A stretch of 64,000 nucleotides of DNA, taken from positions 41,253 through 105,252 of the forward strand of contig CACMDY010000003.1 of assembly GCA_902612605.1 (NCBI GenBank). Reading direction: 5' to 3'. Origin of the DNA: an uncultured Pelagibacteraceae bacterium. Lineage in GTDB: Bacteria > Pseudomonadota > Alphaproteobacteria > Pelagibacterales > Pelagibacteraceae. Positions 1-64,000 of this stretch are shown here, piece by piece. The notes below the pieces were generated by a model. It worked only from the letters and a program-made list of their open reading frames with translations. It did no database searches and was not told where the DNA came from. The translations under genes and the position numbers were made by a program. How positions within the stretch are numbered: the first letter of the stretch is position 1; each line of letters begins with the position of its first letter.

Positions 1-379
1 TTAACTCTAATGGTACTAAAATTGTAATAAATATAATCCAAAACAATAATGTTGCATATTTTATTCTGTAATAAACCAACGCGTAAGCAGCCATTAAAGA
101 TGTAACAACGGATAATATTGCAACTCCTGTAGCCATGATAAAACTATTAAAAAACATTTTTAATGCTGTTATCTCTTTAAAAAAACCACCCTGATATAAT
201 AAAACTCGTAAGTAATTTTCATAAAAGCTATCTCCTAAAAACATTTGGAGACCATTCATATTAATCATTGAACTCGTGTGCGTCGAGCTAGCAAAAATCA
301 TCCATACAGGAACTACCATGATTAGTATTCCAATGAGTAAAATTAAATGTGAAAAACTTGATGTGATAAATCTAGTCAT
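1..379 (-). CDS. ugpE: Glycerol-3-phosphate/carbohydrate ABC transporter permease, UgpE-like (partial, runs off the left edge)
   Basis: Not in the ORF track. Manual translation from the ATG at 379 gives an open hydrophobic frame MTRFITSSFSHLILLIGILIMVVPVWMIFASST...FNSFIMATGVAILSVVTSLMAAYALVYYR...FITILVPLEL to the window edge. The ATG overlaps the ugpA stop (TAATG). Confidence 0.85.
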   Translation of the reverse strand, partial: MTRFITSSFSHLILLIGILIMVVPVWMIFASSTHTSSMINMNGLQMFLGDSFYENYLRVLLYQGGFFKEITALKMFFNSFIMATGVAILSVVTSLMAAYALVYYRIKYATLLFWIIFITILVPLEL

Positions 380-1257
380 TAATTATAATGTATTTTCCCT
401 TCGATATATCTAAATTGAAAAATCGTAATTACTAATACAATCAACATCATCATTATTGATTGAGCTCCTGCACTTCCTAAATCCAGTCCTCTAAATCCAT
501 CCATGTAAGCTTTATAAACTAGAGTTCTTGTTTCACCGGAAGGAGCACCTATTGTTGTGGTATCAATAATTCCAAATGTATCAAAGAAAGCATACGTTAT
601 ATTAATAATTATTAAAAAGAATGTAGTTGGCATTAATAATGGGAATGTAATTGTCCAAAATCTTCTAAAACTATTTTTACAGTCAATCATTGATGCTTCA
701 ATTACAGATTTTTGTATAGCTTGAAGTCCAGCCAAGAAGAAAATAAAATTAGCACTGATTTGCTTCCAAGAACCAGCTATGATTACGTAAATATAAGAGT
801 CGAACACACTTTCGTACCAATTAAATCCCCACAGTTCGTGAAATAAATGATAAAGAAGACCAAATCTTTCACTAAAAAAATAATTTGCCATTACACCGAC
901 TACCGCAGGCGCAATTGCATAAGGCCAAATTAAAAGTGTTTTGTAAGTGCTTTTACCATGCATTACATTATTAGCCTGAACGGCAAGTAATAATCCAATT
1001 GAGCCTGTAATTAACGTAATAACAAAACTATAAATAATAGTAAATTTGAAAGCTATGAAATAAGCTGGATCATCAAAAATAAATAAAAAATTGTCAAACC
1101 ATACAAACTTCGATCCAAATCCAAAAGCATCTTGCATTGTAAATGCATCTCTAAAGGTTTGTATGATTGGCCAATATAAAAAAATTAACAATATACCTAG
1201 CTGCGGAGCTAAGAAAAGATATTGTGAATAGCTAGATTTGAATTGGACTTTTTTCAT
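379..1257 (-). CDS. ugpA: Glycerol-3-phosphate/carbohydrate ABC transporter permease, UgpA-like
   Basis: Multi-TM protein with LLIWPYAIAPAV and an EAA-type loop (LAGLQAIQKSVIEASMID). Lies between ugpB and ugpE homologues. Confidence 0.85.
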   Translation of the reverse strand: MKKVQFKSSYSQYLFLAPQLGILLIFLYWPIIQTFRDAFTMQDAFGFGSKFVWFDNFLFIFDDPAYFIAFKFTIIYSFVITLITGSIGLLLAVQANNVMHGKSTYKTLLIWPYAIAPAVVGVMANYFFSERFGLLYHLFHELWGFNWYESVFDSYIYVIIAGSWKQISANFIFFLAGLQAIQKSVIEASMIDCKNSFRRFWTITFPLLMPTTFFLIIINITYAFFDTFGIIDTTTIGAPSGETRTLVYKAYMDGFRGLDLGSAGAQSIMMMLIVLVITIFQFRYIEGKIHYN

Positions 1258-1272
1258 ACTTTTGTAAAAATA

Positions 1273-1304
1273 AATAAGGAGGGTAAATTAATGCCCTCCT
1301 TATT
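1273..1304 (-). terminator. Intrinsic terminator/stabilising hairpin after the substrate-binding gene
   Basis: Perfect 11-bp inverted repeat AATAAGGAGGG...CCCTCCTTATT, followed on the minus strand by UAUUUUU. Confidence 0.75.
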
Positions 1305-1317
1305 GTTTTAATTATTC

Positions 1318-2625
1318 TTACAAAGTTTTAGCAAATTGCTTTAACAATTTAGCTGCACCTTTGTCCATATTCTGCAATCCTTTTTCGATTGATATTTTGC
1401 CGTTTAACATTGGCTCAATATTTTCGTAAATTACTTCACGAATTTGGGGCCAGTTACCAGCTCTATATCCACCAGGAATAGTTGAACCTTCTAAGCTTAA
1501 TTGTTCACCAACTGCTTTATGATATGGAGAAGCTCTATAGAAATTTATAGTTTCAGCTAACTCTATACCACCTTTAGTCACTGCAGAGTAACCAGTCATA
1601 TTGTGATAATACAGATCCATTTCTGGAGAACCCATAAATTCTATAAATTTAGCAAGTCCTTTGTACTCTTCCTCAGTATGACCATTTAAGATCCAGTTAG
1701 CAGCACCACCTATAAAAGTTGGATACTCTTTTCCTTTGGTTACTGAATCCCAGTAAGGAATATGATTAACTGTAAAGTTTGGAACAACACCTTTCATTCC
1801 ACCAAATGATGCAGCAGAACCAAACCAAAATGCAGCTTCACCTGCTATAAATGGTGCTTGATTGTCTCCCCACGCTCTTCCTTTATAGCCATATAAACCT
1901 TTATCATACCATTCTTTAACTTTCTTCCAATGATAGACAAATGCATCAGTTTCAGCGAATAAAGTTTTTGTAGGAACAGCATCGTAACCATTATTTCCAT
2001 CTAACATTAATAAATTATGTCTAGAAAAGAAATTTTCAGTCCAAATCCATGGACTATGACTTTGAACTAAAGGAATGTATCCAGCAGCTTTGATTTTTGG
2101 AGCCATGGCCTCAAATTCTTCATAAGTTTTTGGCACAGATTCAATTCCAACCTCTTTCAAAATGTCCATGTTTGCATACATCAAACAAGTTGAACTATTG
2201 AAAGGTACACCAATCATTTTTCCATCAGAGTCGGCATAGAAATTTTTAATGCCTGGAATATAGTTGTCAGCATCTACATCAATGCCATATTTCTTAGCCA
2301 TTTCTTCAAAACCGATAACAACACCATTTTTTACTTGAGCTACCATGATTGCAGCACCAGCATCATAAACCTGTGAATAGTGTGGTTGGTCGCCTGCTCT
2401 AAATGCAGCAATAGTTGCCGCCATGTTATCTTCATAACTTCCTTTTCCTGTAGGAATGACCGTATATTGATCTTGTGAAGCGTTAAATCTATTTGCAATT
2501 TCAATAATTACATCACCAAGAAAACCACTGTTTCCGTACCACCAATGAATTTCTGTTTTTGAATAACTGTGTGATGTAAAAGAGAAAGTAAATAGAATTG
2601 TTAAAACACTAAGTATTTTTTTCAT
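1318..2625 (-). CDS. ugpB: Extracellular solute-binding protein family 1, UgpB-like (sn-glycerol-3-phosphate)
   Basis: Signal peptide; motifs EIHWW, YKGSYED-like, AAFRAG, PFNSST, GGA. Neighbours are ugpA/ugpE and glpD. Confidence 0.8.
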   Translation of the reverse strand: MKKILSVLTILFTFSFTSHSYSKTEIHWWYGNSGFLGDVIIEIANRFNASQDQYTVIPTGKGSYEDNMAATIAAFRAGDQPHYSQVYDAGAAIMVAQVKNGVVIGFEEMAKKYGIDVDADNYIPGIKNFYADSDGKMIGVPFNSSTCLMYANMDILKEVGIESVPKTYEEFEAMAPKIKAAGYIPLVQSHSPWIWTENFFSRHNLLMLDGNNGYDAVPTKTLFAETDAFVYHWKKVKEWYDKGLYGYKGRAWGDNQAPFIAGEAAFWFGSAASFGGMKGVVPNFTVNHIPYWDSVTKGKEYPTFIGGAANWILNGHTEEEYKGLAKFIEFMGSPEMDLYYHNMTGYSAVTKGGIELAETINFYRASPYHKAVGEQLSLEGSTIPGGYRAGNWPQIREVIYENIEPMLNGKISIEKGLQNMDKGAAKLLKQFAKTL

Positions 2626-2765
2626 ATCTATCCTTCTGTTAAGTTTATTTTATTTTTTATTAATACTTTATTAATGTTAAGATATTATGAAATTGTAAAT
2701 AATTGCATTTAAAAATTTTAAATTTCTAAAAGAGGTTGTATATTTTAAAACAAATCATAATTTAA

Positions 2766-3917
2766 ATGTCTAAAATATTTGATTTATTCATAATAGGTGG
2801 CGGTATAAACGGTGCAGGTATTGCAAGAGATGCTGCAGGTAGAGGTTTATCAGTTTGTTTAGCTGACAAAGGTGAGATTGGAGGAGCAACCTCATCTTGG
2901 TCGACGAAATTAGTACATGGTGGTCTTCGTTATTTAGAAAATTATGAATTCAAACTAGTTAGAGAATCTCTGAAAGAAAGAGAAATAGTTTATAAAATTG
3001 CCAGACATATTTCCAAACCGATTCCTTTTATAATTCCTTATGCAGATAAAATTCGACCAGCCTGGTTAATTAAAATTGGTTTATTTTTGTATGATAATTT
3101 AGGTGGCAAAAGCAATATACCAAAATCAAAAACGTTTGATCTTACAAAAAAATTTTCAAATATTCTTAAGCAAAAATACAAAACTGGTTTTCAATATTTT
3201 GACATACAAATTGACGATAAAAAATTAACGAAACTAAATGCTAAAGATGCAAAAAGAAATAAAGCTAAAATACTAGAATATAACAAAGTTAAAAAAGCTG
3301 AAATTATTGGCAATGAATGGATTATTAGTCTTGAAAAAGGTGAAAAAGTAAAATCAAAAATTTTAATTAATGCATCTGGACCATGGATAAACGAAACCTT
3401 AAATAAAAATATAAAAATTAAATCTAAGAAAAAAATAAGATTAGTTAAAGGAAGTCATATTATTACAAAAAAATTGTACAAAGAAAATGTTGCATTCACA
3501 TTTCAAAATACTGATAAAAGAATAATATTTGTGATACCTTATAAAGGGAAGTTTTCTTTAATTGGAACTACAGAAGTTGAGGTTAAATCACCAGAAAATA
3601 AAGGAATATCAAAAAAAGAAATTACATATTTAATTCGTTCAGTAAATAATTACTTAAAAAAACAAATCAGAACAAAGGACATTGTAGATACTTATTCAGG
3701 GATAAGACCTCTAATTGAAGATTTTAATACAGCTTCAAAAGTCACAAGAGATTATGTTTTTGATTTAAAAATTATAAAAAAATTACCTTTATTGAATATA
3801 TATGGAGGAAAACTAACCACCTACAGAAAATTGTCTGAAAAAGTCCTTTTTGACCTTAGAAAGTTTTTACCTAAAACAAAAAAAGGTCCATGGACACACA
3901 AAAAGAAGCTTCTCTAA
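2766..3917 (+). CDS. glpD: FAD-dependent glycerol-3-phosphate dehydrogenase/oxidase (short form, 383 aa)
   Basis: IIGGGINGAG, TSSWSTKLVHGGLRYLE, VKGSHI, YSGIRPL and GGKLTTYR motifs. Divergent from the ugp operon. Confidence 0.85.
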   Translation: MSKIFDLFIIGGGINGAGIARDAAGRGLSVCLADKGEIGGATSSWSTKLVHGGLRYLENYEFKLVRESLKEREIVYKIARHISKPIPFIIPYADKIRPAWLIKIGLFLYDNLGGKSNIPKSKTFDLTKKFSNILKQKYKTGFQYFDIQIDDKKLTKLNAKDAKRNKAKILEYNKVKKAEIIGNEWIISLEKGEKVKSKILINASGPWINETLNKNIKIKSKKKIRLVKGSHIITKKLYKENVAFTFQNTDKRIIFVIPYKGKFSLIGTTEVEVKSPENKGISKKEITYLIRSVNNYLKKQIRTKDIVDTYSGIRPLIEDFNTASKVTRDYVFDLKIIKKLPLLNIYGGKLTTYRKLSEKVLFDLRKFLPKTKKGPWTHKKKLL

Positions 3918-3922
3918 ACTTA

Positions 3923-4597
3923 ATGACCGTTAAATTTGAAAAATTAAAAAAAACAATAATTAAATGTAATAAATGCCCTAGACTTGTGAGGTTTAGAAAA
4001 AAAATATCTACGGAAAAAAGAAAACAATATATGGACCAAACTTATTGGGGAAAACCAGTTACAGGTTTTGGAGATATAAATGGAAAAATAATGATTGTTG
4101 GTCTAGCACCAGCTGCTCATGGTGGAACAAGAACAGGCAGAGTATTTACAGGCGATAAATCCTCAGATTTTTTATATAAATGTTTACACAATGTAAAAAT
4201 TGCCAATCAAAGTAATTCAGATCATATAAATGATGGATTAAAAATAAAAAATACCTTTATAACACCAGCTCTAAAGTGCGTTCCTCCAGGAGATAAACCA
4301 TTAAATGAAGAGTTAAAAAATTGCTTTGGTTATTTTAAATCTGAATTTGAAATACTTAAAAATCTAAAAATTATTGTGGCTTTAGGGAAAATTGCGTTTG
4401 ATACTTGTGTAAAATTTTATAGAGAAAATTTTGATTACACTGAGAGAGTAAAATTTAGTCATGGAACATATTTTAAATTACCTAACAATGTGTTGTTAAT
4501 GGGGTGTTATCATCCAAGTCCAAGAAATGTAAATACTGGACGAATAAATGAAAAACAAATGACTAAACTATTTAAAAAAGTAAAAGAACTAGTTTAA
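3923..4597 (+). CDS. Uracil-DNA glycosylase, family 5 (UdgB-like, [4Fe-4S])
   Basis: GLAPAAHGGTRTGRVFTGD motif, CxxC near the N-terminus, KCVPP and YHPSPRN. Start moved from 3890 to the ATG at 3923, just after the glpD stop. Confidence 0.85.
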   Translation: MTVKFEKLKKTIIKCNKCPRLVRFRKKISTEKRKQYMDQTYWGKPVTGFGDINGKIMIVGLAPAAHGGTRTGRVFTGDKSSDFLYKCLHNVKIANQSNSDHINDGLKIKNTFITPALKCVPPGDKPLNEELKNCFGYFKSEFEILKNLKIIVALGKIAFDTCVKFYRENFDYTERVKFSHGTYFKLPNNVLLMGCYHPSPRNVNTGRINEKQMTKLFKKVKELV

Positions 4598-4984
4598 TTT
4601 GTTAATAAGTGCTACTGGAAGTTTTACTGGTTTTCCCAACTTATTTAGAGATACTAATTTAATCTCTGCATCACATAAAATATCTGATTTTCTTTTAATT
4701 ACTTGTGACATTGTAATTGTAGTCAAAGTATTAGATTTTATTTTTGTGAAAACGGTAATTTTATCCTCAAATTTAGCTGGTTTTTTAAAATCTACGTTGC
4801 AAGTTTTTACTGCTATTAAAACATTATGTTTATCTAATAACTTTTTATTCGAATATCCCAAGGAATAAATAAGCTCAGATCTTGCTCTTTCAAAGTACTT
4901 TAAATAATTTGCGTGGTAAACTATTCCACCAAAATCAGTATCCTCATAGTATACTTTTAAATTATACTTAAATACTTTCATCAA
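4589..4984 (-). CDS. ybgC: YbgC/FadM-family acyl-CoA thioesterase (hotdog fold)
   Basis: VYYEDTDFGGIVYHANYLKYFERARSE signature. Confidence 0.85.
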   Translation of the reverse strand: MMKVFKYNLKVYYEDTDFGGIVYHANYLKYFERARSELIYSLGYSNKKLLDKHNVLIAVKTCNVDFKKPAKFEDKITVFTKIKSNTLTTITMSQVIKRKSDILCDAEIKLVSLNKLGKPVKLPVALINKLN

Positions 4985-5000
4985 TTGATATTAATAAAAT

Positions 5001-5654
5001 TTATTGAGAAGAAAAATAGATATTTTGATAGTAAGTAATTGATTTTTTCTTTGAATTATCTGTATCTGACATGATCGCTATACCATCTAGCTCATTAACA
5101 TCTAAATTATGGAATTTCTTGAAATCTTCTTTAACGTTTGCTTTGACAGTTACCCATTCATTTAAATTTGTTTTGGTAGTAGCAAGTACATTATCTATGG
5201 ACTTTTTAGTATATGGGCTTGGAAAGTTGCTTCCAACTTCTTGATTGCTTGAAAAAACATAATTTATTGCTCTATTGGATAAAGGTGTTGCTCCAGTTTT
5301 TTTAATGACGAATACTCTTCCTGCAAAGTCATGACCCTTTTTAGCTGTCTCATCTATCCCTGGTATGTCTTTCTCAATTTTCCAAGTAATATTTATGAAA
5401 GGTGTTTTATTTAGATCAATTTTAATCTCCTTACCTAGGCCAGAAGCAGCATTATCAGCAATAGCTTTAAGGTAATTACCATTTTCATCAGAGCCAACAG
5501 AATATTCAGTTTTATTATCTGCCCCTCTTACTTTTCTAACTGTCAATTCTGATAGTTCTTTCTCTGTAAACTCAAATACTTTTACTTCCTCAGAATACAA
5601 ATTAGTTTGAAACAACGCTGTAACTAAAATTAATTTAAATAAAAATCTAAACAT
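5001..5654 (-). CDS. Exported DUF3047-family protein
   Basis: Signal peptide. The pattern W-K...D..AGRVFV...INYVFSS...P.PY...WV....NV..DF...IAIMSDTDNS is typical of DUF3047. Confidence 0.75.
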   Translation of the reverse strand: MFRFLFKLILVTALFQTNLYSEEVKVFEFTEKELSELTVRKVRGADNKTEYSVGSDENGNYLKAIADNAASGLGKEIKIDLNKTPFINITWKIEKDIPGIDETAKKGHDFAGRVFVIKKTGATPLSNRAINYVFSSNQEVGSNFPSPYTKKSIDNVLATTKTNLNEWVTVKANVKEDFKKFHNLDVNELDGIAIMSDTDNSKKKSITYYQNIYFSSQ

Positions 5655-5749
5655 GTCCTCTCTATATAAAAGATAAAATAATTTTCAAATTCAAAATTTT
5701 GACATTATTTAAACATGCATAATTCATTATTGTTCTCTATTTAGATGAT

Positions 5750-5881
5750 ATGAAATTAACAGTTCTTTTTGGTTTGATGATTTATTGGTCTATAATTATA
5801 ACTGCACCTGTAATTTCAAAAAATTCAGAAAAAATCGGAGAAAAAAAGGTATTAATACCTCTTAAAAAACCAAGAATTTAA
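5750..5881 (+). CDS. Small single-TM hypothetical protein, 43 aa
   Basis: Manual translation: MKLTVLFGLMIYWSIIITAPVISKNSEKIGEKKVLIPLKKPRI*. It fills an otherwise empty intergenic gap and its stop overlaps the stop of the convergent dehydrogenase. TTGACA lies at 5699-5704 upstream. Confidence 0.6.
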   Translation: MKLTVLFGLMIYWSIIITAPVISKNSEKIGEKKVLIPLKKPRI

Positions 5882-6882
5882 GGCAGAAGCACTATCTTGG
5901 GTGCCGAACAGGTTCCATCATGAATTTCTTTAAAAGCTCCCCAACCATCTTTAAGATTTCTGTACTCAATCCATTCTATCTTGCCTAGCTTGTTATTAGT
6001 TAAAATATCAATAGTTTCACCAAATTCTTTGTTTGTGTAACAGTAAGTTCCAATAAAAGTAACTTCTTGAAGGGTTGCTTTCCTAAAATTAAAAGATCCA
6101 GCAGGCTGGGTTAATCCGATATGAACTATTATTCCTCCTGGTTTTACTACACTGATTGCCTGTTGTCGTGAAACTTCAAGTCCAACAGTGTCAAAAACTA
6201 AATCAAAGCTGCTCTCTTTTATATCTTTATGATCTGGCGACACTGTTTTTGCATCTACATATTTGGAGCATTCATTAAGTCTTTTTTGATTAGGATCAGA
6301 AATTGTCAAATTTGTATTACCTTGGATCTTGGATAAAATTAATGCACATAATAATCCAATTGCTCCGCCGCCCTGAACAAGCGTTCTACATTCATTTAAT
6401 GGTTTTTTCGATGCTTCTACAGCTAATAATACTGCATGATATGAAACTGCTGTTGGTTCTGCAACCGCAGCCTCTTTAACATCAAGCTTTTCAGGAACTT
6501 TGAAAATATTGTGATCTGGAACTGTAATGAGTTCAGCAAACGCACCTTGTCTTTCATAAGGTCTATTCATTCCTAAAAGAACTCTATCTGGACATAAATG
6601 TTCTCTTCCGCTCTTGCAGTATTCACAATTTCTACAAGTTATTAATGGATTAAGAACTGAAATTTGATCTTTAAGCTTTCCGTTAATTATTTGACCACTA
6701 ACTTCATGACCTAAAATTAACGGTGGGATTCTTCTCTCGTCTTTTCCGTGGTAAGCATGCATATCTGAGCCACAGATACCTGATGCATGAACTTTAAGAA
6801 TACTTTCTCCAGGTTTTTCAGAAGGTTCTTTTTCCTCCCTAAATTCCATCTCCTCAACACCAGTGTAGACAAGCGCTTTCAT
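5878..6882 (-). CDS. Zinc-dependent alcohol/polyol dehydrogenase (MDR; HpsP/sorbitol-DH-like)
   Basis: GICGSD, GHE, structural Zn motif CxxCxxCxxxxxxxC, EP and GxGxIG. Confidence 0.85.
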   Translation of the reverse strand: MKALVYTGVEEMEFREEKEPSEKPGESILKVHASGICGSDMHAYHGKDERRIPPLILGHEVSGQIINGKLKDQISVLNPLITCRNCEYCKSGREHLCPDRVLLGMNRPYERQGAFAELITVPDHNIFKVPEKLDVKEAAVAEPTAVSYHAVLLAVEASKKPLNECRTLVQGGGAIGLLCALILSKIQGNTNLTISDPNQKRLNECSKYVDAKTVSPDHKDIKESSFDLVFDTVGLEVSRQQAISVVKPGGIIVHIGLTQPAGSFNFRKATLQEVTFIGTYCYTNKEFGETIDILTNNKLGKIEWIEYRNLKDGWGAFKEIHDGTCSAPKIVLLP

Positions 6883-6884
6883 TA

Positions 6885-8339
6885 TTATTTATTATTCAAT
6901 AAATAATATACTAAATAAGATGTGAATGCTCCAATAATCCATCCAAATGATTGATATTGTATTAAGTTTTCATTTAGCAAAGATGATAAAGAAAATATTG
7001 ATCCAATTAAAAGAGCATACAATGCTTTGAGGTTCCAACCGTTACTGTAAATATATTCTGTATGTTCTTTAGGATAAAAAAGTTCTTTGTGATTAATTTG
7101 TTGTTTTTTAAATAAATAATAGTCTGCTACTAATACACCAAAAATTGGCCCAAAAGTCGTCGCTACGGCTTCAACAAATATCAAAAAATTAGCTTTGCTG
7201 AAAATTGAAAGCCAGAATGTTGAAATTAATAATCCAATAATTGATATTACAATTCCTGTTTTTTTTAACGTTAAAGAATTAGGGAAAAAATTTATCAATG
7301 TATTTTGCGAAGGAATATAATTTGCTATCAAATTAGTTGATAACGAAGAGATAATAATAAATATCAAACAAAAGAAAGTTAGAAAATTATTATTAAATTT
7401 TCCAATTATGTCATTTGGATTAGTAAGTAGACTTGAAGCGTTTAATCCTTTGCTAGTAAGAATAATATCTGAACCTAAAGTGATTAATACCGAGAAAAAA
7501 GAAAAGAGTATTAAATTCAATATTATACTTAAGTTTCCTTTGGTCATTTCTTTGTAATTCATTGAGTATCTAGAAAAATCTCCAAAAGTTAGAAGAACTA
7601 TTGCAAAATAAGCAAATAAAGTTCCTGTGATTGAAATTATTGGAGCGATATTTGACTGAATTGCAAAATTGCTAAAGACTAAGCTTAGTTTTATTCCATT
7701 AAGGAGTTCATTGTAATACTCAGATAAAATAACAATTAATAAAACAGATAGTCCTAAATATATTGAAAGACCTGAAAAATTAATAAATGATTTTAGAAAA
7801 TTCTGTCCTTTTGTAAAAAGGATGTATTGAAATATTAAAGTTAAAAATAAACAAACCCAATCAATTAAATTCAAACCAAAAAAGAATAATAGAAATATTT
7901 CATTCTGTAAGAGTTGATTATCAATTTTAAATAGAATGATCCTTGCAATATAACCAAGTGATTTTGATATAAAAAATGTTTGTACACCAAACATGAATAA
8001 GCCAACCAATCCTCTGATCATTCCTACATATCTTGCTCCTGTAAAACCCATTGAAAGTCTGAGAATTGTTGGAAAACTTAATCCACTACTTTGAGAAATT
8101 TTTCCAATAATGTTAGCAAAAAAGAAAACTAATAATCCTGCTAGCAATGATCCTGTTAAGACAACAAAAAAATTTAGATCATAGAATAAATATAAAGCTG
8201 AAATTAAAGAGAACCCAACTATTGTTTGGATATTTATCGCCCAAAAGTTAAAATAATTCTTCCAACTCCAGTCTCTATTATTAGGATTTATTGAAACTAA
8301 TTCCCAATTCCTTAATTGAAATTTTTCGCTTTGATTCAC
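6885..8339 (-). CDS. NCS1-family nucleobase:cation symporter (allantoin/uracil/thiamine-type)
   Basis: About 12 TM segments. Motifs NFW, GLSFP...R.SMG..GA, DFSRY, STNLIANYIP and GPIFGVLVADYY. Confidence 0.8.
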   Translation of the reverse strand: MNQSEKFQLRNWELVSINPNNRDWSWKNYFNFWAINIQTIVGFSLISALYLFYDLNFFVVLTGSLLAGLLVFFFANIIGKISQSSGLSFPTILRLSMGFTGARYVGMIRGLVGLFMFGVQTFFISKSLGYIARIILFKIDNQLLQNEIFLLFFFGLNLIDWVCLFLTLIFQYILFTKGQNFLKSFINFSGLSIYLGLSVLLIVILSEYYNELLNGIKLSLVFSNFAIQSNIAPIISITGTLFAYFAIVLLTFGDFSRYSMNYKEMTKGNLSIILNLILFSFFSVLITLGSDIILTSKGLNASSLLTNPNDIIGKFNNNFLTFFCLIFIIISSLSTNLIANYIPSQNTLINFFPNSLTLKKTGIVISIIGLLISTFWLSIFSKANFLIFVEAVATTFGPIFGVLVADYYLFKKQQINHKELFYPKEHTEYIYSNGWNLKALYALLIGSIFSLSSLLNENLIQYQSFGWIIGAFTSYLVYYLLNNK

Positions 8340-8361
8340 TTAAATGATATTAATCAATTAT

Positions 8362-9699
8362 TTACTGCTGTCCATACAAGAGAGTTGGCAACCACAGTAC
8401 TATTTTTGGATACGCTATGATTATAATTAATCCAATTATCTGCAATACCATGAACTGCATCATTCCAAGATAAATATCTTTTAAATCCCAACTTGGAACA
8501 ACACCTTTTAAAAAATAAGCGGATAACGCTACGGGGGGTGAAAGCCAGGCTGTTTGCAAATTAACAGCAACAAGGATTGCAAACCAAGTTAAATTAAATC
8601 CTAATGCTTCAACTAATGGTAAAATAATAGGAACGACTATCATAACAATAGGTACCCACTCTAAAGGCCATCCTAAAAGAAAAATCATAATCATGATTAT
8701 TCCTAAAATTAAATATTTATTCATCTCAAGTGATAAAAGGAAATCTGTTAAAACCATTGGAGTTCCTAATCTTGCAAACACTGCTCCAAAGAAATTAGAA
8801 GCAGCTACTAAAACCATAATTAATGCAGAAATTTCTAAAGTTTTAACTAAAGCATCTTGTAATTTTTTTAATGTTAATTTTTTGTAAGCTAATGAAAGCA
8901 ACAATGCACCACCTGCACCACATCCTGCAGCCTCTGTTGGTGTAGCAAATCCAAATAGAATACTACCTAATGCAGCAAATACTAAAGCAGCAGGTGGAAC
9001 TAATCCTAAGAAAAATTCTAGCCATAATTTTTTTAAATCTGTTGTTCTTAATTCTTCTGGTATGGGTGGACCTAATTTTGGGTTCATCATACATCTGAAT
9101 GTGGTGTATGCAGCATATAAGCATGCCAACAATATTCCTGGAACTATTGCTGCAGCAAATAAATCAGTTACGGGAATTTCCATAATTGGACCCATAACTA
9201 CAAGCATAATACTTGGAGGAATTAAAATACCTAAAGTTCCTCCAGCAGTAATTGTACCAGCAGCTAATTTTACATCATAATTTGATCTATTCATTGATTT
9301 TGCAGCCATAATTCCAAGAATTGTAACTGATGCACCAACTATTCCTGTAGCAGCTGCAAATATTACCGAAACAAATAAAACTGCATAATATAAAGAGCCT
9401 CTAACTCTTGCCAACATCATTTGGAAAGCTGAGAATAATCTCTCCATTAAACCTGCTTGTTCCATCATTATTCCCATAAATACAAATAAGGGGACAGCTG
9501 CGAGAGTTTGTTCGGTCATTACCATCGAAAATTGTAGTGTCATTAAATAGAAAACTAATTTTCCAAAACCCAAATAACCAAAAACAAAACCTAAAAAAAT
9601 AAGAGTAAATGAAATTGGGAAACCTATAAATATTGCAAACAACATCACACCAATAAGTATGAAACCTAAAATTGCTGGGTCTATTAAATGTGAAAGCAT
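8362..9699 (-). CDS. dctM: TRAP transporter large permease (DctM)
   Basis: LAAVPLFVFMG, AAATGIVGAS, AGGTLGILIPPSI, TPTEAA and LSPPVAL motifs. Confidence 0.92.
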   Translation of the reverse strand: MLSHLIDPAILGFILIGVMLFAIFIGFPISFTLIFLGFVFGYLGFGKLVFYLMTLQFSMVMTEQTLAAVPLFVFMGIMMEQAGLMERLFSAFQMMLARVRGSLYYAVLFVSVIFAAATGIVGASVTILGIMAAKSMNRSNYDVKLAAGTITAGGTLGILIPPSIMLVVMGPIMEIPVTDLFAAAIVPGILLACLYAAYTTFRCMMNPKLGPPIPEELRTTDLKKLWLEFFLGLVPPAALVFAALGSILFGFATPTEAAGCGAGGALLLSLAYKKLTLKKLQDALVKTLEISALIMVLVAASNFFGAVFARLGTPMVLTDFLLSLEMNKYLILGIIMIMIFLLGWPLEWVPIVMIVVPIILPLVEALGFNLTWFAILVAVNLQTAWLSPPVALSAYFLKGVVPSWDLKDIYLGMMQFMVLQIIGLIIIIAYPKIVLWLPTLLYGQQ

Positions 9700-10304
9700 T
9701 AACTACCTGGCCATTTACCTTTGACGGCTGCGTAATAACTTTTAAAGAGTTCTGAAACACCTTGTATTAGAAGGAAGACAATACCAATCCACAGACAAGA
9801 TTTTATCGGCCACATATATGGCATCCATGTTGTATCCATCCCTCTTTCGTTTCTCATTATACTTTCTTGGACAAAGCCTGTTGTCATATACAAAAAGACT
9901 ATTAATCCTGGAAAATAAAATAATAAGTAAAGCCAAAAATCTATTCTGCCTTGAGTTTTAACTTTGAAATTTCTATATAAAAAATCTGCTCTAATATGAA
10001 CACCTTTTGAAAGAGCGTATCCCGCTCCTAACATGAACAAGGCTCCGTAAAAAAATCTGCTCATATCATAAGCCCAAATTGTAGGGGCTAAAAATAATTT
10101 TCTTGCTAAAACTTCATAAACCATCCCAAGCATTAGTGGGATTGTAATCCAACAAACTATGTTTCCTATTAATTTACTAAATTTGTCTATGTTAACTATA
10201 GTTTTAGCCATCCAAGTTGGCATATCATCAGGCATCTTTCCAGATCCTGATCGCCTTTCGGCTATCATTTCATCTGAAATATCTAACTTTGGATTATCCG
10301 ACAT
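9699..10304 (-). CDS. dctQ: TRAP transporter small permease (DctQ)
   Basis: Four TM segments with YEV..R, APTIWAYD and HIRAD motifs. Lies between dctP and dctM. Confidence 0.9.
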   Translation of the reverse strand: MSDNPKLDISDEMIAERRSGSGKMPDDMPTWMAKTIVNIDKFSKLIGNIVCWITIPLMLGMVYEVLARKLFLAPTIWAYDMSRFFYGALFMLGAGYALSKGVHIRADFLYRNFKVKTQGRIDFWLYLLFYFPGLIVFLYMTTGFVQESIMRNERGMDTTWMPYMWPIKSCLWIGIVFLLIQGVSELFKSYYAAVKGKWPGS

Positions 10305-10322
10305 ATAATTTTTTGAAAAAAA

Positions 10323-10346
10323 AAGCGGGCTTATAAAAGCCCGCTT
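10323..10346 (-). terminator. Intrinsic terminator after dctP
   Basis: Perfect 10-bp inverted repeat AAGCGGGCTT-ATAA-AAGCCCGCTT, followed by a long U run on the minus strand. Confidence 0.8.
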
Positions 10347-10357
10347 AATAACTTTAT

Positions 10358-11455
10358 TTATTTCTTCAACGAATTAGCATAAGCCATTCCTAGCTTAGCA
10401 TTCGATGTTTGTGCACCAGACCAGAATGGTACAGCAGTATTAGCAAAGCTTATCATTGAATCATAAACTTCTTTAAAGAATGCGTTTTCTTTTGCATTTT
10501 TCTCTAAAGTCGCTTTCGCTGCAGCCATATAAGCTGGGAAATAATCAGCTGGTGTATCTTCAAGTATCACACCATGATTTTCAGTTAGATCTTTAAGTGC
10601 TAATCCATTAGTGTTGATTCTGTAAGCTAAAGCTCTCATCAACGATGCATCAGCAGCCATCTTCATTGAAAATTTCTCATGGTCAGTGAACTTATCGTAA
10701 GTGCTTTTGTTTAAGTAAAAGTCAGCATTTACGACTACTTGGTGCAAACCTTGTAGATAGTAGTGTTTTAATACTTTATGTATACCAAACACTTTATCTG
10801 GTTGAGGACAACACCACTCAGCAGCATCAATTGTTCCTGCTTCTAATGCTGGAAGAATATCTCCACCACCCATTGCAACTGAAGCTATTCCAATGTCTTT
10901 ATAAGTTTGACCTGGAATTCCTGGAGGAGTTCTGAACTTAAATGTTCTGAAATCATCCATGTCTTTGATTTTTCTTGGGAACCATCCTAAAGCTTCTGGA
11001 CCAACTGGTTGAAGCATGAAACCTTTAATGTCTCTTTTCATTTCTCCCCAAAGTCTGTCATATAGTTGTTCTCCACCACCATATAAAAACCATGATAAGA
11101 ATGCGATGTTATCAATTCCTACACCACCACCTGCTACTGGCGAACCAAATAACATAGCAGCTGGATGTTCTCCAGACCAATAGTGAGTCCAAGCAAATCC
11201 ACAATCAATCAAACCTTTATCAACAGCATCAAGAGTTTCTTTAACTCCAACTACTGTTCCTGCTGGCATAATTTCAAATTTTAGAGATCCACCTGTTAGT
11301 TTTGTTACGTTGTCAGTAAAGTCTTTTAACATTACCGCTTCATCACCTTTAGCGCTAATAACCGTCTGACACTTTAACGTTTTTGCAGCATTTGCATTTG
11401 AAATAAATCCAAATACTAAGAAAGCAGCAAACAACGCTGAAACGATTTTTTTCAT
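10358..11455 (-). CDS. dctP: TRAP transporter substrate-binding protein (DctP; TakP-like organic-acid subfamily)
   Basis: Signal peptide; FEIMPAG.VV, DAVDKG, YWSG, KFR.P.G, EI/DILPALEAGTIDAAEW motifs. Confidence 0.88.
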   Translation of the reverse strand: MKKIVSALFAAFLVFGFISNANAAKTLKCQTVISAKGDEAVMLKDFTDNVTKLTGGSLKFEIMPAGTVVGVKETLDAVDKGLIDCGFAWTHYWSGEHPAAMLFGSPVAGGGVGIDNIAFLSWFLYGGGEQLYDRLWGEMKRDIKGFMLQPVGPEALGWFPRKIKDMDDFRTFKFRTPPGIPGQTYKDIGIASVAMGGGDILPALEAGTIDAAEWCCPQPDKVFGIHKVLKHYYLQGLHQVVVNADFYLNKSTYDKFTDHEKFSMKMAADASLMRALAYRINTNGLALKDLTENHGVILEDTPADYFPAYMAAAKATLEKNAKENAFFKEVYDSMISFANTAVPFWSGAQTSNAKLGMAYANSLKK

Positions 11456-11590
11456 TATATCCCTCTCTTTTTATTTATAATGTTAAGATCCTCTCAAAAA
11501 TCTAAGGTACATACAAGTGTCATTTCGACGTTTTTATGAGAAAAATGTTTAAAATCATTAAATATTCATTAAAGATTATTTATAATAAAT

Positions 11591-13195
11591 ATGGACAAAT
11601 TTGATTACATAATTATTGGTGCAGGCTCAGCTGGATGTGTGTTAGCTAATAGATTAACAGCAAATCCTGATACCAAAGTTCTTTTACTTGAAGCTGGTGG
11701 TAAAGACACTAATCCATGGATCCATATTCCAGGGGGTTATTTTAAGACCATGCACAATCCAGATACTGACTGGTGTTTTAATACGGAAAAAGAGCCAAAC
11801 TGTGATAACAGGCAAATGGTTTATCCAAGAGGAAAAACATTAGGTGGAAGCTCATCTATTAATGGAATGCTTTATATTAGAGGTCAATCGAATGATTATA
11901 ATTACTGGAGACAATTAGGTAATGTTGGTTGGTCGTGGGATGATGTTCTACCCTATTTTAAAAAGTCTGAAGATTTTCAATTTGGAGAAAATGAATTTCA
12001 TGGTTCTGGAGGGCCAATTGCAGTTGAGAAAATTAGAGCAACATTTAAAGTTCTCGATCTATTTTTAGAAGCTGCTGAAGAGCATGGTTATAAAAGAACT
12101 GATGATTTTAACAACGGTGACAATGAGGGAATGGGATATTTTCCATTCACAATTAAAAATGGCTTTAGATGCAGTACAGCTGTAGGTTATTTAAATCCAG
12201 TTAAGAGTAGAAAAAATTTAAAAATAATTACTAAGGCTCATATTAAAAATATAGAATTTGAAAATAATAAAGCAAAAAAAGTAAATTATTGGTTAGATGG
12301 AAAAGAATTTTCTGTTGAAACTAATAAAGAAATTATATTAAGCGCAGGTACAATTGGTTCACCTCATATATTACAAGCATCAGGAATTGGTCCTGGAGAG
12401 CTTCTAAAAGAAAATAATATTAATGTATTAAAAGATCACCAAGGAGTTGGAAGAAATCTAACTGATCATTTAATGTTAAGACCTGTTTATAAAATTAAAA
12501 ATTTAGAAACTTTAAATGATATTTACTACAGTTTTACTAAAAAAATGTTGTCTGGTTTGAAGTTTCTTCTCTTAAGAAAAGGACCTTTAACAGTTGGAGC
12601 TAGTTATGTTTGTGGTTTTGTTAAAAGTGATGAACATTTAGAAACTCCAAATCTTCAATTTCATATTTCACCAGCAAGCACAGATCTTTTAGGAAAATCA
12701 GCTTTACATAAATTTCCAGCGTTCACTCCAACAATTACAAATGTAAGACCAACAAGTAGAGGGTCTATAGAACTAAAATCTCCAGACACTAGAGTTTCAC
12801 CAAAAATAAAAATGAATTATTTATCAACTGATGAAGATCGTGAAATTGCTGGAAAAGCTTTAAAGATTGTAAGAAAAATTGTTATGGAGTCTAAAGCTTA
12901 TAAAGATTACCAACCTGAAGAGCTTAGACCGGGAATCAATATTACTGATAATGAAGAATTAGCAACAGAAGCTGGAAAATTTGCAAATACTATATTTCAT
13001 CCTGTAAGCACATGTAGAATGGGTAAAGATGAAAATGCTGTTGTTAATGATAGATTAGTCGCTCACGGACTAGAAAATTTAAGGGTTGTAGATGCCTCTG
13101 TTATGCCTCATATCACATCAGGAAATACAAATGCACCGACAATAATGATTGCGGAAAAAGCAGCTGATATGATAATTGAGGATAGTAGAAGATGA
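11591..13195 (+). CDS. GMC oxidoreductase (choline dehydrogenase/AlkJ-like; substrate unassigned)
   Basis: GAGSAG FAD motif, GGSSSINGMLYIRGQ, catalytic HPVSTCRMG and GNTNAP. Confidence 0.88.
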   Translation: MDKFDYIIIGAGSAGCVLANRLTANPDTKVLLLEAGGKDTNPWIHIPGGYFKTMHNPDTDWCFNTEKEPNCDNRQMVYPRGKTLGGSSSINGMLYIRGQSNDYNYWRQLGNVGWSWDDVLPYFKKSEDFQFGENEFHGSGGPIAVEKIRATFKVLDLFLEAAEEHGYKRTDDFNNGDNEGMGYFPFTIKNGFRCSTAVGYLNPVKSRKNLKIITKAHIKNIEFENNKAKKVNYWLDGKEFSVETNKEIILSAGTIGSPHILQASGIGPGELLKENNINVLKDHQGVGRNLTDHLMLRPVYKIKNLETLNDIYYSFTKKMLSGLKFLLLRKGPLTVGASYVCGFVKSDEHLETPNLQFHISPASTDLLGKSALHKFPAFTPTITNVRPTSRGSIELKSPDTRVSPKIKMNYLSTDEDREIAGKALKIVRKIVMESKAYKDYQPEELRPGINITDNEELATEAGKFANTIFHPVSTCRMGKDENAVVNDRLVAHGLENLRVVDASVMPHITSGNTNAPTIMIAEKAADMIIEDSRR

Positions 13196-13770
13196 CCGAA
13201 CAAATAGTAATTTTTTTTCAAATAGTTTTTATCGATTTAGTTTTAGCAGGAGATAACGCAATTATAATTGGAATGGTTGCTTCTCAATTTCCAACCGAGC
13301 AAAGAAAAAAAATTATTTTTTGGGGAATTGGAGCAGCGGTAGTTTTAAGAATTATATTTACACTAATAACTGCTTATCTATTACAAATCACAGGACTTAG
13401 ACTTATAGGTGGAATATTACTACTTTATATATGTTACAGACTTTATGTGGATGTAATTAAAATGAATAGTAACGCTGAAGAAAATATCAAAAAAGTAGAT
13501 AACTCATCATTTATGAAAGCTATAACAACTGTAATTCTAGCAGATGTAACAATGAGTTTAGATAATGTATTAGGAGTAGCGGGTGCAGCTAGAGATCACT
13601 ACATGTTATTAATATTTGGTCTAGTTTTATCAATAGTTTTAATGGCTACTGCAGCAACATTGATATCTGGCTGGATTAAAAAGTATAAATGGATAGGATG
13701 GGTTGGATTATTAGCAATATTATTTGTTGCAATAGAGCTAATATATACAGACGTAAAACTATTTATATAA
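13192..13770 (+). CDS. TerC-family (YjbE-type) membrane protein
   Basis: DLVLAGDNAIII and ADVTMSLDNVLGVAG motifs. Confidence 0.88.
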   Translation: MTEQIVIFFQIVFIDLVLAGDNAIIIGMVASQFPTEQRKKIIFWGIGAAVVLRIIFTLITAYLLQITGLRLIGGILLLYICYRLYVDVIKMNSNAEENIKKVDNSSFMKAITTVILADVTMSLDNVLGVAGAARDHYMLLIFGLVLSIVLMATAATLISGWIKKYKWIGWVGLLAILFVAIELIYTDVKLFI

Positions 13771-14529
13771 ATGTATTTAAAAAAAATTAATTTAAAAAAT
13801 AAAGTTGCTTTAGTAACAGGTGCGGGAAAAGGTATTGGTAGAGCTTGTTCTATTGCACTTGCAGAAGCTGGCGCAACAATAATTGGAGTGAGCAGAACTG
13901 CTTCTGATCTTGATAAACTTCAAAAAGATATAAAAAAAGTTAAAGGAAAATTAGTTAAAATAACTTGCGATATAATGGATTATGAAGATCTTTCTTCTAA
14001 ATTAAAAAAAATTAAGAAAGTTGATATTCTTGTAAATAACGCAGGTACAAATATTCCTGAGCCTTTCGAAAAAATAAAACAAACAAGTATGAATTATCTT
14101 GTAGATTTAAATATGAAAGCAGCATTCAATGTTGCACAATTAGTAGTCCTAAAAATGTTAAAAAATAAAAAAAAAGGTGGGTCTATAATTAATATGTCTT
14201 CACAATTAGGGCATGTTGGTATGTCAGGTAGAAATGTTTATAACATGACAAAATTTGGAATTGAGGGATTAACTAAAGGAATGGGTGTTGAACTTGCAAC
14301 AAAAAATATCAGAGTAAACACCGTTGCGCCTACATTTGTTGAAACTCCAATGGTTAAAAAATTCTTTAAAAATAAAAAATTTAAACAACTAGCTTTAAGT
14401 AATGTACCCATGGGAAAAGTTGCAACAGAGTCTGATGTAGCTACAGCAGTATGTTTTTTAGCTTCAGATGCAGCAAGTATGATAACCGGGACATCAATTG
14501 TAATTGATGGGGGTTGGACAGCAAAATAA
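13771..14529 (+). CDS. Short-chain dehydrogenase/reductase (HpsO-like features)
   Basis: TGAGKGIG, NNAG, SSQLGHVG, YNMTK (YxxxK) and RVNTVAPT motifs. Confidence 0.88.
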   Translation: MYLKKINLKNKVALVTGAGKGIGRACSIALAEAGATIIGVSRTASDLDKLQKDIKKVKGKLVKITCDIMDYEDLSSKLKKIKKVDILVNNAGTNIPEPFEKIKQTSMNYLVDLNMKAAFNVAQLVVLKMLKNKKKGGSIINMSSQLGHVGMSGRNVYNMTKFGIEGLTKGMGVELATKNIRVNTVAPTFVETPMVKKFFKNKKFKQLALSNVPMGKVATESDVATAVCFLASDAASMITGTSIVIDGGWTAK

Positions 14530-15317
14530 TGAAAAGATTGTTGCTTTTTCTAGCAATTATATTTTCTACACACTCTCATGCTTTAGAGTTTCAAGGCAAA
14601 TTTTTACAAGGACATTTTATTTTAGGTAAAGCAGAAGCTGGATCAAAGGTATTTGTAGATAAAACACAAGTTAAAGTATCTGAGGATGGATATTTTGTGT
14701 TCGGTATTGATAGAGATCGAAAGTTTGATTTAGCTATTACTGAAATAAGTAATGGTAAAAAAAATAAAATTATAAAAAAAGTTTTTAAGAGAAAATATAA
14801 TATTCAAAGAATAGATGGTCTGCCTGAAAATAAAGTTACACCACCAGAGTCTGTTTATAAAAGAATTAAAGAGGAAAATGGAAGAATTGGAAAAGCAAGA
14901 GCCATCAATTCAGATTTAACTTTCTTTACTGAACAATTTATTATGCCAGTTAAAGGAATAATTAGTGGAGTTTACGGTAGCCAAAGAATTCTTAATGGCA
15001 AACCTAAATGGCCTCACTATGGAATTGATATTGCAGCTAAACAAGGAACTAAAATTAAATCATCAGGAACTGGAATAGTGACTATGGCAGAAGATGATCT
15101 TTATTATACAGGTGGTACTGTAATAATGGACCATGGACATGGAATTTCAACGATATATTCACATCTAGAAAATGTAATGGTTAAAGTTGGTGATAAAGTT
15201 AAACAAGGAGAAATTATTGGAACTGTTGGATCCACTGGAAGATCAACCGGGCCTCATTTAGATTTTAGGATAAATTGGTTTCAAACTAGACTTGATCCTA
15301 TGAGCATTCTTCAATAA
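14529..15317 (+). CDS. Exported M23-family metallopeptidase
   Basis: Signal peptide from the ATG at 14529 (TAATG overlap with the SDR stop). HYGID (HxxxD) and GPHLDF (HxH-type) zinc motifs. Confidence 0.88.
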   Translation: MKRLLLFLAIIFSTHSHALEFQGKFLQGHFILGKAEAGSKVFVDKTQVKVSEDGYFVFGIDRDRKFDLAITEISNGKKNKIIKKVFKRKYNIQRIDGLPENKVTPPESVYKRIKEENGRIGKARAINSDLTFFTEQFIMPVKGIISGVYGSQRILNGKPKWPHYGIDIAAKQGTKIKSSGTGIVTMAEDDLYYTGGTVIMDHGHGISTIYSHLENVMVKVGDKVKQGEIIGTVGSTGRSTGPHLDFRINWFQTRLDPMSILQ

Positions 15318-15326
15318 GTTCTGACT

Positions 15327-16100
15327 ATGAAAAATGAAATTAATCGTATTGCTAATAGACTAGTAAAAGCTTTCAACACAAATACAGTTATCAACCCTAT
15401 CCCGGTAAAATATTGTAAAAATATTAATTTAGCTAACAAACTTAGGAAATTGTGTGAAGATCAAATTAAAGATGAAACAATTGGAATAAAAGCAGGCGGA
15501 ACTGGAATTCAAGCTTTAAAAAAATTAAAGGAAAAAGAACCTTTTACAGCTAAAGTTTTTAAAAAAAGGTTAGTTAAATCTGGTCAAAATGTAAAAATTA
15601 ATCAACACACTAAAGGTATAGAGGTTGAAGTTTATTACTTTATCAAAAAATCTTTCTTTGATTTTAAAGGAAAAGTTACAAAATCAAATGTAACAAAATT
15701 TATTAAATTTATGGGACCTTGTTTTGAAATAGTTGGATTTAGACAAAGAAATAAAAAATTTACATATTTGGGAGATATTTGTGGGGATTTTGGATTTAAT
15801 ATAAAATTTGTAGTTGGACGAAAAACAAAATTTAAAAAATTAAATTTAAATAATTTAAAGACTTCATTAGTAAGTAAAAAAAATGGAGTAAAAGTAGGTG
15901 GAAACACAAATATTGTTTATATTAATCCATTAAATTCTTTAAGATTTGTTTTAAATAAAGTTAAGAAAGAAAAGATTAACTTAAATAAAGATTTTTATGT
16001 TTTCACAGGCTCAACTGTGGGAGTAGTTCCATTTAAAGGAAAAGGATTATACAAAGGAACAGTTGATAAAATTGGTTCTGTCAGTGTTAACATTCGTTAA
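15327..16100 (+). CDS. Fumarylacetoacetate-hydrolase-superfamily hydratase/decarboxylase (MhpD-like, divergent)
   Basis: GIKAG, IEVEV, PCFEIV, D...DFG and VFTGS motifs at positions matching 2-keto-4-pentenoate hydratase-like proteins. Confidence 0.65.
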   Translation: MKNEINRIANRLVKAFNTNTVINPIPVKYCKNINLANKLRKLCEDQIKDETIGIKAGGTGIQALKKLKEKEPFTAKVFKKRLVKSGQNVKINQHTKGIEVEVYYFIKKSFFDFKGKVTKSNVTKFIKFMGPCFEIVGFRQRNKKFTYLGDICGDFGFNIKFVVGRKTKFKKLNLNNLKTSLVSKKNGVKVGGNTNIVYINPLNSLRFVLNKVKKEKINLNKDFYVFTGSTVGVVPFKGKGLYKGTVDKIGSVSVNIR

Positions 16101-17251
16101 TGGGTCTTCATTTTAGTAAAGAAGAATTCTCAAATAGAAAAGAAAAGACACTTAATTCTATGAAAAATGAGGGTGTAGATGCTCTTATCATGTTTAGACA
16201 GGAGTCTATGTATTGGCTCACTGGTTACGACACTTTCGGATATGTTTTTTTTCAAGCATTAGTTTTAGATCAAAAAGGTAATGTAATATTATTAACTAGA
16301 GCCCCTGATCTAAGGCAAGCACAAAACACTTCCAATATTAATGATATAAGAATTTGGGTTGATAAAGATGGTGCTAATCCTGCTGAAGATCTCAAAATAA
16401 TTTTAGATGAATTAAACTTAAAGGGAAAAAAAATTGGTGTTGAATATGAAGCATACGGTCTAACAGGAAGAAATGCATTAAGACTTAATACAGTTTTACA
16501 AAACTATTGCTCAATTGAAGATAAATCAGAATTAATTACAAAACTAAGAGTAATTAAATCTAATGAAGAAATTAATTATGTAAAAAAAGCAGCAAATTTA
16601 GCTGACAAAGCTTTAGATGAAGTTTGGAAACATGCAAAAGCAGGAGTGAGTGAGTCTAAAATTTTAGCTGAAATGAATAGAGTTATTTTTGAAGGAGGTG
16701 GAGATTATCCTGCAAATGAATTTATTATAGGGTCTGGAAAGAATGCACTACTCTGTCGTTATCAAGCAGAAAAACAAATACTTAATAATCAAGATCAGTT
16801 AACCATTGAATGGGCTGGAACTTATAGGCACTATCATTCAGCAATGTTTAGAACAATACCCATAGGAAAAGCATATCCAAAACATCATAAAATGCATGAA
16901 GCTTGCGTTGAAGCCCTTAAAAATTGTGAAAATAAATTAAAACCTGGAAATAAAATTGGAGAAGTTTTTGATGTTCATGCAAAAACTTTTGATGATCGTG
17001 GCTTTAAAAATTCAAGAATGAATGCATGTGGCTACTCATTAGGTGCAACTTTTTCTCCCAATTGGATGGACTGGCCAATGTTATACACAGGAAATCCATA
17101 TGAAATTCAGCCTGGAAATATATTCTTTATGCATATGATATTGATGGATTCTGAAAATCAACTAGCAATGAATTTAGGTGAAACTTATCTTGTTACTGAA
17201 AAAGGTAATGAAAGATTAGGTGATCAAAAATTAGATCTTACAACCCTTTGA
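16100..17251 (+). CDS. M24-family creatinase/ectoine-hydrolase-like amidohydrolase
   Basis: N-terminal creatinase domain (HFSKEE...MYWLTGY) and pita-bread domain with EWAG..RHYH, CGYSLG and GETYLVT. Confidence 0.8.
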   Translation: MGLHFSKEEFSNRKEKTLNSMKNEGVDALIMFRQESMYWLTGYDTFGYVFFQALVLDQKGNVILLTRAPDLRQAQNTSNINDIRIWVDKDGANPAEDLKIILDELNLKGKKIGVEYEAYGLTGRNALRLNTVLQNYCSIEDKSELITKLRVIKSNEEINYVKKAANLADKALDEVWKHAKAGVSESKILAEMNRVIFEGGGDYPANEFIIGSGKNALLCRYQAEKQILNNQDQLTIEWAGTYRHYHSAMFRTIPIGKAYPKHHKMHEACVEALKNCENKLKPGNKIGEVFDVHAKTFDDRGFKNSRMNACGYSLGATFSPNWMDWPMLYTGNPYEIQPGNIFFMHMILMDSENQLAMNLGETYLVTEKGNERLGDQKLDLTTL

Positions 17252-17256
17252 AATTA

Positions 17257-17727
17257 TTAATTATTAGATTTCCATTTATTATTACAATCAAAGAAAGAGA
17301 TATATTTTTCATTATCTTTAGTGTTCATGTTTTTAGTGACTTCATGAATTAATTCACCAGTTGATCTATTTAAAAAGACTGACTCTGAGTATTTTTTTTC
17401 TTTATCTATATTTTTAAATAAGATTGTGTCGTTTTTAGCAATTCTGACGTCATCCTTACTAATATCTGAATAAGTATCTATAAATTCTGATAAACCATTA
17501 ATAGTAAGTTTACTTGGTTGTGCTGCCACAACTTTTAAAACTTTTTTTTTATCAACTTCAATATTATCAGCAGTAAAAGTTTGATAATTAAAATCTTTAT
17601 TTTTGATCATTATTTTTTCTAATTTACAATCAAAAGTCATTTTAAAATCATGGATGATATCAGTATTTTTAGAAAAACTAATTGATGATGAAAAAAGTAA
17701 AATTAATATCCAAAATATAATCTTCAT
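17257..17727 (-). CDS. Exported hypothetical protein, 156 aa
   Basis: Signal peptide, two Cys near the termini of the mature chain, abuts the upstream gene. No recognisable family. Confidence 0.7.
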   Translation of the reverse strand: MKIIFWILILLFSSSISFSKNTDIIHDFKMTFDCKLEKIMIKNKDFNYQTFTADNIEVDKKKVLKVVAAQPSKLTINGLSEFIDTYSDISKDDVRIAKNDTILFKNIDKEKKYSESVFLNRSTGELIHEVTKNMNTKDNEKYISFFDCNNKWKSNN

Positions 17728-18705
17728 TTATTTACCATATCGTATTTTACCATGTAAATCGTGTGCACTTTGCCACCCATTTTCTAACCTTGGTCCTCCA
17801 AAATAATCACCACATAAACCTAATTTTAAAGACTTATTCCATAAAGATAATTGTTTAAGTCGCTTTGAATTAGATGAATACATCCAGCCATGAATTCTTG
17901 AGTGATGAATTTTTTCAATTTTTAACTTTGTTAATTTTTCAAATTTTTTAACTAGTTGATTTGTATAGTATTTTCTTTTGTTTCTATAATCTTTCGTGAA
18001 TTTATTGCCGTATTTGTATGTGCTTTGAAGTGTCCATAAATCATACTTATAATTAAATCTTTTCTTACTATTTTCATATGCAGCCCAACCAAGCATTTCA
18101 TCATTAAAAAAGTAACTACTGTTTGATTGCTTAAGCTTATTTGTAACAATCATAACTGTTAAATTAGCATCCATTTTAACTTTTTGATTTAAATAAGATT
18201 TATTTAAATATTTTCGTCCTAATTTCTTACTTTGAGGAAATGGGCAGGTCAAAATAAGGTTTTTACATTTTTGTTTTAAATCGTTTTTAAATGTTAATTC
18301 CCAATAATCATTTAATCTTTTTATATTTGTAAGCTCATGTTCAAAATTACATTTAATTTTCTTTAATAAATGTTTGCTAATAGAGTTATTTCCCTTTGTT
18401 CCAATTAATTTTAAATGATTTTTAATTTCTTTAACTGTTTTATGTAGAAATAAATGATTGCCACCCCATTTTTTTAAAACTTTTTTTTTAATGAGTTGAT
18501 TAGTGAATGCTTTAAATTTTGTAGATTTTGGAGAGATATATTGAAGTCCATGGTCAAATCCAATTTTATCTTTATATTTTTTAAATGAACTTCTTCCACC
18601 AAAACCCCTTGCTTTGTCATAAACTGCAACAGAATATTTTTTATTTAATAAATTTGCGATCGTTGATCCTGAAATTCCTGATCCTATGATGCAAAAATCA
18701 AGCAT
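17728..18705 (-). CDS. Renalase-like NAD(P)/FAD-dependent oxidoreductase
   Basis: IIGSGISG, YDKARGFGGRSS, FDHGLQY, H.W.YS and LCGDYF.GPRLENGWQS motifs. Confidence 0.82.
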   Translation of the reverse strand: MLDFCIIGSGISGSTIANLLNKKYSVAVYDKARGFGGRSSFKKYKDKIGFDHGLQYISPKSTKFKAFTNQLIKKKVLKKWGGNHLFLHKTVKEIKNHLKLIGTKGNNSISKHLLKKIKCNFEHELTNIKRLNDYWELTFKNDLKQKCKNLILTCPFPQSKKLGRKYLNKSYLNQKVKMDANLTVMIVTNKLKQSNSSYFFNDEMLGWAAYENSKKRFNYKYDLWTLQSTYKYGNKFTKDYRNKRKYYTNQLVKKFEKLTKLKIEKIHHSRIHGWMYSSNSKRLKQLSLWNKSLKLGLCGDYFGGPRLENGWQSAHDLHGKIRYGK

Positions 18706-18723
18706 GATTTGTAACTTGATTGA

Positions 18724-19896
18724 TTAACAAAGATACTCAAGTGCCTTAAGTATTCCACCTTTTTTGTAAGGTATTTTAGATTTCATTAAACCCATTTCAA
18801 CACCAGCTAATGTTCCAGCTAACATGAGTTCGTTAAAATCACCTAAGTGGCCAATTCGAAAAATTTTTCCAGCAACTTTTGCAAGTCCTGTTCCTAACGA
18901 CATATTATAGTGATCTAAAATAGTTTTTCTTAAAAAATCTGCATCATGACCATCTGGAACCATTACTGCTGTTAATGAGTCTGAGTATTCTTCTGGATTT
19001 TTACAAAGTATTTCTAATCCCCACGAATTGACTGCAACTCTTGTAGCTTCTGCAAATCTTTTGTGTCTCTTGAAAACATTATCTAAACCCTCTTCTGTAA
19101 GCATATTAATTGCTTCATCCAAACCATAAAATAAATTTGTGGCTGGTGTGTAAGGAAAGTAACCTTTTTTATTATTTTCTAACATCGGTCCCCAATCCCA
19201 GTAAGATTTTGGTAATTCAGATGTTTTATATGCCTCTAAAGCTTTAGAGCTTATTGCATTAAATGAAAGTCCTGGTGGTAAAAGTAATCCTTTTTGAGAA
19301 CCACCAACAGTTACATCAACTTTCCACTCTTCATGTTTATAATCAATAGAACCTAATGAAGATATCGTATCAACAAATAATAAAGCTGGATGTTCCGCAT
19401 TATCCATAGCTTTTCTAATTTCTCCAATTCTACTTGTAACTCCAGTAGAGGTTTCATTATGTACAGCACAAACTGCTTTAATTTTTTTATCTTTGTCTTC
19501 TTTTAATTTTTGTTCAACAATGTTTGGATCGACACCTGTTCTCCAATCACCTTCAACAAAGTCTACTTCAATTTTAAATTTTTGAGCAATATCCCACCAA
19601 AGAGTTGAGAAATGTCCAGTTTCAAACATTAAAATTTTATCACCAGCACTTAAAGTGTTTACAAGTGCAGCTTCCCAAGCACCTGTTCCTGAAGCTGGAA
19701 AAATTATTACAGGTTCAGAAGTTTTGAAAATTAATTTTATTCTATCTAAAACTCTTAATCCTAATTCAGCAAAGTCAGGACCTCTATGATCTATAGTTGG
19801 ATAATCCATAGCCCTTAGAACTCTATCTGGAACGTTTGTTGGTCCTGGAATTTGTAAAAAATGTCGACCAGGTCTTATATTATTTGAAATTGCCAT
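18724..19896 (-). CDS. Class V aminotransferase, serine/alanine-glyoxylate type
   Basis: QIPGPTN, SGTGAWEA, HNETSTG, VDTISS, PLP-Lys motif GSQKG, YTP and RIGHLG. Confidence 0.9.
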   Translation of the reverse strand: MAISNNIRPGRHFLQIPGPTNVPDRVLRAMDYPTIDHRGPDFAELGLRVLDRIKLIFKTSEPVIIFPASGTGAWEAALVNTLSAGDKILMFETGHFSTLWWDIAQKFKIEVDFVEGDWRTGVDPNIVEQKLKEDKDKKIKAVCAVHNETSTGVTSRIGEIRKAMDNAEHPALLFVDTISSLGSIDYKHEEWKVDVTVGGSQKGLLLPPGLSFNAISSKALEAYKTSELPKSYWDWGPMLENNKKGYFPYTPATNLFYGLDEAINMLTEEGLDNVFKRHKRFAEATRVAVNSWGLEILCKNPEEYSDSLTAVMVPDGHDADFLRKTILDHYNMSLGTGLAKVAGKIFRIGHLGDFNELMLAGTLAGVEMGLMKSKIPYKKGGILKALEYLC

Positions 19897-19941
19897 ACCG
19901 CTGTATATGCTAAAGAAATTATATAAGCAAATTTATAATGT

Positions 19942-21096
19942 ATGACAAATAGTAGTAATTTAATTGATAGCTTAGAAGTTTATGTTCTTAATAATCCAGA
20001 TGAAGTAAAGCCACATTGGGTTAGTCACTTCATTGTACCAACAGCAAATGAACTCTTGATTAAAATTAAATCTAAAGATGGTCATTCAGGCTTTGGTTTA
20101 GCAACAAGCTATACTGATATAACCCCTATTATCAAACCATTTTCAAATGGCCTACAAGATTTAATAATTGGAGAAGATCCATTTTGTCCAGAAAAAATTT
20201 ATGAAAAAATTTTCAAATTAACTGATACTCGAACCAGTAGTGAAAAAAGTTGGAGCAGAGAAGCATTAATTAGAATTTCAGCAGCTTTAGATATTGCTTG
20301 TTGGGATTTGATAGGAAAAGCTTCAAATATCCCATTGTATAAATTGTTTGGAGGATACAGAAATAAAATTCCTGTTTATGTTACATGTGCTTATTACAGA
20401 GATGGAAAAGACGAAAAAGAATTAAGAGATGAAATCAAAAAATTAGTAAATATTGGTCATCAAAGTTTTAAAGTTAAAGTTGGAGGACTTAGTATCAAAG
20501 AAGACGCTAAGAGATTAGAAATTATCAGAGATGAAATTGGAGATCAAAAAGGTTTAATGATTGATGTTAATAGAGCATGGGATCTAAAAACAGCAATTGA
20601 GGGTGTAAAAGAATTTGAGAGATTTAATCCTACATGGATTGAAGAGCCTGTTAGATGGGAAGATGATAAAAGGACTTTAAAACTTTTATCAAAACAAACT
20701 AAAATTCCATTATCGGGTGGTGAAAGTGAAATAACTATTTTTGGATGTAGGTCCATGATTGAAGAATATGCAATACAAATATTGCAATTTGATTGTACAA
20801 TGTTTGGTGGTTTTACTAACGGAAAAAAACTTTCTGCACTGTGTGAGTTAAATCATATTGATGTAGCACCTCATCATGATTGTTACATTCATGCTCCATT
20901 AGTAGCATCTACTCCAGCTGGAAGAATAGTTGAGTCATTTGATGATGAGAGAGATCCTCTTCAAGCACAATTATTTGAAAATCCACATAAAATGAGTGAT
21001 GGATGGATACATTTAAATGAAAAACCTGGTTTAGGTTTAGAAATTTCAGAGGCCGCGTTAAAAAAGTTCGGTAAACTGGTTTACAAAAATAAATAA
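19942..21096 (+). CDS. Mandelate racemase/muconate-lactonising enzyme family (acid-sugar dehydratase-like)
   Basis: SAALDIACWDL.GK, KVK, metal ligands D-x-N / EEP / GES, and HH in the C-terminal barrel. Confidence 0.85.
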   Translation: MTNSSNLIDSLEVYVLNNPDEVKPHWVSHFIVPTANELLIKIKSKDGHSGFGLATSYTDITPIIKPFSNGLQDLIIGEDPFCPEKIYEKIFKLTDTRTSSEKSWSREALIRISAALDIACWDLIGKASNIPLYKLFGGYRNKIPVYVTCAYYRDGKDEKELRDEIKKLVNIGHQSFKVKVGGLSIKEDAKRLEIIRDEIGDQKGLMIDVNRAWDLKTAIEGVKEFERFNPTWIEEPVRWEDDKRTLKLLSKQTKIPLSGGESEITIFGCRSMIEEYAIQILQFDCTMFGGFTNGKKLSALCELNHIDVAPHHDCYIHAPLVASTPAGRIVESFDDERDPLQAQLFENPHKMSDGWIHLNEKPGLGLEISEAALKKFGKLVYKNK

Positions 21097-21113
21097 ACCT
21101 TTAATTAAGTTTT

Positions 21114-24017
21114 ATGCGGTTTAATTCAGATCAGATACAAAAAATTGGTAAAGAAATAAGCAGTAAAGTTGATGGAAAAACTTTATTCGATGAATTCTCA
21201 CGTGGAAGATACAGTACCGATGCTTCTGTATATCAAATTAAACCTCTTGGTGTAGTTCTTCCAAAAGATACCAATGATGTTTTAAGTTTAATGGAGTATT
21301 CACAAAAGAATTCCATACCTCTATTAGCTAGAGGTGGTGGAAGTTCTCAATGTGGCCAGACTGTTGGAGAAAGTGTTGTGCTGGATTACAGCAAACATCA
21401 AAATAAAATTTTAGAACTTAATGTTGAAGAAAAATATGTATGGGTTCAGCCAGGTGTCGTATTAGATCATCTAAATGCTTATTTGAAACCTCATGGTCTC
21501 TGGTTTCCAGTAGATGTTTCAACAAGCAGTAGAGCAACTATTGGAGGAATGTCAGCTAATAATTCCTGTGGATCTAGATCATTATATTATGGCAACATGG
21601 TTCATAACGTATTAGCAATTGAAGCAATATTAGATGATGGCTCTATATTTAATTTTGATCAAATAAATAAGAATTATTTAGCCACAAAGAACAATCAAGA
21701 TAGACTATATAAAATAATAGATAAATTTATCGATGTAAGACAACAGGTTGGAGGCGAAATTGATGCTAACTGGCCAACGACACAAAGAAGAGTTGGAGGA
21801 TATAACATTGATTTAATTGATCCAGAAGGATTTAATTCATCAAATCTTCTTGTTGGCTCTGAAGGAACATTGTCTTTATTTAATAAAATAAAATTAAAAT
21901 TATCAGAAATACCAAAGAGTAAAATTTTAGGTGTCTGCTACTTTGACAATTTCCATCAAGCAATGGAATTGTCTAAAGAGATTGTGAAATTAAAACCAAC
22001 TTGTGTTGAGTTGATGGACCAAAATTTATTAAATTTGGCAAAAGAAATCCCAATGTATGCTGGAGGTATAAAAAAATACATCAAAGGAAATCCTGAAGCT
22101 GTTTTGATGGTAGAATTTATTGATACCGAGAAAAGTGTATATGAAAAGAAAATAAAGGATCTAGAATATTTAGTTTTAAATCAAAACAAAAAAAATCAGT
22201 TTTCATATTACTCAGATTTATCAGAGCAGAAAGAAGTTTTTGAAATAAGAAAAGCTGGATTAAATATTTTGATGTCTATGAAAGGTGATAGAAAACCAGT
22301 TGCCTTCATTGAAGATTGTGCAGTTTCTCTAGAACACTTAGCTGAGTACACAGCAAGATTAAAAGAAATATTTAAAAAATATGGAACAAGTGGAATGTTT
22401 TATGCTCATGCATCTGTTGGAACACTTCACGTAAGACCAGTTTTAAATATGAAATCGGACAAAGATATACAAAACATGAGATCTATATCTGAAGAAGCTT
22501 TTGAAATGGTTAAAGATTATAAAGGTTCTCATTCTGGTGAACATGGAGATGGAATTGTTAGATCAGAATTCCATGAAATGATGTTTGGTAAAAAAATCAC
22601 AAATGCATTTGAAGAAATAAAAGATACATTCGATAGTAAAAACCTTTTAAATCCTGGAAAAATTGTTCGGCCATTTAAATCAAATGATAGATCTCTAATG
22701 AGATATAAATCAGGTTATCAAACTGAAAATATAGATACACATTATGATTGGTCTAATTGGGGTCAATTCTCTGATGCTGTTGAGATGTGTAATAACAATG
22801 GAGCTTGTAGAAAGTTAGATTCTGGTGTGATGTGTCCTTCTTACAGAGTAACTAAAGAGGAAAAAGATTTAGTTCGAGGTAGAGCAAATACTTTAAGATT
22901 AGCTTTATCTAACCAGCTCCCAGAAGGTTCATTTGCATCAAAAGAAATGTATGAAACTATGGAACTATGTGTCAGCTGTAAAGCTTGTCAAAGAGAATGT
23001 CCTATGTCGGTTGATATGGCTAAGATGAAATCTGAGTTTCTTTCTCATTACTATAAAAAATTTAGTATGCGTATTAAAGATAGAGTTATCTCAGATATGC
23101 CAAGACTTATTTGGTTATTAAAGATTGTTGCTCCAATATTCAACAAGGTTAAAAACCTACCTCTAATCTCAACAATTGTTGAAAAGTTTGGTTTTGCAAC
23201 AGCAAGGTCTATGCCTGAAGTTCAAAACCAGAACGCATTACGAGAGATTTACGAAAGTCAGACATTATCAGAGAATAAAGTAATTTTATTTGCAGATACA
23301 TTTAATATTAATTTTGAAAATGAAAATTTAGTTTATGCAATTAAAGTACTAAATAAATTTGGTTATCAAGCAATTATACCAAGTTTTGGAAAAGATAAAT
23401 TAAAGAGACCCCTTTGTTGTGGAAGAACTTATATCTCTTACGGTCAATTAGACAAAGCCTCGGAAGAGCTAAATAGGTTTAATGATTATGTTATACAAAA
23501 TAATTACATTGATTTACCAGTTGTAGGTATCGAACCATCCTGTTTACTAACATTTAACGATGAGTATCAGACTTTAAAAAATGTAAATAATAGAGAACAA
23601 ATTAAAAATAAATTTTATCTACTTGAGGAATTTATTTTAGAACAAATAAGAAATAACAATAATATTAAAGCTAATAAGTTTGATCAAAATGTATTAATTC
23701 ATGGGCACTGTCATCAAAAATCACAAGATAGAATGAAGGGGCTAACTAATCTTTTATCAGAATTAAATATTAATAATAAAATGATAGAGTCTAGTTGTTG
23801 TGGAATGGCTGGTTCATTTGGGTATGACAGTAAGACTTATGAAGTCTCCAAAAAAATGGCTAATCTTTCTTTAATACCTGCGATCAATAATAGTGATGAA
23901 AAAGATTTTATAGTTGCAAATGGTACAAGCTGCAGACATCAAATATCTGATTTATCTGAGAAAAAAGGTAAGCATGTCTCAGAATTATTATTTAAAATTT
24001 TTGAAACAGTTAATTAA
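21114..24017 (+). CDS. FAD-binding plus Fe-S-domain oxidoreductase (D-2-hydroxyacid dehydrogenase, GlcD-GlcF/YdiJ-type fusion)
   Basis: ARGGGSS, GSEGTL, HASVG.LH.RP, SGEHGDG, LNPGK, two CxxCxxCxxxCP-type ferredoxin motifs and CCG domains. Confidence 0.88.
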   Translation: MRFNSDQIQKIGKEISSKVDGKTLFDEFSRGRYSTDASVYQIKPLGVVLPKDTNDVLSLMEYSQKNSIPLLARGGGSSQCGQTVGESVVLDYSKHQNKILELNVEEKYVWVQPGVVLDHLNAYLKPHGLWFPVDVSTSSRATIGGMSANNSCGSRSLYYGNMVHNVLAIEAILDDGSIFNFDQINKNYLATKNNQDRLYKIIDKFIDVRQQVGGEIDANWPTTQRRVGGYNIDLIDPEGFNSSNLLVGSEGTLSLFNKIKLKLSEIPKSKILGVCYFDNFHQAMELSKEIVKLKPTCVELMDQNLLNLAKEIPMYAGGIKKYIKGNPEAVLMVEFIDTEKSVYEKKIKDLEYLVLNQNKKNQFSYYSDLSEQKEVFEIRKAGLNILMSMKGDRKPVAFIEDCAVSLEHLAEYTARLKEIFKKYGTSGMFYAHASVGTLHVRPVLNMKSDKDIQNMRSISEEAFEMVKDYKGSHSGEHGDGIVRSEFHEMMFGKKITNAFEEIKDTFDSKNLLNPGKIVRPFKSNDRSLMRYKSGYQTENIDTHYDWSNWGQFSDAVEMCNNNGACRKLDSGVMCPSYRVTKEEKDLVRGRANTLRLALSNQLPEGSFASKEMYETMELCVSCKACQRECPMSVDMAKMKSEFLSHYYKKFSMRIKDRVISDMPRLIWLLKIVAPIFNKVKNLPLISTIVEKFGFATARSMPEVQNQNALREIYESQTLSENKVILFADTFNINFENENLVYAIKVLNKFGYQAIIPSFGKDKLKRPLCCGRTYISYGQLDKASEELNRFNDYVIQNNYIDLPVVGIEPSCLLTFNDEYQTLKNVNNREQIKNKFYLLEEFILEQIRNNNNIKANKFDQNVLIHGHCHQKSQDRMKGLTNLLSELNINNKMIESSCCGMAGSFGYDSKTYEVSKKMANLSLIPAINNSDEKDFIVANGTSCRHQISDLSEKKGKHVSELLFKIFETVN

Positions 24018-24799
24018 ACTAAACTAGGAATAATTTTTCTTAAATCCATAGAAAGTTTAGGATTAATTTTTGAATAAATTACGCCCTTGCCTAATTTTTT
24101 TAATGCCAAAACTTTCCCATCTGGAGAAATAATCGTTGTATGACCAAACGTTTCTCTTTTAGGTGTGTTTTTTCCAGTTTGAGCTGGTGCAAAAATATAA
24201 CAAAAATTTTCAATCGCTCTTGCTCTTAAAAGTGGTAACCAATGTTTTTGTCCCGTAAACTTTGTAAAAGCTGATGGAACGGCTATAAAACTTAAATTTT
24301 TTTTTGATAAATTCCTATAAAGTTCAGGAAATCTTAAATCAAAACAGATTGTAAAACCTATTTTGCCCCAAGGTAAGTTGGCAGTGACTAATTTATTTCC
24401 TGCTTTAAAAGTTTTACTTTCTTTATGTTGTTCTTTATTTGGAATTTTAACATCAAACATATTAATTTTATCATAATATTTGATAATTTTTCCATTTGGT
24501 CCAACCAGTATAGATCTATTTCTGAGTTTGTTTTTAACCTTAACACAAATTGATCCGAGTAAAATCCATTTCTTATATTTTTTTGAAACTTCCCTAATTT
24601 TCTTCAAAATTGGATCTTTATTCATTTCATATGAATATTTAAAAAGTGTTTCTCTACTACTAGACATCAAAGAAGAGGTTTCAGGTGTAATAATTAAATC
24701 AGATTTATTTTTTATAGCTTCATTTACATATTTAACAATATCTTTGAAATTATTTTGATAATTTTCTCCACTAGATAATTGTATGCAAGCTATTTTCAT
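24014..24799 (-). CDS. Carbon-nitrogen hydrolase (Nit1/deaminated-glutathione-amidase-like)
   Basis: Catalytic triad motifs PE, YDKINMFD and ICFDLRFPE; also PSAFT and ARAIEN. Confidence 0.88.
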   Translation of the reverse strand: MKIACIQLSSGENYQNNFKDIVKYVNEAIKNKSDLIITPETSSLMSSSRETLFKYSYEMNKDPILKKIREVSKKYKKWILLGSICVKVKNKLRNRSILVGPNGKIIKYYDKINMFDVKIPNKEQHKESKTFKAGNKLVTANLPWGKIGFTICFDLRFPELYRNLSKKNLSFIAVPSAFTKFTGQKHWLPLLRARAIENFCYIFAPAQTGKNTPKRETFGHTTIISPDGKVLALKKLGKGVIYSKINPKLSMDLRKIIPSLV

Positions 24800-25473
24800 G
24801 TTTGAAATCCATATTTTTTTTCTAAATATTTAATAACATTATGAATTATAAAAGTCATAAACAAGTAAATACCTCCTGCCACAATAAATACCTCTACTGG
24901 CTTAAACGTTGTTGAAATTATATATTTAGCAACACCAGTTAAGTCCATAAGTGTGACTGTACTTGCTAGAGATGTTCCTTTAAGCATTAAAATAATTTCA
25001 TTTCCATAAGCTGGTAAAGATTGTTTTATTGCAATAGGAATCTGTATTTTTGTAAAAATAATTTTTGAAGGTATACCTAGGCTTCTTCCAGCTTCTAAAT
25101 ATCCAGGTTTTATTGTTTGAAAAGCTGATCTTAATATTTCTGAAGTATAAGCCCCAGTATTTAATGAAAATGCAATTATCGCGCACCAATATGGTTCTTT
25201 TAAAACTACCCACAAAAATGTTGTTCTTAAGTATTCAATTTGACCTAATCCAAAATATATTATGAAGATTTGAACTAATAAAGGTGTTCCTCTAAAAATA
25301 TATGAATACCCATAAGCAAATTTATTAATCAACTTATTATTATTCATCCTCAAGATTGCAAAACCTAACCCAATAAAAAGTCCAAGAATTAAAGATACAG
25401 ATAATAGTTTAAGAGTAATCAAAGTTGCGTTTAACAACTTAGGAAAACTATTAATCATTAATTCAATATCCAT
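24796..25473 (-). CDS. occM: Polar amino-acid ABC transporter permease (HisM/OccM)
   Basis: FRGTPLLVQIF, LNTGAYTSEILR, GNE.ILMLKGTSLAS motifs. Confidence 0.85.
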   Translation of the reverse strand: MDIELMINSFPKLLNATLITLKLLSVSLILGLFIGLGFAILRMNNNKLINKFAYGYSYIFRGTPLLVQIFIIYFGLGQIEYLRTTFLWVVLKEPYWCAIIAFSLNTGAYTSEILRSAFQTIKPGYLEAGRSLGIPSKIIFTKIQIPIAIKQSLPAYGNEIILMLKGTSLASTVTLMDLTGVAKYIISTTFKPVEVFIVAGGIYLFMTFIIHNVIKYLEKKYGFQT

Positions 25474-26165
25474 TAATAACCTTTGCTATATTTTGTTTCT
25501 AATCTGTTTAACAATTGCATACTTAAAAATGTTAGCATTAAGTATAAAACTGCTGCAAACGAGTAAAAAAATAATGGATCTCTAGTTGAGCCAGCCGCAA
25601 TATAGGATTGTCTCATTATTTCAACTAAACCCGTTACAGATATAAGAGAAGTATCTTTTAATGTAATTTGCCAAACATTACTTAAGTTTGGAATTGCTAG
25701 TCTTAGCATTTGAGGCAAAATTATTTTAAAGAAGTAAATATATTTATTAAAACCTAAAACTTTAGCAGCTTCGAACTGACCTTTATCAATTGATTGTAGG
25801 GCTCCTCTAAATACTTCAGTTGAGTAAGCTCCCGATATTATCCCTATTGAAAATGAACCAGTTAAAAAAGCATTAATTTCGATGTAATCATTATAACCAA
25901 ATATTGAAGCAACAAACATAATTGCTCCACTTCCACCAAAGAAAAATAAATAAATTACTAGTAGCTCAGGTACACCTCTAATAACAGTGGTGTAAGCATT
26001 ACCAATAGAATTAAGAAATTTGTTATTAGATAATTTTAATGGAGTAAATAAAGCAGCAAATATAAAGCCTATTATCATTGCGGTTATTGAAACCGCAATT
26101 GTCATTAAGGTTGCAAAGAATAATTCGTCTCCCCAACCTTTATCACCAAAATATAGAAGTTCCAT
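25473..26165 (-). CDS. occQ: Polar amino-acid ABC transporter permease (HisQ/OccQ)
   Basis: GWG N-terminal motif, IRGVPEL, GAYSTEVFRGA, GQFEAA and LKDTSLIS. Confidence 0.85.
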   Translation of the reverse strand: MELLYFGDKGWGDELFFATLMTIAVSITAMIIGFIFAALFTPLKLSNNKFLNSIGNAYTTVIRGVPELLVIYLFFFGGSGAIMFVASIFGYNDYIEINAFLTGSFSIGIISGAYSTEVFRGALQSIDKGQFEAAKVLGFNKYIYFFKIILPQMLRLAIPNLSNVWQITLKDTSLISVTGLVEIMRQSYIAAGSTRDPLFFYSFAAVLYLMLTFLSMQLLNRLETKYSKGY

Positions 26166-26171
26166 AATATA

Positions 26172-26191
26172 GGTGGCTAACTATAGCCACC
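26172..26191 (-). terminator. Hairpin between the amino-acid SBP and permease genes (weak terminator or stabiliser)
   Basis: Perfect 8-bp stem GGTGGCTA-ACTA-TAGCCACC, ending 6 nt before the permease ATG. The U tract is weak. Confidence 0.55.
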
Positions 26192-26204
26192 CATAAATAA
26201 TTTA

Positions 26205-27032
26205 TTACATAGAAGCGTCAAAACCAAAATGTTTTATAGCAAGCTTACTAATAATGCCATCATCTCTAGCTTTATCAATTGCTGCATTAAAATCATTTAA
26301 TAATTTCGAGTCACCTTTTCTAATACCAACTCCAACACCATTACCAAAATCTCCACCTGCAAATGTTGGTCCAGTTAATACAACTCCTTTACCAGATTTT
26401 TCTGCATAATCAGTAAAAGCAACAGCTGCAGCTAGTGCTGCATCTATTCTACCAGCAGATAAATCTAAGTTTACTTCATCTTGAGTTTTGTAAGTTCTAA
26501 TTTTTACATTACCCATTAAACCAGACTCTAAGAAGTTCTGGTGAATTGTTGCTGTTTGTACACCAATAGTTTTACCTTTAAAGGCTTTAGTCAAAACATC
26601 TAATGTTGCTTGTTCATCAGCACTGACGTCAGATAGATTTATAGCTGACATTGTTTTAAGACCTTCGTTTTTCGATCCTTTCATTACAGCTAGAGATGCA
26701 ACTTCATCAGCATAACCTTGAGAAAAGTTTATTGTTTTCATTCTTTCGCCAGTTATTGACATTCCAGCCATGATGGCATCAAATTTTCTTGAGACTAAAG
26801 CTGGTATCATTCCATCCCAGTCTTGCTCAACAATAGTACAATCATGATTCATTATTTTACATAATTCATTTGCTAATTCCACTTCAAAGCCAATCAAATT
26901 TCCTGCTGAGTCTTTAGAATTCCAAGGTGGATATGCACCTTCAGTTCCAATTTTAATTTGATCTGCAATTGAAGAAATTGTTAGGAATGATGATATTAAA
27001 ATACCAAGTCCTAATACTTTTAATTTTTTCAT
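26205..27032 (-). CDS. occT: Polar (basic) amino-acid ABC substrate-binding protein (HisJ/ArgT/OccT family)
   Basis: Signal peptide; IGTEGAYPPW, GFEVE, QDWDGMIPAL and AGMSITGER motifs. Confidence 0.88.
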   Translation of the reverse strand: MKKLKVLGLGILISSFLTISSIADQIKIGTEGAYPPWNSKDSAGNLIGFEVELANELCKIMNHDCTIVEQDWDGMIPALVSRKFDAIMAGMSITGERMKTINFSQGYADEVASLAVMKGSKNEGLKTMSAINLSDVSADEQATLDVLTKAFKGKTIGVQTATIHQNFLESGLMGNVKIRTYKTQDEVNLDLSAGRIDAALAAAVAFTDYAEKSGKGVVLTGPTFAGGDFGNGVGVGIRKGDSKLLNDFNAAIDKARDDGIISKLAIKHFGFDASM

Positions 27033-27090
27033 TTTTTTCCTCCAAAATTTTGAAGATTATTTCATAAAATTATTGTTTTAAAAAGAAAAA

Positions 27091-28131
27091 TTAATGATTT
27101 ATTGAAGAGGAAAAATTCCAAGAACAATCGAAACTTGGTATGTAAACTCTTGAAAGTTTTGTATTTCCAAAATTTTTGTTAAAAACATTTAACCAATTTT
27201 CAACTTGTTTTGGTTTTTTATCTTGGCTTCCAACTTGAGCAGTAATTACACCTTTAGGTTTTAAAATTCTTTCTAAAGATGACATATTTTTTGCAGCTAA
27301 ATCTATGCAAAATTGATCATCGTTAAGATCAACAAAAATTTGATCATAAGAATTATCTTTGACTGATTTAATGCTCTCAAATGCATCCCCCCAAACACAT
27401 TTAACTGAATTTTTTTCTGTCGCCTTTTCTCCTATTTTGCTTAAATGTTTATCACATACATCAACAACTTCAGGATCTAATTCATACCAATCTATAAATC
27501 CAAAATTTTGTGAAATACATTCTCTTGCTACACCACCGTCACCTCCACCGATAATTGCAGCTTTCTCTTTATTTGAATTCAAATTAAGACCAGAATTTAC
27601 AAAATTTGAGCTATATAAATGTTCATCACTCTCTGCAACTTGTATCTCATTATCAATAAATAAAGCTTTTCCAAACTGTTCTAAATCTAATATTTCAATA
27701 TATTGTCCTGCTTTGGATTTAAAATTTTCTAATACTTTATTTACAACATAAGATTTTTTTAATCCTGGTGAACTATAGTTATCATGATATAAATCAATCG
27801 TATCTCTGTTAAATTCCTTAATAATAATTTGTTTATGTTCTATTTCTTCTTTAATTACTTTAAGAGCAACTGATGGTGAAACTTTACCACAAGTAAAAAA
27901 ATCAAAGCTTATAATTTCATTTTCTGGGAAAGTGTGAAAGCTTATATGGCTTTCTGCTAACAGAGCTACCAATGTAAAACCTTGGGGCTCAAATTTATAT
28001 TTTGATATTTTTAAAACTGTTACTTTTGCTAATTTTGCAATTTTATAAACCAACTTTTCATAAAATGATGGATCATATTCTTTTTTAGTTCCAATGATAT
28101 CTAGAGTTATGTGTTCACCAACTTTTGTCAC
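27091..28131 (-). CDS. speDE: S-adenosylmethionine decarboxylase-spermidine synthase fusion (SpeD-SpeE)
   Basis: N-terminal pyruvoyl domain with FEPQG, LLAE|SHISFHTFPE and DFFTCG. C-terminal aminopropyltransferase domain with GGGDGG, YELDPEV, GDA and VDLND. Confidence 0.9.
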   Translation of the reverse strand: MTKVGEHITLDIIGTKKEYDPSFYEKLVYKIAKLAKVTVLKISKYKFEPQGFTLVALLAESHISFHTFPENEIISFDFFTCGKVSPSVALKVIKEEIEHKQIIIKEFNRDTIDLYHDNYSSPGLKKSYVVNKVLENFKSKAGQYIEILDLEQFGKALFIDNEIQVAESDEHLYSSNFVNSGLNLNSNKEKAAIIGGGDGGVARECISQNFGFIDWYELDPEVVDVCDKHLSKIGEKATEKNSVKCVWGDAFESIKSVKDNSYDQIFVDLNDDQFCIDLAAKNMSSLERILKPKGVITAQVGSQDKKPKQVENWLNVFNKNFGNTKLSRVYIPSFDCSWNFSSSINH

Positions 28132-28134
28132 CTA

Positions 28135-28779
28135 TTAACCTCTTTTATAATTTTTAGCTTTTTTTAAAACTTTATTCATTTCCTTTATAGAAAGAATTTT
28201 TGGCTTTCCAAGCTTAAGTGCGGTTATATACTGTAAACTCAAATTTTCAACTTCTTGCGCTAATTCAAAAGCATCAGGTAAATTTTTACCAAATGCAATC
28301 TGACCGTGATTTGCAATCAAACAGGCTTTTCTATTATTCAAAGCTTTTATTATATATTTTGAAAGCTCTCTTGTTCCATAAGTTGCGTATTTTGCACATT
28401 TAATATCGTTACCTCCTGCGAGTGCAACCATGTAATGAAAAGCTGGAATAGGTTTTTTGTGGACAGATAAGGCTGTTGCATTAGTTGAATGTGAGTGAAC
28501 TATTGCTTGAGCATCTTTCTTTTTAATGTAAATATCTTGATGAAATCTCCATTCTGATGAAGGTTTATATTTTTTTTCATATTTTCCATCTAGACTTACA
28601 AACACTATATCTTTAACTTTTAATGATGAATATTTTTTTCCTGATGGGGTAATTAAAAAACCATTTTTATATCTAACTGATATATTTCCAGATCTTAAAG
28701 CTGATAATTTTTTATCATTAAGCATTTTGGAAAACTTAATAACATCATTTTTCTTTTTGTTAGTTTTTGAATAGACCAT
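28135..28779 (-). CDS. Class II (Zn) aldolase, FucA-type; probable 5-(methylthio/deoxy)ribulose-1-phosphate aldolase (Ald2/DrdA-like)
   Basis: SGNIS, ITPSG, PSSEWRFH, HSHS, AFHYMVA, YATYGT and NHG motifs. Directly downstream of mtnA. Confidence 0.8.
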   Translation of the reverse strand: MVYSKTNKKKNDVIKFSKMLNDKKLSALRSGNISVRYKNGFLITPSGKKYSSLKVKDIVFVSLDGKYEKKYKPSSEWRFHQDIYIKKKDAQAIVHSHSTNATALSVHKKPIPAFHYMVALAGGNDIKCAKYATYGTRELSKYIIKALNNRKACLIANHGQIAFGKNLPDAFELAQEVENLSLQYITALKLGKPKILSIKEMNKVLKKAKNYKRG

Positions 28780-29839
28780 TTAAACCTTCGGTAGAGGCTT
28801 CGCATATACCTTTTTCTGTTACAAATGCTGTAACATACTTAGCTGGTGTTACATCAAAAGCTAAATTTAATGATTTGCTCTTTTCGGGATATATTAAAAC
28901 TTTATCGACTTTATTATCTTTGTTAATTCCATCCACATGAGAAAGTTCTTTTGGATCTCTTTCTTCTATTGGAATATCTTTAGAGTTTTTTAAATTCCAA
29001 TCTATAGTTGAACTTGGTAAAGCAACATAAAAAGGTACCTTATTATCATGAGCAGCAAGAGCTTTTAAATATGTGCCAATTTTATTGCACACATCTCCGT
29101 TAGATAATGTCCTATCTGTTCCAACAATACACATATCGACCTGTCCTCTTTGCATTAATATTCCACCTGTATTATCTGCTATAATTGTATTTGGAATTTC
29201 TTCTTCATTAAGTTCATATGATGTGAGGTTTGCTCCTTGATTTCTTGGCCTAGTTTCATCTACCCATACATGTATTGGTATTCCTTTTTTATGTGCATGA
29301 TAAATAGGAGAAGTTGCCGTTCCCCAATCTATTGTAGCTAACCAACCTGCATTGCAATGTGTGAGAATATTTACGGTATCTTTCTTTTTATTATATATAT
29401 CTTCAATAATATTTAATCCATTTTTACCAATACTTTCACAAAAGCCCTCATCTTCTTTACAAATTTCTTTAGCTTCATTGAGTGCAACATTAAATAAATC
29501 TCCAGGTTCAACAAATGATAGTTTATTGTTCATTCTATGCACTGCCCATTGAAGATTTATAGCCGTTGGCCTAGAAGCAACTAATTCTTCCGAACTTTTT
29601 TTTATAAAATCTAAACTGTTATTTTCTTTTATAGCTAAAACTAGTCCAAATGCAGCTGTACCTCCGATTAATGGAGCACCTCTCACCTCCATTGTTTTTA
29701 TGGCATTTATCGCGTCTTTAACTGAACTTAATTCTTTTATTATAAATTTATGTGGAAGCTTTGTTTGATCTATTATTTTTACAACTTGTTTTTCTTCATC
29801 AAACCAAATTGTTTTATATTCAACGCCATTAATTTTCAT
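28760..29839 (-). CDS. mtnA: S-methyl-5-thioribose-1-phosphate isomerase
   Basis: VRGAPLIG, SRPTAINL, LTHCNAG.LAT, ETRP..QGA.LT and GTDR...NGD..NKIGT motifs. Confidence 0.95.
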   Translation of the reverse strand: MKINGVEYKTIWFDEEKQVVKIIDQTKLPHKFIIKELSSVKDAINAIKTMEVRGAPLIGGTAAFGLVLAIKENNSLDFIKKSSEELVASRPTAINLQWAVHRMNNKLSFVEPGDLFNVALNEAKEICKEDEGFCESIGKNGLNIIEDIYNKKKDTVNILTHCNAGWLATIDWGTATSPIYHAHKKGIPIHVWVDETRPRNQGANLTSYELNEEEIPNTIIADNTGGILMQRGQVDMCIVGTDRTLSNGDVCNKIGTYLKALAAHDNKVPFYVALPSSTIDWNLKNSKDIPIEERDPKELSHVDGINKDNKVDKVLIYPEKSKSLNLAFDVTPAKYVTAFVTEKGICEASTEGLNGLFKN

Positions 29840-31278
29840 TATTTTAAATTATCAATAAAATATTTACTAGCAATGGCAGCAGTTTCTCCACCATTGTCAC
29901 CACCAGTTGTCGTACCTCTTTTTCCACATTTTTTATAAATCTTCACATACATTTTTCTGTATAATTTGTTTGCTTCTCCTGATTTAGCAGATGCTTTTTC
30001 AAAATCTTTTTGCCACTTTTTAATATCCATTTTAAATTCTTTTTTCATAACATCAGATAGACTTTCAGATATAAAACCCTGGTCATTTAATTTCCAACCA
30101 TCTGGGACGTACATTTCACATTTATTGAAGTGAACACATCCTTTACATTTACTTGCCGGAGAATCTGTATAAAAATCATGGTGCCATCCATCTTTTACAA
30201 TTACCTCGACATCTGCACCTGCTTTTTTTAATCTTTCAGCATAATCTTCACAAAATCTTGCTGGTGTATAATCATCTGCACCTCCAAGTAAAAATAATAA
30301 TTTAGTTTTTGTAGGAGTTGGATTTTCAAATCTCATATTAAAACAATCTGGAGCCATGGGTAATGATGCAAGAAAATATCTATCTTTTCCAATTACTGCC
30401 TCTGAAAATTTTTTTTCAGCTGCCATGTATGAAGCTGTTCCACCTCTTGATAAACCAGTAATTCCTAATTTTGTAGCATTAACGCGAGGATGCTTATCTA
30501 ATATATCGTAAGCAACTAATGCATCCAATTCTCCAGCGTTAATTGAGACTTTGCCTTGATTTTTGTGAACATTCTCTGTTCCCCTGCTTGTAAAATTATC
30601 TATCTCAAAAATACCTATATTATTTTTTAATAATTGATTTTTAAAATCATTACGCCAAGACTGAAGGGGATTTGTAAACTCGCTGGGCCCTCCACTACTA
30701 TGCACAGTCACAACAACTGGTAAATTTTTTCCCTCTTTTGGTAAAATTAACTTTCCAGATACTTCAACTGGAGAATTAATATAAGATCCATTTATGATTA
30801 CCAGAGGAATACCTGGATTGTAACTTGTAAATTTAATTATTTCTTCACTTGCCTCACTTAAATACTTTAAAGGGGTGAAATGTGCAGGACGATCAACTTT
30901 AAAAAACCTACCTTTGCACCTCCACGGTTTTTCAAATGGCATTCTAGCTTTTAAAGATGCTTCATTTCCATTAATAAATTCACCTTTAATTTTTAATTTT
31001 TCTGAGCCCCACTCCCATTTCCAACTTTTTGTAATAGAAACCTTATTATCTTTAATTGTACCAACAAATTTTATATTTTCTCTTCCCCAGTTCTTTTGTT
31101 CAAAAGGTCCTAATTGAAATTTATTATTTTCAACATTTACTATATAAGAAGACTCATACCATTCATTTCCACCTTGTTTGCAACCAAGATCTATTTTCCA
31201 TGAATTGGGATATTCCTCAGCCGTAAGATTATTATTCCAAAGTAATGATAAAATAATTAGAATTATAATTTTTTTCAT
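29839..31278 (-). CDS. Exported alpha/beta hydrolase (dienelactone-hydrolase-like) with an extra N-terminal domain
   Basis: Signal peptide; oxyanion HSSGG, nucleophile GLSRGG, acid GGADDY, His in GWHHDF; 8 Cys. Confidence 0.75.
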   Translation of the reverse strand: MKKIIILIILSLLWNNNLTAEEYPNSWKIDLGCKQGGNEWYESSYIVNVENNKFQLGPFEQKNWGRENIKFVGTIKDNKVSITKSWKWEWGSEKLKIKGEFINGNEASLKARMPFEKPWRCKGRFFKVDRPAHFTPLKYLSEASEEIIKFTSYNPGIPLVIINGSYINSPVEVSGKLILPKEGKNLPVVVTVHSSGGPSEFTNPLQSWRNDFKNQLLKNNIGIFEIDNFTSRGTENVHKNQGKVSINAGELDALVAYDILDKHPRVNATKLGITGLSRGGTASYMAAEKKFSEAVIGKDRYFLASLPMAPDCFNMRFENPTPTKTKLLFLLGGADDYTPARFCEDYAERLKKAGADVEVIVKDGWHHDFYTDSPASKCKGCVHFNKCEMYVPDGWKLNDQGFISESLSDVMKKEFKMDIKKWQKDFEKASAKSGEANKLYRKMYVKIYKKCGKRGTTTGGDNGGETAAIASKYFIDNLK

Positions 31279-32204
31279 TTTATTCGTGAAGCGATGTATT
31301 CTTTAATTGTTGGATTATAATACTGAAAACAAAGTCCAACATCCATATTATGACCCTTTTTTACTGGTTCCTCCCAGTCATCTCCTTTTCTCTTACATCT
31401 CTTTCCATTAATTTTATAATTTTCTGAAATTATTATTCTTTTCATTCCAGGAATTTCTTCTAACCAATCAGATAATAATCCTTCATATTTATCCTTAGGA
31501 TGTGTGAAGGCTAATATAGGAACTTTTAAATTATTTTTAATTTCGTCATTCATCTTTTGTCGAACATCATGAGGTCCTTGATTTTTTTTTCTAAATTTAG
31601 CCATTGCTTTTTCTACACCATTTTTCTTTACTTTATATTTTGAAGACAATTTTCCAAAACATGCTTGCATATAAGATATGCCTCCACCCACCTTATCTGG
31701 GTACCTGGACATAAACAATAACGTGGTTAAACCACCACAAGAATGTCCTGTAACAAAAACTTGTTTTCTTGGTACTCCCGCATCTACAAATTTTTCAATT
31801 AATTCTAAATTTAATTCTACTCTTTTATCTAATATATGCTTACCTTCATAAATTTTTGGTTGAGGCTTTAAATACCACCAATCCTTTTTTTTAGACATAT
31901 CTCCTCTAAGATGATTTGAGCATAAATTATAAACCATTATTTTTTTTCCATTAACCTCTTGGTCTATCAAAGATGCATGATTTCTTAACATTGATACCCA
32001 TGTACAATTTTTTGTGGTATCATTTTCGTCTTGTCCGTGATTATAAATTAAAATAATTTTATTTTTAGGATCCTTAATTTCAAAATTCTTAATCAATCTA
32101 ACCTCTTTATTAATGAATCCGCTTTCATTAATCTTATCGTTAGGTCCTGCATAAGCTAGAGTTGAAAATAATATAAAAGTAAAAATTAGTGATATCTTTC
32201 TCAT
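31275..32204 (-). CDS. Exported alpha/beta hydrolase of unknown substrate
   Basis: Signal peptide; YNHGQ, nucleophile elbow GHSCGG, candidate Asp in HPKDKY and His in KGHNM; 6 Cys. Confidence 0.72.
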   Translation of the reverse strand: MRKISLIFTFILFSTLAYAGPNDKINESGFINKEVRLIKNFEIKDPKNKIILIYNHGQDENDTTKNCTWVSMLRNHASLIDQEVNGKKIMVYNLCSNHLRGDMSKKKDWWYLKPQPKIYEGKHILDKRVELNLELIEKFVDAGVPRKQVFVTGHSCGGLTTLLFMSRYPDKVGGGISYMQACFGKLSSKYKVKKNGVEKAMAKFRKKNQGPHDVRQKMNDEIKNNLKVPILAFTHPKDKYEGLLSDWLEEIPGMKRIIISENYKINGKRCKRKGDDWEEPVKKGHNMDVGLCFQYYNPTIKEYIASRIK

Positions 32205-33076
32205 TTTTTTAAAAGTATCCTTCCTGCTACTGTTTTAAGTTTATCTTTTGTTTTTTGTGTTCTTTTTTCTGGGGCTGTAATTATAGCTACATCTAAACAA
32301 TTATTAGTTGGATCATTAGGATCTATGTGATTTTCAAAGTTCTCTATCAAATTTTTAATCATATTTTTTGCTTTTGCTGCATTGTCTAAAAGTACTTTTA
32401 TTACTTGTTGAACGTCAACATTTTCATGATCTGGATGCCAGCAATCATAATCTGTTACCATCGATACTGAAGCATATCTAATTTCTGCTTCTCTTGCTAG
32501 CTTAGCTTCTGGCATATTTGTCATTCCAATAACATCTGCTTTCCATGATCTATATAGATTTGACTCTGCTAATGTAGAGAATTGTGGACCTTCCATGACG
32601 ACATAAGTTCCACCTTTTTGAAAAGGTATATTTTCTTTTTTAATAGCATCTTCGCAAGCATTCATTAGCCCACTTGAAGTTGGATGTGCCATTGATACAT
32701 GTGCAACAATCTCATCATCAAAAAAGGTTTTGTTTCTTGCAAAAGTCCTATCAATAAACTGATCAACAATAACAAATTTACCTGGAGGTAAATCTTCTTT
32801 TAAAGATCCGACAGCTGAAACAGAAACTATGTCAGTGATTCCGAGTTGTTTAAGGGCGTCTATATTGGCTCTAAAATTTATTTTTGAAGGAGAAATGAAA
32901 TGACCTTTTCCGTGTCTTGGAAGAAAATAAATTTCTTTATTATTGTATTTTGCCTTTAAAATTAAATCAGACGGTTTTCCCCAAGGTGTGTTTAAATCTA
33001 ATGTTTCCCTATCTTTAAACTCTTCAACATCATAAAGACCGCTTCCGCCGATAATTGCCAATTTATTATTTGCCAT
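32201..33076 (-). CDS. mtnP: S-methyl-5'-thioadenosine phosphorylase
   Basis: IIGGSG, PRHG, EGPQFSTLAES, IGMTNMPEAKLARE and TDYD motifs. Confidence 0.95.
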   Translation of the reverse strand: MANNKLAIIGGSGLYDVEEFKDRETLDLNTPWGKPSDLILKAKYNNKEIYFLPRHGKGHFISPSKINFRANIDALKQLGITDIVSVSAVGSLKEDLPPGKFVIVDQFIDRTFARNKTFFDDEIVAHVSMAHPTSSGLMNACEDAIKKENIPFQKGGTYVVMEGPQFSTLAESNLYRSWKADVIGMTNMPEAKLAREAEIRYASVSMVTDYDCWHPDHENVDVQQVIKVLLDNAAKAKNMIKNLIENFENHIDPNDPTNNCLDVAIITAPEKRTQKTKDKLKTVAGRILLKK

Positions 33077-33088
33077 AATACATTTTAG

Positions 33089-33096
33089 ATTATAAT
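33089..33096. promoter_or_regulatory. Candidate shared (bidirectional) -10 element for mtnP and apt
   Basis: The palindrome ATTATAAT gives TATAAT on both strands inside the 28-nt divergent gap. Confidence 0.4.
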
Positions 33097-33104
33097 TAAG
33101 TTTT

Positions 33105-33632
33105 ATGGATTTAAAAGAACATATTAGATCAATTAAAGACTATCCTAAAAAAGGAATTCTTTTCAGAGATATAACAACACTTATAAAAAATGAAAAGGCA
33201 TTCAAAGAATGTATTAACCAAATTGTTGAAAGATCAAAAAAATTCCAGTTTGATAAAATTGCAGCTGTAGAATCTAGAGGCTTTGTTTTTGCATCAGCTA
33301 TTTCTTATATACTTGATAAACCGTTCATAATGTTGAGAAAAAAAAATAAATTACCTGCTGATGTTCATTCAGTAGACTTTGAACTTGAGTATGGAACAGC
33401 AACAATAGAAGTCCATAAAGATTCTTTTGACGAAGGTGATAAAGTCTTAATTATAGACGATTTAATTGCTACTGGCGGCACTGCAGAAGCTGCTGCTAAA
33501 TTAATAGAGATATCAAAAAGCAAGGTTGCAGGTTTTATTTTTGTAATTAATTTATTTGATCTTGGTGGTACTGAAAATCTTTTGAAAAAGGGTTATGAAG
33601 TAGAAAATCTTTTAGATTTTCCTGGACATTAA
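33105..33632 (+). CDS. apt: Adenine phosphoribosyltransferase
   Basis: DYPKKGILFRDI, ESRGF, LEYGT and PRPP motif IIDDLIATGGT. Confidence 0.96.
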   Translation: MDLKEHIRSIKDYPKKGILFRDITTLIKNEKAFKECINQIVERSKKFQFDKIAAVESRGFVFASAISYILDKPFIMLRKKNKLPADVHSVDFELEYGTATIEVHKDSFDEGDKVLIIDDLIATGGTAEAAAKLIEISKSKVAGFIFVINLFDLGGTENLLKKGYEVENLLDFPGH

Positions 33633-34477
33633 TTTGCTGTCATTATTGCTTGAAAGGGACCACTTCCAATCCAAATTGAGTCTGCGCCCGTGTTTGATAA
33701 ATGCATACCCTCTCCAACATTAAATGTCATACTTAAAGAAGTTGTTGCTCCAGTAACTATGATAGGATCTGCAAATTTTACTAGACCTTCTAGCTTTACA
33801 ACTTCACCTGTGTTAGCTGCTCTATGTTCGTTACTATCAACTAAATATCCAACAATACTCGCTGTTGTTCCATTTATATTATCAACTTCAGCCTTTGACG
33901 AGAATGCATCGTCATGTGCACCAAATTGAGCTAATGTTTCAACAAATTTTCCTGGTGTTATAGCGCTTGAACCGCAAACAGAATTTCCAGTATGAGTGCT
34001 ACCTTTTGCATGTGTTCCAGAGCCAGCTTTTGTTCCACAAAAAACTCCAGTTCCACTGGATGTTCCTGTTTTAGCACCACTAAGCTCGCCTGCCCATGTT
34101 AAACCAAAGGTATTATCCATGTAAGCATATCCATGAGTATAAGTTCCATTTGGAGGTCGTGTATAAGTTCCATCAAGAACAATTTCAGCTCCTTGAGTTA
34201 CAGCTGCAGTAGCCCCACTTGAATTATTAAACACTTGAGAACAAGGAGTTAAAACAACTGTAGATGATGTTGTTGCTTCAGTTGGGGCACTAGTACATAA
34301 ATACAGTTTATAAATTACTATCTCATATTCAGCAGGTGCTGTATCACAACCACTGTTAATATCACTTTCTGATACAACTCCTGAAGATATCGTGCAAGCT
34401 TCAGCTTTATTAGCATTAAACATTTCAAAAATAAAAATTGTAGATAAAACTAAAAATAAATACTTAATATTTTTCAT
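33629..34477 (-). CDS. Exported Ser/Thr/Gly-rich hypothetical protein with 6 Cys (predicted beta-rich)
   Basis: Signal peptide ending AEA. Translationally coupled to the upstream barrel gene (TAA-ATG with an AGGAGG SD). No family recognised. Confidence 0.8.
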   Translation of the reverse strand: MKNIKYLFLVLSTIFIFEMFNANKAEACTISSGVVSESDINSGCDTAPAEYEIVIYKLYLCTSAPTEATTSSTVVLTPCSQVFNNSSGATAAVTQGAEIVLDGTYTRPPNGTYTHGYAYMDNTFGLTWAGELSGAKTGTSSGTGVFCGTKAGSGTHAKGSTHTGNSVCGSSAITPGKFVETLAQFGAHDDAFSSKAEVDNINGTTASIVGYLVDSNEHRAANTGEVVKLEGLVKFADPIIVTGATTSLSMTFNVGEGMHLSNTGADSIWIGSGPFQAIMTAN

Positions 34478-35326
34478 TTAAAATCCTCCTGCCTTAACAG
34501 TAAAACCTGCTCCTTTTTTCTTAATTACATTTTCTCTTCTAACCTTTTCATGCATTCTATCTTTCATGGAAATTCTTTCAAAGGCATCACTACTAAATAG
34601 AGAAGTGCCAGGATTTTTTATACTATTGCTATACTTAAGATTGATAAAACTTTGATCATTGTGATGATCGTAATTAGTATGACCAATTTCAAATGATAAC
34701 CCAGAATTTGGTACTTTAATCTGAGTAGAGATTTCTAAACCTTGAAAATCTTTTCCACCAGAAACTTCAAAATCGAAAGCTTTCAAATAAGCTTTCATAG
34801 ATGGTATATATGGAAGATGTGCACCTAACTCAACATCGAAACCATCAATAGCCTCTTCATTTTTGTTATCTTTTCCTTTTTTATTAGAGCTTTGGGCAAA
34901 ATACTGATTGTAATTTAAATCAAGAATAGAAGATTTAATCTCAGCACCAATGCTAAATCTTTGGTGCTCATAATCAAATTCATAATCATAAAAAGCATTT
35001 ATACCAAATAATATACTTTCATCATCAGATAAATATCTTTGTCCAAGTCCGAAATTAAATGTTTCTCTGTCACTGTCGTGTAAAAATAATGATCCTTGGA
35101 AAAAAGATAAATCTGAGCTATCTTCTGAAAATATCTTAAATGTTTGTATTCCAATTTCTGGTTTAATAGTTTCAATTTTTTTTATTGAAAAATCTGTATT
35201 TTCAAAATTCTCCTCCAAAAAACTTTCTAAAGAAGAATAAAATCTATCTACTACTTCATCTACTTTAGCAAAAGAAGCTGAGATAAAAAGCAAATTAAAT
35301 ATAAGAATTTTTAATAAAAATTTCAT
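34478..35326 (-). CDS. Inverse-autotransporter (intimin/invasin) beta-domain protein without a passenger
   Basis: Signal peptide. N.GLGQRY...LFGINAFYDY...HQRFSIGAE...N.Y...DGFDVEL...LPY.P and a terminal KVRREN pattern resemble the intimin/invasin barrel and linker. Ends in Phe. Confidence 0.8.
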   Translation of the reverse strand: MKFLLKILIFNLLFISASFAKVDEVVDRFYSSLESFLEENFENTDFSIKKIETIKPEIGIQTFKIFSEDSSDLSFFQGSLFLHDSDRETFNFGLGQRYLSDDESILFGINAFYDYEFDYEHQRFSIGAEIKSSILDLNYNQYFAQSSNKKGKDNKNEEAIDGFDVELGAHLPYIPSMKAYLKAFDFEVSGGKDFQGLEISTQIKVPNSGLSFEIGHTNYDHHNDQSFINLKYSNSIKNPGTSLFSSDAFERISMKDRMHEKVRRENVIKKKGAGFTVKAGGF

Positions 35327-35370
35327 ATTTTATTTATAAAGATATATTCAACAATTGAAAGGTTTAAGAA

Positions 35371-35447
35371 TGGTAGCGGGAAGTGGGATCGAACCACTGA
35401 CCTCGGGCTTATGAGTCCCGCGCTCTAACCAACTGAGCTACCCCGCC
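35371..35447 (-). tRNA. tRNA-Met (anticodon CAT), most likely elongator
   Basis: Reverse complement GGCGGGGTAGCTCAGTTGGTTAGAGCGCGGGACTCATAAGCCCGAGGTCAGTGGTTCGATCCCACTTCCCGCTACCA folds as a cloverleaf. 77 nt, TTCGA T-loop, encoded CCA. Confidence 0.95.
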
Positions 35448-35462
35448 TTAAATAATTGTTGG

Positions 35463-35490
35463 TTTATACTACTTTTATTTTTTGATGCAA
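35463..35490 (-). promoter_or_regulatory. sigma70-type promoter for the tRNA
   Basis: TTGCAT-16 nt-TATAAA on the minus strand, 15 nt upstream of the tRNA 5' end. Confidence 0.6.
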
Positions 35491-35498
35491 ACAAGATT

Positions 35499-35612
35499 TC
35501 ACTTGTTTTTTTTCTTGTCTTTTTTAATTTTTCTTTTTTCCTTCAGAGAAAGTTTAGCTTTTTTCATTACACTAGAATCTTTAAAGGATTTGCCACTATA
35601 TCTTTTTGACAT
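35499..35612 (-). CDS. Small highly basic protein, 37 aa
   Basis: Manual translation: MSKRYSGKSFKDSSVMKKAKLSLKEKRKIKKDKKKNK*. The ATG directly follows the stop of the upstream gene. An alternative ATG lies at 35567. Confidence 0.5.
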   Translation of the reverse strand: MSKRYSGKSFKDSSVMKKAKLSLKEKRKIKKDKKKNK

Positions 35613-36062
35613 TTAATTTATTTGTTCAAAAAACTTATCTTTTAATTGGTATGTGAATGGATATTCTTTTCCAATTGGTTGAAATTTGGTTTTGATTACA
35701 ATTACATTTTGTTTATCCAATTTAAATTTCCAAGTTAATTTAATATCTCCAGAAAAAACTCTTAACTTACCTAAGTTTGTAAATCTCCATCCATCCTCTG
35801 AGATAATTTTACCATCTTGATATCTTTTATAACTTGTTTCATCAAATATATAAGTTACAACACCTTGATTTCTCTCATCATCCAAAGTTATTGCATAATT
35901 ATTTAAAAATTCGGCTGTTTGAGATTTATTCAAACTTTTCTTAGATATAGATTTCAAAAAGTCAGTAGTTTTATCAATTGTTTCATCTATTTTATCTTTG
36001 GCTAATGAGATAGATGATAAAAAAAGAAAAATGAAAAGAATGCTAAATATTTTTTTAAACAT
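35613..36062 (-). CDS. Exported hypothetical protein, 149 aa
   Basis: Signal peptide, in an operon with the AEC transporter. No family recognised. Confidence 0.72.
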   Translation of the reverse strand: MFKKIFSILFIFLFLSSISLAKDKIDETIDKTTDFLKSISKKSLNKSQTAEFLNNYAITLDDERNQGVVTYIFDETSYKRYQDGKIISEDGWRFTNLGKLRVFSGDIKLTWKFKLDKQNVIVIKTKFQPIGKEYPFTYQLKDKFFEQIN

Positions 36063-36068
36063 AAATTT

Positions 36069-36992
36069 CTAATTTAATAAATTTATAGTAAATAAAAAGG
36101 TAAATATTGAAGCAAATGTTGAGATAAATATTGCCTTAATTATATTTTCCGGACTTACATTATATGCAGAACACATAACAATTGAGGTGGCTCCACAAGG
36201 GCCAACGCTTACCAACAAGGCTCCAACAAAATTTACTGGATTTGATAAACTAAAGAATGTGTAACCTAAAATTAGCAAAATCAGAGGTGATATAATAAGT
36301 TTTAATATTGAAATAGTGATTGTTAATTTATTGAAAACATTTTTTGAATAAAAAGATAGAATAATACCAATTGCAAATAAACCAACCGGCATCACACATG
36401 CTGCCAGTCTTTGAAGAATATACTCAAATGGGGTTTCGTCTATATTGATTTTTGAAATTCTTATTATCAATCCAATTAATATTGCTAATATCATAGGATT
36501 TAATATTAGATTTCTTAGAAACTGAAATAATTTAATTTTTTTTTTTACAGTAAGTTCTAAAAAGAAACTAACTATAGATAGTAAAACTACACTATCCATT
36601 AAAATAATACCTGATATCTGAGTTATCGTACTACCAGCAAAAAAAATCTCTGCAATAGGTAAAACTAATATTACGTGATTTGATAAAGCAACAGTTAAAG
36701 CCCAAATAATAGATTCTTGCATTGATCTTTTAAAAGTATTTTTAGTTAATAAAAAAGCAAATATTCCACTTGTTAACTGCATTAAAAAATATGATGAAAT
36801 TTGAGATACATCTATTTCCCCAACATCACTTTGCGCAACTAGTTTTATGATTAAAGCTGGTACAGCTATATAAAATGAAAATAAATTAAATATTTTAGCT
36901 TTTTGTAAATCAAATATTTTAATATATCCTAAAATATAACCAATAAGAGTAATGCCTATAAATGGTGTTAACCCTAGAAAGACCTGAAACAT
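36069..36992 (-). CDS. AEC (auxin efflux carrier) family transporter
   Basis: About 10 TM segments; YIAVPALI, NP.ILAI.IG, PVGLFAIG, KL.ISP and GPCGAT motifs. Confidence 0.85.
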   Translation of the reverse strand: MFQVFLGLTPFIGITLIGYILGYIKIFDLQKAKIFNLFSFYIAVPALIIKLVAQSDVGEIDVSQISSYFLMQLTSGIFAFLLTKNTFKRSMQESIIWALTVALSNHVILVLPIAEIFFAGSTITQISGIILMDSVVLLSIVSFFLELTVKKKIKLFQFLRNLILNPMILAILIGLIIRISKINIDETPFEYILQRLAACVMPVGLFAIGIILSFYSKNVFNKLTITISILKLIISPLILLILGYTFFSLSNPVNFVGALLVSVGPCGATSIVMCSAYNVSPENIIKAIFISTFASIFTFLFTINLLN

Positions 36993-37780
36993 TATTGAAC
37001 AGTAATTCTATGCATGATTCTATCTCCTTTAAAAGCTGTAGCTTGATGAAGCATAGATCTATTATCCCAAATAGCTAATTGGTTCTTTTCCCATTCTAAA
37101 GAATATTGAAAACTTTTTTTTAATTGGTGTTTAAATAAATAAGTTTTTAATTTTTTATCAATTTTGCTGTTATTAAAACGAATAAAGTGTCCAGGACTAC
37201 AGTATAAAGTATATTTACTATTTATTTTTCTTATTAATTTATGCTTAGAAATAAGTTCTTTGGCTTTTTTCCCCTTTTCTTTCTCTCTTTCTAATCTTGT
37301 TACAGAAATGGGTCCTTCAGAAGAAAATATACATTTTTCATTTTTAAACTTTCTTTTAAAGTTAGCTGGTAATTTTTCATAAGCTAAATATTGGGAACAA
37401 AAATCTGTATTTGCCTGACCTTTTTTTGGAACTAATTTAGATAACAACATTGTAAATCTAGGCGGCTTTTTAGTATAAATTGAATCTGTGTGAAATTGCT
37501 CACCAAAGCTAGGGCCTTTATCTGTAGATTTTCTTTGAACAACAGTTATTTGAGGATATTTTTTATTCAATCCTTTAAGTCGTGGATAGTTTGCAAGTTT
37601 TCCAAATTTTTTTGCAAATTTTACATAGTGAGCAGAGTTTAATTTTTGGTTTCTAAAATAAATCATCCCATATTTTGATAAGGCAGATTTAATTTTTTTT
37701 AATTTAGAATTATTAATTTTATTTAAATCACAGATTAATTCTGCACCTATATTTTTTTTATTAGGAATAATTTTAAACAT
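36992..37780 (-). CDS. TauD/TfdA-family Fe(II)/2-oxoglutarate dioxygenase
   Basis: IGAE, G.IYFRNQ, facial triad FHTDS (HxD) and IWDNRSMLH, terminal R..HR. Confidence 0.88.
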   Translation of the reverse strand: MFKIIPNKKNIGAELICDLNKINNSKLKKIKSALSKYGMIYFRNQKLNSAHYVKFAKKFGKLANYPRLKGLNKKYPQITVVQRKSTDKGPSFGEQFHTDSIYTKKPPRFTMLLSKLVPKKGQANTDFCSQYLAYEKLPANFKRKFKNEKCIFSSEGPISVTRLEREKEKGKKAKELISKHKLIRKINSKYTLYCSPGHFIRFNNSKIDKKLKTYLFKHQLKKSFQYSLEWEKNQLAIWDNRSMLHQATAFKGDRIMHRITVQ

Positions 37781-38648
37781 TTTTTAAAAAGAAACTTTTA
37801 AATTGTTTTATTGTTTCTTTGGGATTTTGCTCTGGTATAAAATGTCCAGATTTAACAGCAACACCTAAAACTTTTTTATTCGAATATTTTTGCCAGATTT
37901 TAATAGGTTTAAATTGTTTGCCAATAACTCCATTTTTTCCCCATAAAACTTGAACAGGAATATTTAATTTTTTCTTTCGATCATGTCTGTCGTGATCAAG
38001 ATCAATAGTAGCAGATGCTCTATAATCCTCACATGATCCATGTATTCTATTTGGCTGCTTGAAGCACTTTAGATAACCCTCTTCAACTTTTCCAAATTTA
38101 TGATTACCTGACCATTTATCTAAGCAATACTTCATCCATTTTCTTGGATCACTCATTATCATTCTTTCAGGTAACCATTTAGGCTGAATTAAAAAAAACC
38201 AATGAAAGTAAGCTTTTGCAAAATCTCTAGTTGTAAGTTCGTACATATCTAAAGTTGGACAAATATCTAAAACGCTAAGAGCAAGCACATTTTTTCTGTG
38301 GTCTCTTGCCAATCTATGAGCAACTCTTCCACCTCTATCATGGCCTGCAACATAAAATTTACTATACCCTAATTTTACCATCATTTGTTTCATGTCGCTC
38401 GCCATTTCTCGTTTTGAATAATTATAATGTTCATTATCAGATGGTGGAGCTAAACTTTTTCCATAACCTCTTAAATCTGCCGCAACTACAGTAAAGCTTT
38501 TTGATAACTCAGGAGCTGTTTTGTGCCACATTAAATGTGTTTGAGGATAACCATGAAGCAATAATAAAGGAGGACCATCTCCTTTAACTTTGCAAAAAAC
38601 TTTCCCTTTTTTTACTTTTACGTATTTACTTTTAAAACCTTCGAACAT
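37773..38648 (-). CDS. Fluoroacetate/haloacetate dehalogenase-like alpha/beta hydrolase
   Basis: HGYPQT, GHDRGGR (D104, R105, R108), LDI (D128), YFHW (H149, W150), CEDYR and SGHF match the fluoroacetate dehalogenase residue set. Confidence 0.8.
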   Translation of the reverse strand: MFEGFKSKYVKVKKGKVFCKVKGDGPPLLLLHGYPQTHLMWHKTAPELSKSFTVVAADLRGYGKSLAPPSDNEHYNYSKREMASDMKQMMVKLGYSKFYVAGHDRGGRVAHRLARDHRKNVLALSVLDICPTLDMYELTTRDFAKAYFHWFFLIQPKWLPERMIMSDPRKWMKYCLDKWSGNHKFGKVEEGYLKCFKQPNRIHGSCEDYRASATIDLDHDRHDRKKKLNIPVQVLWGKNGVIGKQFKPIKIWQKYSNKKVLGVAVKSGHFIPEQNPKETIKQFKSFFLKNV

Positions 38649-38770
38649 TTATTTAATTTAATTTATATTTTTATAATCCAATCAGTAATTTTAAAATTGT
38701 TAAAATACAACGTTAATAAGGTCAATTATTAAATTGAATTATCACTCATTGGATGTATACCTTCATTTTT

Positions 38771-39805
38771 GTGAGAATTGAAGAAGAGCTAAAACTAGAT
38801 TATTCAGACGTACTTTTTAGACCAAAAAGAAGCACTCTTAAAAGTAGAAAAGACGTTAATTTAAAAAGGACTTATCGTTTTAAATACAGTAAAAACGAAT
38901 GGTCTGGAATTCCTATAATGGCAGCAAATATGGATGGTGTAGGCGTGCTTGGTGTTGCCGAAAAATTATCTGAATACGGAATGATTACATGCTTAACAAA
39001 ACAGCATGATGTGAAAAAAATAAAACAATTTAAAAAAATTAAATCAATATATCCAAATGTAGCTTTAAGTATTGGAACAAAAAAAGAAGATTTTCAAAAT
39101 TTAGATAAAGTTTTAAAAGAATTTAGTTTCATTAAATTCATCTGTATTGATGTTGCAAATGGTTATTCAGAGCATTTTAGTAAATTTTTAAAATCTGTAA
39201 GAGATAAATATCCAACGAAAACAATTATAGCTGGTAATGTAGTTACAGCCGATATGACCCAAGAATTAATTTTATCAGGCGCAGATATTGTAAAAGTTGG
39301 AATTGGACCAGGAAGTGTCTGTACAACCCGAATACAAACTGGAGTTGGCTATCCTCAGTTAAGTGCGGTAATAGAATGTGCCGATGCAGCTCATGGATTG
39401 GGTGCACATATAATTGCAGATGGTGGATGCACATGTCCAGGTGACGTTGCTAAAGCATTTGGTGGAGGAGCTGATTTTGTTATGCTTGGAGGAATGTTTG
39501 CAGGTCATGATGAAGGTAAAGGAAAATTGGTAAAATCTAATGGCTCAAAGTATGTTGAATTTTACGGATCAAGTTCTGAAACTGCAAATAACAAACATTA
39601 TGGTGGACTTTCAGACTACAGAAGTAGCGAAGGCAGAACAGTAAGAGTTAAGTACCGTGGTAAAATTAATGATACCATTTTAAATATTTTAGGTGGTGTG
39701 AGAAGCAGTTGTACATATGTTGGAGCGCCCTCTTTAAAACAATTAAGTAAGTGCACAACTTTTGTAAGAGTTACTAAGCAATTTAACGATACATTCACTA
39801 AATAA
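38771..39805 (+). CDS. guaC: GMP reductase
   Basis: GTG start gives (M)RIEEELKLD...[10 protein letters not shown], as in E. coli-type GuaC. Also [24 protein letters not shown] and ADGGC. Confidence 0.93.
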
Positions 39806-40879
39806 ATGAAAGAGTATTCTATAGCTTCTATTGCTGGTGACGGCATTGGAAAAGAAGTTGTACCTGAAGCGCAAAAAATTTTAAAAGAAATTTCTCAGCA
39901 ACATCAATTTAAATTAAATATAGAAGATTATGATTTCGCATCATGTGATTATTACGAAAAGCACGGAAAAATGATGCCAGATGACTGGAAAGATAAATTA
40001 ACTAAACACGATGCAATTTTCTTTGGTGCGGTTGGTATGCCAGATAAATATCCTGACCACATAACACTTTGGGGATCATTGTTAAAATTTAGAAGAGAGT
40101 TTGATCAATTTATTAACTTAAGACCTGTAAAACTTTTTGAAGGTGTAAATGCTCCATTAGCTAATAAAAAGCCAGGTGATATTGACATGATAATTGTAAG
40201 AGAAAATACTGAAGGTGAATACTCATCAGTCGGTGGAAGAATGTATCAGGGAACTGATAGAGAGGTAGTTATTCAAGAAACAATAATGTCAAAATATGGT
40301 ATAGATAGAGTTCAACAATTTGCTTTTGAATTAGCTAAAAAAAGAAAAAGAAAAAAATTAACAAGTGCAACAAAATCTAATGGAATATCAATTACAATGC
40401 CTTATTGGGACGAAAGATTTAACGAGAATAAAAAGAATTATTCTGATGTGGAAACCGATCAGTACCATATTGATATATTAGCTGCTAGATTTGTTCTAAG
40501 TCCTGAACGTTTTGATGTGATAGTCGCATCAAACCTTTTTGGAGATATTTTATCAGATCTAGGACCGGCTTGTACTGGTACTATTGGAATTGCACCATCT
40601 GGAAATATAAATCCAACAAATAAATACCCATCATTGTTTGAACCAGTTCATGGATCAGCACCAGATATTGCGGGACAAGGGATAGCTAATCCAGTGGGTC
40701 AAATTTGGTCAGCTGCAATGATGTTAGATTACTTAGGTGAAAAAGAAGCATCTGATAGAATAGTAAAATCAATTGAATTAACTCTTAAAGATAAAAACAG
40801 TCGAACAAAAGATCTTCAAGGGTCTAGTAATACAGAACAGTGTTCAAAAAAAATTTTAGATAATCTTAGTTCAGTTTAA
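39806..40879 (+). CDS. dmlA: Tartrate dehydrogenase/D-malate dehydrogenase (decarboxylating)
   Basis: GDGIGKEV, FGAVG.P, DHITLWG, NLRP, RENTEGEYS, SNLFGDILSDL and FEPVHGSAPDIAG motifs. Confidence 0.88.
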   Translation: MKEYSIASIAGDGIGKEVVPEAQKILKEISQQHQFKLNIEDYDFASCDYYEKHGKMMPDDWKDKLTKHDAIFFGAVGMPDKYPDHITLWGSLLKFRREFDQFINLRPVKLFEGVNAPLANKKPGDIDMIIVRENTEGEYSSVGGRMYQGTDREVVIQETIMSKYGIDRVQQFAFELAKKRKRKKLTSATKSNGISITMPYWDERFNENKKNYSDVETDQYHIDILAARFVLSPERFDVIVASNLFGDILSDLGPACTGTIGIAPSGNINPTNKYPSLFEPVHGSAPDIAGQGIANPVGQIWSAAMMLDYLGEKEASDRIVKSIELTLKDKNSRTKDLQGSSNTEQCSKKILDNLSSV

Positions 40880-40894
40880 AATTTAATCAAAATT

Positions 40895-41776
40895 ATGAAT
40901 TTATTAAAAAATAAATCTATTACCAAAGTTATAATTTTATCTATATCAGGATTTTTTATTTTAGTTTGCCAAGACTCTACTGCAAAATATCTTGGAACAC
41001 TAATGCCATTAAATCAAGTTATTTGGGGTAGATTTTTTTTTCACTTTGTTATTATTTTAATTTTATTTGCAATATTAAAACCTAAGTTAAACTTAAAAAG
41101 CAATTTTAAAATTAATATTATTAGATCCATATTAATGGTGTTTGCTACTTTTTTTTTTATTCATTCTTTACAAAAATTTGACCTTGTAGATATCTATGTA
41201 GTTTTCTTCTCAGCTCCGTTAATAGTATCAATTCTGACAGCATTATTTTTAAAAGACATTCTTTCACCTAAAGGTATAATTTTAATGTTATTAAGCTTCG
41301 GGTGTATAATTTATTCAATGAGTCCTAGTATGAAAGTCTTAAGTTTAGACTTGATTTTTCCTTTGGTGCCACCAGTATGTTGGGCTTTATATCAATTTTT
41401 TACAAAATTTATTTCTGGTAATAACGATCCTTTAGTGGCGTTATTTTATGCTGCTGTTGTAGGTGCTATAGTTTTTTCTATTTATGTAATTTTAGACTGG
41501 ACTCCTATTGAAAATAAAAGGTTGTGGATTTGGTTAGTATTTCTAGGTGTATTAGGTTTTACTAGTCACCTTTTAATTATATTTGCAATTCAACTATCAA
41601 ATTTATCTTTTGTAACTAATTTTCAATATTCACAATTAATTTGGTCAACATTAATCAATTTTTATATATTTGGAGTACCTTTTGATTTTAATAAAACTTT
41701 TGGAGTTATTGGAATAATAGTTTTTGGGGTTTTATTTGTTCAGGCCGAAAGTAGAAAAAAGAAAATTAATTCTTAA
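40895..41776 (+). CDS. DMT/EamA-family transporter
   Basis: About 10 TM segments with duplicated EamA-like halves (VIWGRF, F.APLI...L...FLK, FQYSQLIW). Confidence 0.85.
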   Translation: MNLLKNKSITKVIILSISGFFILVCQDSTAKYLGTLMPLNQVIWGRFFFHFVIILILFAILKPKLNLKSNFKINIIRSILMVFATFFFIHSLQKFDLVDIYVVFFSAPLIVSILTALFLKDILSPKGIILMLLSFGCIIYSMSPSMKVLSLDLIFPLVPPVCWALYQFFTKFISGNNDPLVALFYAAVVGAIVFSIYVILDWTPIENKRLWIWLVFLGVLGFTSHLLIIFAIQLSNLSFVTNFQYSQLIWSTLINFYIFGVPFDFNKTFGVIGIIVFGVLFVQAESRKKKINS

Positions 41777-44216
41777 AATCTTTATTGTTTAGAGGTTTTT
41801 CTAATACCTCAACTGGATATTTTTGTTTTTCAATTTCAATGTATATATTTTTGTCTTTTAATGTTTCAACTGTATTTCCAGAATTGACATATCCAAATGA
41901 AAGATTTTTATCATAACAAAAAGAATAATTTCCTGAAGTTGTTCTACCAATTATTTTGTCATCCATATAAATTGGTTCTTCATGTAGTAAAAGTGGCTCA
42001 CCTGGTTTGCTATCTTTAAGAGTAAACATCATCATCCTTTTATCTAATCTTTGGTCCTTAATTTTTAACAGAGCATCTTTTCCAATAAAGTTGACATTTT
42101 TTTTATAACTAATTGCAAATTTTAAACCTGCTTGATACTGATTTTCTTCTGGTGAAATATCATGTCCCCAGTGAACAAATCCACATTCCATTCTCATAAT
42201 ATCCATAGCATGCATTCCACAATGAGACAGTTCAAAGTTTTTTCCTTCTTGAATCAGAATTTCATATAAATTCTTAGCAAAACTTGATTCAACATAAAGT
42301 TCAAATCCCAATTCACCAACATAAGAAAGTCGTTGAGCCCAAACTCTAACACCATTTATCATTATGAACTTTCCAGTTCCAAACTTAAATTTATCGTTAC
42401 TAAAATCATCATTGCTTATTTTCGAGATCATCTCTCTACTCTTTGGACCAAACAATCCTAAACAACAAATATCCTCTGTTACATCTTTAAAAGATACGTC
42501 TTCATTTAAATATTTTAAGATATGGTATTTATCGTGTTCTCTTGTAGCTGCAGAGCTTACAACTCTAAAAAAGTTTTTATCCATACATACAACAGTTAAA
42601 TCTGTTTCTATTCCCCCATCTTCATTCAGCATATGAGTATATGTTGTTTTACCAATTTCGTTTTTAATGTTAGCGGTACATAACTTTTGAAGTTCTTGAT
42701 GAGTTTTTTCCCCTTTTAAATCAAACTTTGAAAAAGTTGAAAAATCAAAAAGTCCAACATTTTTTCTTGCATTTAAAGTTTCATGCTTTGCTGATGGGTA
42801 CCAATTTTGATAATTAAAACTATATTCATATTTAGGTTCTTTACCATTTAAAGAATACCACATCGGCCTCTCAAAACCTCCTGCAACTCCAAAGCAAGCT
42901 CCAGCATTTTTTAATTCCTCGTGATAAGGTAAAAGCTTTTGATTTCTTGATGTATTGTGCTGTTTAAATGGCCAATGCATTCCATACAAATCACCAAGTG
43001 TTTCTGTAACTCTTTCCATAATAAAGTTTTTTGAAGAGTGAAATTTCTGAAATCTTTTAATATCTAATGAAAATAAATCCTCATTTATATGTCCGTTCAT
43101 CATCCATTCAGCTGTTACTCTGCCCGCACCACCTGAACTTGCTATTCCAATACTATTAAAACCACAACACGTGTATAAATTTTTTAACTCAGGAGTTTCA
43201 CCTAATAAATACTGTGTATCTGGAGTAAAAGATTCTGGGCCTGAAAAAAATTTTCTAATTCCTGCGCTTTCTAACATTGGTAATCTATGAAATGATTTTT
43301 CTAAATACGGTTCAAAATGATCAAAGTCATCAGGAAGTTCTCCAAAAGAAAAATCATCAGGTACTCTTCCTGTCTCCTTAAATGCTGGTTTTGCATTTGG
43401 TTCAAAAATTCCAACAAGCATTTTCCCCGCATCTTCTTTCAAATACAAACATGCATTATAATCTCTTAAAACGGGAAGATTTTGAGGTAAATCTTTCATT
43501 GGCTCGGTAATTATATAAAAATGTTCATTTGGGTATAAAGGAACACTAACATTAATTTCTTCACCTAGTTGTCTAGACCACATTCCTGTAGCCATAACTA
43601 CATACTCACAATCTATAATACCTTTTTCTGTTTCTACTCCGCTTATTCTTGAATTTTTTGTAAGTATTTTTTTTACAGGAGTTTTTTCAAAAATTTGAGC
43701 ACCTTCCATTCTTGCAGCTTTTGCAAGAACGTTAGTAACTCCAACAGGATCTGCTTGTCCATCTTTTGGCATGTAAACGCCACCTACAAGATCTTCACTA
43801 TGTATCACTGGATATAATTCTTTTAGTCTTTTATGATTTAAAACTTCTACTTCAACATCAGACAATTGTGCAGTCGTTGCTTGTCTTAATAATTCTTGCA
43901 TTCTTTCTTTAGTAGAAGCAACAGTAATTGCACCATTCTGCTTCATTCCAGTTGATAATCCTGTGGTCTTTTCTAATTCTTTATAAAGATCTAACGAGTA
44001 TTTTCTAATTTTAGTAATTGTAGATGATGCGCCTAATTGACCTAGAAGACCTGCTGCGTGCCAAGTAGTTCCTGATGTTAATTGATCTCTTTCAAGTAAT
44101 ATTACATCTTTCCATCCAAATTTAGCTAAATGATAAGCACAAGATGTTCCTGCAACACCTCCACCTATAACTACTACTTTACATTCTTTTGGTAAATCTT
44201 TAATCATTCTTAACAA
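41766..44216 (-). CDS. FAD-dependent oxidoreductase with GcvT-like THF domain (sarcosine dehydrogenase-like)
   Basis: GGGVAG, covalent-FAD motif TTWHAAGL, GPESFTPD, GFERP, YVGELGFELY and MECGFVHWG. Confidence 0.88.
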   Translation of the reverse strand: MLRMIKDLPKECKVVVIGGGVAGTSCAYHLAKFGWKDVILLERDQLTSGTTWHAAGLLGQLGASSTITKIRKYSLDLYKELEKTTGLSTGMKQNGAITVASTKERMQELLRQATTAQLSDVEVEVLNHKRLKELYPVIHSEDLVGGVYMPKDGQADPVGVTNVLAKAARMEGAQIFEKTPVKKILTKNSRISGVETEKGIIDCEYVVMATGMWSRQLGEEINVSVPLYPNEHFYIITEPMKDLPQNLPVLRDYNACLYLKEDAGKMLVGIFEPNAKPAFKETGRVPDDFSFGELPDDFDHFEPYLEKSFHRLPMLESAGIRKFFSGPESFTPDTQYLLGETPELKNLYTCCGFNSIGIASSGGAGRVTAEWMMNGHINEDLFSLDIKRFQKFHSSKNFIMERVTETLGDLYGMHWPFKQHNTSRNQKLLPYHEELKNAGACFGVAGGFERPMWYSLNGKEPKYEYSFNYQNWYPSAKHETLNARKNVGLFDFSTFSKFDLKGEKTHQELQKLCTANIKNEIGKTTYTHMLNEDGGIETDLTVVCMDKNFFRVVSSAATREHDKYHILKYLNEDVSFKDVTEDICCLGLFGPKSREMISKISNDDFSNDKFKFGTGKFIMINGVRVWAQRLSYVGELGFELYVESSFAKNLYEILIQEGKNFELSHCGMHAMDIMRMECGFVHWGHDISPEENQYQAGLKFAISYKKNVNFIGKDALLKIKDQRLDKRMMMFTLKDSKPGEPLLLHEEPIYMDDKIIGRTTSGNYSFCYDKNLSFGYVNSGNTVETLKDKNIYIEIEKQKYPVEVLEKPLNNKDFKN

Positions 44217-44228
44217 ATTAGTATTGAT

Positions 44229-45239
44229 TTATGATTTAGTAAAGCGACTTATATTGCTACCTTCACGAGTCATTTCATTCTCAATCCATTTAAAAGTTTT
44301 TGTCAAACCTTCCTTTAAACTCATCTTGTAACTCCAATTGAGTACTTTTTTTGCAAAATCGTTATTGCTAGATCTGCCTCTAACACCTTTTGGTTTATCT
44401 AATTGATGGTTTTTTTTTAAGTTACTAATGCCAGAAATATTTTCTATAATTTCAATCATTTGATTTATGGAGACTTGCTCATCACTTCCAATGTTCATTG
44501 GATCGGAGCAATTAGAATCAAATAATCTCAATGTTCCTTCCACACATTCGTCAACATATAGAAATGTTCGAGTTTGATTTCCGTCTCCCCAAACATCAAT
44601 AGTTCCAGCATTTTTTTTTTTTGCTTCTATAACTTTTCTACACAATGCAGCGGGTGCCTTTTCTCTCCCACCATCATAAGTTCCATAAGGTCCATAAATA
44701 TTATGATATCGTGCAATTCTTACTTGGATTCCATAATCTTCAAAAAAATGTCTGCACATTCTTTCACTAAATAATTTTTCCCATCCATATCCATCTTCGG
44801 GATCTGCTGGATAGGCATCCTCTTCTTTTAATCCTTCAATAAATACTTTGTCCTGTTTAGATATATTATAAGCGCATGCACTTGATGAAAAAAAATATTT
44901 TTCAATTTTATTTTCTTTTGAAGCTATTAATAAGTTTGTATTTATTAACACAGATTGCATGCATTCAGCTTTATTATTTTCAATAAAACCCATACCTCCC
45001 ATATTGCATGCCATATTAAATACATAATTAACTTTGTTTGTTACTTTCATACAATTTGAAATATCTTTCATATCCATAGAATAATGATTTTCAACATTAT
45101 CAAAATCCTGAAACCAAAATTCTTTAGGTTTAATATCGCATGCTACTACTTTATTTCCATTTTCTAGAATTCTTTTTATTAGATGACCCGCAATAAAACC
45201 ACCTGCACCTACTACTAATATTGTTTTATTTTTATCCAT
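44229..45239 (-). CDS. NAD-dependent nucleotide-sugar epimerase, GDP-mannose 3,5-epimerase-like
   Basis: GAGGFIA, NMGGMGFI, SSACAY, YGWEKL, RYHNIYGP, GREKAPAALCRK and GVRGR motifs. Confidence 0.82.
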   Translation of the reverse strand: MDKNKTILVVGAGGFIAGHLIKRILENGNKVVACDIKPKEFWFQDFDNVENHYSMDMKDISNCMKVTNKVNYVFNMACNMGGMGFIENNKAECMQSVLINTNLLIASKENKIEKYFFSSSACAYNISKQDKVFIEGLKEEDAYPADPEDGYGWEKLFSERMCRHFFEDYGIQVRIARYHNIYGPYGTYDGGREKAPAALCRKVIEAKKKNAGTIDVWGDGNQTRTFLYVDECVEGTLRLFDSNCSDPMNIGSDEQVSINQMIEIIENISGISNLKKNHQLDKPKGVRGRSSNNDFAKKVLNWSYKMSLKEGLTKTFKWIENEMTREGSNISRFTKS

Positions 45240-45287
45240 AAGCCTGAATGTATGAATTATAATAAATTAAAAATAATTAAAAATAAA

Positions 45288-46343
45288 TTAAAAGCAAACA
45301 ATATGATCAATATGAATGGGTCTTTTTATACCAAATTTTTCATCAACTTCATGTTGATGAATATGATGAGAATGCACAAAAACTGGTATTAATTTATTAC
45401 TTAATGTTTTTAATGTATAAATAAAATTTGAACCTCTGAATTTTCTATCTACTACTTCAAGTTTAAGATTACTTGCATCATCGTGTTGTAAGTCTTCTGG
45501 CTGTATTAAAAGTTTTACTTTAGATCCTATTGGGAAAGGTCTTGCAAAATTTCCTGTGATTGTTCCTAAATCCTCGTTTTCAAGACTTTTTGGACTAGTA
45601 ACTTCAGCTGGTATTAAAGTTCCTCTATTTAAAAAATTAACTACCTCTACTGAATTTGGTAAATGATAAACGTTATATGGATCGTCATATTGCTTTAATT
45701 CACCATCTAATATTATTCCACATTTGCTGCCTAGATAAAAAGCTTCGTAAGAATCATGTGTAACAATTATTGTTGTTATTTTAGAATTTGTTAAAATTTG
45801 CTTTAATTCAACTTGAATTTCCTCCTTAAAACTTTGATCTACATTAGATAATGGCTCATCAAGCATTAGTAAATCTGGCTGAGAGACCAATGACCTTGCT
45901 AAAGAAGCTCTTTGGGCTTCACCGGCACTAATCTCATGTGGAAATTTATTTAATATTTTGTTTAAGTTTAAAAAATTAATTACTTCTTTAGTTTGTATTT
46001 TTTTATCATCTTTCACTCTATCTGAACCAAGATTAATATTTTTTTCTATATTGTAATGAGGAAATAAGCTGTTCTCTTGAAATGATAGAGCAATATTACG
46101 ATTTTCTGGTTCGATATGAATATTTTCAGAAGAAATTGTTCTGCCTTTTAGATTAATTTTACCTTTATTAATTTTTTCTAAACCTGCAATAGTTCTTAAT
46201 ATTGTAGTTTTGCCTATGCCTGATGGGCCAAGTAAACATACAATTTCACCTTCATTTTCAATTTTTAAAGAAACATTATTAACTTTATTTTTCCCGCCAG
46301 CAGCAAAGGATACATTTTCAATTTCAAAAAAATTATTAGCCAT
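45288..46343 (-). CDS. fbpC: Fe(III) ABC transporter ATP-binding subunit (FbpC/FutC-type)
   Basis: Walker A GPSGIGKT, signature ISAGE, Walker B LMLDEP, C-terminal TOBE-like region. Confidence 0.88.
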   Translation of the reverse strand: MANNFFEIENVSFAAGGKNKVNNVSLKIENEGEIVCLLGPSGIGKTTILRTIAGLEKINKGKINLKGRTISSENIHIEPENRNIALSFQENSLFPHYNIEKNINLGSDRVKDDKKIQTKEVINFLNLNKILNKFPHEISAGEAQRASLARSLVSQPDLLMLDEPLSNVDQSFKEEIQVELKQILTNSKITTIIVTHDSYEAFYLGSKCGIILDGELKQYDDPYNVYHLPNSVEVVNFLNRGTLIPAEVTSPKSLENEDLGTITGNFARPFPIGSKVKLLIQPEDLQHDDASNLKLEVVDRKFRGSNFIYTLKTLSNKLIPVFVHSHHIHQHEVDEKFGIKRPIHIDHIVCF

Positions 46344-47953
46344 TAGTCTTTCAAAATAAATTTAGACGTAATCAAAATAAATGTACTTGCAATTAATATC
46401 AAGAATAATGATGGAACTGCTGCAGCCTCTAAGAGATCTTGAGATGCAAAAATATATGCTGTTGTAGCGAATGTTTCAAAGTTAAATGGTCTCAATATCA
46501 AAGTTATAGGTAATTCTTTTATTACTTCTATAGTAATCAATATCCCTATAAGAAAAACAGAATTTTTTAAATAAGGAACATGAATTCCTAAAAAAGTTTT
46601 TATTTTCGAGTAACCAAGAAGATAAGAACTTTCATCAATTGACCTATTTATTCTTTCATAACCAGTTTTCAAACCGTTATAAGCTAATGAATAAAATCTG
46701 ATAAAATAAACTATTACTAAACCAAAAATAGATCCTATAAATACTCTCTTTATAGAATTAAATTCAAAGGCTTTTATAAAAGTATTATCAAACCAAGCAA
46801 TAAAAGTGATGAATGCTACAGCTAAAATTACACCAGGGATTGCATAACCAGTAATAGAAAATGTTGTAAGATAATTTAAGAATTTACTTTTAGTTACTCT
46901 GTTTCCATAATTTGAAATAAATGAAAAAATTACTAGAACAACACTTGATAAAAATACCAAGTAAATTGTGTTTATAAATAATTGAAAAGTATTTAAATCA
47001 AATAAATTTTTTGGAAAAATTATTGTCCAATACAACATTTGTAAAACAGGGAATAAAAAGCTGACTAAAAAAACTAAAAAACAAAATCCGAATGCTAAAG
47101 ATCCTTTTGAAAAGTTTAATTTAATTTTCTTCTTTTCTTTAATTCCTCCCTTAACTGGAGAGTGATATTGAGCTTTTTTTCTTGAGATATTCTCAATAAA
47201 GAAAAGTCCTAGAATAAATAATAGTAAAAAAAATGAGAGTTGATTTGCAAAAGCTAAATCGTCAAATGATATCCATGAATCATATATTCCTGTAGTAAGA
47301 GTTGCTATTCCAAAGAATGATACTGCTCCAAAATCTGATAATGTTTCCATAGCAACTAATGCCAAACCCGCAACTATCGCTGGTCTTGCAGATGGTAAAA
47401 TGATTTTAAAGAAAGACTTATATTTTGAAAAACCTAGATTTTGTCCTAATTCTATTAAATTTTGAGACTGATAATGAAAAGATGCTCTAGTTAGAACATA
47501 AACATATCCAAATAGTGAAAAAGAAATAGATAAAATAGCACCAAGCATACCATCAAATTTTGGGATGGATTGATTGTATTCACCAGGTCCAAATAAAGAT
47601 TTCAATATTGAATATAGTGTTCCAAAGTTTTCAAAAAAAGCAGTTAATGAATAAGCATAAATGTAAGCAGGTACTGCAAAAGATAATATTAAAGCCCATT
47701 TAAAAAATTTAACGCCTGGAAATTCATAAAATGATACTACATATGCACAGCCTACACCTAAGATTAATGTAAGAAATAAAACTCCTAAAAGTAATATTAA
47801 AGAATTATAAATATATTCAATTAAAAATGTATTTTTTAAAATATCAAAGTAGTTAGTTGTTTCTTGGAAGAAACTTGCAAACACAGTCAAAATTGGAATT
47901 GCAACAACAAATGAAACTAAAAATGAAGAAAGGTACCATGAATTAAATTTCAT
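46343..47953 (-). CDS. fbpB: Fe(III) ABC transporter permease (FbpB/FutB-type)
   Basis: Duplicated permease domains; PAYIYAY, PSARPAI.AG.ALV.METLSDFG, GYAIPG and KELP.TL.LRPFNFET motifs. Confidence 0.9.
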   Translation of the reverse strand: MKFNSWYLSSFLVSFVVAIPILTVFASFFQETTNYFDILKNTFLIEYIYNSLILLLGVLFLTLILGVGCAYVVSFYEFPGVKFFKWALILSFAVPAYIYAYSLTAFFENFGTLYSILKSLFGPGEYNQSIPKFDGMLGAILSISFSLFGYVYVLTRASFHYQSQNLIELGQNLGFSKYKSFFKIILPSARPAIVAGLALVAMETLSDFGAVSFFGIATLTTGIYDSWISFDDLAFANQLSFFLLLFILGLFFIENISRKKAQYHSPVKGGIKEKKKIKLNFSKGSLAFGFCFLVFLVSFLFPVLQMLYWTIIFPKNLFDLNTFQLFINTIYLVFLSSVVLVIFSFISNYGNRVTKSKFLNYLTTFSITGYAIPGVILAVAFITFIAWFDNTFIKAFEFNSIKRVFIGSIFGLVIVYFIRFYSLAYNGLKTGYERINRSIDESSYLLGYSKIKTFLGIHVPYLKNSVFLIGILITIEVIKELPITLILRPFNFETFATTAYIFASQDLLEAAAVPSLFLILIASTFILITSKFILKD

Positions 47954-47979
47954 ATATTATAATCCGCCTTATAATCATG

Positions 47980-48023
47980 AAAATCAAAAGTGCCCATGGT
48001 TTAGGAGACCTAACCATAGGCAC
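47980..48023 (-). terminator. Intrinsic terminator between the Fe SBP/small ORF and the permease
   Basis: Minus-strand RNA GUGCCUAUGGUUAGG-UCU-CCUAAACCAUGGGCAC forms a 15-bp stem with one G-U pair and one bulge, followed by UUUUGAUUUU. Confidence 0.78.
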
Positions 48024-48036
48024 AAACTTTAGAAAA

Positions 48037-48210
48037 TCAAAAATTAAATACTTTTAGGATATGCGGAACCTCCTTAGTTTTAATTTCAGACAATTTTCTA
48101 TTATTTACACGTTTATTGATTTTTTCACACTCCGAAGCACATGCAGGACAGGCTTTGGTAGATTTATTATAATCAACTTCCGTAGTAAATTTTTTTTTAA
48201 CAGCTGTCAT
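48037..48210 (-). CDS. Small Cys-motif protein (CxxCxxxC), 57 aa
   Basis: Manual translation: MTAVKKKFTTEVDYNKSTKACPACASECEKINKRVNNRKLSEIKTKEVPHILKVFNF*. The ATG immediately follows the SBP stop, and the ORF stop lies just before the terminator. Confidence 0.65.
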   Translation of the reverse strand: MTAVKKKFTTEVDYNKSTKACPACASECEKINKRVNNRKLSEIKTKEVPHILKVFNF

Positions 48211-49233
48211 TTACTTCCAACCAGCAGCTAACATTACTTCTAATGCGTCTGCTTGTTTTGCACCGTATGACTTAACACTTGTTTTAGTATCCATTACAAA
48301 GTTCATCTCTTTGCCTGGAACTAAATCATTAGGTGTTACACCATCGATCATTGGATACTCAAAAGTATTATTTACAATGTGATTTTGAGCCTCTGTTGAT
48401 AATAAAAACTCAACTAATTTTACAGCATTAGCTTTGTTTGGTGCATGTTTAAGCATACCAGCTCCACTAATATTTATGTGCGTTCCTCTATCTTGTTGAT
48501 TAGGGAAAAAAGGCATTACTTTTTTTGCTGCTTCTTGTTGTTCAGCACCTTTTTTTCCAGATAACATCAATGCATGATAGTATGTATTTGCAACAGCAAT
48601 ATCAGCTTCTCCAGCTGCAACAGCCATGATTTGAGCACGGTCGTTACCTTTTGGAGTTCTAGCCATGTTTGCTACAACAGCTTTAGACCATTCTGCTGTT
48701 TTAGCTTTACCATTATTCTTAACTAGTGAAGCAACTAAAGACTGGTTATAAATGTTATTAGATTTTCTTATTACTAATCTACCTTTCCATTTTGGATCAG
48801 CTAGACCTTCGTAAGTCATGCCATTTAGTTCATTTGCATTTACTCTTTCAGGTGAATAATAAATTATTCTTGCTCTCTTAGCTATTCCAGTCCATTTAGC
48901 AGATCTAAATTGTGTAGGTACAGCATCCTTAATAGCTTTTGACCAACCAGCATTTTGCATCATGCCTTTGGCTGCGAATGCACCTAATCTTCCAGCATCA
49001 GCTGTGATGTATAAATCTCCAACACAGTCTGCTCCCTCTTCTGTAATTCTTTTTTGCAGGGCTTTATCTTTACCTGATACTACGTTTACTTTAATTCCTG
49101 TTGCTGCTGTGAACTTTTCATATAATTGAATGTCAGAATCATAGTGTCTTGCACTAAAAATATTGACCTCAGCTGCAATCGTAAAACTTGAAATTAAAGC
49201 AAAAAACAATGAAATTATTGTCAATTTTCTCAT
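48211..49233 (-). CDS. futA: Fe(III) ABC transporter periplasmic binding protein (FutA/FbpA/Sfu-type)
   Basis: Start moved from 49302 to 49233 (AAGGAG SD, signal peptide MRKLTIISL...). Motifs SARHY, TADAGRL, RARII.YS, SNNIYNQSL, GNDRAQI, ANTYY and EYP. Confidence 0.92.
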   Translation of the reverse strand: MRKLTIISLFFALISSFTIAAEVNIFSARHYDSDIQLYEKFTAATGIKVNVVSGKDKALQKRITEEGADCVGDLYITADAGRLGAFAAKGMMQNAGWSKAIKDAVPTQFRSAKWTGIAKRARIIYYSPERVNANELNGMTYEGLADPKWKGRLVIRKSNNIYNQSLVASLVKNNGKAKTAEWSKAVVANMARTPKGNDRAQIMAVAAGEADIAVANTYYHALMLSGKKGAEQQEAAKKVMPFFPNQQDRGTHINISGAGMLKHAPNKANAVKLVEFLLSTEAQNHIVNNTFEYPMIDGVTPNDLVPGKEMNFVMDTKTSVKSYGAKQADALEVMLAAGWK

Positions 49234-49281
49234 TCTACTCCTTAAATTTATATTTATATTAAACGTAATTTGTCCTGCAAT

Positions 49282-49350
49282 GCGGATGATAACTATTCTC
49301 AATGAAAATGATTATCAATTGCAATATTGTCGCAATTGATAATCAATCGC
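49282..49350. promoter_or_regulatory. Three Fur-box-like operators, two forming a 14-bp inverted repeat
   Basis: Against GATAATGATAATCATTATC, 49304-49322 (minus) matches 15/19, and 49282-49300 and 49332-49350 each match 13/19. The perfect IR is 49309-49322/49332-49345. The region lies directly upstream of the Fe(III) SBP. Confidence 0.7.
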
Positions 49351-49378
49351 AATTAGTGCTGTTTTTTGGATAAATTAT

Positions 49379-50269
49379 TTAAAATTCCCACTCAGAAATT
49401 TTACTGTAAAGGAAGTTTCTAAAAGCTTGAACTCTAGCAACATTTTTAAGTGATTGAGGATATACAAAGTGTGCCTCTGTTGTTGGACCTTGAACACTTG
49501 GTAAAACTTTAACGATATTTGGTTGTTTGACAGTTAAGTAATCTGGTATTGCAGCTAATCCTACACCACTTTGAACGGCTAATAGTAAACCATAAACACT
49601 GTTTACTCTCATTACAGTTTTTCTTTTTTTATTATCTTTCATTCCAAGTTTTAATGCCCAATCTGGATTATAAACAGGAGATGGAGCTCCTCTACCAAAT
49701 GAAATAAAGTTGTGCTTATTTAAGTCATTAATTGTCTTAGGATATCCGTGTTTTTCTAGGTATTTTGGTGATCCATATATATGATAGTTAATATCAATCA
49801 GCTTTTTTTGAATATAGTTTAACTGTTTTGGTCTTCTCATAAATATACCAATATCCGCTTGTCTTGTACTTAAATCTAGTTCTCTATCATCAAATATCAG
49901 TTCAACTTCAATTTCAGGATTGAGTTGCATAAATTCTTGGATTCTTGGTGTTAACCAGGTTGTTCCAAAACTAACTACTGTTGTTACTGACAGTTTTCCG
50001 GAAGGTTTGTGTTTTTTATCTCCTAAGGTTGTTTCTACCTCTTTTAATTTAGAAATAACTTCATGTGCTGTTTTAAATACATATTCTCCATTTTCAGTTA
50101 GTGTTAAACCTCTCGCATGACGTTCAAATAATTTAACTTTTAAATCTTCTTCTAAAGATTGAATTTGTCTACTAATTGCAGATTGACTTAGATTTAGAAT
50201 TACTGTTGCGCTTGTAAAACTACCTGCCTCAGCAACTGCATGAAATATCTTTAATTTATCCCAATCCAT
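49379..50269 (-). CDS. LysR-family transcriptional regulator
   Basis: MDWDKLKIFHAVAEAGSFT...LSQSAISRQIQSLE helix-turn-helix, LFERHARGL and a LysR substrate-binding domain. Confidence 0.95.
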   Translation of the reverse strand: MDWDKLKIFHAVAEAGSFTSATVILNLSQSAISRQIQSLEEDLKVKLFERHARGLTLTENGEYVFKTAHEVISKLKEVETTLGDKKHKPSGKLSVTTVVSFGTTWLTPRIQEFMQLNPEIEVELIFDDRELDLSTRQADIGIFMRRPKQLNYIQKKLIDINYHIYGSPKYLEKHGYPKTINDLNKHNFISFGRGAPSPVYNPDWALKLGMKDNKKRKTVMRVNSVYGLLLAVQSGVGLAAIPDYLTVKQPNIVKVLPSVQGPTTEAHFVYPQSLKNVARVQAFRNFLYSKISEWEF

Positions 50270-51270
50270 TATTTATTTACATCCACTACTATTTTATGTT
50301 TTAAATTTCCTTTTAATATATCTGGATAGACATTTAATAATTCATCTAATCCAATAGTATTTACTGATTTCTCTAAAATATTAAAATCTAACAAAGCAGG
50401 AAATTCTCCCCATACAAACTCTTTTCTTTTTTTACTGATGTTAACAGAGTCTACTCCCCATAATTTTACTGCTCTTAATATAAATGGAATTACTGATGTA
50501 TTTAATTTATTACCACTAGTATTTCCACATATAGCAACAATTCCTTTTGGTTTAGTTTGAGCAATTGCATTCGATAAAATGTTACCACCAACGGTATCTA
50601 CAACGCCATCCCATGTTCCTTTATCTATTAATCTTGCTTCACCCTCAAATTCTTTACGATCTATAACGTTTTTTGCACCAAGTTCTTTTAGATATTCAGC
50701 TTTATCTGGTTTTCCAGTTATAGCTGTTACATTAATTCCCATTTTAGCAAGAACCATTACTGCAACCATACCAACACCTCCTGTAGAACCAGTTACCAAT
50801 ACATCGTTTACTTTTGATTGCATTAATAGTTCCTCTCTTGCTTTAACTGCAAAGGCACATAACAAACCTGTAAGACCAGCAGTTCCCAAAATCATAGCTT
50901 GTTTATTTGTCATTCCCTCAGGTGTTTTTGTAATATGATCTTTTTTTACTTTTGCATATTGAGAATATCCACCATCAAAAAGTTCTCCTGCTCTACAACC
51001 TGTTAATATAACTCTGTCTCCTTCTTTAAATTCTTCACCATCTCCTTGTGCAACAGTTCCAGAAAAATCAATACCAGGTATTCTTGGATACTCTTTAACT
51101 AATTTACCACCATCTTTTAGTATCATTGCATCTTTCCAATTAAGATCGGAATAATCTATCTTAACTAGCACCTCACCATCTTTAAAATGATCTAAACTTA
51201 GTTCTTTGACTTCTCTTGTAAAATTTTCGTTCTGATTGTTTATTACAACTGCTTTAAATGAGTCCGCCAT
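50269..51270 (-). CDS. acuI: Acryloyl-CoA reductase AcuI/YhdH family (MDR)
   Basis: YSDLNWKD, PRIPGIDFSG, GGYSQYA, GTAGLT, VTGSTGGVG, VDTVGG, PFILRAV.LWGVDS motifs. Confidence 0.85.
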   Translation of the reverse strand: MADSFKAVVINNQNENFTREVKELSLDHFKDGEVLVKIDYSDLNWKDAMILKDGGKLVKEYPRIPGIDFSGTVAQGDGEEFKEGDRVILTGCRAGELFDGGYSQYAKVKKDHITKTPEGMTNKQAMILGTAGLTGLLCAFAVKAREELLMQSKVNDVLVTGSTGGVGMVAVMVLAKMGINVTAITGKPDKAEYLKELGAKNVIDRKEFEGEARLIDKGTWDGVVDTVGGNILSNAIAQTKPKGIVAICGNTSGNKLNTSVIPFILRAVKLWGVDSVNISKKRKEFVWGEFPALLDFNILEKSVNTIGLDELLNVYPDILKGNLKHKIVVDVNK

Positions 51271-51285
51271 GTTTATCAGTAAATA

Positions 51286-51888
51286 TTATTTTGCAATAAA
51301 TCGCAAATATCTATTTTGATAACTTAAATCGTCTTTAAACTGTCCAAGATAAAAATTTGTAACTGTGGTAGCTTGCTCTTTTTTTATACCTCTCATAGTC
51401 ATACACTGATGAGTTGAATCTATTGTTACCGCAACTCCTTTTGCATCCAACGACTCCATTAAAGTATTAGCGATCTGAACAGTTAATCTTTCTTGTGTTT
51501 GTAATCTTTTAGAAAATACTTCTACTACTCTTGCTATTTTACTTAATCCTACAACTCTTTGATTTGGAATGTATGCTACATGAGCAATTCCTATAATTGG
51601 TGCCATGTGATGTTCGCAATGACTTTGAACTGAAATATTTTTCTGAACAACCATATCGCTATAGCCTTCAACATCACCAAATGTTTTATCTAGAACTGCT
51701 TTAGGATCTTCTTTATATCCCTTGAAATATTCTTTAAACGCTTTTGTTACTCTTTTTGGAGTTTCCAATAAACCTTCTCTAGTAGGATCTTCACCTAGCC
51801 ATTTAAGAATTTTGACAAAAGCTTCTTCAGCTTCTTTATCAGTTACTTCATTAATTTTTTTTTCGTTTTCGTTTTTTACTAATTTCAT
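51286..51888 (-). CDS. folE: GTP cyclohydrolase I
   Basis: REGLLETPKRV, SHCEHHMAP, GLSKIAR, RLQTQERLT and HQCMTMRG motifs. Confidence 0.96.
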   Translation of the reverse strand: MKLVKNENEKKINEVTDKEAEEAFVKILKWLGEDPTREGLLETPKRVTKAFKEYFKGYKEDPKAVLDKTFGDVEGYSDMVVQKNISVQSHCEHHMAPIIGIAHVAYIPNQRVVGLSKIARVVEVFSKRLQTQERLTVQIANTLMESLDAKGVAVTIDSTHQCMTMRGIKKEQATTVTNFYLGQFKDDLSYQNRYLRFIAK

Positions 51889-51945
51889 GACGTGCTTTTA
51901 TATATATAAAACCTTAATTTTAAAATATTTAATATATTTATTATT

Positions 51946-52434
51946 ATGTTAGATAATTCCACATATATGTTTAAAAAAAGAGAAAATGTAGCAGAAATAG
52001 AAGAAGGTAAGCTTTTATCTCCTAAATTCGACAATGATGGATTGATTCCAGTCATTACAACATGCTCAAAAACAAAAGAAATATTAATGCATGGGTATAT
52101 GAATGTTGAAGCCTTAAAGTTAACTATTGAAACTAAAGAAGCTCATTACTGGAGCAGATCAAGACAATCAATTTGGCACAAAGGAAAAACAAGTGGGTTT
52201 GTTCAAAAAGTAAAGGAGATTCGAATTGATGATGATCAAGATGCAGTTTGGATGACTGTAGATATTGGCGAAGGCTCTAGTTGCCACGTTGGGTACAGAT
52301 CCTGTTTTTACAGATCTGTTCCTTTGGGTAAAATTGATAATGCAAGACAAATCGAAATGAAATTTGAAGAAGAAGAAAAAAAATTTGATCCAGAGGTTGT
52401 TTATAAAGGACAACCTAATCCAACAAAAATATAA
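51946..52434 (+). CDS. hisI: Phosphoribosyl-AMP cyclohydrolase
   Basis: GLIP, M.GYMN, YWSRSR...WHKG.TSG, DDDQD and CHVGYRSCFY motifs. The start may be the internal ATG (MFKKRE). Confidence 0.95.
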   Translation: MLDNSTYMFKKRENVAEIEEGKLLSPKFDNDGLIPVITTCSKTKEILMHGYMNVEALKLTIETKEAHYWSRSRQSIWHKGKTSGFVQKVKEIRIDDDQDAVWMTVDIGEGSSCHVGYRSCFYRSVPLGKIDNARQIEMKFEEEEKKFDPEVVYKGQPNPTKI

Positions 52435-52441
52435 AAAATTA

Positions 52442-53050
52442 ATGAAAGTTTTAAGTCCGTTTGGACCAAAAATTGCTGTTGTTAAAATTCCATTAAACTT
52501 GGTAAAAAAAATTAATGATGAAGTTGAAAGTATTATTAAAGATAAAAAAAAATTGAAATCAAATGATTACTCAAAAAAGTTAGTAGGTCAAGTTGAGCAA
52601 GAAATTGAATTAAAAAATAAATTTATTAAAAAAAATTTAAAAAGTTTTATTTCTAAAAGTGTAAATCAATATTTAAAAAAAAATCTTAATAAGAAGTCAA
52701 AAAATATTAAAATTAAGAATTTATGGGTCGTAAGACAATTTAAAAATGATTATAACCCTGTACATTTTCATGATGGTAATGTTTCTGGAGTTGGTTATTT
52801 AAAAATTCCTAACAATTTAACAAAGGGACACAAAAAAATTAAAACTAACGGAACAATTGATTTTATTTATGGATCTAAATCTTTTTTGAACAATTCTATA
52901 TTTAATCATAAACCAAAAGTTGGTGATCTTATCTTATTCCCAAATAATTTGATGCATACTGCATATCCATTTAAATCTGATGGTGAAAGAAGATCATTTT
53001 CTTTTAACATAGATATTGATAAAAAATTAACAAGATTATTTCATGGCTGA
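52442..53050 (+). CDS. Putative Fe(II)/2OG-dependent oxygenase (TIGR02466-like)
   Basis: WVVRQ...NPVHFH, SGVGYL, G.LILFP..LMH.AYP and RRSFSFN motifs. Start moved from 52364 to the ATG after hisI. Confidence 0.75.
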   Translation: MKVLSPFGPKIAVVKIPLNLVKKINDEVESIIKDKKKLKSNDYSKKLVGQVEQEIELKNKFIKKNLKSFISKSVNQYLKKNLNKKSKNIKIKNLWVVRQFKNDYNPVHFHDGNVSGVGYLKIPNNLTKGHKKIKTNGTIDFIYGSKSFLNNSIFNHKPKVGDLILFPNNLMHTAYPFKSDGERRSFSFNIDIDKKLTRLFHG

Positions 53051-53417
53051 TAAACAAAAAAACGTTTTAGACGAAGACTTGGAGTTATGTTCAAATGATC
53101 CTTTAACTGGATGGTATAGAGATGGATGTTGTAATACTGATGAAAATGATCATGGTGTTCACACCGTTTGTGCAAAAGTAAATACTGAATTTTTAGAATG
53201 GTGTAAAGAAGCAGGCAATGATTTAATTACACCTCATCCTGAGTTTGGTTTTCCGGGTTTAAAAGATGGAGATAGTTGGTGTGTGTGTGCAGGTTGGTAT
53301 GCTAGAGCTTTAGAAGCGGGAAAAGGATGTCCAATTTATTTAAAAAAAACTCATAAAAACACTTTAAAGCTTATTCCAATTGAAACCTTAAAAAAGTTTG
53401 CAATCGATTTATCTTAA
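53043..53417 (+). CDS. DUF2237-family protein
   Basis: NVL...LE.CS.DP.TGWYRDGCC...D.G.HTVC...GLKDGD.WCVCA.W pattern. Confidence 0.88.
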   Translation: MADKQKNVLDEDLELCSNDPLTGWYRDGCCNTDENDHGVHTVCAKVNTEFLEWCKEAGNDLITPHPEFGFPGLKDGDSWCVCAGWYARALEAGKGCPIYLKKTHKNTLKLIPIETLKKFAIDLS

Positions 53418-55037
53418 TTACATATTTCCGTATTTAGGTCCACCTCCACCTTCTGGTGTGACCCAAGTAATATTTTGAGATGGCTCTTTAATATCACAAG
53501 TTTTACAATGTATGCAATTTTGTGCATTTATTACAAATTTTTGAACAGAATTTACTTCTTGAACTTCATAAACTCCTGCTGGACAATATCTTTGTGCAGG
53601 CTCATCAAATTTTTCTAAAGTATATTTTATTGGCAAATCTGGATCTTTAAGTTTTAAGTGGACTGGCTGATTATCATCATGAATTGTACCTGTTAAATAA
53701 ACCGAACTAGTTTTATCAAAAGTAATAACGTTATCAGGCTTAGGATAATCAATTTTTGGCATTTTATCTGCTGGTTTTAAAGCTTCATGATCAGCGTGTT
53801 TATGCTTTAATGTGAAAGGAAGCTTTCCTCTAAATAAAATCTGGTCAATTCCAGTAAATAATATACCTAGAATTAAACCCCAAGAGAAACTTGGTTTTAC
53901 ATTTCTCGCCTCATATAATTCTTTGTAAACCCAACTTTCTTTAAATTTTTGTTCATATGTAGATAAATTTATATTTTTTGTAAGATGCTCATAAATTGTT
54001 TCTGCAGCGATCATTCCACTTTTCATTGCAGTATGAGACCCTTTTATTTTAGGCATATTTAACGTTCCCGCGTCACATCCAACTAACAAAGCACCTGGCA
54101 TAAACATCTGAGGTAAACTCTGTATACCTCCCTCAATTAAAGCTCTTGCGCCATAAGTAATTCTTTTTCCACCTTCAATTATTTTTTTTATATCTGGATG
54201 AGTTTTAAATCTTTGGAATTCATCGAAAGGTGAGAGATGAGGATTTTGGTAATCTAATCCAATTACGTAACCAAGAAAAACTTGTTTATTTTCTGCATGA
54301 TACATAAAACTTCCACCGTAGGTGTTATTGTCTAAAGGCCATCCAGCAGTATGCATTACTAAACCTTCTGTATGATTTTTTTCATCTATCTCCCAAATTT
54401 CTTTAAAACCAATTCCATATTGTTGAGGATTTTTACCTTTATCCAACTCAAACTTCTTAATTAATTCTTTTCCTAAGTGACCTCTGCATCCTTCTGCAAA
54501 GACTGTAACTTTTGCATGTAATTCCATTCCTGGTTCATAAGTATCTTTTTTATTTCCCTCTTTGTCGATACCCATATCTTGAGTTGCAATACCTTTAACT
54601 GATCCATCATCATTATATAAAACTTCACTTGCTGGAAATCCTGGGAATATTTCAACTCCTAATCCTTCAGCCTTCTCTGCTAACCATCTACAAAGATTTG
54701 CAAGACTTATAATATAATTGTTATGATTTTGTTGAACCTTAGGAAGCAGCCATGTTGGCCAACTTAATGATTTTTGTTTTCCTAAAAATAAAAATTTTTC
54801 TTTTGTAACTTTTGTTTTAATGGGAGCATCTAATTCTTTCCAATTAGGTATTAGTTCGTCTAAAGCACGTGTTTCAAACACGTTCCCTGATAAAATGTGT
54901 GCACCTATTTCAGATGCTTTCTCTAAAAGGCAGACATTAATATCTGGATTTAACTGCTTTAATTTAATTGCAGTTGAAAGTCCTGATGGTCCGCCACCTA
55001 CGATGACAACATCGTATTCCATCACTTCTCTGGACAT
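53418..55037 (-). CDS. etfdh: Electron-transfer flavoprotein-ubiquinone oxidoreductase
   Basis: GGGPSG, GAHILSG, YGARAL.EGG, KIKGSHTAMKSG and C-terminal CPAGVYE...NCIHCKTCDIK Fe-S motif. Confidence 0.95.
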   Translation of the reverse strand: MSREVMEYDVVIVGGGPSGLSTAIKLKQLNPDINVCLLEKASEIGAHILSGNVFETRALDELIPNWKELDAPIKTKVTKEKFLFLGKQKSLSWPTWLLPKVQQNHNNYIISLANLCRWLAEKAEGLGVEIFPGFPASEVLYNDDGSVKGIATQDMGIDKEGNKKDTYEPGMELHAKVTVFAEGCRGHLGKELIKKFELDKGKNPQQYGIGFKEIWEIDEKNHTEGLVMHTAGWPLDNNTYGGSFMYHAENKQVFLGYVIGLDYQNPHLSPFDEFQRFKTHPDIKKIIEGGKRITYGARALIEGGIQSLPQMFMPGALLVGCDAGTLNMPKIKGSHTAMKSGMIAAETIYEHLTKNINLSTYEQKFKESWVYKELYEARNVKPSFSWGLILGILFTGIDQILFRGKLPFTLKHKHADHEALKPADKMPKIDYPKPDNVITFDKTSSVYLTGTIHDDNQPVHLKLKDPDLPIKYTLEKFDEPAQRYCPAGVYEVQEVNSVQKFVINAQNCIHCKTCDIKEPSQNITWVTPEGGGGPKYGNM

Positions 55038-55061
55038 AATGATAATTTCTTACAGTATTTG

Positions 55062-56015
55062 CTATTTTTGTATAGTGTTTAATTTGTTCAATTCTGACAA
55101 AAACTGAGGAAGAGCCTCAAAAAGATCTGCTTCTAATCCGTAATCTGCGACACTAAAAATTGGAGCTTCACCGTCTTTATTTATAGCCACAATAACTTTG
55201 CTTTCTTTCATTCCTGCTAAGTGCTGTATCGCACCTGAAATTCCAACTGCAATATATAAATCTGGGACTACCACTTTACCCGTTTGTCCTACTTGATGAT
55301 CATTCGTAATATAACCTGCATCAACTGCTGCTCTAGATGCACCAATTGCTGCATTAAGTTTATCCGCAATATCACTTATTAATTTGAAATTTTCGCCATT
55401 TTGCATTCCTCTGCCACCAGAAATAACTATTCTAGCTGTTCCAAGCTCTGGTCTGTCTGACTTAACTTCTTCTTTCTTTAGAAATTTAGTTGATGAACTA
55501 GCTTCTGCTGGATCAGATTTTGTAATTTCAGCAGATCCACCACTCTTATCAGCAGGGTCAAACGACGTCGGTCTAATAGTAACACATTTTTTTTTGTCAT
55601 TACTTTTAACCGTAGCAAAAGCATTTCCTGCATAAATTGGTCTTAAAAAAGTATCCTCAGAAATAACTTTAATTATATCGCTCACTTGCGAAGTATCTAG
55701 TAATGCTGCAATTCTTGGCATTAAATTTTTGCCAAATGTATTTGCTGAGCTTACAATATGTGAATAACTTTCTGCATGCTTAATTATTGCTGCTGTATAA
55801 TTTTCAGCAATGTAGTTTTCATAAATTTTATTATCAACGTGAATAACTTTTTTTACATTTGGAACTTCAGATAAAGATTTTGCAACATCATCAGCTTGAT
55901 GACCTAAAACCAAAACATGAAGATCCTCATTTATTTGAGAAGCTGCAGTTATAGCATTATAGGTAAATGGTCTAACCTCTTTATTATTATGTTCTGCAAT
56001 TAATAATACTGACAT
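55062..56015 (-). CDS. etfA: Electron-transfer flavoprotein alpha subunit
   Basis: [20 protein letters not shown] and [26 protein letters not shown] motifs. Confidence 0.96.
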
Positions 56016-56765
56016 TTAAATTACCTTAGCCTCATTTTTTAATTTTTGCACTAATTCTTCTACACTAGCGACTTTTATTCCAGCTTTTCTTTTTGGTGGT
56101 TCCTCAACTTTAATTTGTTCGATTCTAGGATTAATATCAACTCCTAAATCTGAAGCATTTAACTGTTCTATTGATTTTTTCTTCGCTTTCATAATATTTG
56201 GAAGCGAAGCATATCTTGGTTCATTTAGTCTTAAATCACATGTAACAATAGCTGGAACATTTACTTCAATAGTTTCTAAACCTTCATCAATTTCACGAGT
56301 TACTTCTAATGCATTATCTTTAACTTCAATTTTCGATGCAAAAGTTGCTTGAGGCCAATTTAATAAAGCTGCAAGCATCTGACCAGTTTGATTACAATCA
56401 TCGTCAATTGCTTGTTTTCCCATAAACACCAAATCAGGATTTTCTTTTTCTACAATTTTTTTCAAAATTTTTGAAACTGCTAATGGCTCAATCACATTAT
56501 CAACTTTGACATGTATTCCCCTATCCGCTCCAACAGCTAATGCTTTTCTAACAGTTTCTTGAGCTTTTTCTTCACCGATTGTAATTGCAACTATTTCTTT
56601 AGCTTTGCCAGCCTCTTTAATTTTTACTGCTTCTTCTATTGCATTATCATCTGGTGGATTTGTTGACATTTTAACGTTGTCAGTAACAACACCAGAACCA
56701 TCTTCTTTAACTCTTATTTGAACGTTGTAATCAATAACTCTTTTAACTGCGACTAATATTTTCAT
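56016..56765 (-). CDS. etfB: Electron-transfer flavoprotein beta subunit
   Basis: [29 protein letters not shown] and [15 protein letters not shown] motifs. Confidence 0.96.
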
Positions 56766-59197
56766 TAAGCACTTAATAAATTGTTTTCTGGATCGTAAGG
56801 ACTTTCATCTAAAATTGTAGCATCATATTTCTCACCTAATATTTCAATTTTAAGTTTTTGTCCAACATTTGCTAATTCTGGTTTAACCATACCTAATGCT
56901 AATGATTTTCCAATTCTAAAACCAAAATCTCCTCCTGTAGCTCTTCCTATAACACTTCCATTTTCATAAATTGGATTGTTGCCTAATACATCTGCATCTT
57001 TTGGATTATGAACCTCCAAGGTAACAAGTTTGTTATCAAAACCTTTTTCTCTCCACTTGTTTAATGCTTCAAGTCCAATAAAACTTCCTTTATTAGGATG
57101 TATAAATCTATCAAGACCACTTTCATAAGGTGAGTATTCTATTGATAGTTCTGTTCCAACCAATTTATACGATTTTTCCACTCTCAAACTATTCATTGCT
57201 CTAATACCATATGGCTTTAGTCCAAGATCTTGTCCTGCTTCCATAAGTTTATCAAAAATGTGATTTTGATATTCAATTGGATGATGAAGTTCCCATCCTA
57301 ATTCACCAACAAAATTAACTCTCATAGCATTTACTGGTGCGTACCCTACATCAACCATTTTTGCACTTAGCCATTTAAAGTTTTCATTTGAAAAATCATC
57401 TTTTGAAACTCTTTGCATTAACTCTCTTGCTTTTGGACCTGAAACAACCAAAACTCCATTACTATTAGTTAAATTTTCAAACTGCACTGAACCGTCTGAA
57501 GGCATCCATTTTAAAATCCAATCATGATCTAATCTTTGGAAAGCTCCTGCTGATACTAAATAAAAGCTATCATGTGACTCTCTCATAATAGTAAATTCAG
57601 AATGAACTCCGCCTTTAGTATTTAAAGCATGACATAAATTAATTCTTCCAACTTTTTTTGGTAATTTGTTTGCAACTAAATTATCTAAAAATTCCTCAGC
57701 ACCAGGTCCTTTAATTCTACATTTTGCAAATGCAGTCATATCCAAAAGACCAACATTTTCTTTTACATTTTTGCATTCTTTTTCCATTGCATTGAACCAT
57801 TTTGATCTTCTAAATGACCAATCATCTTTTTGCTCCATTCCATCAGTTGCAAAAAAATTAGGTCTTTCCCATCCAAATTTTTGACCAAACACTGCTCCTA
57901 AATTTTTCATTCTGTCATAACATGGCGCTGTTCTTAATGGTCTTGCTGCTGGTCTTTCTTCATCAGGAAAGTGGGTTATGAAAACGTGACTGTAGGCTTC
58001 TTCATTTTTAGCTTTTAAATATGATTTAGAGCAATAATCTCCATACCTTCTTGGTTCAACACCAAGCATATCAATTGTGGGTTCACCATCTACAATCCAT
58101 TCAGCAAGTTGCCATCCTGCTCCACCTGCTGCAGTGATACCAAAACTATGACCTTCATTTATCCAAAAATTTTTCAATCCCCAAGCAGGACCAACAATTG
58201 GGTTACCATCAGGTGTATAACAAATTGCACCGTTATAAACTTTCTTAACTCCTACCTCTCCAAACGCAGGGACTCTATGTATTGCACCTTCAATGTGTGG
58301 AGCCAATCTATCCAAATCTTCCTGAAATAATTCATATTCAGAATCTTTTGATGGTCCATCTACATAACAAGCTGGTGCTCCATCTTCATATGGTCCTAAA
58401 ATTAATCCACCTGCTTCTTCTCTCATGTACCATCTGCTATCACTATCTCTTAAAACTCCCATCTCTGGTAGTCCATCTTTTTTTCTTTTTTGAATTTCTG
58501 GATGAGGTTCAGTAACAATGTATTGATGTTCTACTGGGATTACTGGAATATCTAAACCAACCATCTTTCCAGTTTGTCTTGCAAAATTTCCTGAACAAGA
58601 AATAATATGTTCACACTCTATAGATCCTTTATCTGTTTCAACAACCCAACCATCTTTGGTTTGTTTCATTCCAACAACATTTGTATTTCTATAAATTTCT
58701 GCTCCTCTATTTCTTGCGCCTGTAGCAAGAGCTTGTGTTAAATCTGCTGGTTGAATATATCCATCTTCAGGGTGTTGTATTGCACCTACTAAATCTGATG
58801 TATTACATAATGGCCAGATTTCCTTAACTTGGTCTGGAGTTAAAAATTTTACATCAACACCTATTGTTTGAGCAACACCTGCGTATTGAAAGTATTCATC
58901 CATTCTATCTTTAGTGCTTGCTAATCTAATATTTGATACAACGCTGAAACCTACATTCTTACCTGTCTCTTCCTCTAAAGTTTTATATAAATTGACAGCA
59001 TACTTATGAAGTTGTCCTACAGAATAACTCATATTAAATAGTGGTAATAAGCCCGCTGCATGCCAAGTTGAACCTGATGTTAGTTCTTTTCTTTCAATTA
59101 AAGCAACATCTGACCAACCTTTTTTTGCTAAGTGATAGAGTGCGCTAACCCCTACTACTCCACCACCAACTACAACAACTTTTGCTTTGGATTTCAT
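56765..59197 (-). CDS. FAD-dependent oxidoreductase with GcvT-like THF domain (dimethylglycine dehydrogenase-like)
   Basis: [38 protein letters not shown] and [10 protein letters not shown] motifs. Coupled to etfB (TAATG). Confidence 0.88.
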
Positions 59198-59243
59198 TCT
59201 CAGATTCCTACTAAATTTTAATTACTAACGAAACAAAATTCTA

Positions 59244-59447
59244 TTATTCATCATCTGCGTCACGCCAGCCCATTCTGAACATTAAATAAGCGGCAACTAT
59301 AACGGAAATTGTACCTACTACCATGCCAATATTAATCCCAACTTCACTTCCCCAAAAATACCACCCAAGTTGAGTAGATGAAATTGTTGGAAAGCATAAT
59401 ATAAACATTAGAATTGCGTACCTAATATACATTGGAGGCTTTTTCAT
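59244..59447 (-). CDS. Small two-TM membrane protein, 67 aa
   Basis: Start moved from 59501 to 59447 (TAATG overlap with the upstream stop). Sequence MKKPPMYIRYAILMFILCFP... has two hydrophobic helices. Confidence 0.7.
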   Translation of the reverse strand: MKKPPMYIRYAILMFILCFPTISSTQLGWYFWGSEVGINIGMVVGTISVIVAAYLMFRMGWRDADDE

Positions 59448-59908
59448 TATATTGATGATCCCATTGGTATTGGTTGTGAAACCGCTGTTGTTAGCCAGCA
59501 ATCTAAAAGATTGCCTTCTTTATTATTCTTTTCAACTTTCCATTTAAATTTAAAATATTGTTTGTCCTTATCCAAGACAACAACTTCATAAGTTGCCATT
59601 GCACTTGATTTGTAAATTTCAGTTACTGTATTTTCTTTGTGATCAATCAGCATCGAGTATGAAGCCCCTTTTAACATTCTTTTAAATCTATCTAATGGAC
59701 CTGTCATCCTTTGATTATTTGGATGTGCAAATTCCCATGTTTGCTCAATCCCTCTATCTTTATATGGACTGTCATTTTTCATTAATGCCTTTAATTGAAT
59801 TAAAACAACTTGTTTTGGATCTATATTCACACTTGGTTTTAAAACATCGGCAAATGAAGAATTAAAATAAAAAAATGTAATTAAAAAAAATAAAATTTTG
59901 AATTTCAT
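59447..59908 (-). CDS. Exported DUF4864-like protein
   Basis: Signal peptide; P..VV.IQL.AL..ND, G.E..WEFA.P.N...GP..RF..M...Y.ML and C-terminal W.T.AV pattern. Confidence 0.65.
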   Translation of the reverse strand: MKFKILFFLITFFYFNSSFADVLKPSVNIDPKQVVLIQLKALMKNDSPYKDRGIEQTWEFAHPNNQRMTGPLDRFKRMLKGASYSMLIDHKENTVTEIYKSSAMATYEVVVLDKDKQYFKFKWKVEKNNKEGNLLDCWLTTAVSQPIPMGSSI

Positions 59909-59974
59909 ATTTTAAATTTATCTTAAATTTAAAATGAAATAAAAGGTCTTAATATCACACTTAATAATTTGATA

Positions 59975-60400
59975 TTATATAGTTTTGAATAATCTATCGT
60001 ATTCGTTTTTAATACATTTATTAGAGATATAATAAATTTTATTTTGAGAGACTAATTTAGCTGCATTTTCGTTGTGAATTCCTAATTGCAACCATAATAC
60101 ATTTGCACCAATTTCTATTGTTTGTTTTGCTATTTCCTCAGCCTCTTCACTAGGTCTAAAAACATTAACAATTCCAACATGATCTTTAATATCCGTTAGT
60201 TTTTTATAAACTGGTTCACCATGTATAATTTTATTATCTGTTACTGGATTAACAGGAAAAACTTTGTAACCTGTATTTCTTAAATATTTCATTATTATAT
60301 TGGAAGTTTTTTTTGAGTCTGGGCTTGCTCCGACAATTGCTATCGTCCTATAACTTAAATATAGTTCTTTTATTTTTTCATCTAAAAGTGTTGTATCCAT
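59975..60400 (-). CDS. CoA-binding domain protein (YccU-like), paralogue 2
   Basis: TIAIVGAS, PVNP, VNVFRP, LWLQLGI and NKC motifs. Confidence 0.88.
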   Translation of the reverse strand: MDTTLLDEKIKELYLSYRTIAIVGASPDSKKTSNIIMKYLRNTGYKVFPVNPVTDNKIIHGEPVYKKLTDIKDHVGIVNVFRPSEEAEEIAKQTIEIGANVLWLQLGIHNENAAKLVSQNKIYYISNKCIKNEYDRLFKTI

Positions 60401-60408
60401 AATTTGAT

Positions 60409-60858
60409 TTAAATTTTAAGATCTAGTCGCGGTTTCCAAAATGGTCTGAAGAGTTCAATTTTTGGACATCTATTCATAACTACTTTTAAACCTGCATCTT
60501 CAGCAATTTTTGCTGCATCATGATTAATTACACCTATTTGTCCCCATAATACTTTTGCTCCAATTGATATTGCCTCTTCAGCAATTCCATAAAGATCCTC
60601 AGATTTTCTAAATACTTCAACCATATCAACAGGTCTATCGATAGCAGATAAATTTGGATAAACTTTTAAATTTCTAATTTCCTTTATACCTGGTTTAGGA
60701 TTTACAGGTATCATGTCATAACCAGTTTCATGCAAAACTCTTAGCACACCATAACTAAATTTAGTTTTATCTGGGCTAGCACCAACCATAGCAATTGTCT
60801 TAACTGAGCTTAAAATATCTTTTAAATATTCAGCGCTATAAGGTTCGTTGTGGTTCAT
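60409..60858 (-). CDS. CoA-binding domain protein (YccU-like), paralogue 1
   Basis: TIAMVGAS, PVNP, VEVFR, LWGQIGV and MNRCPKIE motifs. Confidence 0.9.
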   Translation of the reverse strand: MNHNEPYSAEYLKDILSSVKTIAMVGASPDKTKFSYGVLRVLHETGYDMIPVNPKPGIKEIRNLKVYPNLSAIDRPVDMVEVFRKSEDLYGIAEEAISIGAKVLWGQIGVINHDAAKIAEDAGLKVVMNRCPKIELFRPFWKPRLDLKI

Positions 60859-60860
60859 GT

Positions 60861-61226
60861 TTATTTTTTTTCTTCCTTTTTACTCGCGATATCTGCTTTT
60901 AATTCATGAGGTTCTAAAGGATCTAGGAAAGGATTTCGATACAATTTATCATGACTTTCAACTCCTATCTCAATTGTGCAATCTGTTTTTGCTTTAGCAA
61001 CACATAAAATAATATATCCATCATTGATTTGTCTATTGTTTAAAGCAACTTGAGAACGTTGATCTACTTCTCCATTAATTAGTTTAGCTGCACATGTAAT
61101 ACATCCCCCATACTGACATCCGTATGGAAGATCGACACCTTGATCTCTTAATTCGTTTAATAAAGGTTTTTTTCCACTGACTTCAAATGCACTGTTATTT
61201 CTGTTTGAAATTGTAATCTTTGTCAT
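60861..61226 (-). CDS. Plant-type [2Fe-2S] ferredoxin with C-terminal extension
   Basis: LPYGCQYGGCITC...ILC (Cx4Cx2C...C). Start moved from 61247 to 61226 (ATGA overlap with the SBP56 stop). Confidence 0.9.
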   Translation of the reverse strand: MTKITISNRNNSAFEVSGKKPLLNELRDQGVDLPYGCQYGGCITCAAKLINGEVDQRSQVALNNRQINDGYIILCVAKAKTDCTIEIGVESHDKLYRNPFLDPLEPHELKADIASKKEEKK

Positions 61227-62575
61227 AGCCAGATGTCGCTTGTGCAATCTCCACCTGGATATCTACTTTCATGGCACCTACTAGGTCCATTTGGTTCTTT
61301 ACCAAAATCAACAATAAAATCTTTATTAATTTTCATCCCACCATTTTCAACATCACAATCAATCATAATCATTGCTCCACCCTGCTTTCTTATTTCAGGA
61401 TAAAATTGATTATCCCATGTAGAAAATAATGATGTTGTTACATACATTCTTTTACCATCTAAGGATAATTGATACATTTGAGGTCCACCAGCAATTTTGA
61501 CACCGTTTACTTCTGGAGCCTTTCCTAACAATCCACCCATCCAAACTTGACCAGTTAATTTAGGTTTGTGCGGATCTGAAATATCATATTGCCTCATATC
61601 TCCATGAAGCCAATTATTTATATAGAGATATTTATCATCCATTGAAACTAATATCGCTGACATAACTCCAGGTACAGGGATTGGCCAATCAGGATGTGGT
61701 TCATTTTCAACATCAATTATTTTTTCCCATTCCCATTTTCCCTCTTTTGATTTCCAAAAATGAATTACATTTGCGCTTAGCGCTGCACCGCAAAATCCAT
61801 GACTACTGTCGGGATTATGCATAAATTTTACTTCTAATGGTATTAAACCATCTTCACCTAAATACATTGTTTGAACTGGCTCTTTTTTTTTAAAATCCCA
61901 GACATGAAGTCGTCTACCATATTTCAAATGACCAACTTCCTCTAAATCAAATCCAGGCATAAAAGTATTAGGAGCCGCCCATTCAGAACTAACCATCACA
62001 TTATGTCTTGGTTGGTACCAGAAGTCATAACTAAAAGGTATGTCTCCCATTGAATTTTCCCATCTACCTACAATTTCAAAATCTTTATTCAAATGTAAAT
62101 ATCCTCCTGGTGCTTCTCCTCGAGCGTCTCCAAGAAAAGAAATGATAATTTCAGAACCTAGGCAATGAACTGTATGTGGTCCTGATAAATTAGTTTTTTT
62201 CTTTATTTCAGATCCATCTACTACTTTATGTATTTTTGGAGCTCTAGGATCGGATGCAGTATCAACAACATAAATATTATTTGATCTAACACCTGGAACT
62301 AATAAATATTTTCTGCTCATGTTTGAGTCACCATGGCAAGAAGAACATGCATTCCATCCCATGTGATGCAATTCATCACCAATACCTGGCATTTCAAGTC
62401 TATGAATTACTTTAGAATATGTGGGGCTTTGAGGATCAACATCGACAGTTGCTAAATAGTCTGGTTTTTGTATTCCCGTCCCTGTGTAGATAGCTATTGT
62501 ATATAAAAGCTTTTCTTTTGGCGCTTTTATTGCTTCTGCAGGACTAGCATATCCAGGACCACAGCATCCATCCAT
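61223..62575 (-). CDS. Selenium-binding protein 56 family (SELENBP1/methanethiol-oxidase-like), cytoplasmic
   Basis: CCGPGY.SP, PDYLATVDVDP, DELHH.GWN.CSSC, YDFWYQPRHNVM.SSEWAAP, NWLHGD, GGPQM.QLSLDG and RYPGGDC.SDIW motifs. No signal peptide. GGAG SD. Confidence 0.93.
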   Translation of the reverse strand: MDGCCGPGYASPAEAIKAPKEKLLYTIAIYTGTGIQKPDYLATVDVDPQSPTYSKVIHRLEMPGIGDELHHMGWNACSSCHGDSNMSRKYLLVPGVRSNNIYVVDTASDPRAPKIHKVVDGSEIKKKTNLSGPHTVHCLGSEIIISFLGDARGEAPGGYLHLNKDFEIVGRWENSMGDIPFSYDFWYQPRHNVMVSSEWAAPNTFMPGFDLEEVGHLKYGRRLHVWDFKKKEPVQTMYLGEDGLIPLEVKFMHNPDSSHGFCGAALSANVIHFWKSKEGKWEWEKIIDVENEPHPDWPIPVPGVMSAILVSMDDKYLYINNWLHGDMRQYDISDPHKPKLTGQVWMGGLLGKAPEVNGVKIAGGPQMYQLSLDGKRMYVTTSLFSTWDNQFYPEIRKQGGAMIMIDCDVENGGMKINKDFIVDFGKEPNGPSRCHESRYPGGDCTSDIWL

Positions 62576-62635
62576 GATTGATTTTCTCCTTTGATTACAA
62601 CTTAAACTTTTTTTTAAGTGACTTCAACTTAATGG

Positions 62636-63409
62636 TTATTTGTTTTTCCAACTTGGATTTCTTTTTTCAATAAAAGCACTAATACCCTCTTTGGCATCAT
62701 AAGATGACATATTAAGTGTCATCATCTTACTTGTGTAATCATAAGCTTTACCTAATGGCATTTCTAATTGTTTATAAAAACCTTTTTTACCTATTTTGAT
62801 GGTTAAATTTGATTTTGAAGATATTTTTTTTGCAATATCTAAAACTTTTTTATTCAAAGTTTTTGGACTGTAATGATCATTAATTAATCCAATTTCCTTT
62901 GCATATTTTGCACTAATTGGATCACCGGTAAGTAGCATTTCCATCATTCTTTTTCTACTGATTTTTCGACTGACAGCGACCATTGGAGTACTGCAAAATA
63001 ATCCAATTTTTACTCCAGGTGTAGCAAATGTTGCTGAGTTTGTACTATATGCAAGATCACAACTTGCTGCTAATTGACATCCAGCTGCGTAAGCTGCTCC
63101 ATGTACTTTAGCTATCACTGGTTTGTTTCCTTCAACAATTTGCATCATAAGTTTTGAACAAAGTTTAAACAGTTTTAGATGATTAGATCTATTTTTTATA
63201 CCTCTTACCTCTTTTAAATTGTGACCTGCACTAAATCCTTTGCCAGCCCCTTCTAAAATAATAACTCTAGTTTCTTTATCGTTATCTAATTTTTTGAATG
63301 CTTTTAATAAAGACGAAAGAGTATTGTATGATAAGGAATTATAAGTTTTTGGATCATTAATTAAAACTCTTTTAACACCCGGTGATACTTTATTTATTTT
63401 TACAGTCAC
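62636..63409 (-). CDS. Enoyl-CoA hydratase/isomerase (ECHDC3-like)
   Basis: FSAGHNL, HG.A.AAGCQL.ASCDL, TPGV.IGLFCSTP and EG..AF.EKR motifs. Confidence 0.9.
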   Translation of the reverse strand: MTVKINKVSPGVKRVLINDPKTYNSLSYNTLSSLLKAFKKLDNDKETRVIILEGAGKGFSAGHNLKEVRGIKNRSNHLKLFKLCSKLMMQIVEGNKPVIAKVHGAAYAAGCQLAASCDLAYSTNSATFATPGVKIGLFCSTPMVAVSRKISRKRMMEMLLTGDPISAKYAKEIGLINDHYSPKTLNKKVLDIAKKISSKSNLTIKIGKKGFYKQLEMPLGKAYDYTSKMMTLNMSSYDAKEGISAFIEKRNPSWKNK

Positions 63410-63784
63410 TTATTTTAATTTACCTTCTTCTCTCATCTTGGCTCTAATTTTAGTTGCTGAAATTTTTTGGATTTCTTCAGACAAAACTATTTCTTCAATT
63501 TTATATCCAACACCTCTTCCATAACAAATATTTGTAATATTAGGAACAAGCATAATTTTGAACCTGCCCTCAAACTCTGGATTAAGTTTTTCTTCAATAT
63601 TTTTCTTAACTGTTTCAAAATCAAATGGATTATCATCAACACCTTGTACATCTCTAATTTGAATACATACTTGTCCTGTTTTTTTTATAATTTCCTTAAA
63701 TAGAGTATAGTGACCATCATGAAACGGTTGCCATCTTCCTAACATTTGAGCAGTTGGTTTTTTATTGTCCCATTGATACGTCAT
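63410..63784 (-). CDS. Minimal HxGH-type nucleotidyltransferase (cytidylyltransferase-like)
   Basis: MLGRWQPFHDGH, YGRGVGY and ISATKIR motifs. Start moved from 63817 to 63784 (ATGA overlap). Confidence 0.75.
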   Translation of the reverse strand: MTYQWDNKKPTAQMLGRWQPFHDGHYTLFKEIIKKTGQVCIQIRDVQGVDDNPFDFETVKKNIEEKLNPEFEGRFKIMLVPNITNICYGRGVGYKIEEIVLSEEIQKISATKIRAKMREEGKLK

Positions 63785-64000
63785 TTTTTTATCTCCTTTA
63801 AAATCTTTGGTGCCCAAGACTTAGCATCTTGCGATGTAACATGAAAATCATATTTTTCTGGTTTAACAAACATTTTATTAGTGTCATCAAACCTACCTTC
63901 TTTTATAGTATCTACCCAAACTACATAATCTGCAGGAAATAAACTTCTTGCCTTTGGAGTTGGGCAAATAAAATCCGCAATCACATAATTTCCTTCATCT
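63781..64000 (-). CDS. P-loop kinase, adenylyl-sulfate-kinase (CysC)-like, C-terminal part (partial)
   Basis: The frame stays open to the right edge: ...DEGNYVIADFICPTPKARSLF..VWVDTIKEGRFDDTNKMFVKPEKYD. This resembles the C-terminal half of short CysC-like proteins. The P-loop itself is outside the window. Confidence 0.6.
   Translation of the reverse strand, partial: DEGNYVIADFICPTPKARSLFPADYVVWVDTIKEGRFDDTNKMFVKPEKYDFHVTSQDAKSWAPKILKEIKK

What the first reader, a model, noticed from the sequence alone, without database searches (positions are those of the whole stretch)
27091..33632. Complete DHAP-shunt-type MTA/5'-deoxyadenosine salvage module
mtnP, mtnA and a FucA-type class II aldolase lie in one operon with speDE, and apt is divergent. 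No mtnB/W/X/C/D is in the window. This is the gene set of the DHAP shunt characterised in Rhodospirillum rubrum, Rhodopseudomonas palustris and the Bacillus/E. coli 5-deoxyribose pathway. It cleaves MTRu-1P to DHAP plus (2-methylthio)acetaldehyde, or 5-deoxyribulose-1P to DHAP plus acetaldehyde. For a lineage that depends on reduced sulfur, this route recovers adenine and carbon but releases a volatile organosulfur compound, a possible marine source of methylthio-ethanol/acetate or methanethiol.
Basis: partly seen in the sequence, partly recalled or inferred. Interest (0 to 1): 0.62.

Follow-up and report, generated by a model that had tools for sequence, protein, structure and literature searches.

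The report
SAR11 methylthioadenosine disposal (DHAP shunt) operon
This ocean bacterium (SAR11) makes spermidine and, in the same operon, most likely breaks down the sulfur-containing waste nucleoside through the known three-enzyme "DHAP shunt"; related strains carry a different enzyme, or only a nucleosidase, at exactly this spot.

Summary
The genes overlap or abut, and apt is divergent 28 bp away.

The 99.3%-complete genome (Pelagibacter/SAR11) has no MtnB, MtnC, MtnD, RuBisCO-like protein, MtnN or MtnK. It has no fucose genes and only this one class II aldolase. The aldolase keeps every FucA catalytic residue. Its nearest non-SAR11 relatives mostly sit directly behind mtnA. An MtnP-type DHAP shunt is therefore well supported by context, though no enzyme activity was tested.

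In 151 Pelagibacterales genomes the slot between apt and speDE holds one of three mutually exclusive cassettes:
- mtnP-mtnA-FucA-like aldolase: 57 genomes.
- mtnP-mtnA plus a 677-aa aldolase/short-chain-dehydrogenase fusion: 16 genomes.
- a short nucleosidase only: about 22 genomes.

mtnA never occurs without one of the two aldolases. Relatives with 94% identical flanks have exactly the aldolase gene swapped for the fusion.

The pathway is known, but no searchable paper links it to SAR11. The fate of the sulfur fragment is open. MetY is present, so re-use through methanethiol is possible.

The parts
33105..33632 (+). apt, adenine phosphoribosyltransferase. Divergent from mtnP with 28 bp between the start codons. 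It recycles the adenine released by MtnP.
   Evidence: TIGR01090 200.8 bits, above cut-off 185.85. The sequence of the spacer was read. Adjacent to mtnP in nearly all SAR11 loci and co-directional with it in the second family.
32201..33076 (-). mtnP, 5'-methylthioadenosine phosphorylase. It is the only PNP_UDP_1-family protein in the genome, so it is also the only candidate for cleaving 5'-deoxyadenosine.
   Evidence: NF006492 443.2 bits, above cut-off 437, and TIGR01694 311.6 bits, above 274.85. A single PF01048 hit in the genome.
31275..32204 (-). Exported alpha/beta hydrolase, 309 aa, with GHSCG nucleophile elbow. Variable cargo inside the operon.
   Evidence: Only weak Pfam Hydrolase_4 and Abhydrolase_2 hits, below cut-offs. 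A hydrophobic N-terminus. Absent from relative L034 and present at 93% identity in L047. Diverged copies (25-61%) sit in the same operon in other lineages.
29839..31278 (-). Exported alpha/beta hydrolase of the dienelactone-hydrolase type, 479 aa, with GLSRG elbow. A recent insertion.
   Evidence: PF01738 DLH 25.7 bits, above cut-off 21. The block 29867-31230 is missing in the nearest type-A relative L047. A 33%-identical paralogue lies on contig C1.
28760..29839 (-). mtnA, 5-methylthioribose-1-phosphate isomerase.
   Evidence: TIGR00512 411.5 bits, above 279, and NF004326 446.8 bits, above 271. 56% identical to MtnA of the mtnK-mtnA-aldolase cluster of E. coli S88.
28135..28779 (-). FucA-like class II aldolase, 214 aa. 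Predicted to be a 5-methylthioribulose-1-P / 5-deoxyribulose-1-P aldolase (Ald2-type).
   Evidence: PF00596 167 bits. 47% identical to E. coli FucA and 39% to E. coli S88 Ald2. N29, T/S43, G44, S71, S72, E73, H92, H94, Y113, H155 and Y209 are kept. The only class II aldolase in the genome. In the nearest non-SAR11 relatives mtnA lies directly upstream in 24 of 37. This gene alone is swapped for the fusion gene in close relatives.
27091..28131 (-). speD-speE fusion (S-adenosylmethionine decarboxylase plus aminopropyltransferase). It is the producer of MTA.
   Evidence: PF02675 93 bits, PF01564 84 bits and TIGR03330 96.5 bits, above 75.65. The motifs AESHISFHTFPE (pyruvoyl serine) and GGGDGG are read directly from the sequence. 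Found in 85 of 104 high-quality Pelagibacterales genomes. The SAR11 fusion is already described (PMC8437039).
24014..27032 (-). Conserved downstream neighbours: a polar-amino-acid ABC binding protein, two permeases (no ATPase) and a Nit1-like amidase. They are probably not part of the pathway.
   Evidence: Syntenic in same-genus loci.
35371..35447 (-). tRNA-Met(CAT), which marks the edge of the variable region. In relatives it directly follows apt.

Best explanation
This is a self-contained operon that makes MTA and then dismantles it.

Proposed steps:
1. SpeDE decarboxylates SAM and transfers the aminopropyl group to a diamine, releasing 5'-methylthioadenosine (MTA).
2. MtnP phosphorolyses MTA, and probably also the 5'-deoxyadenosine made by the radical-SAM enzymes. 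The products are adenine plus 5-methylthioribose-1-P (or 5-deoxyribose-1-P).
3. Apt returns the adenine to AMP.
4. MtnA isomerises the sugar phosphate to the ribulose-1-P form.
5. The FucA-like class II aldolase cleaves it to DHAP plus 2-(methylthio)acetaldehyde (or acetaldehyde).

This is the MtnP-type DHAP shunt of Rhodospirillum rubrum and Rhodopseudomonas palustris.

Shown here: gene identities, operon structure, absence of every alternative route in the genome, conserved linkage, and mutually exclusive replacement by another aldolase.

Inferred: the substrate of the aldolase, the use of 5'-deoxyadenosine, and everything downstream of the aldehyde.

FucA-type aldolases make and cleave the (3R,4R) D-erythro configuration, which is that of D-ribulose-1-P derivatives. 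This is established knowledge about DHAP-dependent aldolases and was not tested here. It explains why a FucA-like enzyme fits the step.
For: - Family assignments are above curated cut-offs for MtnP, MtnA, Apt and SpeD.
- The genes overlap or abut.
- The genome (99.3% complete) has one class II aldolase and no ARD. It has no MtnC above cut-off, no RuBisCO-like protein and no second PNP-family protein. It has no MtnK and no FucI, FucK or FucP.
- All FucA catalytic and phosphate-binding residues are kept.
- In 151 Pelagibacterales genomes mtnA occurs in 73. That equals the 57 genomes with this aldolase plus the 16 with an aldolase/SDR fusion. The two aldolases never occur together, and mtnA never occurs without one of them.
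- Against a relative whose flanks are 93-94% identical at the nucleotide level, homology stops at 28126 and resumes at 28779. Only the aldolase gene is exchanged.
- In a second family and in two further marine lineages, apt-mtnP-mtnA-fusion is one overlapping operon. In a third marine lineage the fusion gene is convergent with mtnA.
- Of the 37 nearest non-SAR11 aldolases, 24 have mtnA directly upstream and co-directional, one more has mtnA nearby on the other strand, and none has fucI. In the tree the SAR11 clade (100/100) sits among these.
- At least three radical-SAM genes supply 5'-deoxyadenosine.
Against: - No enzyme activity was tested.
- The aldolase is below every NCBIfam cut-off. It is closer to E. 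coli FucA (47%) than to the Ald2 of the E. coli S88 mtnK-mtnA cluster (39%), so sequence alone cannot separate Ald2 from FucA.
- No aldehyde reductase or dehydrogenase is linked to the operon. Only two unlinked FucO-like Fe-ADH genes exist.
- The aldolase tree's deep branches are poorly resolved.
Confidence: 0.8

Rival explanations
1. The main role of the route is to use exogenous MTA or 5'-deoxynucleosides as a source of carbon, purine and perhaps sulfur, as in extraintestinal E. coli. On this view, cleaning up the cell's own by-products is secondary.
For: E. coli with the shunt grows on these nucleosides (PMC10986504). Prochlorococcus excretes MTA (bioRxiv 10.1101/2024.02.09.579562). SAR11 needs reduced sulfur and can use methanethiol (PMC8437039). 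MetY is present.
Against: The cluster is welded to the internal MTA producer speDE. No nucleoside transporter is linked to it. No enzyme is known that frees methanethiol aerobically from the C2 fragment. This role does not exclude the disposal role.
Confidence: 0.12
2. The aldolase is a general ketose-1-phosphate aldolase for another substrate, for example ribulose-1-P from ordinary nucleoside breakdown, or fuculose-1-P. On this view its position next to mtnA is historical.
For: 47% identity to E. coli FucA with all catalytic residues. 171 bits to the haloarchaeal ribulose-1-P aldolase model NF053831.
Against: There is no fucI, fucK or fucP. The score is below the NF053831 cut-off of 300. Co-occurrence with mtnA is perfect across 151 genomes. 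Another aldolase takes its exact place in relatives.
Confidence: 0.05
3. The protein is an MtnB-type dehydratase, and it starts a methionine-salvage branch whose later enzymes are unrecognised.
For: MtnB belongs to the same Pfam family. Weak partial hits to the MtnB models (67 bits).
Against: The scores are far below the MtnB cut-offs (137 and 226), and only residues 5-109 align to the MtnB models. There is no MtnC, MtnD, MtnW or MtnX in the genome. The alternative cassette is a RhaE-type aldolase fused to a dehydrogenase, which fits cleavage followed by aldehyde chemistry.
Confidence: 0.03

Closest known systems
MtnP-type DHAP shunt of Rhodospirillum rubrum and Rhodopseudomonas palustris (MtnP, MtnA, Ald2; PMC5893883, PMC13474568)
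   Same: The same three enzyme families. In R. rubrum they are also in one operon. It is an alphaproteobacterial host. There is no kinase step. The predicted products are DHAP plus 2-(methylthio)acetaldehyde or acetaldehyde.
   Different: Here the genes are fused into one operon with the MTA producer speDE and faced by apt. No nitrogenase-like methylthio-alkane reductase and no RuBisCO-like protein is present. The host is an aerobic marine sulfur auxotroph, whereas published surveys describe mostly terrestrial hosts. I had no R. rubrum Ald2 sequence, so identity to it was not measured.
E. coli ExPEC DHAP shunt (Pfs, MtnK, MtnA, Ald2) and Bacillus thuringiensis DrdK-DrdI-DrdA
   Same: An MtnA homologue (56% to E. 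coli S88) followed by a FucA-like aldolase. PGAP also names the S88 aldolase 'L-fuculose-phosphate aldolase'.
   Different: Those routes start with a nucleosidase plus a kinase. This genome has neither. The aldolase is only 39% identical to S88 Ald2, and the match to DrdA (6BTD) has E = 4e-36.
E. coli L-fuculose-1-phosphate aldolase FucA (PDB 1FUA)
   Same: 47% identity, the same length, and all catalytic, zinc-binding and phosphate-binding residues.
   Different: There are no fucose isomerase, kinase or permease genes in the genome. The protein scores below the FucA equivalog cut-off (204 against 400). F206 of the C-terminal tail is Ala here.
RhaEW / YuxG bifunctional rhamnulose-1-P aldolase and lactaldehyde dehydrogenase (PMC3870299)
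   Same: This is the family of the 677-aa fusion that replaces this window's aldolase in 16 of 151 relatives.
   Different: It is not present in this genome. It is barely alignable with the window's aldolase. In SAR11 it is linked to mtnA, not to rhamnose genes.

Membership tests
DHAP shunt, MtnP variant | MTA phosphorylase MtnP present | tested here: met
   NF006492 443 bits, above cut-off 437.
DHAP shunt, MtnP variant | MTR-1-P isomerase MtnA present and linked | tested here: met
   TIGR00512 411 bits, above 279. It overlaps the aldolase gene by 20 bases.
DHAP shunt, MtnP variant | Class II, FucA-like aldolase with an intact catalytic set, genomically tied to mtnA | tested here: met
   Residues. 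Linkage.
DHAP shunt, MtnP variant | Aldolase cleaves MTRu-1-P and 5-deoxyribulose-1-P to DHAP plus aldehyde (EC 4.1.2.62) | not testable with these tools
   This needs an enzyme assay.
DHAP shunt, MtnP variant | An alcohol dehydrogenase reduces the aldehyde to 2-(methylthio)ethanol | tested here: inconclusive
   There are two unlinked FucO-like Fe-ADH genes (about 30% identity). The responsible enzyme is also unknown in the model organisms.
Universal methionine salvage pathway (MtnB-C-D or MtnW-X) | MtnB dehydratase, enolase-phosphatase or RuBisCO-like enolase, and acireductone dioxygenase | tested here: not met
   MtnB model 67.5 bits, below 137. No ARD. MtnC 18.9 bits, below 128. No RuBisCO-like protein.
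L-fucose catabolism (FucA proper) | FucA equivalog score and partner genes fucI, fucK and fucP | tested here: not met
   TIGR01086 204 bits, below 400. No tblastn hit for FucI, FucK or FucP.
SpeD-SpeE fusion aminopropyltransferase | AdoMetDC domain with the self-cleavage serine, fused to a spermidine-synthase domain with GGGDGG | tested here: met
   Domains. Motifs read from the sequence. The SAR11 fusion is reported as characterised in PMC8437039.

The most novel reading that the evidence does not exclude
One chromosomal slot in SAR11, between apt and speDE, exists in three interchangeable states:
- A FucA-type aldolase.
- A RhaEW-type aldolase-dehydrogenase fusion.
- A short nucleosidase only.

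These states have been swapped repeatedly by recombination. Each would send the methionine-derived methylthio group to a different product: 2-(methylthio)acetaldehyde or -ethanol, 2-(methylthio)acetate, or methylthioribose. Co-existing SAR11 populations would then release or recycle different organosulfur by-products. The fusion state would be an undescribed third architecture of the DHAP shunt.
Probability: 0.35. Interest if true: 0.7.

Novelty: new member of a known kind. Interest (0 to 1): 0.48.

Why it matters
SAR11 is the most abundant bacterial group in the ocean and cannot reduce sulfate. Every spermidine it makes costs one methionine sulfur atom. If that sulfur leaves through the DHAP shunt, SAR11 either loses it as a small methylthio compound or recovers it by steps nobody has identified. 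Either outcome bears on marine organosulfur fluxes and on SAR11's sulfur budget.

Published surveys place the shunt mainly in terrestrial bacteria. No searchable paper mentions it for SAR11.

The three-state locus offers a natural experiment. Cultured strains with different cassettes can be compared directly.

Tried and rejected
- Rfam scan of the whole window. It found no SAM/SAH riboswitch, only tRNA-Met.
- Promoter and terminator scan. Fewer promoter-like sites were found than in shuffled sequence, so it is uninformative in this AT-rich DNA.
- I tested whether the downstream C-N hydrolase is N-carbamoylputrescine amidase, which would link it to polyamine synthesis. It is not: it is Nit1-like, and AguB scores 67 bits against a cut-off of 410.
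- I looked for a duplicated apt 3' end around the insertion between apt and tRNA-Met. No convincing repeat was found.
- The paper by North et al. 2020 (DOI 10.1111/mmi.14459) is not held, so its species list could not be checked.
- BLASTP of the window's aldolase against the fusion protein gave only a 22-residue match, so the replacement is not by an orthologue.
- I did not fold the aldolase. 47% identity to a solved FucA with all catalytic residues kept makes a model uninformative about substrate choice.
Full report
**What is there.**
The window comes from a 1.36-Mb genome that is 99.3% complete and has about 30% G+C. Its relatives are named Candidatus Pelagibacter or Pelagibacteraceae. The minus strand of 27091-33076 carries six tightly packed genes:
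- mtnP, 33076..32201
- a 309-aa gene, 32204..31275
- a 479-aa gene, 31278..29839
- mtnA, 29839..28760
- a 214-aa class II aldolase, 28779..28135
- a 346-aa speD-speE fusion, 28131..27091

apt (33105..33632) runs the other way, and only 28 bp separate the two start codons. MtnP, MtnA, Apt and the SpeD domain all score above curated NCBIfam cut-offs. The fusion carries the pyruvoyl-serine motif and GGGDGG.

**Is any other route for MTA present?**
No. The genome holds one Aldolase_II protein, which is this one. It has no acireductone dioxygenase and only an 18.9-bit HAD hit to the MtnC model, whose cut-off is 128. It has no RuBisCO-like protein. It has a single PNP_UDP_1 protein, MtnP, so there is no MtnN/Pfs. 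tblastn with E. coli S88 MtnK finds nothing. The canonical pathway and the MTA-isoprenoid shunt are therefore absent. The kinase-type entry to the DHAP shunt is absent as well.

**What is the aldolase?**
- Its best solved relative is E. coli FucA (E = 2e-53). B. thuringiensis DrdA (6BTD) follows at 4e-36.
- It is 47% identical to K-12 FucA. It is 39% identical to the aldolase of the mtnK-mtnA-aldolase cluster of E. coli S88, which PGAP also calls 'L-fuculose-phosphate aldolase'. FucA and the S88 aldolase are 58% identical to each other.
- 'Ald2' is therefore not a sequence-defined family. FucA-like enzymes have been recruited to this job more than once.
- All residues known to matter in FucA are conserved in five SAR11 genera-level representatives: N29, T/S43, G44, S71, S72, E73, H92, H94, Y113, H155 and Y209.
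- The MtnB models give only partial, sub-threshold hits.
- FucI, FucK and FucP are absent from the genome.

**Comparative evidence.**
I searched 151 Pelagibacterales genomes with the aldolase, MtnA, SpeDE and the PNP family, and then with a protein found in the process.
- SpeDE is in 85 genomes.
- MtnA is in 73.
- The FucA-like aldolase (63% identity or more) is in 57.
- The 16 MtnA genomes without that aldolase all carry a 677-aa class II aldolase/short-chain dehydrogenase fusion. It scores 902 bits on NF006192, above the cut-off of 639, and is related to RhaD_aldol-ADH/RhaEW.
- The two aldolases never co-occur, and mtnA never occurs without one of them.
- About 22 further genomes have none of mtnP, mtnA or an aldolase. 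Where the locus was read, a 174-195-aa MTA/SAH-nucleosidase-like gene lies between apt and speDE, or beside apt where speDE is absent.
- Each genome with a match has one kind of PNP-family gene, either MtnP or the short nucleosidase.

**The swap is exact.**
A relative (L034) has flanks 93-94% identical to the window at the nucleotide level. Against it, homology ends at 28126 and resumes at 28779. Only the 652-bp aldolase gene is replaced, by 2143 bp carrying the fusion gene on the opposite strand. On a SpeDE tree the cassette types are interleaved. Well-supported branches force at least five changes of the fusion state. Two caveats apply: the fusion loci were deliberately over-sampled, and a single flanking gene can itself recombine.

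In a second Pelagibacterales family, apt-mtnP-mtnA-fusion forms one overlapping, co-directional operon. Two further marine metagenome lineages (59-61% fusion identity) show the same operon. In a third lineage (51%) the fusion gene is convergent with mtnA, as in the same-genus genomes. Two barely alignable class II aldolases thus alternate behind MtnA. This is the strongest in-silico argument that the step after MtnA is an aldol cleavage.

**Outside SAR11.**
The 37 nearest aldolases (44-55% identity) come from Alpha-, Beta- and Gammaproteobacteria and one myxobacterium. In 24 of them mtnA lies directly upstream and co-directional. One more has mtnA nearby on the other strand. Several also have mtnP and apt, and none has fucI. 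Some of the remainder are on short contigs. In the tree the SAR11 sequences form a 100/100 clade inside this mostly mtnA-linked assemblage. E. coli FucA and Ald2 fall on the other side of the midpoint root. Deep branches are weak.

**Mechanism.**
- Shown: the gene set, the operon, the absence of alternatives, and the linkage.
- Inferred: SpeDE makes MTA. MtnP releases adenine, which Apt salvages, and MTR-1-P. MtnA gives MTRu-1-P. The aldolase gives DHAP plus 2-(methylthio)acetaldehyde.
- 5'-Deoxyadenosine from at least three radical-SAM enzymes has no other exit. The published shunt handles it about as well as MTA (PMC13474568).
- The aldehyde's fate is open. There are two unlinked FucO-like Fe-ADH genes.
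- MetY is present (NF006004, 665 bits, above 636). SAR11 is reported to use methanethiol as a sulfur source (PMC8437039).
- Another report of this scan places a methanethiol oxidase in the same window. I did not test that.
- No enzyme is known that liberates methanethiol aerobically from the C2 fragment (PMC5893883).

**Known or new.**
The DHAP shunt is well described (PMC5893883, PMC6079011, PMC10986504, PMC13474568). The SAR11 SpeD-SpeE fusion is also known (PMC8437039). Full-text searches found no paper that combines the DHAP shunt with SAR11 or Pelagibacter. None combines it with an aldolase/SDR fusion. A published survey says hosts of MtnP-MtnA-Ald2 are mostly terrestrial.

After I had found the fusion and the three-way pattern, I looked at earlier notes of this scan. 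Several agents had reached the DHAP-shunt reading for related SAR11 genomes and had flagged the fusion variant. That is agreement between AI readers, not independent evidence.

**Verdict.**
This is a new member of a known kind of pathway. It has real but moderate interest because of the organism and the open fate of the sulfur.

Noticed in passing
window 29839-32204; also L035, L036, L041, L045, L047, L064, L065, L074, L076: Exported alpha/beta hydrolases recur inside the mtn operon of different SAR11 lineages. Identities range from 25% to 93%, and they sit either between mtnP and mtnA or between mtnA and the aldolase. Close relatives lack them. They may be cargo in a hot spot or have an unknown link to the pathway.
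   Followed up: partly
L044:7048-9522, L045, L040 (other SAR11 genomes): A DUF1015 protein (367 aa) and a TrpB-like PLP enzyme (453 aa; NF009057, 724 bits) are inserted on the opposite strand beside mtnA. They lie between mtnA and the aldolase in L044 and L045, and between mtnA and the fusion gene in L040. A TrpB-like enzyme could in principle condense a thiol with serine. This was not examined.
   Followed up: no
L053:7820-8344, L143:4768-5304, L144:6067-6618: The nucleosidase of the third cassette is only 174-195 aa. It matches just positions 50-228 of the PNP_UDP_1 profile and falls below all MtnN cut-offs. It is an unusually short MTA/SAH-nucleosidase-like protein.
   Followed up: partly
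window 33629-35326: The secreted 282-aa protein and the intimin-like beta-barrel lie in a 1.7-kb block between apt and tRNA-Met. Relatives L034 and L047 lack this block, and there the tRNA follows apt directly.
   Followed up: partly
window 24014-27032: A polar-amino-acid ABC binding protein and two permeases, without an ATPase gene, run into a Nit1-like (deaminated-glutathione-amidase-like) C-N hydrolase. The block is conserved next to speDE in the genus. In other genera the amidase alone follows speDE.
   Followed up: partly
G031:C1:802722-803790 and G146:C2:224421-225086 (relatives): mtnA in one relative and the aldolase in another each contain an in-frame TAA. This suggests occasional decay of the cassette.
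   Followed up: no
G000 contig C8:32865-33296: A FucU/RbsD-like mutarotase (38% identical to E. coli FucU) exists although no other fucose gene does.
   Followed up: no

What the first reader, a model, noticed from the sequence alone, without database searches (positions are those of the whole stretch)
33629..35326. Candidate split inverse-autotransporter: passenger-less intimin-like barrel coupled to a separate secreted protein
The 282-aa gene resembles only the beta-barrel and linker of type Ve (intimin/invasin) autotransporters and ends in Phe, with no Ig-like passenger. The next gene starts at the very next base. The barrel's last codons (GCA GGA GGA TTT TAA) supply a perfect AGGAGG SD 7 nt before that ATG. 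The partner is separately exported, Ser/Thr/Gly-rich, predicted beta-rich and has 6 Cys, as expected for a surface-displayed passenger. This may be a two-partner variant in which the barrel exports or anchors a non-covalent passenger, for example a variable adhesin, surface shield or phage-receptor decoy. It lies directly 3' of tRNA-Met, with no terminator hairpin between them and no integrase nearby.
Basis: partly seen in the sequence, partly recalled or inferred. Interest (0 to 1): 0.75.

Follow-up and report, generated by a model that had tools for sequence, protein, structure and literature searches.

The report
Split inverse-autotransporter surface module
Two tightly coupled genes in an ocean bacterium (SAR11) encode an intimin-type outer-membrane barrel with no surface domain of its own and a separately exported protein that nearly always sits next to such barrels in many aquatic bacteria; this uncharacterised module varies within natural populations and probably puts a replaceable protein on the cell surface.

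Summary
Gene 34478-35326(-) is a genuine inverse-autotransporter (type Ve) beta-domain (Pfam IAT_beta, E 1.8e-37). It aligns with intimin and invasin through the pore-traversing linker and stops 14 residues later, so it has no passenger. Gene 33629-34477(-) starts at the next base behind an AGGAGG. It has a Sec signal and six conserved Cys, and matches no Pfam, NCBIfam or PDB entry.

New here:
- The barrel belongs to a large clade of passenger-less barrels.
- In 69 genome loci and 71 metagenome contigs, from SAR11 to Methylophilaceae, gammaproteobacteria and Chlorobi, a partner-type gene lies beside the barrel, almost always immediately downstream. No third gene recurs.
- Partners often diverge far faster than barrels (98% versus 30% identity).
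- In seawater metagenomes the module recruits only 7-26% of the flank depth, and empty-site junctions join apt directly to tRNA-Met.

Best reading (about 0.5): a two-partner type Ve system in which the barrel exports and/or anchors a non-covalent passenger. Export, anchoring and function remain untested.

The idea was already proposed (Tsai 2010; Heinz 2016; ZirT/ZirS). I found no description of this partner family or its linkage to the barrel. I rate it a new variant of a known kind.

The parts
34478..35326 (-). Barrel gene: 282-aa passenger-less inverse autotransporter (type Ve) beta-domain protein
   Evidence: ORF. Pfam PF11924 IAT_beta E 1.8e-37. Matches to PDB invasin 4e1t and intimin 4e1s. 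Public records name it 'inverse autotransporter beta domain-containing protein'.
35267..35326 (-). Barrel signal peptide (aa 1-20, MKFLLKILIFNLLFISASFA|K)
   Evidence: Read from the translation. No signal-peptide predictor was available.
35153..35266 (-). Short hydrophilic N-terminal region before the barrel (aa 21-58). It is presumed periplasmic, like the 'alpha-domain' of Tsai 2010.
   Evidence: It lies before the Pfam match, which starts at aa 59. Tsai 2010 describe a periplasmic alpha-domain in nearly all family members. This is an inference.
34529..35152 (-). IAT_beta domain (aa 59-266): beta-barrel plus linker
   Evidence: The Pfam match covers profile positions 64-279 of 279. The clade profile aligns with the whole crystallised intimin and invasin beta-domains.
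34523..34546 (-). Linker motif KVRRENVI (aa 261-268), the best-conserved stretch of the clade. It matches intimin LVQRNNNI.
   Evidence: Conserved columns V262, R264 and N266 (invariant) and I268 (at least 90%) in the 47-sequence alignment. Alignment to intimin and invasin. Role of the intimin linker and its terminal beta-strand.
34481..34522 (-). C-terminal tail KKKGAGFTVKAGGF (aa 269-282): a connector plus one short beta-strand, then the end of the protein. It sits where the first strand of a passenger domain would be.
   Evidence: All 47 aligned barrel-only relatives end 10-16 residues after the linker with a similar strand. The position relative to intimin D00 is inferred.
34485..34490 (-). 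AGGAGG Shine-Dalgarno inside the barrel's last codons, 7 nt before the partner ATG
   Evidence: Sequence. An SD-like motif lies before 48 of 69 partner genes but before only 8 of 69 barrel genes.
33629..34477 (-). Partner gene: 282-aa Sec-exported, six-Cys, beta-rich protein of an unnamed family
   Evidence: ORF. 779 homologues. No Pfam, NCBIfam or PDB sequence match. AlphaFold2 pLDDT 65.6 with a confident beta core. No fold match.
34397..34477 (-). Partner signal peptide (aa 1-27, cleavage predicted after AEA). It is not a lipobox.
   Evidence: Translation. In most family members the first Cys is not at position +1 and has no lipobox before it.
34088..34342 (-). Most conserved part of the partner (aa 46-130: PxxYxxxIYKLxLCTSxP ... 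PPxGTY). It is a candidate recognition or core region.
   Evidence: Highest column conservation across 32 diverse members. Highest model confidence.
33632..33670 (-). Partner C-terminal motif IGSGPFQAIMTAN, a terminal beta-strand that is invariant in SAR11. GxGPF plus a strand is present in most other lineages.
   Evidence: Alignments A1 and A5. Model confidence is low here.
33631..35369 (.). Segment that is present or absent in natural populations: both genes plus the spacer up to tRNA-Met
   Evidence: Metagenome contigs join 33630 to 35370 (+G) in 3 of 4 runs, with variants 33630->35369, 33625->35370 and 33634->35371. Depth over the module is 0.07-0.26 of the flanks. There is no att-like repeat at the borders.
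35327..35370 (-). 44-nt spacer between tRNA-Met and the barrel ATG, with a conserved TATAAAT-like box and no SD
   Evidence: Sequence. The box is conserved upstream of the barrel in SAR11 Ia loci. No terminator-like site. Promoter function is an inference.
35371..35447 (-). tRNA-Met(CAT), the upstream border of the flexible segment
   Evidence: ARAGORN. The same tRNA lies 44 nt before the barrel in most close SAR11 loci scanned (13 of 18).

Best explanation
The two genes form one translationally coupled outer-membrane module, a two-partner variant of type Ve secretion.

Gene 1 is an inverse-autotransporter beta-barrel. It keeps the conserved linker that runs through the pore and ends, on the cell-surface side, in a connector plus a single short beta-strand.

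Gene 2 is exported to the periplasm by Sec and forms short-range disulfides. In the proposed mechanism it is then displayed at the surface as a non-covalent passenger. The barrel exports it and/or anchors it. The most likely docking mode is beta-strand pairing between the barrel's exposed terminal strand (or its small extracellular sheet) and the conserved N-terminal half or terminal strand of the partner.

The module behaves as flexible-genome surface equipment. It is present or absent at a tRNA-Met islet in SAR11, and its partner is replaced or diverges rapidly in other lineages. This is expected for a structure exposed to phages or grazers.

Shown here: the family of the barrel, conserved gene coupling, the partner's export signal and family coherence, purifying selection, partner diversification, and presence/absence in metagenomes.

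Inferred: surface location, dependence on the barrel, the docking mode, and the biological role.
For: - Barrel identity. Pfam IAT_beta E 1.8e-37. The clade profile matches invasin (1e-29) and intimin (8e-24) through the linker.
- Passenger-less clade. The nearest ~150 cluster representatives are nearly all 280-360 aa and end with the barrel. They share the ending KVRRENxIVKQ plus a short strand.
- Linkage. The partner lies immediately downstream in 69 pairs from genome contigs; the gap is 0 nt in 28 pairs and between -14 and +4 nt in most. In metagenome contigs 67 of 71 barrels have a partner-profile hit downstream, and the other 4 have a divergent secreted 8-Cys ORF.
- Reverse test. Partner-first look-ups find IAT_beta immediately upstream.
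- No third gene recurs across non-SAR11 loci.
- An SD-like motif lies before 48 of 69 partners but before only 8 of 69 barrels.
- All partners have signal peptides and no lipobox. The six Cys are conserved, at spacings of 16, 18 and 21 residues.
- Both genes are under purifying selection (dN/dS 0.12 and 0.18).
- Partner diversification. Barrels 98% identical carry partners 30% identical, and DNA similarity stops 77 nt into the partner. For barrels 80-97% identical, more than half of partner pairs are below 40% identity.
- Population variability. Recruitment dips over the module and empty-site junctions occur. In one SAG, surface-glycan genes are inserted at the same islet.
- Both genes are represented in marine metatranscriptome contigs.
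- Precedent. ZirS and ZirU are secreted via the ZirT barrel, as cited by Heinz 2016. Tsai 2010 proposed non-covalent passengers for passenger-less barrels.
Against: - No direct evidence places the partner outside the cell.
- In the solved intimin and invasin beta-domains the lumen is filled by the protein's own linker, as described. No route is known for a separate chain.
- Secretion of inverse autotransporters is thought to be driven by a covalent hairpin.
- Co-folding could not be run.
- The partner's fold has no match, and its two termini are modelled with low confidence.
- One partner homologue has no barrel within 4 kb.
- Gene order is reversed in one locus.
- The barrel tail is unchanged between partners that share only 30% identity. 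This argues against a highly specific tail-partner fit.
- In SAR11 the barrel can diverge more than the partner.
- The metagenome depths are contig word depths, not read counts.
Confidence: 0.5

Rival explanations
1. Periplasmic complex. The partner stays in the periplasm and binds the barrel's short N-terminal periplasmic region or its periplasmic turns. The pair would then have an envelope-structural or sensing role, and nothing would be displayed outside the cell.
For: The barrel lumen is plugged by its own conserved linker in homologues. The partner has six conserved Cys, which suits a protein that folds in the periplasm. The barrels have an N-terminal hydrophilic region that Tsai 2010 predict to be periplasmic. 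Heinz 2016 even propose periplasmic Ig domains for ZirT.
Against: The partner's extreme divergence or replacement beside near-identical barrels is typical of exposed surface proteins rather than periplasmic ones. So is the module's presence/absence in an islet that also collects surface-glycan genes. The strict retention of the linker and of a terminal external strand would have no explanation.
Confidence: 0.2
2. Co-regulated but physically independent. The barrel is a small stand-alone outer-membrane protein, such as a pore or structural protein. The partner is a soluble secreted or periplasmic protein, such as a binding protein. The two share only an operon.
For: Neither protein has a demonstrated interaction. 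One orphan partner exists. Tsai 2010 suggest other roles for some short barrels.
Against: Adjacency survives across Alpha-, Beta- and Gammaproteobacteria and Chlorobi in unrelated genomic contexts, with no third conserved gene and mostly 0-4 nt gaps. Tandem duplications copy the pair as a unit. Such conservation of a bare pair usually marks physical partners; this last point is general knowledge and an inference.
Confidence: 0.12
3. A decayed classical inverse autotransporter. A stop codon split an intimin-like gene, and the second ORF is the remnant passenger.
For: The genes abut with no spacer, and the barrel ends about where a passenger would begin.
Against: The partner has its own conserved start and signal peptide. 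Both genes are under purifying selection. The split architecture is conserved in more than 130 loci across phyla. No fused form appears among the 150 nearest barrel clusters. The partner matches no Ig-like (Big) or other Pfam family.
Confidence: 0.02
4. A polymorphic toxin-like cassette. A conserved N-terminal secretion region is followed by a variable C-terminal effector delivered through the barrel.
For: The partner's N-terminal half is more conserved than the rest. Alleles are swapped just after the signal peptide.
Against: No conserved downstream immunity-type gene exists. In the window the next gene is a convergent, overlapping apt. No toxin domain or catalytic motif was found, and the only near-universal residues are Cys, Gly, Pro and Tyr.
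Confidence: 0.03

Closest known systems
ZirT / ZirS / ZirU of Salmonella, and the related SinH/SinI, Yfr4 and Ahy1 operons ('two-partner inverse autotransporters', Heinz 2016; Tsai 2010)
   Same: An inverse-autotransporter-family barrel gene is followed in the same operon by one or more genes for Sec-exported proteins that have no barrel. For ZirS and ZirU, barrel-dependent secretion is reported (as cited).
   Different: ZirT-type barrels keep their own Ig-like domains, and their partners resemble those domains. Here the barrel has no passenger at all. The partner matches no Ig-like (Big) or other Pfam family and has no fold match. The hosts here are free-living plankton, not enteric pathogens.
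Intimin and invasin (classical type Ve inverse autotransporters; PDB 4e1s, 4e1t)
   Same: Signal peptide, short periplasmic region, homologous beta-barrel, and a conserved linker motif with its terminal strand.
   Different: There is no covalently attached passenger and no LysM domain. The protein ends 14 residues after the linker motif.
The monophyletic 'very short C-terminal extension' clade of inverse autotransporters noted by Heinz 2016, and the passenger-less Int/Inv proteins of Tsai 2010 (which include a Pelodictyon luteolum protein)
   Same: This barrel very probably belongs to that clade. The nearest 150 clusters are barrel-only. A Pelodictyon luteolum locus is among the relatives found here (L072).
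   Different: Those papers report no conserved partner. Tsai 2010 examined the genomic context of the short sequences and found nothing indicative of function. The partner family and its linkage are described here.
Classical two-partner secretion (type Vb: FhaC/FHA)
   Same: In logic: an outer-membrane barrel gene next to the gene of its separately exported substrate, which carries a conserved N-terminal region.
   Different: The barrel is not of the Omp85 type and has no POTRA domains. The partner has no TPS domain and is only about 255 residues long when mature.
Slam (DUF560) with its surface lipoproteins
   Same: By analogy only: an outer-membrane protein encoded next to a beta-rich surface-displayed substrate. 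This comparison is from my own knowledge.
   Different: The partner has no lipobox, and the barrel is IAT_beta rather than DUF560.

Membership tests
Inverse autotransporter (type Ve secretion; Pfam PF11924 IAT_beta) | N-terminal Sec signal peptide | tested here: met
   MKFLLKILIFNLLFISASFA|K, read from the translation. Judged by inspection; no predictor was available.
Inverse autotransporter (type Ve secretion; Pfam PF11924 IAT_beta) | Homologous beta-barrel domain of the intimin/invasin type | tested here: met
   Pfam 129.8 bits against a cut-off of 22.3, E 1.8e-37. phmmer against PDB: 4e1t 3.9e-9, 4e1s 4e-7. Clade profile: 1e-29 and 8e-24.
Inverse autotransporter (type Ve secretion; Pfam PF11924 IAT_beta) | Linker after the last barrel strand, with the conserved R..V.R.N.I motif that traverses the pore and ends in an external beta-strand | tested here: met
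   KVRRENVI (aa 261-268) aligns with intimin LVQRNNNI and invasin LVDRNNNI. Conserved columns. Passage through the pore is inferred by homology and not modelled.
Inverse autotransporter (type Ve secretion; Pfam PF11924 IAT_beta) | Covalently attached C-terminal passenger (Ig-like, lectin or other domains) | tested here: not met
   The protein ends 14 aa after the linker motif, and no other Pfam domain is found. It is therefore a member of the barrel family but is not an autotransporter in the strict sense.
Inverse autotransporter (type Ve secretion; Pfam PF11924 IAT_beta) | C-terminus exposed at the cell surface | not testable with these tools
   This needs protease shaving or epitope labelling.
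Two-partner inverse autotransporter (ZirT/ZirS type) | Barrel gene in an operon with one or more genes for barrel-less, Sec-exported proteins | tested here: met
   0-nt junction with an SD. The arrangement is conserved in 69 + 71 loci.
Two-partner inverse autotransporter (ZirT/ZirS type) | The partner shares Ig-superfamily domains with the barrel protein's own passenger | tested here: not met
   The barrel has no passenger. None of 33 partners matches an Ig-like (Big) or any other credible Pfam family. No fold match.
Two-partner inverse autotransporter (ZirT/ZirS type) | Secretion of the partner depends on the barrel | not testable with these tools
   This needs genetics or heterologous co-expression.
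Classical two-partner secretion (type Vb) | Omp85-type TpsB with POTRA domains, and a TpsA with an N-terminal TPS domain | tested here: not met
   Only IAT_beta is found in the barrel, and there is no Pfam hit in the partner.
Slam-dependent surface lipoprotein system | Lipobox-bearing substrate and a DUF560 barrel | tested here: not met
   No lipobox: the window partner has AEA|C, and in most homologues the first Cys lies 1-6 residues after the cleavage site. The barrel is IAT_beta.
tRNA-linked integrative genomic island | Integrase gene, and a direct repeat of the tRNA 3' end at the far border | tested here: not met
   The ten neighbouring ORFs scanned (about 5 kb each side) include no integrase. 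No att-like repeat. A precise presence/absence polymorphism at the tRNA 3' end does exist.

The most novel reading that the evidence does not exclude
Passenger-less inverse-autotransporter barrels and this unnamed six-Cys protein family together form a widespread, possibly ancestral, two-chain form of type Ve secretion. The barrel's single exposed C-terminal strand would hold a separately encoded and freely exchangeable surface protein by strand complementation. In SAR11, OM43 and other abundant plankton, this exchangeable protein would be a main phage- or grazer-exposed surface determinant. That would explain its allelic turnover and its presence/absence in natural populations.
Probability: 0.35. 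Interest if true: 0.82.

Novelty: new variant of a known kind. Interest (0 to 1): 0.68.

Why it matters
Passenger-less inverse-autotransporter barrels have had no assigned function since they were noticed in 2010 and 2016. The authors of those papers could only guess that the barrels carry non-covalent passengers, or that they represent the root of the family.

This work gives that clade a specific, conserved partner, which turns the guess into an experiment: two small genes, many natural allele pairs, and hosts that can be cultured.

If the barrel exports or holds a separate chain, the accepted covalent-hairpin picture of type Ve secretion would need extending. It would also offer a compact two-piece surface-display scaffold.

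For marine microbiology, the finding identifies a population-variable outer-membrane module in SAR11, OM43, SUP05-like and other dominant plankton. The module sits in a small flexible islet beside tRNA-Met, making it a candidate determinant of phage or grazer interactions in genomes that carry very few such genes.

Tried and rejected
1. Known-family assignment of the partner failed. Pfam, NCBIfam and PHROGs gave nothing for the window protein, and Pfam and NCBIfam gave nothing for 33 diverse members. PDB sequence and profile searches gave only noise.
3. Co-folding of the two chains was not possible.
4. Fused barrel-partner proteins. None of the 150 nearest barrel clusters matches the partner profile. 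The idea of a partner domain fused at the N-terminus was dropped.
5. Lipoprotein or Slam-like reading. Rejected, because there is no lipobox.
6. Split-pseudogene reading. Rejected.
7. Toxin-immunity reading. Rejected, because no conserved third gene exists.
8. Integrative-island reading. There is no integrase and no att-like repeat.
9. Broad barrel alignments were too divergent for the genome scan. A narrower one worked.
10. The profile search for distant partners returned only 15 proteins because of the word filter.
11. Exact-sequence look-ups of the window barrel, apt, MTAP and the 149-aa protein, intended to fetch empty-site contigs, found nothing on record.
12. Metatranscriptome contigs are too short to show co-transcription of the two genes, or read-through from the tRNA.
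13. Literature searches for SAR11 with inverse autotransporters, for DUF3442, and for barrel-only systems found no description of this module.
Full report
**1. What is in the sequence**

The window carries two abutting minus-strand ORFs of 282 codons each. The upstream one is 34478..35326 and the downstream one is 33629..34477. The junction reads GCA GGA GGA TTT TAA ATG. The second gene therefore starts at the base after the first gene's stop, and AGGAGG lies 7 nt before its ATG.

tRNA-Met(CAT) lies at 35371..35447 on the same strand, 44 nt before the first ATG. The scan finds no terminator-like site in that spacer. At the other end, the second gene overlaps the convergent apt gene (33105..33632) by 4 nt.

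The surrounding genes are MtnA, MTAP and apt on one side, and a Mem_trans permease, a TauD-type dioxygenase, a hydrolase, IMPDH and an isocitrate/isopropylmalate-type dehydrogenase on the other. No integrase is present. Database relatives identify the organism as a Pelagibacter (SAR11).

**2. The barrel**

The first protein matches Pfam IAT_beta (PF11924) at E 1.8e-37, over profile positions 64-279 of 279. It also matches the crystallised beta-domains of invasin and intimin.

A profile of its nearest relatives aligns with those two structures from the first strands to the end of the constructs. This includes the linker: intimin RYDLVQRNNNIILE corresponds to RLEKVRRENKIVKQ in the profile. In intimin this segment runs through the barrel lumen. 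Its last residues form a small external beta-sheet with loops 4 and 5, and that sheet is needed for stability and secretion.

The window protein has KVRRENVI at residues 261-268, followed by only 14 more residues, KKKGAGFTVKAGGF. By position these are a connector plus one beta-strand, sitting where the first strand of a passenger domain would begin. That reading is an inference.

The protein therefore belongs to the barrel family but fails the defining passenger criterion of an autotransporter. Public records already call it "inverse autotransporter beta domain-containing protein" or "adhesin/invasin".

**3. It belongs to a large passenger-less clade**

I scored the barrel against 1.84 billion cluster representatives. 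This gave 1520 hits, and nearly all of the 150 best are 280-360 residues long with the match running to their last residue. Forty-six of them, aligned with the window protein, all end 10-16 residues after the linker motif with a similar short strand. The linker motif is the best-conserved stretch in the alignment.

Heinz et al. [quoted passage not shown] Tsai et al. [quoted passage not shown] They also reported that the genomic context of the short sequences gave no functional clue.

**4. The partner**

The second protein has a signal peptide with a predicted cleavage site after AEA. It has six Cys, at positions 28, 44, 61, 79, 147 and 168, and a composition rich in Thr, Gly, Ser and Ala.

It has 779 homologues at E below 1e-3. 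The best 120 are all SAR11 proteins of 264-289 residues, 74-99% identical to it. It matches nothing in Pfam, NCBIfam, PHROGs or PDB.

With a mixed alignment, AlphaFold2 gives a beta-rich model with pLDDT 65.6 and pTM 0.67. Residues 50-130 and 170-250 are confident. The N-terminal 45 residues, a central loop and the last 30 residues are not. Foldseek finds no similar fold in PDB or BFVD.

**5. The pair is conserved far beyond SAR11**

A scan of one genome per species returned 79 loci with related barrels. They come from:
- many SAR11 lineages;
- Thioglobus;
- Methylophilaceae (OM43), including HTCC2181;
- Methylococcaceae;
- Porticoccus and other Cellvibrionales;
- Sedimenticola;
- Polynucleobacter;
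- Parvibaculum;
- two Chlorobiaceae;
- several contigs from MAGs labelled Bacteroidota.

I built profiles of the SAR11 partner and searched all ORFs of these loci. After one iteration, a partner-family gene was found on the same strand immediately after the barrel in every locus with enough downstream DNA, apart from two loci. Thioglobus carries a divergent secreted Cys-rich ORF there instead. L038 has its partner upstream of the barrel.

Of the 69 complete pairs, the gap is 0 nt in 28 and between -14 and +4 nt in most others. Among the non-SAR11 loci, only the barrel and the partner recur; no third gene does.

A second, independent sample of 80 metagenome contigs gave the same result. Of 71 barrels with room downstream, 67 have a partner-profile hit. 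The other 4 have the Thioglobus-type secreted 8-Cys ORF, which overlaps the barrel stop.

Starting instead from partner homologues, two look-ups found IAT_beta immediately upstream. One 6-kb contig has a partner with no barrel within 4 kb.

Other arrangements also occur:
- Tandem duplicated pairs (L021, L022, L028, L048).
- A partner-barrel-partner order (L042).
- One locus with the partner upstream only (L038).

**6. Features of the partner family**

Across 32 diverse members, all have signal peptides. The first Cys usually lies a few residues after the cleavage site and has no lipobox, so these are not lipoproteins. The six Cys are conserved, as are the motifs PDxYxxTxYxxGLCTSxP, PPxGTY and GxxCWT, and in most members a terminal GxGPF plus a beta-strand.

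The N-terminal half (residues 46-130) is the most conserved part. The sequential Cys spacings of 16, 18 and 21 residues suggest three short-range disulfides; this is an inference. From my own knowledge, closely spaced Cys pairs are typical of type V passengers, which must cross a narrow channel.

**7. Relative evolution of the two genes**

Among 19 close SAR11 sequences, both genes are under purifying selection. dN/dS is 0.12 for the barrel and 0.18 for the partner. Mean identity is 88% for the barrel and 80% for the partner across all locus pairs whose barrels are at least 80% identical, most of them SAR11.

The picture is very different in Methylophilaceae and related freshwater and marine lineages:
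- L055 and L053 have barrels that are 98% identical and partners that are 30% identical. Their DNA similarity (96.5%) covers only 320 nt upstream, the barrel, and the first 77 nt of the partner, which encode its signal peptide.
- L054 and L042 have barrels 90% identical and partners 21% identical.
- The two barrels of L048 are identical, while their partners are 66% identical.
- In the metagenome sample, for barrels 80-97% identical, more than half of partner pairs are below 40% identity.

The opposite also occurs in SAR11. Between the window and L023, the barrel is 56% identical and the partner 73% identical. The two genes are therefore shuffled as modules. Across lineages, the partner is usually the faster-changing and replaceable part.

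**8. The module is flexible in natural SAR11 populations**

I laid contigs from four seawater metagenomes, from four different studies, on the window. At 95% or more identity, and also at 80% or more, depth over 33670-35339 is only 0.07-0.26 of the median depth of the flanking genes.

In three of the four runs, contigs join 33630 directly to 35370 with one inserted G. This makes a TGA stop for apt that abuts the 3' end of tRNA-Met. Three further junction variants were also seen. Many related cells therefore lack exactly these two genes.

There is no att-like repeat at the borders. In most close SAR11 genomes scanned (13 of 18), the same tRNA lies 44 nt before the barrel. In L003, a GT2 glycosyltransferase, a sugar epimerase/dehydratase and a methyltransferase are inserted between the tRNA and the barrel. 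SAR11 lineages with the ~55%-identical barrel type carry the pair in another genomic context, with no tRNA nearby.

The interval between apt and tRNA-Met is thus a small flexible islet that carries cell-envelope genes. One caveat applies: these depths are assembler word depths of contigs, not read counts.

**9. Expression**

Marine metatranscriptome contigs cover both genes at levels similar to the neighbouring genes. They are too short to prove co-transcription.

An SD-like motif lies inside the barrel's last codons before 48 of 69 partner genes. Only 8 of 69 barrel genes have such a motif upstream. This fits translational coupling, and possibly an excess of partner over barrel; the latter is an inference.

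**10. Most likely mechanism**

I favour a two-partner type Ve module, at about 0.5. In this reading, the barrel inserts in the outer membrane with its linker in the pore and presents one orphan beta-strand outside. The partner, exported by Sec, becomes a non-covalent passenger that the barrel exports and/or anchors, probably by strand pairing.

Four observations speak for surface exposure:
- the partner's allelic turnover beside conserved barrels;
- the module's presence/absence in populations;
- its residence in an islet with glycan genes;
- the strict retention of the linker and the external strand.

The precedent is ZirT with ZirS and ZirU, where secretion via the barrel is reported (as cited).

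Against this reading:
- no route is known for a separate chain through a plugged 12-stranded barrel;
- the accepted mechanism uses a covalent hairpin;
- the barrel tail is unchanged between very different partners;
- nothing here locates the partner.

The rivals are these:
- A periplasmic complex (0.2).
- Mere co-regulation (0.12).
- A split pseudogene (0.02). It is refuted by the partner's own signal peptide, by purifying selection and by the absence of fused relatives.
- A toxin-like cassette (0.03), for which there is no immunity gene.

**11. Novelty and verdict**

The barrel's identity is already in public annotation. The idea of a non-covalent passenger is 15 years old. Two things appear to be undescribed in the literature I could search: the specific, conserved partner family, and its population behaviour. 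The latter includes near-universal linkage to the passenger-less clade across phyla, allelic replacement, and presence/absence at a tRNA-Met islet in SAR11.

I rate this a new variant of a known kind, with interest 0.68. It makes an old, open question about passenger-less inverse autotransporters directly testable. It also flags a variable surface module in some of the most abundant bacteria in the sea.

Noticed in passing
window 29839..31278 (-) and 31275..32204 (-): A 479-aa secreted ORF with a GLSRGG nucleophile-elbow-like motif and no Pfam hit lies next to a 309-aa secreted ORF with GHSCGG. The 479-aa gene is absent from the otherwise syntenic locus L001. This stretch also recruits poorly in metagenomes, and one contig skips 31281-32212. 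It looks like a second small flexible islet.
   Followed up: partly
window 35613..36062 (-): A 149-aa secreted ORF lies just upstream of tRNA-Met. It is conserved in L001 and gives only a weak, sub-threshold DUF6705 match. It is not part of the module in other taxa.
   Followed up: partly
L003 1207..3765: In one SAR11 single-cell genome, a GT2 glycosyltransferase, a NAD-dependent sugar epimerase/dehydratase and a methyltransferase are inserted between tRNA-Met and the barrel. The site therefore collects cell-surface glycan genes.
   Followed up: yes
L040, L053, L055: Near-identical barrels occur in MAGs labelled Methylomagnum (Gammaproteobacteria), Betaproteobacteria and Methylophilaceae; for L040 and L055 the N-terminal 60 residues of the partner are also near-identical (read, not compared in full). 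Between L055 and L053, only 320 nt upstream, the barrel and 77 nt of the partner are alignable. This points to either recent transfer or recombination of the barrel segment, or to mis-binned contigs.
   Followed up: partly
L021, L022, L028, L048, L032, L073, L042, L038: The module is duplicated in tandem or nearby in several genomes, including SAR11, with divergent second pairs. L042 has the order partner-barrel-partner. L038 has the partner only upstream of the barrel.
   Followed up: partly
L069 4857..5407: In one Porticoccus genome the partner matches are split over two short ORFs of 133 and 50 aa. This may be a frameshift or a pseudogene.
   Followed up: no
L087 4001..4855: A partner homologue sits on a 6-kb metagenome contig with no barrel within 4 kb upstream or 0.9 kb downstream. 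It is preceded by a 472-aa putative lipoprotein with a poly-Gly linker.
   Followed up: partly
L037 4885..5895; L123, L132, L133, L136 downstream ORFs: A second, divergent partner type follows barrels in Thioglobus and in four marine metagenome contigs. It is 336-366 aa, secreted, has 8 Cys in the four metagenome copies, and ends ...GLYITISAS... The partner profile does not detect it.
   Followed up: partly
window 35327..35346 and the equivalent positions in L002-L017: A TATAAAT-like box is conserved 6-12 nt upstream of the barrel ATG in close SAR11 loci, and no Shine-Dalgarno is present. This may be a promoter that gives a very short or absent leader.
   Followed up: no
window 33629..33632: The partner and the convergent apt gene overlap by 4 nt (TTAA holds both stop codons). 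In the empty-site allele, the apt stop becomes TGA and directly abuts the tRNA-Met 3' end.
   Followed up: yes
L035 469..541 and 2035..2111: One SAR11 locus carries two tRNA-Met genes upstream of the barrel. This again suggests rearrangement at this site.
   Followed up: no

What the first reader, a model, noticed from the sequence alone, without database searches (positions are those of the whole stretch)
48037..48210. Hidden 57-aa CxxCxxxC protein co-translated with the Fe(III)-binding protein
Missed by the ORF track. Its ATG follows the SBP stop with zero gap and its stop lies 13 nt before a strong terminator. It therefore shares the highly expressed, presumably iron-repressed SBP transcript but not the permease/ATPase portion. 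It has no signal peptide and carries CPACASEC, a three-Cys motif able to bind an Fe-S cluster or metal, followed by a basic helix. It could be an iron sensor, chaperone or reductase partner for imported Fe(III), or a regulator of read-through into the permease gene. I know of no such component in Fbp/Fut/Sfu systems.
Basis: partly seen in the sequence, partly recalled or inferred. Interest (0 to 1): 0.75.

Follow-up and report, generated by a model that had tools for sequence, protein, structure and literature searches.

The report
Conserved small Cys protein in SAR11 iron operon
Between the iron-binding protein gene and the permease gene of the SAR11 iron-uptake operon lies a real, conserved gene for an uncharacterised 57-residue cysteine-bearing protein, and its coding sequence also folds into conserved RNA hairpins; its function is still unknown.

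Summary
The 57-aa ORF lies at 48037-48210 on the minus strand. Its ATG abuts the SBP stop codon. Its TGA lies 13 nt before a -22 kcal/mol terminator.

It is a real gene. An intact homologue sits between SBP and permease in 76 of 80 Pelagibacteraceae genomes and in 118 of 118 complete metagenomic loci. Conserved residues keep their identity while their codons change, and dN/dS is 0.2-0.35 between deep clades.

Metatranscriptome contigs join it to the SBP 3' end at high depth. The permease is about ten-fold lower.

It is not unknown to databases. NCBI and JGI call it "hypothetical protein". It has no Pfam, NCBIfam, PDB or Foldseek relative and no literature, and it appears restricted to Pelagibacterales.

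Two corrections:
- Only CxPC (C21, C24) is invariant. C28 is lost in one divergent subfamily and His50 in several, which weakens the three-Cys Fe-S idea.
- Synonymous sites are frozen, at 5-9 times less diversity than the flanking genes. Covarying helices overlap the ORF, so the region is also structured RNA.

Some lineages have deleted the module. One lineage lacks the terminator.

Function remains inferred: most likely a thiol-based metal or redox accessory protein of iron uptake.

The parts
49304..49345 (-). Perfect 16+16 palindrome TGATTATCAATTGCGACAATATTGCAATTGATAATCA. Its 3' half plus flank matches the E. coli Fur-box consensus 15/19 (49322..49304). It lies 70-110 nt upstream of the SBP start.
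   Evidence: Only two sites in the 64-kb window reach 15/19 or more. Iron induction of the orthologous operon comes from PMC2864753.
48211..49233 (-). Periplasmic solute-binding protein gene (sfuC-type, Fe(III) ABC transporter). The start is taken as the ATG at 49233 (MRKLTIISL..., signal-peptide-like) after the SD AAGGAG. The stop is TAA at 48213-48211.
   Evidence: Pfam SBP_bac_6/8/1/11. Start and SD. High metatranscriptome contig depth.
48037..48210 (-). Small ORF of 57 aa: basic, with no signal peptide, and the founding member seen here of an unnamed Pelagibacterales-only family.
48127..48150 (-). Codons C21-P-A-C24-A-S-E27-C28. C21, C24 and E27 are invariant across the family (family consensus CxPC). 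C28 is near-invariant but is A, V or T in subfamily E.
   Evidence: AF2 places the start of helix 22-35 here.
48115..48177 (-). Weak long-range RNA helix H0. (A/G)UUGAUU (codons 12-14) pairs with AAUC(A/G)AU (codons 30-32).
   Evidence: RNAalifold on 54 diverse sequences found 3 of 7 pairs with compensatory changes (GC/AU/GU 38/6/8; UA/CG/UG 37/6/9). The folding energy is low.
48030..48100 (-). RNA hairpin H1. It covers codons R38-F57, the stop codon and UUUUCU. The apical part carries the SD-like AAGGAGG.
   Evidence: Cells paired: 79% against 42-58% for slid controls. Compensatory pairs: AU/UA 41/13, UA/CG 42/10, AU/GC 36/12. This is also the trough of nucleotide diversity (pi 0.003 in a 60-nt window).
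47976..48023 (-). Intrinsic terminator or attenuator. The stem is GUGCCUAUGGUUAGG/CCUAAACCAUGGGCAC (48023-47990), followed by UUUUGAUUUU.
   Evidence: dG -22.4 kcal/mol; z -5.4 for the region. The stem sequence differs and covaries between clades. Expression steps down across it.
47943..47987 (-). Permease leader hairpin. The SD AAGGCGGA (47970-47963) sits in the loop and the start codon AUG (47953-47951) is paired with an upstream CAU.
   Evidence: The sequence is nearly invariant in the main clade. A promoter-like TTTTCA-16-TATAAT match overlaps it.
46343..47953 (-). Fused two-domain ABC permease gene (sfuB-type).
   Evidence: Pfam BPD_transp_1, two stretches. Low transcript depth.
45288..46343 (-). 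ABC ATPase gene (sfuA-type) with a TOBE domain.
   Evidence: Pfam ABC_tran and TOBE_2. NCBIfam hit to the ferric ABC ATP-binding protein at 1e-51, below its cutoff.

Best explanation
The ORF is a genuine gene, specific to the SAR11 lineage, for a small basic cytoplasmic protein. The protein is a helix-loop-helix, with an invariant CxPC motif at the N-terminus of the first helix and usually a third Cys one turn later.

The gene sits at the end of the abundant, iron-limitation-induced SBP transcript. The small protein is therefore made together with the binding protein, and in excess over the permease and ATPase.

The same 260 nt also act as RNA in cis. Hairpins overlap the ORF (H0 and H1). An intrinsic terminator follows. 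A hairpin around the permease ribosome-binding site comes next. Together these stabilise the 3' end of the SBP message and hold down permease expression.

For the protein I commit to a thiol-based metal or redox role in iron uptake. The CxPC(xxxC) thiols, probably in a dimer, would bind or reduce incoming iron, or sense it at the cytoplasmic face of the importer.

Shown: the gene is real, it is under protein-level selection, it is positionally fixed in the operon, and it is co-transcribed with the SBP. The RNA helices covary and synonymous sites are frozen.

Inferred: translation, cytoplasmic location, iron regulation in this strain, the role of the RNA structures, and any metal or redox chemistry.

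My sub-probabilities: real protein-coding gene 0.9; functional cis-RNA structure 0.7; Cys-based metal or redox function linked to iron 0.35-0.4.
For: Presence and position:
- An ORF with the Cys motif follows the SBP in 78 of 80 genomes, and 76 are full length.
- It is intact in 118 of 118 complete metagenomic loci.
- Distant members show the same SBP - small ORF - permease - ATPase order.

Coding selection:
- Codons switch synonymously at conserved residues: L40 TTA/CTT/CTA/TTG, S41 TCA/TCT, C21 and C24 TGT/TGC.
- dN/dS is 0.2-0.35 between deep clades where dS is about 1.
- Start position, gap to the SBP stop and frame relative to the SBP all vary while the ORF is kept.
- The antisense frames are not conserved.

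Protein features:
- C21, C24, E27, N36, R38 and F55 are invariant in 99 diverse members.
- AF2 with a 99-sequence alignment gives pLDDT 76, with helices at 22-35 and 45-55.

Transcription: metatranscriptome contigs run from the SBP through the ORF at depth 20-200, against 0-15 over the permease.

Iron link: a Fur-box-like palindrome lies upstream. In HTCC1062, sfuC, sfuB and sfuA mRNAs rise 16-, 10- and 5-fold under Fe limitation (PMC2864753).

RNA layer:
- Third-position diversity is 0.0195, against 0.100 in the SBP and 0.172 in the permease. It is below every 57-codon window of either gene.
- H1 is supported by compensatory changes and by both controls. H0 has weaker support.
- The terminator stems covary between clades.
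Against: - There is no evidence of translation (no Ribo-seq or proteomics) and no biochemical data.
- C28 is absent from subfamily E and His50 from several subfamilies, so a fixed three- or four-ligand site is not a family trait.
- The module has been deleted (L078, L075), truncated (L073) or frameshifted (L060) in some lineages, so it is dispensable there.
- Subfamily E has no terminator and overlaps the permease start, so 'SBP transcript only' is not universal.
- No sequence or fold relative exists to lean on.
- Part of the apparent amino-acid conservation (R38-K39-L40 and the C-terminal EVPHILKVFNF) coincides with RNA helix H1 and could be driven by the RNA.
- The shallow-clade freeze could alternatively reflect a recent local sweep by recombination. 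L059 is a mosaic with its breakpoint at the terminator.
- Contig depth is a crude measure of expression.
Confidence: 0.5

Rival explanations
1. Mainly a cis-regulatory device. What matters is the act of translating the ORF and the RNA hairpins it melts, which together tune mRNA decay, termination or permease translation. The peptide itself has little or no function of its own.
For: - Synonymous sites are as constrained as non-synonymous ones within the main clade (pi at codon positions 1/2/3 = 0.021/0.019/0.0195).
- Covarying helices overlap the ORF.
- The terminator and the permease leader hairpin follow immediately.
- The terminator loop is complementary to the permease SD in several clades.
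- Whole-module deletions remove the ORF and the terminator together.
Against: - The residue pattern is kept over deep divergence while nucleotides change. Examples are the Leu TTR/CTN switch, the invariant CxPC, and E27 in the N-terminal half outside H1.
- Subfamily E keeps the ORF without any terminator.
- The stop codon lies 13 nt (elsewhere up to about 27 nt) before the stem, too far for a terminating ribosome to block the hairpin (inference).
Confidence: 0.2
2. A small basic nucleic-acid-binding protein, for example a Zn-stabilised RNA chaperone or regulator of an iron-sparing response. It would be functionally analogous to the Fur-regulated basic proteins FbpA/B/C of Bacillus subtilis, rather than a handler of iron itself.
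For: - Net charge is about +7.
- The most conserved stretch is the basic amphipathic helix KIxKRINNRKLSEIK.
- A CxxC at a helix N-terminus is typical of Zn knuckles (general knowledge).
- It is expressed with the iron-stress marker sfuC.
- SAR11 is thought to rely on post-transcriptional control under Fe stress (PMC2864753).
Against: - No match to any nucleic-acid-binding family or fold.
- Only two invariant Cys, so a monomeric Zn site is incomplete.
- Strict linkage to the transporter operon suggests a transporter-related role.
Confidence: 0.15
3. The 3' end of the SBP mRNA (H1 plus terminator, about 120 nt) is released as a trans-acting 3'-derived small RNA. The ORF overlap would make the locus a dual-function RNA.
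For: - The ultra-conserved stretch covers codons about 23-57 plus the stop (pi down to 0.003).
- Two tandem stem-loops end in a U-tract.
- The apical sequence AAGGAGGUUCCGCA is conserved, with G/C-ending codons kept in a 29% GC genome.
Against: - There is no evidence of a discrete short transcript; contig data cannot show ends.
- No Rfam match.
- No target was identified.
- The conserved apical sequence changes between subfamilies along with the encoded residues.
Confidence: 0.1
4. A chance or decaying ORF with no function.
For: It is lost, truncated or frameshifted in 4 of 80 genomes. It evolves faster than the SBP, with dN about twice as high.
Against: It is intact in more than 190 independent loci, with a conserved residue pattern and dN below dS. 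More than 1600 database relatives were found, all of similar length.
Confidence: 0.03

Closest known systems
FeoC of the FeoABC ferrous-iron transporter
   Same: It is a small cytoplasmic Cys-bearing protein encoded inside an iron-uptake operon next to the permease, with a proposed sensing or regulatory role. This is the nearest functional analogy.
   Different: FeoC is a winged-helix protein of about 78 aa with a four-Cys loop that binds an Fe-S cluster, and it belongs to a different transporter class. No Pfam FeoC hit was found. The predicted fold here is all-helical and has no PDB match. Only two Cys are invariant here.
Fur-regulated small basic proteins FbpA/B/C of Bacillus subtilis
   Same: These are small, basic proteins made under iron limitation, with a proposed post-transcriptional role. 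They are cited in PMC2864753.
   Different: They are not transporter-linked, have no Cys motif and are unrelated in lineage. Homology was not tested here because no Fbp sequences were at hand. The analogy rests on size, charge and regulation only.
Intercistronic hairpins or attenuators in ABC-transporter operons (e.g. malE-malF and hisJ-hisQ REP elements)
   Same: A stable stem-loop after the binding-protein cistron gives more SBP mRNA than membrane-component mRNA. The same step-down is seen here.
   Different: Here the space between SBP and hairpin is filled by a conserved coding ORF. That ORF is itself structured RNA, and the hairpin is a full intrinsic terminator rather than a REP repeat.
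Dual-function RNAs that both code and fold (e.g. SgrS/SgrT, RNAIII/hld)
   Same: A short ORF under protein-level selection overlaps conserved RNA helices, and synonymous sites are suppressed.
   Different: No trans-acting RNA function or separate transcript is shown. The structure sits at the 3' end of a long mRNA.
CxPC or CxxC motifs at a helix N-terminus (thioredoxin CGPC; HMA-domain GMxCxxC; ferredoxin CxxCxxCxxxCP)
   Same: There is local motif resemblance. PDB profile hits fall on the CopA HMA loop-helix and on the first ferredoxin motif of ethylbenzene dehydrogenase beta subunit. This probably explains JGI's label 'Fe-S-cluster-containing dehydrogenase component' on one member.
   Different: All hits are non-significant (E 1.4-1.7). 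The protein is too short for those folds, the first ferredoxin Cys is a Ser here, and there is no Pfam match. These are leads, not membership.

Membership tests
4Fe-4S ferredoxin-type domain (JGI label on one homologue) | Four-Cys motif CxxCxxCxxxC(P) | tested here: not met
   Only CxxCxxxC is present. The position of the first ferredoxin Cys is Ser17, with one extra residue in the spacing.
4Fe-4S ferredoxin-type domain (JGI label on one homologue) | Significant match to Pfam Fer4 models or to solved ferredoxin sequences | tested here: not met
   Pfam gave 0 families for the window protein and none for 29 diverse members. The best PDB hit has E = 1.4.
FeoC | Match to the FeoC family or a winged-helix fold, and location in a feoAB operon | tested here: not met
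   No Pfam hit. AF2 predicts two helices only. The neighbours are the SBP, permease and ATPase of an ABC importer.
HMA (CopZ/Atx1-like) metal-binding domain | Beta-alpha-beta-beta-alpha-beta fold of about 65-70 aa with GMxCxxC, and a Pfam PF00403 match | tested here: not met
   No Pfam hit. PDB profile hit to CopA at E = 1.5 only. No strands in the model. Foldseek returned 0 matches.
Zinc ribbon / ISL3-transposase N-terminal zinc finger | Two CxxC pairs, and a score above the family cutoff | tested here: not met
   NCBIfam NF033550 scores 15.3 bits against a cutoff of 180. Only one CxxC is present.
Fur-regulated small basic proteins (functional class) | Small and strongly basic | tested here: met
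   57 aa, with 13 K/R against 6 D/E (sequence).
Fur-regulated small basic proteins (functional class) | Expression repressed by Fur and iron | tested here: inconclusive
   A Fur-box-like site (15/19) lies within a 37-nt palindrome upstream of the operon. The orthologous operon is iron-induced in HTCC1062 (PMC2864753). There are no data for this strain or for the small ORF itself.
Fur-regulated small basic proteins (functional class) | Sequence homology to FbpA/B/C | not tested
Pfam and NCBIfam gave no hit of that kind.
Intrinsic terminator acting as intercistronic attenuator | G+C-rich stem-loop followed by a U-tract | tested here: met
   A 15-bp stem with dG -22.4 kcal/mol is followed by UUUUGAUUUU.
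Intrinsic terminator acting as intercistronic attenuator | Transcript abundance drops across it but read-through exists | tested here: inconclusive
   Metatranscriptome contig depth is 20-200 upstream and 0-15 downstream in 8 runs. Contig depth is crude, and some high-depth contigs extend 35-90 nt past the stem. In HTCC1062 the induction ratios are 16x, 10x and 5x along the operon.
Dual-function (coding plus structured) RNA | ORF under protein-level purifying selection | tested here: met
Dual-function (coding plus structured) RNA | Conserved base-paired structure with compensatory changes overlapping the ORF | tested here: met
   For H1, covariation is 0.174 against 0.04-0.09 for slid controls. 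There are 72 cells changed on both sides against 41 +/- 5 in shuffles, with 0 of 500 shuffles reaching the observed value. H0 is weaker. Caveats: the structure was derived from one member, and the events are shared within clades.
Dual-function (coding plus structured) RNA | Independent function of the RNA (in trans or in cis) | not testable with these tools
   This needs end-mapping, reporters or recoding experiments.

The most novel reading that the evidence does not exclude
The tail of the sfuC message is a two-in-one iron-stress module. It would encode a Cys-based iron or redox sensor protein. The same nucleotides would form a structured, possibly processed, regulatory RNA. Together they would supply the post-transcriptional iron-limitation control that SAR11, with its minimal regulator set, has been proposed to use but for which no component is known.
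Probability: 0.1. Interest if true: 0.85.

Novelty: new variant of a known kind. Interest (0 to 1): 0.55.

Why it matters
[quoted passage not shown] Its sfuC gene is used as a marker of iron limitation. The classic HTCC1062 annotation numbers sfuA, sfuB and sfuC consecutively (SAR11_1236-1238) with nothing between them.

A conserved, co-transcribed, Cys-bearing protein in that operon would be an unrecognised part of how these cells handle iron. I found no publication describing it. It could be measured in existing metatranscriptomes.

The locus is also a clean natural example of a short coding sequence whose synonymous sites are held by RNA structure. That matters for small-ORF discovery and for reading dN/dS in streamlined genomes.

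Tried and rejected
- **Protein family and structure searches.** Pfam, NCBIfam, a PDB sequence profile and Foldseek on a pLDDT-76 model gave no significant relative.
- **Weak look-alikes rejected.** The ISL3 zinc finger, the ferredoxin motif and the HMA loop are motif look-alikes only. The first AF2 run with 62 close sequences was too poor to use (pLDDT 61).
- **Rfam.** Only spurious snoRNA or miRNA hits with E above 1.
- **Antisense ORF 48061..48231 (+).** Rejected: that frame is open in only 22 of 111 diverse sequences.
- **Paralogues.** None in the window.
- **Ribosome occlusion of the terminator.** Rejected on geometry: 13 nt here, and a variable distance elsewhere.
- **Antiterminator pairing.** I looked by eye for pairing between the ORF and the terminator 5' arm and found only 5 bp, so I dropped it.
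- **Duplex-energy test for H1.** Own locus against cross-locus gave only a small difference (-8.2 vs -7.0 kcal/mol). Both strands (AGAAAA and UUUUCU) are nearly invariant. The column-wise count was more informative.
- **Meyer et al. 2009.** I checked whether this paper had flagged the region as a structured RNA. Its sfu-associated IGR lies between sfuC and SAR11_1239, upstream of sfuC, not here.
- **HTCC1062 itself.** I could not confirm whether it carries the ORF.

Full report
**1. The observation**

The minus strand of the window carries, in order:
- a solute-binding-protein gene, 48211-49302 as listed, with the likely true start at ATG 49233 after AAGGAG;
- a 57-codon ORF at 48037-48210;
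- a hairpin;
- a fused ABC permease (46343-47953);
- an ABC ATPase (45288-46343).

The ORF's ATG directly follows the SBP's TAA. Its TGA is followed by 13 nt and then by a 15-bp stem (48023-47990, dG -22.4 kcal/mol) with a UUUUGAUUUU tail. The protein is MTAVKKKFTTEVDYNKSTKACPACASECEKINKRVNNRKLSEIKTKEVPHILKVFNF. It is basic, has no hydrophobic leader, and has Cys at positions 21, 24 and 28.

**2. Is it a gene?**

A word-indexed search found 195 relatives of 49-60 aa. An exhaustive profile search of 1.84 billion representative proteins found 64 clusters, all small. A profile of the distant clusters found 1605 proteins.

I anchored on the SBP rather than on the ORF and fetched 80 Pelagibacteraceae genomes with SBP identity of 79-99%.
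- 78 have an ORF with the Cys motif just after the SBP, and 76 of those are full length.
- The gap to the SBP stop varies (0, 4, 6, 7 or 35 nt).
- The start codon (ATG or GTG), the frame relative to the SBP and the distance to the hairpin also vary, yet the ORF is kept.

A DNA pattern fixing only codons 21-39 returned 120 metagenomic loci. All 118 complete ones have an intact 49-75 aa ORF running to the family's conserved C-terminus.

In 111 distinct sequences, conserved residues are encoded by alternating synonymous codons. Examples are Leu40 TTA/CTT/CTA/TTG, Ser41 TCA/TCT, Cys TGT/TGC and Ile43 ATT/ATA/ATC. Between deep clades, where dS is about 1 in both genes, the small ORF has dN/dS of 0.2-0.35, against 0.09-0.17 for the SBP. 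The other five frames are not conserved.

Distant members sit in the same place in syntenic Pelagibacter contigs: SBP - small ORF - permease - ATPase. I conclude that it is a real protein-coding gene (about 0.9).

**3. Is it hidden?**

Not entirely. The exact protein occurs on at least 1000 public contigs. NCBI and JGI call it 'hypothetical protein [Candidatus Pelagibacter sp.]' (for example MDA9683647.1; a relative is WP_440935145.1). One JGI record says 'Fe-S-cluster-containing dehydrogenase component', which is probably a motif artefact.

The original HTCC1062 numbering leaves no gene between sfuC and sfuB (SAR11_1238 and 1237; PMC2864753). I found no paper that mentions it.

**4. What kind of protein?**

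No Pfam, NCBIfam, PDB-sequence or Foldseek relative exists. With a 99-sequence alignment, AF2 gives pLDDT 76 (82-89 over residues 21-57). It predicts helix 22-35, a turn, and helix 45-55.

I sorted the members by eye into five informal subfamilies (A-E), which differ by an insertion before the Cys motif and by the C-terminus. The invariant positions are C21, C24, E27, N36, R38 and F55. The family consensus is CxPC, with Pro in 85% of sequences.
- C28 is near-invariant but is A, V or T in divergent subfamily E.
- His50 is Tyr in subfamily D, Gln in some members of A, and Lys or Thr in E.

A fixed three-Cys (plus His) site is therefore not the family's common denominator. A CxPC pair at a helix N-terminus is. 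From general knowledge, such pairs act as redox dithiols (thioredoxin CGPC). They can also act as half-sites that bind a metal or a cluster across a dimer. That is a lead, not a test.

**5. Transcript architecture**

Contigs from eight marine metatranscriptomes run continuously from the SBP into the small ORF. Assembler depth is 20-200 there and 0-15 over the permease.

Many contigs end near 48045-48057. This is where the ultra-conserved ORF tail meets strain-variable terminator sequence, so it is an assembly branch point, not an RNA end.

A 37-nt perfect palindrome (49309-49345) lies upstream of the SBP. A 19-nt site overlapping its 3' half (49322..49304) matches the Fur box 15/19. In HTCC1062, sfuC, sfuB and sfuA mRNAs rise 16-, 10- and 5-fold under iron limitation.

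It is not universal. In subfamily E (L081) the ORF overlaps the permease start by 14 nt and there is no hairpin.

**6. An unexpected second layer**

In 61 close genomes (SBP at least 97% identical), third-codon-position diversity is 0.100 in the SBP and 0.172 in the permease. In the small ORF it is only 0.0195, no higher than at positions 1 and 2. That value is below every 57-codon window of either flanking gene (minima 0.038 and 0.114). The trough (pi 0.003) covers the last 15 or so codons, the stop and about 12 nt beyond.

The RNA is predicted to fold. I took the hairpin from the window's own fold (H1, 48030-48100). It pairs codons 38-45 with codons 53-57, the stop codon and UUUUCU. I counted it on 79 diverse sequences:
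- 79% of cells pair, against 42-58% when partners are slid;
- the covariation score is 0.174 against 0.04-0.09;
- 72 cells have changes on both sides, against 41 +/- 5 in shuffles (0 of 500 shuffles reach the observed value);
- clear swaps occur, such as AU/UA 41/13, UA/CG 42/10 and AU/GC 36/12.

Examples are AAAUUAAA/UUUAAUUU changing to AAAUCGAA/UUCGAUUU (L103) or to UAUUAAAG/CUUUAAUA (subfamily B).

A weaker helix, H0, pairs codons 12-14 with codons 30-32 and also shows compensatory changes. The terminator stems differ and covary between clades.

Downstream, a hairpin holds the permease start codon in its stem and its SD in the loop.

There are caveats. The structure was derived from one member, the changes are shared within clades, and a local recombinational sweep could add to the shallow freeze. 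L059 is a mosaic whose breakpoint lies at the terminator.

I rate a functional cis-RNA role at about 0.7. The most economical role is protection of the SBP mRNA 3' end together with restraint of permease expression.

**7. Dispensability**

L078 has a clean deletion, with the SBP stop running straight into the permease ATG. L075 keeps only 19 codons fused to the permease leader. L073 is truncated after codon 39 and lacks the hairpins. L060 has a frameshift in an A-run. The module is therefore accessory.

**8. Mechanism**

I commit to a small cytoplasmic thiol protein, made with SfuC under iron scarcity, that binds, reduces or senses incoming iron at or near the importer (0.35-0.4). It is encoded in a stretch that also works as RNA.

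The rivals are:
- a translated leader-like regulatory device (0.2);
- a basic nucleic-acid-binding regulator (0.15);
- a 3'-derived sRNA overlapping the ORF (0.1);
- no function (0.03).

Direct control of the terminator by the terminating ribosome is unlikely on geometry.

**9. Novelty**

This is an uncharacterised family that appears restricted to Pelagibacterales and sits in a well-studied operon. The nearest analogies are FeoC, the Fur-regulated basic proteins, intercistronic attenuators and dual-function RNAs. It is a member of none of them. I file it as a new variant of a known kind, with interest 0.55.

Noticed in passing
L083, L076, L071, L079 and 20+ metagenomic loci (e.g. L085, L122, L145, L176); compare window 47990-48023 and 47963-47970: In subfamilies C and D the terminator loop carries UUACCC(U/C), which is exactly complementary to the permease ribosome-binding site AAGGGUAA (duplex -9 to -14 kcal/mol). 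All 25 loops carrying ACCC were of this type. Own-locus pairing is stronger than cross-locus pairing (-5.9 vs -4.4 kcal/mol on average). In the window's clade the permease SD is UAAGGCGGA and the loops are GUCUCCU, UUCCCCU or GGGGAU, with weaker complementarity. This suggests a loop-to-SD pairing that represses permease translation in read-through transcripts.
   Followed up: partly
window 49304-49345 (-): A perfect 37-nt palindrome lies upstream of the SBP gene. A 19-nt site overlapping its 3' half (49322..49304) is a 15/19 match to the Fur-box consensus. Only one other site in the window reaches 15/19 (17583-17601).
   Followed up: partly
window 47943-47987 (-): The permease leader folds so that the AUG pairs with an upstream CAU and the SD sits in the loop. 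The same bases also match a sigma-70-like promoter (TTTTCA-16-TATAAT) ending 3 nt before the ATG. The sequence is nearly invariant in 61 close genomes.
   Followed up: partly
window 48031-48041 and 47979-47989 (-): The 11-mer UUUUGAUUUUC occurs twice, once across the small ORF's stop codon and once as the terminator's U-tract. The AGAAAAUU of codons 38-40 could therefore pair with either copy.
   Followed up: no
window 48067-48074 and 48004-48012 (-); many type-A loci in A3: The ORF contains a perfect SD-like AAGGAGG in the apical part of hairpin H1, with GAG and CCG codons kept despite 29% GC. Many type-A terminator loops carry the anti-SD-like UCUCCUU. A sub-clade with AAGGAAG...AUCUCCUU in the ORF instead has GGGGAU in the loop. 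This may be a loop-loop contact. It is not tested.
   Followed up: no
L078, L075, L073, L060: Lineages have lost the module in different ways. L078 has a clean deletion. L075 keeps a 19-codon remnant. L073 is truncated after codon 39 and has no hairpins. L060 has a frameshift in an A-run, which may be a sequencing error in a single-cell assembly.
   Followed up: partly
L059:5188-5300: This locus is a mosaic. The SBP and small ORF are of the window's clade. The leader and permease (MLRKINIWYITSLL...) are of another clade. The switch lies right after the terminator, so it is a recombination breakpoint.
   Followed up: partly
L081:5001-5207: Subfamily E has a 68-aa protein with GCAPC..EA (no third Cys). 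Its ORF overlaps the permease start by 14 nt and there is no terminator. In this lineage the small protein is therefore on the same message as the permease.
   Followed up: partly
P0001, P0003, P0047, P0054, P0103, P0105, P0111: Several database entries extend past the stop as ...FNFWFS.... The gene callers read TGA as Trp, so these entries are annotation artefacts.
   Followed up: no
cluster 1: The 90%-identity cluster holding the window's 57-aa protein has an unrelated 404-aa Myxococcales RND adaptor protein as its representative. This looks like a clustering artefact in the protein collection.
   Followed up: no
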